Assembly: GCA_010356995.1 (NCBI GenBank)
Contig: ML996693.1
Coordinates: 1,240,001-1,261,896 of the forward strand
Reading direction: 5' to 3'
Source of the DNA: Trichodelitschia bisporula
Taxonomy: Eukaryota
Length of the DNA: 21,896 nt
Shown here: one piece after another, positions 1 through 21,896 of the stretch
How the letters are laid out: the number at the start of each line of letters is the position of its first letter
How positions within the stretch are numbered: the first letter of the stretch is position 1
Notes under the pieces: generated by a model
Seen by the model: only the letters and a program-made list of their open reading frames with translations
Told to the model about the DNA's origin: nothing
Database searches by the model: none
Program-made: the position numbers and the translations under genes

Positions 1-1624
1 TGCGCGCTATCTCTGCTGCTGCTGTCACACATCGTACACGGCTTTCCGACGCTACGTTCGCTGGCAACCGGTGCTTGTCGGCCTTGAAGATGGCGGCCTG
101 GTGCAGGCAAATGGCTGATGTGTGCATTAGCATGTTAGTGAAGATAGTGCTCGGGTTCGGCAACCCTGCGGGCAGGCGCATGGAGTCGGGCATGGACAAG
201 GCCGTGTGCGCGAGGATACCCTCCAGATCGCGATGCCGCTGCCAGAACTCGCCGTTCAGGTCATGGTCGTCGTTTGCCTTCGACGGCCGGTGCAGATGTA
301 GCAGGTTGCGCCCAAGCAGCACCGCCATGATGATCACGCCGGAGGTGCTGTGCAGCTGAGCGGCGCCCGTCGGCTTGAGCGCCTGCTCGAGAGAGATAAG
401 GGGCACAGGCGTGCCGCTTTCGAAGGACGCATCCGGCGCAGGCAGGTTAGTCATTATGTCGGTTTCATCGATAGTCATGGGCCACCCGGTGCCAACACTC
501 GCATACCGGTCCTGACAAAACGCAATCCAAAACGTGCGTCTGCGCTCCTCGGCCTCAATCCAATCCTTCGCCGGCTGCAGACACTGCTTAACATCGAGCC
601 CCACGCCATCGAGCCGCTGCAGGCCAAGCATCTGCGCCAACCGCACAGAGCGCCCGACGCTCATCCACGCGCGCGGAAAGTACATATTCCGGAACTCGTG
701 CATGCTGACCAGCAGCCAGGCCTGGCAGTAGCCGACGTTGAGCAAGGACTCGCCGTGCCGCTTCATCTCGTCGTTGTGCAGGTACTTGCGCGCGCGCTGG
801 TAGAAGGTGTCGGTCAGGGACTCGTACCGGTCTGTGAGAGAGGCGGCGTGGCACCAGACGGCGTAACGGAGGCTGATGGGTGGGCGCATGTGTGGTGCTA
901 GGCTCATGGAGGCGAGGAAGCGGCCGCGGTGGATCATGGGGATGGCGGGGTGGATCTTTTGGAAGTAGACTTCGTTGCTTTTGGGATGTTAGAGGGTGAT
1001 TGGAAGGGGTGCTGGGACGTACAGCTCGTTGATTGTGTCTTGCGGCGGGAGGGACTCTTCGAGTCCCATTCCTACTACTTCCCATGAGAAGGGATCTTCG
1101 GCTACTGTTTCGGCGGGTGCGTCTAGGAGGACGAAGTCTTGCTGCGATAGTGCCTCCCGGCCCATACCCATATCCGTGGGCACTGTTGGCGAGAAGGTAT
1201 TCTCAACGGGCCGCGAGGCAAAGGCATTCTCAACGGGCGCCCGCGCGGTCGCGAGCACTGACGACGACTCAGGTTCCTGCGATTTGAGTAGAGTCTCGAC
1301 TTGTTCTACGGAAGGTTAGTCACGCTCAGCACCCCCGATATATCACATACGCAGCCTCGCCTCGAGCAGCTTCACGTAGCCCCGCTTGGGCCCGCTCTTC
1401 TTGCGGACCTCATCATAGGTGCAATCATGGCTCAAGCGCTTGCAGGTGCCGCACGTCGGCCGGCAGCCGTCGCAGCGCAGCTTGCGCTTGCGGCAGAGGA
1501 TGCAGGCGATGCGCTTCGTCTTGGGCTGGCCCTCGTTTGCGCCGACGGACCGCTCGGCGTCTTCGAGCGGCTGCGAGAGGTCGTTGAAGTAGTCTTCCTT
1601 TGCGGAGTCGGCCGACTCGGGCAT
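1..1624 (-). CDS. Zn(II)2Cys6 binuclear-cluster transcription factor with fungal-specific TF (middle homology) domain; 3' end lies outside the window
   Basis: ATG at 1624 (MPESADSAKEDY...). Exon 1 (1624-1351) has ACILCRKRKLRCDGCRPTCGTCKRLSHDC followed by YDEVRKKSGPKRGYVKLLEARL. Intron 1350-1306 (GTATGT..ACTAAC..TAG), exon 2 1305-1023, intron 1022-978 (GTACGT..CTAAC..AAG). Exon 3 runs open from 977 to base 1: VYFQKIHPAIPMIH...RAWMSVGRSVRLAQMLGL...EERRRTFWIAFCQDRYAS. An upstream start or extra 5' exons cannot be excluded. Confidence 0.93.
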
Positions 1625-2882
1625 CGTTTTCCAATCCGAGGGGCAGGTGCTTTGCGGATGCGGGTCACGGTGTGGGCGAGGACACGGAGTTCGGAAGGAC
1701 GATGGGAGACGCGGAGTCGGGAGGTGGTGGGCGGCGGAGGGGTGTTTGTCCGTCGGGACAATTGAAACGGGTTGTTCGGTGGAGTTAACGGAGGGGAATT
1801 GGGAGGGGACAGACACGAGGAATCGGGAACGACAAAGGCTTTTTAAGAGGAAACTAAGCAAGAGCTTCCCCGAGAACTAATTATACAGCATCTCCCAACC
1901 AGTAAGTACGGAGTACGAACTTGTAGAACCGGGCCTGATGCGCTTCGAGGGGGTGGGAGAAAGAGATGAAGGTTTTGGTGGTGAATTAGGCATCCGCATT
2001 TACACCTCAGCGACTGGACCTTTTGGCCAGAAGCATGGACTTGACGCTCGGTGTTTACGGGGAGAAACGTCCGCGGGGAGTGGGGGAGTGGGCGTGTTTC
2101 CCTTTGGCACTCTCGGGGGCGCCGCCGCATCAACGCCCGGGCCCTCTTTTGGGCAAGTTACGAGGCGTAAGAGGGGCCGGTGGTTGGTCTGCTCGCCCAA
2201 GCCCTGCTCGCTTGGCCATCTGATAGGGCTCATCATCAATCATGGATCTGCGGTGCCTTTGCGTCTGCGTTTTCGATCTGCTTCTGCGGTGAGCTGGTTT
2301 GGAATGTGGTGAGTGGAGGGATGGGGGGAAGGGCATGCGGGCCATGCGGGAGGATTAAGTTCCAAGGCTAGAAGGGCTTGGTTTGGGGCGCCTTGCCCGC
2401 TCCTTGTTCGCTTCAGCAACTTCCTCCTTGTTGCTTACACCCCTTCGTTTGTCTTGAGGGCTCCAGTTCTCCCTTGCGGCGTCCTGTGACAGGGCGCAGA
2501 AGGGCTGCAGATTGTGTTCCATGCTTACAAATGCCGCGTCCACACTGTTCTCGTATTAGCTTGCAGATGACTCGATGATGCAGCCGGCATGCCGCTAGCT
2601 GGATTGGACCTGTCGGCTAGGTGTGGGTTCTCGGGAGGGCGCCGAGGGCTTCGGGTCCGAGGGGAACGGTGGGGTTGGAGGCTGGCGGGGCATCGGGCGT
2701 TCGGTCGATGATTGAGGTTTGAGGCTGGAGAGAGGAATTGGAATAATGCCTAAATGTGAGGAAAGCCGATATACGAGCGGAGGTCGTTGATGGAGATGGT
2801 GAGACGGAGGAAGAACATACGGGGAGTGGGGCAGTGGGACCAGCGGTGGAGGAGATTGTGGGGGACAAACCCCGGCGGACGG

Positions 2883-2948
2883 AGATAGGATAGATAAGAT
2901 TAGATGAAACGATAATCTGATTAGATCTTTTCCCATTTTCTTAGATAA
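2883..2948. promoter_or_regulatory. Cluster of GATA(A/G) motifs in the divergent promoter between the Zn2Cys6 gene and NPR3
   Basis: GATA cores at 2884, 2889, 2893, 2911 and 2944, about 170-230 bp upstream of the NPR3 ATG; they match the AreA/NIT2 GATA core. Function is inferred only. Confidence 0.35.
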
Positions 2949-3112
2949 GATGGAATGGATGAGTGGCTGTCTGATCGACATACTTTTTGCCTTGCTTCTG
3001 TCCTCAACCTCTCGTATCCTCAACTCTCACATCCCTCCACCCACTTCTCCACCGCCATGGTCAATCCCTTCCGAAGCAGTCCCCTGCACATAGCCACAAT
3101 GCCCATGCGATA

Positions 3113-5509
3113 ATGCCAGCCCCAGTTGTCTTACCACCCAATCCGTGCCTCGTTGCTATCCTCCTCGTCATCAAGACCCGCTCAGGCTCTCGTCTCGTAT
3201 TCCACTACCCACCATCGCCTTCGGCCGACAAAGCCGCAGCCGGCGCCGATACCCACTGGCACAGTGCCACCAGCACTTATGGTGAAGAAGATGATGACTC
3301 CGCCTGGAGCTCGCACTCGGACAGCCCGCCCTCGGACGACAATGCCAGCAAGAGCAGCCGCGCAGGCAGCCGCGCGAGTGGCCGCCCCAGCCGTAACGAC
3401 ACGGGTGGGTCGGGCAAGAGCGCGCGCGCGAGGGCCGCTCTCGGGAGGCGTGAGGTGGAAGAAGACGTCGATTCCGAGGACCTGAACCGCGACGGGAACG
3501 TGCGCGTGACCCACAAGGACGATGTGGACGAAACGCACGCACTGTCAGATCCCGATTGGAATTCTGTCCTTGGCTTCGGTGCGGACGGCCTGAGCAGGGT
3601 CCTGACGCCGGGGCGAAGCTTCAACAAGCGCCGCTTCGAAGTCGGCATCGATCAGCTTATGTTTATTGGCGCGCCTATGTTCATTCGTGAGGACGGACAG
3701 TGGAAGAAGAAGAAGAAGCGGCGACGGAGACGCGCCAGCAGGGCTGTTCAGGACCCCGGGAGCGATGCCGATGTTGATGAAGCCGTAGCCGATGTAGGGT
3801 CGGCCGATGTGCACGCCAGCCCACCCGAGCCGGAGTTTGACGTTTCACAGGTATCGGGTTTCGAAGCAGGCTACGGTCATGTCATGTCCGGCGCGGCATC
3901 GGACATCTCGGAGAACAGCCACGACGGCGATATGGACATGTTCAACGTGGTGTTTGTGATGAACCCGCCGGCCCTTGAGCACCACCTACGCGTTGAGGAG
4001 ATGTATGACCATGTGCTTAAAAAGTTCGCAAAGGAGCTCAAGTTTGAGCAAGCGCAGCGCGGATATGTCTTCAAAGAGTCAAGGGAGATCCTGTCGATGA
4101 AGGAGAAGGGTCGCGAGAACCGCGCGCCGATGTATACGCTATGGCCCAACATTCTTGGGACATCATCGCTGGCCAAGGCGATTGCCATCATCTTCGACCA
4201 GATTTCGAACAACAAGATTGCCCACGTCAATCTGGACTCTGCCTTCGACATGTCCTTCCAGATCCCGCAGACAATATCGACGCCGTACATTTCGACCGCG
4301 ACTGAACCGCAGCTGCCTGGCCTGTGGCTAACGACAGCGACGCTACACGGGGATGATGAGGAGCCGGCGCTGAGTGAGCACTCGGCCCTCCTGCTGCTCG
4401 ACGACCAGGACACGCTGCTGAAGGAGGTCGAGGGCGATCAGAAAGAGCTCTCGCGGCCGTTGTCGTTTTTTATCCGGAACCTCACCCCGACCAAGTCGCT
4501 GCATAAATTGTCACAGGCGCACGCAATGCCTATTCGGGATGTGCAGTTCCTCGCACGGCACCTTATCTACTGGCGACGCGCGCGCGCCATCCCGCCATTG
4601 CGCTGGCGCGACACGTACATCGTGTCACCGAACGCCGATATGCACGCGCTACCAGCAGCGATCAAGGCGTTTGCGACGCGCTTCCAGGCACTGCCATCGC
4701 TACCGCAGTTCCTACAGAGTCTATCGGGTACACCGAAGCCGTACGCCAGTCTGATGCCGAGCCGGGACCATCGATCTGTTTACATGGACATTCTGGCCTG
4801 GCTGATGCGGGGCGGCTGGGTCACGCAGCTGCGCACCTTTGGCTGGGTGCGTGTACCGCCAGAGGTGAAAGCGGCCGTTGCAGCGAACGCGAAGACCCGG
4901 GCGACGCGCAGTGCCAGCGGCCGATCGGGACAGAGCGACGATGCATCCGACCGGGAGCGCACTCCAGTGACGCCATTTCGGCGCGAGGGGCGCGAGCCTG
5001 ATGTGCCGGAGTTTGTGTCGACACTCTCGCCACGCCTCACTGCGCACCGGCCCGGACCGCCATCCGAGTCGGGGAGCGTAAGCAGCGGGCGGTCTGGGCT
5101 GACTGCGACCACACCGATGTCGCCGCTGCAGCAGCCACAGCGGATCCCGCACCGGCCATCGCGCCTGCACATCAACCAGACAGCGGTGGAAGCGCCGCCA
5201 AGCCCGTCGCTCGGCAGCCAGCCGGTGTCGTCGCCTAGCGAGGGTCCACCGGAGCCCAAGTTTACGGCGAGTATCATCTCGTCGCCGCAGCGGGCGCAGG
5301 CGGTCGAGTCGCAGTGGCTCGAGTACATTGGCTCCCATTTTGAGGATCCTGATCTGCGTGAGATGTGGCCCGTGCTACTGCGGTATTTTGATGGAAGGCG
5401 CCCGCTGGAGGAGATTCCGGTGCGGGAAGGGCTGAAGAAGAAACGTGTTGCGCCGCTGTTGGGGAAATTAGCTCGCGAGGGGTGGTTGGTGACTGTGCGG
5501 CATTGGTAG
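3113..5509 (+). CDS. NPR3: Nitrogen permease regulator 3 (SEACIT/GATOR1 subunit, NPRL3 ortholog), ~798 aa, intronless
   Basis: First ATG of the long ORF is at 3113: MPAPVVLPPNPCLVAILLVIKTRSGSRLVFHYPP (longin-like start). Other motifs: RRFEVGIDQLMFIGAP, MFNVVFVMNPP, KFAKELKFEQA, FLARHLIYWRRARAIPPL, YIVSPNADM, and C-terminal YFDGRRPLEEIPVREGLKKK...VRHW*. Confidence 0.93.
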   Translation: MPAPVVLPPNPCLVAILLVIKTRSGSRLVFHYPPSPSADKAAAGADTHWHSATSTYGEEDDDSAWSSHSDSPPSDDNASKSSRAGSRASGRPSRNDTGGSGKSARARAALGRREVEEDVDSEDLNRDGNVRVTHKDDVDETHALSDPDWNSVLGFGADGLSRVLTPGRSFNKRRFEVGIDQLMFIGAPMFIREDGQWKKKKKRRRRRASRAVQDPGSDADVDEAVADVGSADVHASPPEPEFDVSQVSGFEAGYGHVMSGAASDISENSHDGDMDMFNVVFVMNPPALEHHLRVEEMYDHVLKKFAKELKFEQAQRGYVFKESREILSMKEKGRENRAPMYTLWPNILGTSSLAKAIAIIFDQISNNKIAHVNLDSAFDMSFQIPQTISTPYISTATEPQLPGLWLTTATLHGDDEEPALSEHSALLLLDDQDTLLKEVEGDQKELSRPLSFFIRNLTPTKSLHKLSQAHAMPIRDVQFLARHLIYWRRARAIPPLRWRDTYIVSPNADMHALPAAIKAFATRFQALPSLPQFLQSLSGTPKPYASLMPSRDHRSVYMDILAWLMRGGWVTQLRTFGWVRVPPEVKAAVAANAKTRATRSASGRSGQSDDASDRERTPVTPFRREGREPDVPEFVSTLSPRLTAHRPGPPSESGSVSSGRSGLTATTPMSPLQQPQRIPHRPSRLHINQTAVEAPPSPSLGSQPVSSPSEGPPEPKFTASIISSPQRAQAVESQWLEYIGSHFEDPDLREMWPVLLRYFDGRRPLEEIPVREGLKKKRVAPLLGKLAREGWLVTVRHW

Positions 5510-6339
5510 TGGGTCGGACTGTAATGGTGGTGTGTTAAGGCTGCGTCGATAGGGTGGAAGGCTTTGCGCTTCTTTCTCGCCGACACGTCGATACTGATAC
5601 AGTCGATGTACTCAATCTCCCCATCGCTTTAAGCTGGGCCGATTTCTGGTGTTTCTTTATCTGGTTCTTGTCAGCCTTTTGGCACCTCTGACATGCGCTT
5701 CGTGTCCGCTTTCTAGCATCTAGGACACGAAGCGCATGGCACAGATGCCAAAAGGCCGACATTAACCGGGTGAGGCAACATCAAGATCAGTACAGCCAAA
5801 AGTGAGGTGGCAGATCGTGCACATCGACTACACCAGCCTTTGATATGTCGACAGGCAGGTGTTGGATTGTCCAAGTAAGAGGTGGCGCGGTTCAATGAAT
5901 TAAGATATCCGGACATCCTTGCGCTTGCAGCGACGGTAATAACAGTTTAAGCGCAAGTAGTGTTCAATAGCGCCTGCAGAGTGAAAATCTGAGATTGAAG
6001 ACTCGTGACTTGAACTCTTACAATTTGAGCTACTGTGGGATATGTGCGCCGCCATCTGGAAAAAAGCGGTCCAGATGGTTGCCCAAATGGGACGGGCTGC
6101 ACTTGCCGAAGGTGGTTAGACTGATGGAAGCAGGCCGAAGGCTCAACCTCGAGCAAGCGAGAGGCAACAAACGTCGAGCTCAAGGCCACGCTTCAAAACT
6201 TCACACATTCAGTCAACCACCTAATCTCTACGACCACGCACCTTGGGACCTTTTCAACCCATAATCTACAGCTCAGGCACGCACTTGGACGTATCACCCC
6301 TCGCAACCCCACCTACTCGGCAGAGCCTACCCCGCTATC

Positions 6340-7528
6340 ATGGCGAGCTCCGCAGATACGAAGAAGCGCCTCGCCCTCGCGGTGATCGACTTCCTAAACA
6401 CCTCCGTCACAGATGGCACCGTCAGCTCCGATGAAGCAGAGTCGATCGAGATCGCAACCAACTGCATCGCCGACGCCTTCAAAGTCGACGCAAACGATAA
6501 GGAGGCCATCAAGGCAGCCACGGGCTCCAAGAACCTGCTCAGCATCTACAGCGTGTTCGACAATCTCAAGAGCAAGACACCCGCTACACCAGCCGCTGCT
6601 TCTCCCAGTCCCTCTACGCCGGCTCCCGCCACTGGTGCTGCAGGAGACGAGAAGACGAAGGCTGAAGCTGAGGCGCTGAAGGGGCAGGGCAATGCCGCCA
6701 TCCAGCGCAAGGACTATTCTGCGGCCATCGACTTCTACACTAAGGCACTCGACCTTACGCCGCTGAACCCAGTCTACCTGTCCAACCGCGCGGCCGCATA
6801 CTCTGGTTCAGGCAAGCACGAGGAAGCGAAGAACGACGCCGAGATGGCCGTTGCCGCGGACCCGAAGTTTGCTAAGGCGTGGAGCCGTCTGGGACTGGCT
6901 AAGTTCGCGCTCGGTGATGCGGTGGGTAGCATGGAGGCGTACAAGAAGGGCATTGAGGCCGAAGGCAACGGCGGCAGCGCGGCGATGAAGAAGGGCTACG
7001 AGACGGCGAAGAAGCGCGTTGAAGAAGATGGTGGTGATGGGCTGGAGACCGATCGCGGCGCGCCTGATTTCGGATCCGGTGGGATGCCGGATTTGTCGGC
7101 GCTGTCGGGCATTTTTGGAGGCGGTGCCGGCGGCGGCGGTGGCGGCGGTATGCCCAACTTTGCAGACATGATGAACAACCCGATGATGCGCCAGATGGCT
7201 CAGAATCTGATGAGCAACCCGGATGCCATGAGCGGCTTGCTCAACAACCCGCGCCTGCGCGAGATGGCGAGCCAAGTTGGTGGTGGTGGTCCTGCCGGAG
7301 GTGCTGCCGGAGGTGCTGAACGCGGCAGCGGTGGCGGCGGCGGCGGTGGCATGCCGGATCTTTCCAGTCTGCTGCAGGATCCGGCTCTGATGGATATGTG
7401 AGTATTTCTGCTTGTTCCTGGCTGGCACATACTGACTACTTAGGGCGCGGAACTTCATGGGTGGAGCTGGTGGCGCTGGCGGAGCGGGAGGCGCTGGGGC
7501 AGGTGCTGGCCGGGGACGCGGAGCTTAG
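6340..7528 (+). CDS. SGT2: Sgt2/SGTA small glutamine-rich TPR co-chaperone (GET pathway), ~380 aa
   Basis: N-terminal dimerisation domain (KKRLALAVIDFL...ESIEIATNCIADAF), three TPRs (AEALKGQGNAAIQRKDYSAAIDFYTKAL; YLSNRAAAYS; KAWSRLGLAKF) and an M/N/P-rich STI1-like region. Exon 1 6340-7397, intron 7398-7443 (GTGAGT..ACTGAC..TAG), exon 2 7444-7528 (MARNFMGGAGG...RGRGA*). Confidence 0.95.
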
Positions 7529-7714
7529 AATGGATAGCTAGACGATACCACACTAATGACGCCTGCTGAGGGCGATTGATGCCTACATTAGTGTTGTGCT
7601 CGAGTGTAGCGGTTGAGCATGAGTCTAACGACAGTTTGATGCCTGTAGTGGTTGTTGGGCACGAGTTCACGGGAAATGGATGTCAGAAATCATTGGTATC
7701 TCGAGTCCACAACG

Positions 7715-8399
7715 CTAATCCACGGGCAGTCTCCACAGCCCATCACCTAGATAATGCGACGCATCCTCTATCGCAACGCCCTTCTTCTCCTTCTTCATCT
7801 GCTCCGTCCCCGTCTTCAATATCCCCACCAGACACGCATGTTCCTTGCCCTCCGCCTCAACCACCACAATCGCTCCAGCCTCAAGCTCCTGCTTCCCATA
7901 CCGGTATCCCTCCTCACTATCCGGATCCGGCAATCGCCCGCCCGGCGACGTCAACCCGGGGATCATGAGACTCGCACCCGAAAGCACAAAGCGGATAGCT
8001 CCGTGGTCGATGCGCACGCGCGGAAAGCAGTCCGGGAAGCGGTGCACAAGCTTCAGGTGCGGGATCAGCCGGTCTTCGGTTTCGTAGCACAGGGCGTCGA
8101 TGCGCGGGTTTTTGGAACCGGCGGGCGTGTACTTGACGACATAGAGGGGGACGTTTTTCTTGGGGCTGGGTGGGTTAGCCAGGGCATGGTGAGAGGGAGT
8201 GGAGGAAGGGAGTGGAGGAAGGGAAAGCATACGTTCGGATCGATATGGATTCCATATGGCCTTTGTCTGCTTTGCGCATGATCTCGTCCATGTGCGGTTC
8301 CAGTGCTGGGAAGGCCTCGACGAACTTGTCGCGCAGCCGGCGCTGGACTGAGGACTTGACCGATTGGGCCGGGGACACGTTGTATTCTTTCTTGAACAT
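7715..8399 (-). CDS. TMA20: Translation machinery-associated protein 20 / MCT-1 (pre-PUA + PUA domain), ~205 aa
   Basis: ATG at 8399, MFKKEYNVSPAQSVKSSVQRRLRDKF. Exon 1 8399-8233, intron 8232-8166 (GTATGC..GCTAAC..CAG), exon 2 8165-7715 with LIPHLKLVHRFP, IDHGAIRFVLSGASLMIPGLTSPGG, AEGKEHAC, HYLGDGLW. Confidence 0.93.
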
Positions 8400-8846
8400 G
8401 GCGGTGAGGGGGGAGATTGTCAAATGGTGTGTGGTTGGAAGGCGGAGTGTTTGGAGCTTGTGGAGCTCTTGTTGTACTGTTGTTTTAGCGTGGTCTACTT
8501 CTTGCCCCGCGCGGGGCTGGGAGGCGGAGCGGATTATCTTGCGGGGGTGGCGGTGTGGCTGGAAACTGCGTTTATCGCCGCATTACACACATCTTCAACG
8601 TCGTTTCACGATGAACATGAATGAATCATGAATTTTTTAATTCATTACTACTGAGATCTCTGATTGGGACATGATTGCATTAGTCATTTCAGCGTAGGCA
8701 GTCTTCCGTCGCTTTCAGTCTCCCTCGGAATTGCTGCTCCTCCCAAATTCTCTTGTTGGCAACATTATTCAAGCATCCCAAAGTCGCCAATTCTCGCCAG
8801 CAAGTTCAGGAACACTCAACTTCAGTAATGCTCCAGAAGCCGAATC

Positions 8847-9747
8847 TTATGGCAGGCCCCGGCCAGAATTCACGGCATTAGCAACCTGGCTCGTATTGGG
8901 GCGGTTTTCTGGCTTGATCAGCACCGCGCGCCCAAAGCTCTCCCCACTCACCAGCATAGCGCTCATAACTATCCAGGTACAGCTCATCAGTGCTCGTCGT
9001 CGCCTTAACATGTTCATTCCCCTCAAGCGCATCCACCCACTTCGCCCACCGGGTCCCAGGCTCAGGATCAGGCCAGCCGCGATACGGTCCGAGCACGCGG
9101 CGCAAGCGCAATATCCACGGCGCGATTTGGACATCAACGAAGCCGAGATCCGCGCCCATAAAGAACGGACCATTTGCATCAGCCGCATCAACCAGCTTCT
9201 CGATCTGGGTCTTGAGCTCCACCGCGTGCTCGGCCTGCTTGTCCGTCTCCTGCGCCTGCAGCACGCGGTAGAACTGCGGCACGATGTGCCGATTGATGTG
9301 GTCGGCCCACAGGCGGGAAGTTGCACGGCCACGGGGGTGCTTGGGGAGCAAGCGCATCCCGTTGAGATCCTCGAGCTGGCAGGGTTAACATGCGCTCTGA
9401 TGATTTGGCGCACGCACGTATTCCATCAGCACCGTGCTCTCGTAGCAGCCCCAGTCGCCGTGACGCAGCGCCGGCACCAGGCCGCGCGGGTTGACAGCCA
9501 GTAGCGACTCGGGTTTCTTGTACGGGTCGACCTCGACGTATTGGTATTCCATGTCTTTGGCCTCAAGTGCGATCCATACGCGCTGCACGAAGGGGCTGCG
9601 CAGTTATTCTCTGCTCAATGATGGGCAGGCGACTTGCCAGAAGCAGCTCCCGTATAGCGTCAGGCTGTTGGATGCTGCGTGCTTCTCCGCGGTGGCGAGC
9701 GCGGCGCCGGTCGCTTTGGTATGGTAAGACTTTTGTGTCGATGCCAT
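8847..9747 (-). CDS. Glutathione S-transferase, omega/GSTFuA-like (CPF active-site motif), ~257 aa
   Basis: Exons 9747-9638, 9595-9418, 9375-8952 and 8908-8847 total 774 nt. Spliced product: LYGSCFCPFVQRVWIALEAK...VNPRGLVPAL...YESTVLMEYLEDL...GPFFMGADLGFVDVQIAPW...YERYAENRPNTSQVANAVNSGRGLP*. Intron 1 has a GC donor. Confidence 0.92.
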
Positions 9748-10096
9748 GGTGAAGTGTAACGCGATGTGGATTTGAGCGTTGGCAATAGAGCGCGCATGTA
9801 ATGAAAGCGAGCTTGAGGCGCGAGATGTCGCGATGGCAAGCGGGGCGCGGGGCATTTTATCAGCCACTGACGCAATTGCTTTCAGCCACAACCCCGCCAT
9901 CCGTGTCTTCAGCCTCACTAGTATCGCAGGTCATCGCAAGCAGAGAAAAATAAATAAAGGGGTATTGCTTTCTTCAGTCTATCCCTAAGCAATACCGATG
10001 TAGTGCTCCGTCAAACCTCATCTGACAACTCAAAAGCCGCCCTTCGCAAGTACTACCCCGACGCAGATATGGCTGGTGACACTCCTTATCCCACCA

Positions 10097-10130
10097 CCTC
10101 TCCCACCATTGCCTCTCCCACCATTGCCTC
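10097..10130. repeat. Short tandem duplication, 15-bp unit CCTCTCCCACCATTG x2.3
   Basis: Identical copies at 10097-10111 and 10112-10126, plus a partial copy to 10130. Confidence 0.85.
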
Positions 10131-10136
10131 GTCTCC

Positions 10137-11522
10137 CTATATCCGCGTGCAAGGGCATTCGAAATTTCGGAAGGCCACCACCTTGGCCGAGCCGTCAGGT
10201 TTGACGAACTTTTGCGCTTGGATGCCGACCTTGCGACAACCGGATCTCCCGTGCATCTATCGAACCTTTTTCGGGATGTCTCCCGTTAGCAGGTAATGCA
10301 CGATGTTTGTGTGTGCTGGGTCATTGAGGAATCTTTGGAATGTCTGTCGTCGCTTTCTGATCGTTTCGGGTTCGTCCGCGTCGGAGTCCTCCTCGATTGA
10401 CAGGTCTCCCCCGGGCCCGTTGGTGATGGCGGCTACCGTCGCAGTTTCGATGTCAGCCAAGGTTCCCCCAACCAAAGAGGGGTTCCCGAGCAGCCCTATC
10501 CGGTTTGCCCGGGGTTCACTTCCGAACGCCACAGGATTCCTCGCCGTACACGTGCAATAGGGCCAGGTCGCGATTGTAGCCGGCGGGACATGGTGTCCTC
10601 TTTGCAGGCCGATCATACCACGTAGAAAGGTGGCCAACTGTTCTCAGCTCCCCTTCTTCAATCACCGCAACCTCCGTGCCAATAGGTATCTGGTAGGGTG
10701 TGCGGGCATGAAGCACCAGATCCGCCAGCGCTCCCCAAATGATCGCCCCGCACTTTTTGAGCTTGCCGGGATCGAGGTGCGGGACAAACAAGTGGGAGAC
10801 CGTGGTCAGGACAACTTTTCCGTCTTCCATACGCAGCTTTAAGCCCAAACTGGCGGAGGCCGCCTGTTGCCTGCCTCCTCGCACAGTACAGATCTGCTGG
10901 CGGGCGAGGACTTGGGTGCTGGTGCTGAGTTCGTGGCCGCGGCGGGAGCGGGCGTGCGTTGGTGAGGGGGGGGGGGGGGGGGGGGGGGGGGCGGAGTGAA
11001 GACAGATTGATGGGTGCAGAACTCGGACAAAGTGCGCATTTTGGTGCGCCGAGTAGGGCGAGAATGCGTTCTAACATACCGGCAACTTTTGACCCGCCGC
11101 AGCTGCATGGTTTGTTGGTGTGCTATGTTCAGGCTCCAGAAGGGGCGAGTGGACAAGCCTTGAAATTTGGACGAGGGAAGACCAGTTTGTAAAGAGTTGA
11201 TGAAGTGGTTATTGGTCTGACAAAGATGTGTGTATAAACGTGCAAGGCAGCTCTCTTTCCTTCGTGCTGAAAGGCAAGTGCAGGGTGTGGGGAAAAACAA
11301 TAGAATGACATGACTAGCAAAACATCGGGGACAGGCCGGTCTATATACCGGCTGGGCAAGCGGTATTACCGGAGTGGGTGCCACTGTCGTCAACTGTCCG
11401 GTAGATGCCGCCGCATCCAGTTCGGCTGGAACCGTCTTTGCCTTCACCTTTGGAACCTTGGCTGAGGTAGGCTTTTCGGTCAGTAACGGGCGCTTCTTGG
11501 ATGAAACCTCCTTCGGGGGCAT
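10137..11522 (-). pseudogene. Fragmented remnant of a fungal hypothetical protein, possibly with a trypsin-like (chymotrypsin-fold) domain
   Basis: Protein-like segments lie in different frames: MPPKEVSSKKRPLLTEK... (ATG 11522); ASASLGLKLRMEDGKVVLTTVSHLFV...VGHLSTWYD...YNRDLALLHV (10884-10516; H and DLAL positions recall catalytic His/Asp contexts); and GSAKVVAFRNFECP (~10200-10140). Segments are separated by stops, frameshifts and a 26-nt homopolymer. Boundaries are approximate. Confidence 0.45.
10966..10991. repeat. Poly-G homopolymer (26 nt)
   Basis: Uninterrupted G run from 10966 to 10991. Confidence 0.95.
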
Positions 11523-13180
11523 CGTCCGGCGTAGCTTTCGTACGATGCCATCCTCTTGCGGGAGGTCCGGACTTGCGGCGATGCTTCTCGCTGGGGACAC
11601 CACTGGCCTGCACCCCCGGGGGCTCCTACTAGCTAGGAAGGACGCGGGGGCAAACGCACCCGCCGTACCCGCCCAGCGGTCTCTCCCGGGCCCTGAGGTA
11701 GCTACCATACAAGCATGGTAGGCGCCCCGGAGCACTGCCACCTCTGTTTGCCTGTCAGTGCGAACTCCAAGGAAGATCGTTGAGCGAGCCACTAACGTCC
11801 ATCCATGGATTAATCCTCAACGGACAAGGGACTCGTCACCGGTAAGCTAACAGACTACGGCTCAAGTCGATTTTGTCTTCGGACACTGATCCAAGAAGTA
11901 CTGCGATAACTTGGGCAGCCATGCTGGACATCGATAGCGGATGATACGAGTGATTTTCGTGTTTTGGGAAGCTGCGAACGGCATTCGCTGGCGAAATGGA
12001 TGATGGATGAAGTGAGCGAGATGCGGTGTTGTTGTGTCGAGACCGGGTTAAATGTCAACGTCCGTTGCGAAGTCGGAAGAAGTAGAAGTGGCGAAGCGTG
12101 CGGAGCAGGCACGGCAGGGGCCATGAGCTGTGGCGTACGGGTAGCTTCCCGGGGTGGCATGGCCCCTTCCACCCCAACAAGCGGAGACGTGAGAGCCACT
12201 ACCAAAACATGCTGGTGATGCTTCCTTTCCTTCATGATATGCCACCTCGCTATGAACAAAGTCCGGACCGGGGGAGCCAGCCAGAGTGCTCAGTCAGAAC
12301 TGTTCTTCGTCGTTGACATCTGCAACTGGGAAATTTGAGCTCGACGCTAAAAGTCATGAGCATCAACGGAATCATCTCTAGCGGAGGAGAACTCACCTCG
12401 GAACCAGATGGCGGGATCTAGCACGGTTCCTGAAAGCTAGGCTACACTCGCATTGCACTCCGGGAAGCCTGTTGACGACCATACGGGCCCGAACCTGCCG
12501 AATGATCTACATGTCTGAACCGCAGCAGCATCTCCGGAACGATTGTGTCAAATGACCGATGCCCCTTCTTATGGCACTTTCTTTATGAGACATGGCACAA
12601 CATGACCGCAGGATTTGCAAGGCAGCGGAGTGGCTTTGCGGGATACGTACCCGACACGCCGAGCCAGAATTCAGGACTGACAGTGAGAGGACAGAGTGGT
12701 GTCGAGTGCGGAACGAACTCGTTTACTAGTTGGGATTCCGTGCATGCCAAGATGACCCGAGGGCTGCAATCAGTGGTCAGCGGACTGAAGATCGCAAGGC
12801 TGGGATGAGCTTCCACGAATTGAGGCAACCGACTGAATCCTTCTGATGGCCGGAACGATACCGCTTCATGCCAAATGCTCCTCGCCGCATTGTGCATCTG
12901 CATGAACTGACAGTTGCAGTGGTTACCGGGGACCATATTCCCCTCCAGAGATCCGGGGTATGCAGATCCCCCCGTATTCGCTTTCGCGGCAAGCAGCCGA
13001 ATATGTGAGGCAATATACAACCCACATCCAATTGGCCGCTGCATGGGGGCGCCCATCCCAAGGTTGAGGTCCGGCAGCGTAGTGCACGGCGCACCTGTTG
13101 TCAATTCCTGGGAATCACAAATGCGGGATACAAAGGGAGCTCGTGGACGACTTTTTTTTCGGATGTACGCTGTCACCGCC

Positions 13181-14946
13181 ATGTCCGACGCTGACCGCAT
13201 CAAGCGCCCCGAGGCGGAGCATCATGAAGCACCCGAAGAAAAGACGCTCACGGCCGTGCGGACCCACTACACGCCATCAACCGAGGAAGAGAATGCATTG
13301 GACCGGTCGATCAATCTGAAGACTGATATCTGTGTAGTTGTCATCCTTGCGATTGACTTCTTGTGGCAGGGCATCGCCAAGAGCAACATCGGGTCGGCGG
13401 GGACGAGCAGTGAGTTGAAGAAACTTGTTGACTACACACGATGCTGACTCCACAGCCATGGTCAAGGATGCGCACCTCCGTGAAGACGACATCCCGAGCT
13501 CGCTGACCTGGTGGTCGGCGACGTACGTTCCGCTGCAACCGTTTTCCACCATGGTCGGCCGCAAGGTCGGGCCAAAGAACTGGATTATCATCATGATGGT
13601 AGTCTGGGGCGCACTATCGGTCGCCCACGCCGGCATTCGCAATCGCGGCACGCTGATCGCCCTACGGTTGTTGCTCGGGGCCGCAGAGTCGGGCTTCACG
13701 CCGACGTCTTTCTACTACATGTCGACGCTATACCCAAAAGAGTACCTTGGCTTCAGGACCGGCATGTTTACGGGCATGTACTCGGTGGCTGCGGCCTTCT
13801 CGGGGCTCATCGCGTTCGGCACGCTGCAGATTGACTCGTCGCGGCTGCATGGGTGGCAGGTGCTCTTTGTGCTCGAGGGCAGCCTAACGATAGTCTTCGC
13901 GGTGGTGTCGTTCCTGATGCTGCCGCGAAACACTTCGACCGCATGGTATCTGTCGCAGCGCGAGCGCGAGCACGCCGCCCGGCGCATGCATCTTGACGTG
14001 GGGACGGAAGAGGCGGGCAGTCACAGCTCGACCTCACTGACAATGGGCAACATTGTGGATGCGGTTAAGGACTGGAAGAAGTTGCTGATCGTGGTGTGCA
14101 ACATCTTTGTGGTGCTTCCGGTGACGGCCTTTACAACTTTTTTGCCGCTGATTGTGCAAGGTGGGTCGTGCCGGAGTGAATGAAAGGCAGCCTAAACTGA
14201 CCAGGCAGGGATGGGGTACAAGGGAGTCCGGGCAAACCTGATGAGCGTGCCACCCTTTGCCGTGTAGGTTTCTTCCAGGCCGAGCTGCAGACGCTGACCA
14301 TCAGGGGCTTTGTCGGACTGCTGATCCTGGTGTACCTGAGCGACCGTACGCGCGACCGGTCACTGTTCATCATCATCGGAGAGACCATTGGCATGATTGG
14401 CCTGGCCGTGATGTACGCTACAAAGAACCCGCGACTGCGATACGGCTTCACGCACGTCTGTCTGGTGGGTTGTGCGGAGCTGGTGGAGGGAACCCGCTGA
14501 CCTTGCAGTGTGGAGCGTTCGCCGGCGGTCCGCTCGTGGCGACCTGGATTGCGGACAACACACCAGACGCAGTGAGTATTGCCCCATGTTCTGTCAGTCT
14601 TTAACGTTACAGGCAACACGCAGCGTTTTGCTCGGGATCAACGGGTGGTCGAATTTGGCGGGGATCATTGCCGGCCAATTGTTCAAGGCCAAGTACAAGC
14701 CAGCATGTGAGTTGCTCTTAGATCCACATCGGTGCTGGTTCTGACTGCGGAGACACGTTTCCTCTCCGGACGGTCATGATATTGGTGGCGGTGGACGTAG
14801 TCGGCTTCATCGCCCTGCGGCTGTTGTATATGTACACCAACCGCAAGCGCAAAGCGCTCAGAGAGCAATTGAGTGCAGAAGAAGTCGAGCAACGGGATCG
14901 CGAACAGCGCGGCAATCACAAGTTGACGTTTGTGTACGGGTATTGA
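13181..14946 (+). CDS. MFS transporter, anion:cation symporter (Dal5/Tna1 allantoate-nicotinate permease) family, ~499 aa, 7 exons
   Basis: Exons 13181-13409, 13456-14160, 14209-14263, 14305-14464, 14509-14571, 14613-14706 and 14753-14946 total 1500 nt in frame. Motifs: LIALRLLLGAAESGF, YMSTLYP, LHGWQVLFVLEG, AWYLSQRER, ANLMSVPPFAV, YLSDRTRDRS, YMYTNRKR, LTFVYGY*. Confidence 0.9.
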
Positions 14947-14968
14947 AGGCGGGGTCAGGTAAAGGTCT

Positions 14969-14996
14969 CGGAGATCATGATCCGCATGTTTATAAA
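14969..14996 (+). promoter_or_regulatory. Candidate core promoter of the EthD-like gene: CGG-N10-CCG inverted triplet plus TATAAA
   Basis: CGG(14969)-AGATCATGAT-CCG(14984) with an internal GATCATGATC palindrome; TATAAA at 14991-14996, 40 nt before the ATG at 15036. Confidence 0.4.
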
Positions 14997-15035
14997 GCGC
15001 GGCTGTCCGACTTGCAAGCTGCTCGTCGAGAACTA

Positions 15036-15589
15036 ATGGAGTCCCACACATTCAACTTTGAGCACCTGAAGCCCGGCAAAGGCTCTAACGAGCAGCCGTA
15101 CCTGCGGCTCCTGATGTTCTTCCACAAGCTGCCCCACATCACCGAGGAACAGTTTCATGAGTGGTGGAAGACGGTCCACGCCGACCTGACGGTGTCAGCG
15201 AAGGACTTTGGCGTCTACATTCAGCGCTACGTGCAGGTATGTTCCGTACTACAGGGACACCGCTGACAGCCAGTTTCATTCGACCTCCGCACACAAGGAG
15301 ATGGTCCGCCCGCTGGGGTACGAGATACTTAGCTTCGATGCTTGCGGGGAGATGCACGCTCGCAAGATGGAGGACTGGGTCAACTTTTCGAAAAGCCAGC
15401 ACTTTGTCAAGGCGCTGATGGGTATGTGCTCGACCTGCACGAGGCGTGGCTGACCCGGCAGACGATGCGCCCAACTTCATGCAGCTGCCGATTCACATCA
15501 TGGCGGGGTACGATAACCTCATTTTTGGCTCCAAGATTGAGGCTTCGGGCTCAGACGGCATTCTGCCGGGCAATCCGCGTTTGAATTAG
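15036..15589 (+). CDS. EthD-like dimeric alpha/beta-barrel protein, ~158 aa, 3 exons
   Basis: Exons 15036-15236, 15274-15421 and 15462-15589 total 477 nt. Product: MESHTFNF...LRLLMFFHKLPHITEEQFHEWWKTVHADL...IQRYVQFH...FDACGEMHARKMEDW...DDAPNFM; the K-x-P-x-x-T-x-E-x-F-x-x-x-W-x-x-x-H pattern is typical of EthD domains. Confidence 0.82.
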
Positions 15590-16413
15590 TTACATCCAGC
15601 CACCGTCGATATTGACGACGGCGCCGGTCATAAATGAAGACTTTTCGCTCAGCAGGAACTCAATGAGATCTGCCACCTCGTGTGGCTTGCCCATGCGTCT
15701 CAGCGCCAGCGCGTTCAAGAAGTCCATGTCAGGGGTGGCGTCCCGAATGCTGTCTGACTGTTGCATCATGGGCGTGTCAACGGGGCCACTGAAATGTTAG
15801 CAAGGCAGGAGGAGAGGAAATGGAAGAGTAGCGGAGGATTCACTTACGGCGCGACGATATTTAGCCGAATGCCCTTTAGACCCAGTTCCTTCGCTGTACA
15901 TCGCGAGAGGCCAATCACGCCGTGCTTGGATGCGCAATACGCACCGTTCATTGGGAAGCCCCGAGTCCCGCTGATGGATGTGACGACGACGATGGCGGCA
16001 CCGGATTTGAGGTGCGGAATCTGCGTGCGCAGGCTATTCATCATCCCCGTGAGGTTGACGCCGATGACGAAGTTCCAGTCTTCAGTCGTGATGTCCTCGG
16101 TGGCCTTGCGCAACACGTCGCGCCCAATCACGGCCGCAAGATTAACCGCCCCGTCGAGGCGGCCAAAGGCGGCGATGGAGTCGGCGATCCATGCTGCGAC
16201 TTGGGCTTCATCACGCACGCCTGTGACGCAGGTGAGGGCGGTTACGCCAGCGGCTTCAATCTCGGCCTTGAGGGAATCGAGCGCGGCAGCCTTGAACGTC
16301 GGCGACGGAGGCGATTGTCCCTTACGAAGAGAGTAACAGGGCGACCTCGCGGCCCATGCCGGACGCGCCGCCGGTGATGGCGATGACCTTGGACGTTGTG
16401 CTGGATTTGACAT
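15590..16413 (-). pseudogene. Classical short-chain dehydrogenase/reductase, apparently inactivated
   Basis: Rossmann motif KVIAITGGASGMGREVALLLSS is followed by an in-frame TAA (16324-16322), then GTIASVADVQ and a frameshift near 16290 into AAALDSLK...FGRLDGAVNLAAV...YCASKHGVIGL...GIRLNIVAP. Intron 15847-15789, last exon PGPVDTPM...RMGKPHEVADLIEFLLSEKSSFMTGAVVNIDGGWM* (stop 15592-15590). No in-frame ATG precedes the TGxxxGxG motif. Confidence 0.8.
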
Positions 16414-17691
16414 CAGGCTGACGCTCAGTCCGCAGGCATGTATGTGCCGTCGGAAATGTTCTCCCGTCGGACTAGAGGTTCCGTCATGGCCTGCATCTCA
16501 AGCGATGCTCGTCAGGATACTTTTTTTGAGTGAACGGAATCTGTCAACTGGAATGGAGCTTGTGGATATTCTCGAGTGTTGCTCCACGGCTTCGTTGTGC
16601 TAGGTGCTGGCAATGCAGAACAAGGCTGAAGCTACAGCCGCGCGGCTGCTTACCACCTGAGCTGACTCCCGGGAAATGAGCCTTTGACCCGATCGAGCTT
16701 GAGTCCGAGATCGTACATAATGCGGTTTCAAATGTTCAAATCGACCCCGCACTTCGTTACCCCGCAGCCCCACATTCAGCCCACTAAATCGGACATGACT
16801 CGCGCGAGCTTCCCGCCACGCACTGACCCTGTGGGTGGGTGGCGGGGGACTTTGTTTTCCGGCTGAAGGCTGAAAATGACTGGCTGGCGAATTTTGGAAC
16901 CGCACCGCCGTTTGACTTTCCGTTTCTACCTTCCCTCGGGGCGTTTGCCTGTCTTACCATCGCGTGGCCGGCGGTATCAGTCGGCGGTGATCGTCAGCCG
17001 TCCAGGCGGGCCAAACTTTCCACCCAAGAACGCCAGGAGGGTATGCGGAGTGCATTAATGCGAATTAGCGCCGGGATTCTGACTTCGAAAGTTTCACCGT
17101 TTCCGCGGCGATTCGCCGGTGGAATTCGCGCATGTAATAATGCTGAATGCTGCCCTGAAGATATCATGATAGTGGCTGCGCTTGCGGGCATCGCGCTGGC
17201 AGCGCGCACGATGGCTTCACCGATCCAGCCGTAAGTCACATTTGGGCCAGACGGTGCACCTGGCCGCGTTCGTTAGACTCTGCTCAATGCGGACTGTCGA
17301 GTGATAACCTCCGCGCCGGCTGCAGTGGCTTACCGAATCAGTGATCGGAGCGGGCCGGACCCCACTCGCCCCCCACGACGTGTCGGCCGCCTTTTGCTGC
17401 AAGCGCCTGCTGTCAAGTCTCGGCAGTCTCGGCACAACAGTCAGGCGGCTGCTATTCCGTGATCCAGACTGTCCGTCCGACATTGTGGCTCCCTTGGCTG
17501 TTGCCCTGCGTTCATGGCGGAGCGAATGTTTCGTGATCTTGGTTTGATTCGGCAGGGGCTTATCAGCCGACTCACGTGGTGGCGTTCGGGTGCTCCGGAA
17601 GCGGGGAAGATGGGCATCTGCACGACACGACAACTCAACACGAGGAAAATCTTCGCGCTGCCATTACGGATGTACCAAGTTCACACATTAA

Positions 17692-19536
17692 CTAAGCCTG
17701 CTTCATGCTGTCCACCACCACCGGCTGTTTCGACATGGCGGGCCGATCCTCCGGAATCTCGATTTTCTCCGCGCCCGGCGGCGGCGAGTCGCTGCTCGAG
17801 CGGCCCACCTCCTGGCCGTGAGATTCTGGGTACGCGCGCCAGAAATCCTTCTTGCCAGAAATGGCGCGCTGCAGCCAGGGCGGGAGGAAACCGCCGGGGA
17901 TGCGCCATGTCCAGGGATCTTTGAACTCCTTGTTGGCGGGCACTAACCGGCCCCCAGATGCAAGCTCGACCAGCCACACGGTCGTGTTGATGACCATGTA
18001 GGAAACGATACCGCCGATGAGGCCGTATGCGATGGAGTAGGTGAAGGGCATGATGGCAATGGTGATGAAGGCGGGGATGGCGTCACCGAGGTATTTCCAG
18101 TTGATGTCTTTGGCGGCCTTGGCCATGAGCGCGCCGACCTGTGACTGTTAGCAGTGAATATTGGAGCTGGCAGGACAAACTCACGATGACTAAGACCGGG
18201 CCCGTCGCCCACGGCGGGATTGACGCAAAAATGGGGGCGAAGAAAATGGCGATGAAGAAGCACAGGCCCGAGAATATGGATGTTAGGCCAGTCTTGCCGC
18301 CCTCTGAGATACCGGCACCGGACTCAATGTAAGCGGTGACTGGCGGTGTGCCCAACAGACTGCCAATCGAGATACCAAGCGCGTCAACCGTGTATGCGAT
18401 GGCACTGTTTTCGAAGTCCTGCGTGCGCTCGTCGATGGCGCCTGCGAACCGCGCCATGGAGTACAGCGTACCGGTCGCGTCGAGGATGTCGACGTACAGG
18501 AACGTGATGAAGGCGAGGCCAAACTGCGCACCGTAGCCGGACACGTCCCACTTTTGCACGTTGAGCGTCTTCTCGATCGGGTGGAACGTCACGACCTTCT
18601 TGAAGAAGTTGAACATGTTGTCGCCGAGCTCTGTGTGTGGGAAGTAAGTCACCGGCGTCGGCCGCGGCCACGAGATGATAGACACGAGCAAGATGCCGAT
18701 GATGATGGCGCCCTTGACGCGGAACATCTGCATGATCACGACGAGGATGCCACTCAGGAAGATGCCGATCCACAGTGTCGGGTCGCGCATCTTGTACGCT
18801 GACTTGCAGAGTCCGTCCTCACCGAGGTACTGATCGCCGCGCGGACAGCCCGCAAGCTCAACCGGCGTGTTGACCGCGCCCTGAATGAGCCCGATGCCGG
18901 CGGAATACGTCAGGCCGATGATGGTGAGGTACAGGCCGATGCCGACGCCCGTCGCAAGCTTGATGCTTTTGGGGATCGCGCGCGCAAGCCACTGCCGCAT
19001 GCCGATGAGTGTGAGCCCGACGAAGACGAAGCCCTCGACGAAGACTGCCGTGAGCGCCACCTCGTACGGGACGAGGCCGCTGCCGTGAAAGCCAACGACA
19101 GTGAAGGTGAAGTACGCGTTGAGACCCATGCCTGGTGCGAGCGCAATCGGCATATTGGCGAAGAGGCCCATGCAGAAGGTCGTCAGCGCCGAGATGGCCG
19201 CCGTAGCCGTGACGAGATCGCGGTTGATGCCTTGCAAGCAGATGAGGTATTCGGTGTCGGTGACGCAGAGATCGTCGCGCGTGCACTTGCACGTGCCGCC
19301 GGACTGCGAAACAATGGTCGCATTGACGGAGATGATGTATGCCACTGCGCATTTTAGCGATGCAAGAGAGAGGGCGGACAACACCTACTGGCAAAGAACG
19401 TTGCCAATCCCGCACGCATCTCGGTGAAAAAGTACGAGCCCTTGCGCTCCTTGGGATGGCCGGAGCCATCAAGGCGGAAGTAGTGCCCCACGGAGCTCTT
19501 CGCAACGCGCTCGTTGAATCGGTGCACCCACGTCAT
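17692..19536 (-). CDS. azgA: AzgA-family purine (hypoxanthine/adenine/guanine) transporter, ~584 aa, 3 exons
   Basis: Exons 19536-19389, 19344-18185 and 18138-17692 total 1755 nt. Motifs: FFTEMRAGLATFFAMAYIISVNA, ANMPIALAPGMGLNAYF, LYVDILDATGTLYSMA, AYIESGAGISEGGKTGLT, DAIPAFITIAIMPFTYSIAYG. Confidence 0.95.
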
Positions 19537-19623
19537 GTTTGGTGATTGATGTGAGGTTGAATGTGGGCGCACCCGTGCACTTATGTCACTCAAGATGGTC
19601 GTATACGGCCGCGGGCGCCCGGG

Positions 19624-19747
19624 CTATCACGCTGGCCAAGTGATAACGCCGTCCAGCCTCGCGCAAGTCGACGAGTCAGGCCGCAGAGGCGTTGCTTTTG
19701 CGACGTGAGTGGCCTCGGCGTGCAGTCGGACGGCTCCGGTCGACCGG
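19624..19747. promoter_or_regulatory. Candidate AreA (HGATAR) and UaY/Ppr1-type (CGG-N6-CCG) sites upstream of azgA
   Basis: CTATCA at 19624-19629 and TGATAA at 19641-19646; TCGG-ACGGCT-CCGG at 19726-19739; overlapping perfect palindrome CCGGTCGACCGG at 19736-19747. Confidence 0.5.
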
Positions 19748-20917
19748 GCTAGGCAGGTAGCGCTTGATCGCGGGAGGCTCGGCGGGGGTGACCTCGTGGG
19801 CTCTCGGTGAGGTAAAGGGATTGCGCAGCTTGTTGGAGCGGAAGAGGGATGAAGGATTGGTAAATCGTTTGCGTGAGGATTGGCAATGTGCGGAATCGGA
19901 GGTGGGCTAGTGTTGGTGGGGCGCGGGAAGAGAGGAGGAAACGGGTGAATGGTGAAGGACAAGCGGAGAACTCGAATGCTGTTTTTGTTTCCCATTGGTT
20001 GCTAGCCGACTACTAGCACCATGATTGGCCATCCAAGGGTTGAGGATGTTATCTGTCATGGTGTTGGTGTTGATGTCGTCGGGATGAAACAGGTCCAACA
20101 CCATGCAACACCAACAACACGCCGTATCCTACAACACCCCGCACCACAACGCAGTATCAGAGTTCAGCGGCATCGTTCAGCAAGATAGCACAGTATACAT
20201 AGAGCATGGACACTCACATTGTTGCAATGGCCTTGCGTCATCTCCCAACTCCGGCGGTGGCCGACGGCTCGTGGGCGGACGTAAAGCTGCCCTTCCTTTG
20301 CGCAAGGATGCGGGAATCGGATGCGCAATACGATGCTTGCACTGAGGCGTTTGAGCGCTCAGTAACATTTGAACTGGCTGGCGCATTGATGCCGTACAGG
20401 AAATCCTCCTTTGCTGGCGGCGGCGATCTGGCGACCCCAGGATCGTTCATACCCGCCGTGCCCGCGTGCCTGCATGTCTGTGCGGACGTTCAGTCACACG
20501 CTTTGGCCAGTACGCCCCACTTCACCCAAAATTCGGCCGCCTTCGGCATATCCAAACGGTGGGGCGTATGAGAATACAACATTTCCCCTTGAGAGGGTGT
20601 GCCTCTGCTGTTTTACCAACGCAGTCCTATATCTCCAGCTTCTCAACCTCACATCCGATTAATCACTCGCGCGTTGTCAGGGCGAGCTTCTCGCTTCCCC
20701 TTCCATCCCCTTACGCAGTACAGGCGAGCCGTGTCAATATTACGGTACGTACACCAGCTTCGCGCCCCGTTTCCACGATCGTGATGTCCGTTGCGCGTTG
20801 CAGGTATCGATAAGGTTACGCCCTTTGCGCCCCCGGAGGTAGGTACGAAGATCTAAATTCGTGTTCTAAATTTACGTGACTCAGCATAGTCACCAGCTTC
20901 CTCTCGCCTCCGTTGTC

Positions 20918-21102
20918 CAGTTACCCAAAACTCAGCCAGCTGCCCGGCACCCAGTTACCCGGTATATAGCTAGTTACCCGGCATTTAGATAGTTACCCGG
21001 CACTCAAGAAGTTACCCGGTATTCCAAAGGTTACCCGGCATTAATGGAGTTACCCGACGTTGGGGAAGTTACCCCGGAGGAATTTACCCAACATTAGGGT
21101 AA
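20918..21102 (+). repeat. Phased array of 10 copies of an (A)GTTACCCGGYA core with variable spacers, mostly 19-bp period
   Basis: Cores start at 20920, 20939 (degenerate GCTGCCCGG), 20954, 20973, 20992, 21011, 21030, 21049, 21068 and 21083 (spacings 19,15,19,19,19,19,19,19,15); an inverted GGGTAA follows at 21097-21102. Confidence 0.92.
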
Positions 21103-21422
21103 GTGGCCGGTATTCGGTTGTCGTGGGAGACCAATGCCGGGCCTTAACCTTATTGGCTCCCGCGACCTTCCCCCGCGGCTGCTGTCACGTCACCCCAGCC
21201 TTCCCGCACCCCGCTGTGCCTTAGGCAGACGGCAGCGCGATCTGCTCAAGAGTCTGGCGGCTCGCTCTTCAGATAGATCTTTGTGGAAGTAACTTGTTTA
21301 TGCCTGCACCATACCCATCGTGACTTCCACACTTTTGCACGCCCCGGACACGTTACTTCCACTAACCGCCTGTGGTTGGAACCCGGAAAGTCCCCCACGG
21401 TCAGTCTAAACATGCCTTCTTC

Positions 21423-21634
21423 CCTCGGCGGGTCCCAGGACCGTCGTCTTCAGTGACCTTTTCCGAGTCGCTGCCGCAGGCGATGGTCTGACCCCAACGC
21501 CGAACCAGTGACAGTGTCACTGCCTTGCCTTCCTCGGCGGGTCCTATGACCGTCGCCTTCAGTGACGTTTTCCGAGTCGCTGCCGCAGGCGATGGTCTGA
21601 CCCCAACGCCGAACCAGTGACAGTGTCACTGCCT
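21423..21634 (+). repeat. Two-copy direct repeat, 109-bp period, each copy with the palindrome CAGTGACA-G-TGTCACTG
   Basis: Copies start at 21423 and 21532 (CCTCGGCGGGTCC...); four substitutions seen over ~100 bp; palindromes at 21506-21522 and 21615-21631. Confidence 0.93.
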
Positions 21635-21647
21635 GCCTCTCATTCGG

Positions 21648-21896
21648 ATGGCTCTTGACGAGCCAACTACCCAGAGCTTTTAATAATGAATACATACGAT
21701 ATCTGGCCTGTATTGGATTAGTATCACTTACAGGCTACTCGGTAATACATACTTGATACTATCATGATATATCAACAATCCGTGTCACATGATTCATCAC
21801 GTGAGCTCTGCGGAGCACCTTTACCCTCACCATCATCACCAGCTACGAAGATGCTCGAGATCAGGCCTGTACGCTGCCAGCTAACCATACACTCAG
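21648..21896 (+). pseudogene. Possible degenerate ORF running off the right edge
   Basis: ATG 21648 gives MALDEPTTQSF; after a 1-nt shift the frame reads NNEYIRYLACIGLVSLTGYSVIHT*YYHDISTIRVT*FIT*ALRSTFTLTIITSYEDARDQACTLPANHTL. All three stops in the shifted frame are TGA; the region is locally AT-rich. Confidence 0.25.

Follow-up and report, generated by a model that had tools for sequence, protein, structure and literature searches.

The window analysed here is a stretch of 21,896 nucleotides, positions 1240001-1261896 of scaffold C7 in the Trichodelitschia bisporula assembly (25.8 Mb, 44 scaffolds), which its introns and gene content mark as that of a filamentous ascomycete. Near its right edge lies a Reb1-type array of ten same-strand cores (TTACCCGG) at 20919-21089 on the plus strand, 9.5 kb from the right end of the 1,270,495-bp scaffold. 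The last single-copy gene before the array encodes an azgA-type purine permease on the minus strand (17692-19536; 584 amino acids when spliced; introns at 18137-18182 and 19345-19388; match to PF00860); azgA is the label given in the first-pass annotation. An RNA contig extends this gene to 20425-20464 by way of a 5'-UTR intron at 20165-20217, and ends about 450 bp from the array. At 20742-20894, on the minus strand, is a decayed fragment of an NAD-dependent epimerase/dehydratase gene with 74% DNA identity to an intact-looking ORF on scaffold C1. The first-pass annotation had suspected a mobile element beginning at 20.8-20.9 kb; the match of 20742-20894 elsewhere in the genome is this gene piece. 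Rfam gave no match over 19400-21896, so no rRNA unit was seen in that interval; the neighbours of the array are the permease gene and a long terminal repeat (LTR). DNA contigs from two runs of one sample, possibly the source sample of the window itself, span the array with zero differences.

Spliced contigs were obtained from runs X3 and X4. A low-depth contig of run X3 covers 20593-20994 with two GT..AG introns spliced out (20744-20802 and 20837-20882); it is a plus-strand transcript divergent from azgA and stops inside the array. The low cover of the array and the contig end at 20994 were not used as evidence, since contigs cannot show RNA ends or levels. Elsewhere in the window, a 61-bp inverted repeat at 5647-5783 (80% complementary, 15-base loop) lies directly behind a long ORF, presumably NPR3-like as labelled by eye, and a run of 26 G occupies 10966-10991.

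The 5' LTR of a retrotransposon, overlooked in the first-pass annotation, begins at 21119, about 27 bp past the last core. This LTR (family F3, 232 bp, TG...CA) occupies 21119-21350 on the plus strand; solo F3 copies elsewhere are flanked by 5-bp target-site duplications, and read contigs show the loose ends of other F3 copies at 21118/21119. It is followed on the same strand by an 11-mer resembling a primer-binding site (21352-21362), the reverse complement of which is found within the LTR at 21283-21293. Self-priming by 11 bases is described in a passage of PMC7175516, and the element in the window would by this arrangement be a self-priming retrotransposon of the Tf1/sushi type. Two 109-bp tandem units at 21423-21638 (plus strand) belong to its 5' internal region and are common to other copies of the element. 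The start of a second multi-copy repeat, which interrupts the retrotransposon, occupies 21672 to the window's last base, 21896, and is 100% identical to end regions of scaffolds C1 and C3.

The cores of the array start at 20919, 20938, 20953, 20972, 20991, 21010, 21029, 21048, 21067 and 21082. These re-derived coordinates bear out the earlier description of ten cores spaced 19, 15, six times 19, and 15 bp: seven stand in unbroken 19-bp phase from 20953, with two degenerate units before them and one after. Five of the ten are exact copies of TTACCCGG, and the core at 20938 is degenerate and reads AGCTGCCCGG. GTTACCC occurs nine times in the window, eight of them inside the array, where 1.23 were expected, and none of 100 shuffles reached nine. 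Across the six full units, positions 2-9 are invariant and the last five positions have pairwise identities of 0.13-0.4. Uniform decay of a perfect array matched this contrast of core over spacer in 4 of 100,000 simulations, and shuffling of positions matched it in 40 of 20,000, results that uphold the earlier proposal that selection acts on core and phase. The companion claim, that the core is conserved and the spacers are free, stands for the core, which outdoes both the decay and the shuffling models, and fails in part for the spacers. In 75 units from 18 phased chains the unit consensus is AGTTACCCGGYACTYAGCN, and spacer positions 12-14 and 16 keep A-C-T-x-A at 0.7-1.25 bits; these units were picked by their match to the core, which inflates the information values of the core itself.

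The array had also been described as closed by an inverted copy. The coordinates are right, with TTACCC at 21084-21089, GGGTAA at 21097-21102 and TTAGGG at 21094-21099, and the closing feature is local to this array: among the 17 arrays tabulated below, an inverted copy lies 3' of the last core in the window alone and 5' of the cores in one other, and TTAGGG is found within 80 bp in two. The single TTAGGG overlapping the inverted GGGTAA (21094-21102, plus strand) is absent from the sister arrays and probably incidental. The DNA of the region folds no better than shuffled sequence (z 0.24).

Sister arrays are found across the genome. A search for exact GTTACCC-N12-GTTACCC returned 19 matches at 10 loci (control 1), all 10 of them oriented towards a scaffold end that lies within 10 kb. 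With two mismatches allowed, a pair of GTTACCCGG at 19-bp spacing returned 45 matches at 14 loci (control 2), of which 12 were end-proximal (<10 kb) and end-pointing and two, C11:24 kb and C2:1551 kb, internal. The end zones make up 2.5% of the genome, and the chance of finding 12 of 14 loci there is P ~4e-18. Fetching 10 kb at each of 60 scaffold ends added an array at C13R, and further end arrays have a 20-bp period (C8L and C10L) or a 17/18-bp period (C12R). The array at C24R points away from its near end, and most of the 60 ends have no array. Copy number was mapped by blastn among the fetched loci, namely 10 kb at each of the 60 ends, about 25 internal stretches and the small scaffolds. 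In these maps the arrays, 60-250 bp long and present on 16 scaffold ends, stand on a seam with single-copy DNA on the 5' side and repeats on the 3' side. The table of 17 arrays comprises the 16 that point to an end and the C11 array; it leaves out C24R and the internal arrays of other period, which are counter-cases. The far half of the array is missing at the ends and kept at the internal C11 locus.

The polarity of the arrays follows the side on which the repeats lie and not the direction of the neighbouring gene. Of the nearest inner genes that could be identified, eight are transcribed towards the array and six away from it, with three left unassigned, which gives no support to a role specific to azgA. 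Inner neighbours include COG3, an mRNA cap methyltransferase, LAA1 and an RTC-family gene, and Rfam over 20 other array or small-scaffold loci found only two tRNA genes. A purely centromere-flanking role was considered and rejected, because C7 and C15 bear arrays at both ends.

Single copies of TTACCCGG are not enriched in the genome (575, against 625 in the control), so it is the clustering that is selected. A looser search for pairs gave 68 matches against 7 in the control and brought in roughly a dozen internal clusters, whose periods run from 16 to 24 bp; there was no LTR in the DNA fetched around them. The 71 clustered cores of the other-period arrays share an extended motif, RRYTACCCGGCWCT, and 69 isolated cores lack the extension; clusters at C8:1169 kb and C1:1362 kb (the second there), whose periods are multiples of three and which look like coding sequence by eye, were left out of this motif count. 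The internal arrays have a TACCCGG motif with locus-specific periods of 16-24 bp, and some are paired 150-300 bp apart. They are found at C1:538 kb, 1361 kb and 1468 kb, C2:1551 kb, C3:1591 kb, C4:1262 kb, C5:1123 kb, C15:681 kb, C17:49 kb and 189 kb, C19:163 kb, C23:308 kb and C26:89 kb, and on their motif are candidate Reb1 platforms of some other use.

LTR elements adjoin many of the end arrays. An LTR terminus lies between -2 and 30 bp from the last core in 10 of the 17 tabulated arrays, where "last core" was defined post hoc, so that an insertion followed by loss of the far half of the array gives adjacency by construction. These LTRs belong to five families that all start with TGTC and end with GACA, and the 5-mer preceding them differs each time; families F4 and F9 are found beside arrays in both orientations. 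At C2R, C21L, C24L and C25R multi-copy DNA begins within about 45 bp of the array, at C15R the ORF behind the array seems gag-like on inspection by eye and has no Pfam match, and at C7L and C12R the distance to multi-copy DNA is 0.6 and 1.7 kb. Among TGTC-type termini that face single-copy DNA, 9 of 44 have at least two cores pointing at the terminus and none has them pointing away; the sample comes mostly from ends and arrays and 9 of 44 is therefore not a genome-wide rate, and the window is excluded from it by the epimerase remnant. Of 21 termini of other LTR types that face single-copy DNA, none has two or more cores.

The array at C11:24 kb, with 14 units, is split by a solo LTR that sits between AACGG and AACAG, a target duplication matching in four of five bases. 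Removal of the solo LTR restores the 19-bp phase; the phase thus resumes behind the insertion, and the array must be older than it. The seam in the left part of this scaffold (2.7-24 kb) shows the LTR and block start that follow the array at C2R, yet has no array, and the 14-unit array 21 kb further inward points the opposite way; an old inversion would explain both. At C24R an LTR lies 14 bp 5' of a lone AGTTACCCGG core, inside a short TTAGGG tract with a TAGGG duplication (about 6300-6500 of the fetched right end, L094).

Several other repeats were noted in these surveys. Some LTRs of families F13 and F17 (L094:4790-5070 and L076:7554-7799) carry the core themselves, in F17 as an inverted pair of exact sites, which recalls the Sap1 sites in Tf LTRs. 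A 173-bp repeat, F14 (L106:4543-4715 = C1:1467843-1468015), was considered as a targeted LTR and rejected as such; it is a dispersed repeat with at least 41 copies, about 80% alike, three of them within about 200 bp of internal arrays.

Beyond the arrays lie duplicated NLR genes (PNP_UDP or SesB-like, NACHT or NB-ARC, TPR) together with pieces of copia and chromodomain-gypsy elements. Six array ends run on into one NLR-leader block in a single orientation, and non-LTR segments common to array ends are co-oriented in 41 of 42 pairs, compared with 64 of 90 at ends without arrays. The leader itself is more than 1 kb long, has a TATA-like box and precedes NLR genes in which the N-terminal domain varies (SesB-like lipase or PNP_UDP); its copies are 90-97% alike and occur at C3L, C6R, C21L, C19R, C25R, C2R, C8L, C10L, C1L, C16L and C23R. 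Array units average 69% identity between loci, the outer blocks are 90-97% alike and the adjacent LTRs 83-100% alike. The arrays are thus more diverged than the DNA outside them, which makes them old residents and not the ends of transposons; from these identities it appears that arrays stay while the outer DNA turns over. In both DNA runs the depth over LTR regions is far above that of single-copy DNA, and although this is not a copy number, it follows that much repeat DNA is collapsed in the assembly.

Whether these places are telomeric has to be judged from the 9.5 kb between the array and the end of C7, the absence of a telomere tract from the assembly, the co-orientation of the outer blocks and the internal breaks found at some scaffold ends. 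The assembly contains no (TTAGGG)4, and short interstitial (TTAGGG)n tracts are present. At least six scaffold ends are internal breaks in Starship-like elements inserted in 5S genes, and a scaffold end can therefore not be equated with a telomere. Housekeeping genes directly at the seam are as compatible with internal sites as with subtelomeres. The co-orientation of the shared blocks and the presence of arrays at both ends of C7 and C15 speak for subtelomeres. The outer blocks beyond the arrays are most likely subtelomeres, a position in which distal loss is cheap and in which the absence of the far half of the array and of a matching duplication would be expected.

Three scaffold ends, C14L, C27R and C30R (L057, L113, L115), begin with bases 1-15 of a 5S rRNA gene followed by one common sequence, in which a DUF3435 piece is found at C27:114136, and three others, C18R, C25L and C8R (L080, L087, L071), have another common sequence joined to the remainder of the 5S gene. 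By their sequence the two sets look like the left and right ends of a 5S-targeting Starship. At C24:259 kb about six telomere-like repeats form an interstitial tract next to an LTR.

The first-pass annotation had likened the core to a Reb1 site, and this likeness holds: the core equals the yeast Reb1 consensus TTACCCGG as given in a part of PMC5052057, and the genome encodes a Reb1 orthologue. Myb-domain matches number 12 at 11 places, of which four were translated. One of the proteins, P0001 (638 amino acids, encoded on C5 near 268-270 kb), has S. pombe Reb1 (5EYB) as its best PDB sequence match (E 4.8e-16) and as the best match of its predicted fold (pLDDT 87; Foldseek E 8e-8, TM 0.55). Relatives of the protein carry the name REB1 or RNA polymerase I enhancer binding protein, and among them the motifs DCRDRWRNY and SRLQC are nearly invariant. 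The DNA-binding domain of P0001 spans roughly residues 260-485. The PF21559 (Reb1_MybAD) model misses P0001, and the PF21559 search came back blank, as did its control. On sequence and predicted fold P0001 appears clearly to be the Reb1 orthologue, and it would be expected to bind the motif of the array. A passage in PMC8970589 describes the Reb1 DNA-binding domain as wrapping two turns of DNA; with a domain covering about two helical turns, a 19-bp period would seat several proteins side by side. Our literature search found no binding site for a Pezizomycotina Reb1, and the array unit is the first motif candidate we have found for one.

We put forward, with about an even chance of being right, that the close-packed Reb1 sites form a roadblock or insulator border, probably subtelomeric, whose outer edge draws LTR insertion and exchange. 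The array would be a row of sites for P0001, standing between the single-copy chromosome core and the repeat-rich outer blocks, and the resulting wall of protein would bar transcription and silent chromatin from neighbouring genes, several of which are housekeeping genes. Its outer edge may be free of nucleosomes or may stall forks, and TGTC...GACA LTR retrotransposons would insert there; outer blocks would be swapped or deleted at that edge, so that the array persists while the DNA further out is replaced. The first-pass annotation had raised a role as boundary or roadblock for the window alone, and the sister arrays on seams between single-copy and repeat DNA genome-wide argue for it. Which side of the array blocks cannot be read from the sequence. 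For polymerase II, roadblocks have no preferred orientation according to a part of PMC5052057; arrest of forks by Reb1, Rtf1 and TTF-1 at repeated sites is described in an excerpt of PMC5368702. The C11 and C24R arrays, which point away from their near ends, run counter to a border that faces chromosome ends.

The main rival to a border, which we consider unlikely though worth weighing closely, puts the landing of the elements first. Internal platforms of Reb1 or another factor would tether the integrase of one LTR clade on one side, as in Sap1-Tf1, and the resulting piles of elements would break a short-read assembly with no telomere involved. Much of the LTR evidence can be read in this way: the insertion with its target duplication inside the internal C11 array, the termini within 30 bp in 10 of 17 arrays from five families (F4 and F9 in both orientations), the nine-to-none one-sidedness confined to TGTC-type LTRs, and an element in the window that looks self-priming like Tf1. 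The housekeeping neighbours, the six ends shown to be internal breaks and the collapsed repeats indicated by LTR depth far above single-copy depth also suit it. Tf1 itself prefers the blocking side of Sap1 barriers, as stated in portions of PMC7175516 and PMC5371812. Against it, neither a matching target duplication nor an array's other half is found at any scaffold end, 41 of 42 co-oriented pairs of non-LTR blocks would not be expected from independent insertions, and 35 of the 44 TGTC-type termini have no array; moreover, fork barriers of S. pombe that do not depend on Sap1 are not targeted by Tf1, according to a passage in PMC5371812.

We think it improbable that the same border role falls to another protein, or that the array is a fragile site of a purely structural kind, setting the point at which terminal rearrangements halt. 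The extended consensus, with CWCT after the core, exceeds the yeast 8-mer and the genome has further Myb proteins, with its 12 matches at 11 places, yet the core is the yeast Reb1 consensus (PMC5052057, in part) and a clear orthologue is encoded. The junctions at C21L, C24L and C25R lead from the array into mid-repeat sequence, as deletion or exchange breakpoints would, but the array has no unusual fold.

That the array consists of the subterminal repeats of a mobile element, as the first-pass annotation had proposed, be the element a DNA transposon, a Starship or a mobile NLR block with which the array travels, is now largely refuted, and we regard it as very unlikely. It would account for the sharp inner edge, for a unit consensus common to the loci (second-half identity about 0.5, against 0.25 by chance) and for the six array ends that continue into one NLR-leader block in a single orientation; there are Starship remnants in the genome, and NLRs are known Starship cargo according to a part of PMC11162782. 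However, the inner side has no common terminal sequence or inverted repeat, and the inner flanks of 16 other arrays have no multi-copy base among the fetched loci. An inverted partner array was not seen at the 60 scaffold ends except C24R, and no target-site duplication matches array ends to other ends among the fetched loci. There is no DUF3435 captain match near any array (12 matches lie elsewhere) and no transposase family among the 78 outer ORFs of at least 200 amino acids that were scanned. The arrays are also far more diverged than the blocks, and a shared block does not go with greater similarity between arrays (947 of 5000 permutations).

Hardly more can be said for a neutral decayed minisatellite or an element of the azgA promoter, which we rate as a slim prospect. 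Minisatellites containing TTACCCGG do arise often, at 116 or more metagenome loci, and about 450 bp separate the array from the distal end of the RNA contig of azgA. The metagenome matches, examined by pattern scan and by inspection of array, GC and ORFs, are mostly whole-unit minisatellites or coding repeats, and no recognisable fungal homologue of the array was among these loci; most keep the whole unit, whereas here core and phase are kept. The array is not confined to one locus, its position and polarity are non-random genome-wide, and inner genes read in mixed directions. Neutrality of the array is refuted by the uneven decay of its units and by its non-random position; a promoter side-effect on azgA is possible. 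Least credible of all is a fossil telomere, in which the 19-mer is a present or past telomerase-made repeat at healed ends, later overlaid by mobile DNA: the same unit at many ends, the fixed polarity, the lack of flanking homology and of an assembled canonical tract would fit, but decay along the unit is not uniform, internal loci have the same core with different periods and spacers, short interstitial (TTAGGG)n is present and the end-ward strand is not G-rich. A search for the telomerase RNA family (RF02462) was blank and its control silent.

Returning to a border made of Reb1, we offer as a more tentative extension, possible but on balance doubtful, that a whole clade of LTR retrotransposons in a filamentous ascomycete has in the phased Reb1 arrays a dedicated, polar docking site. 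Reb1 would stall forks or tether integrase on one face, and the border that protects the genes of the host would at the same time be a safe haven for the elements and fix the start of the fast-evolving, NLR-rich blocks. If so, Reb1 would join Sap1, TFIIIB, Pol III and Sir4 as a new targeting factor of the host, and the arrays would be a chromatin border defined by sequence in Pezizomycotina. In filamentous fungi it is, to our knowledge, largely an open question what determines the edge at which gene-rich cores meet outer compartments rich in transposons and NLRs. A sequence of 60-250 bp with a named candidate protein on 16 scaffold ends makes it directly testable, and should P0001 fail to bind, the array would still mark rearrangement borders in one genome. 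Our search, which mostly covered literature outside subscription, found neither arrays of this kind reported from filamentous fungi nor Reb1 reported as a tether of retrotransposons.

Among known systems, the STRs and STARs of the S. cerevisiae X element are similar in that a cluster of Reb1 sites borders end-proximal repeats and is missing from some ends. At the STRs Reb1 acts as a roadblock that terminates transcription, and it has been suggested to restrict silencing, according to a part of PMC9531808. The STRs have five to eight TTACCCT, whereas the arrays here have TTACCCGG in strict 19-bp phase; Tbf1-type TTAGGG is interspersed in STRs and STARs and lies near only 2 of 17 arrays here; and STRs adjoin telomere repeats, while the array lies within kilobases of an LTR/NLR mosaic in a putative telomeric position. 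Starships, with their DUF3435 captains, resemble the outer blocks in NLR cargo and have 5S-inserted remnants at other scaffold ends of this genome; the arrays differ in having no captain, direct repeat or common terminus.

Repeated terminator sites for Myb/SANT proteins (Reb1, TTF-1, Rtf1) are also known from S. pombe Ter2-Ter3 and RTS1 and from the mammalian Sal boxes, and an orthologue is encoded here. Those sites lie at the rDNA or the mating-type locus, whereas the present family extends across at least 16 seams between single-copy and repeat DNA. Pairs of host factor and retrotransposon other than Sap1-Tf1 include TFIIIB-Ty3, Pol III-Ty1 and Sir4-Ty5. The Ter2-Ter3, RTS1 and Sal-box sites arrest polymerases or forks, in a polar manner in yeast, as a section of PMC5368702 describes. 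The closest parallel for the insertions is Sap1-directed Tf1, in which LTR elements lie to one side of host-factor sites and, as excerpts of the reviews PMC7175516 and PMC5371812 state, favour the blocking side of Sap1 barriers; the element in the window has a Tf1-like self-priming arrangement. Here Reb1 would take the place of Sap1, the site is common to five or more LTR families, and the insertions are standing and not new. The precedents that our search returned come from yeast and mammals.
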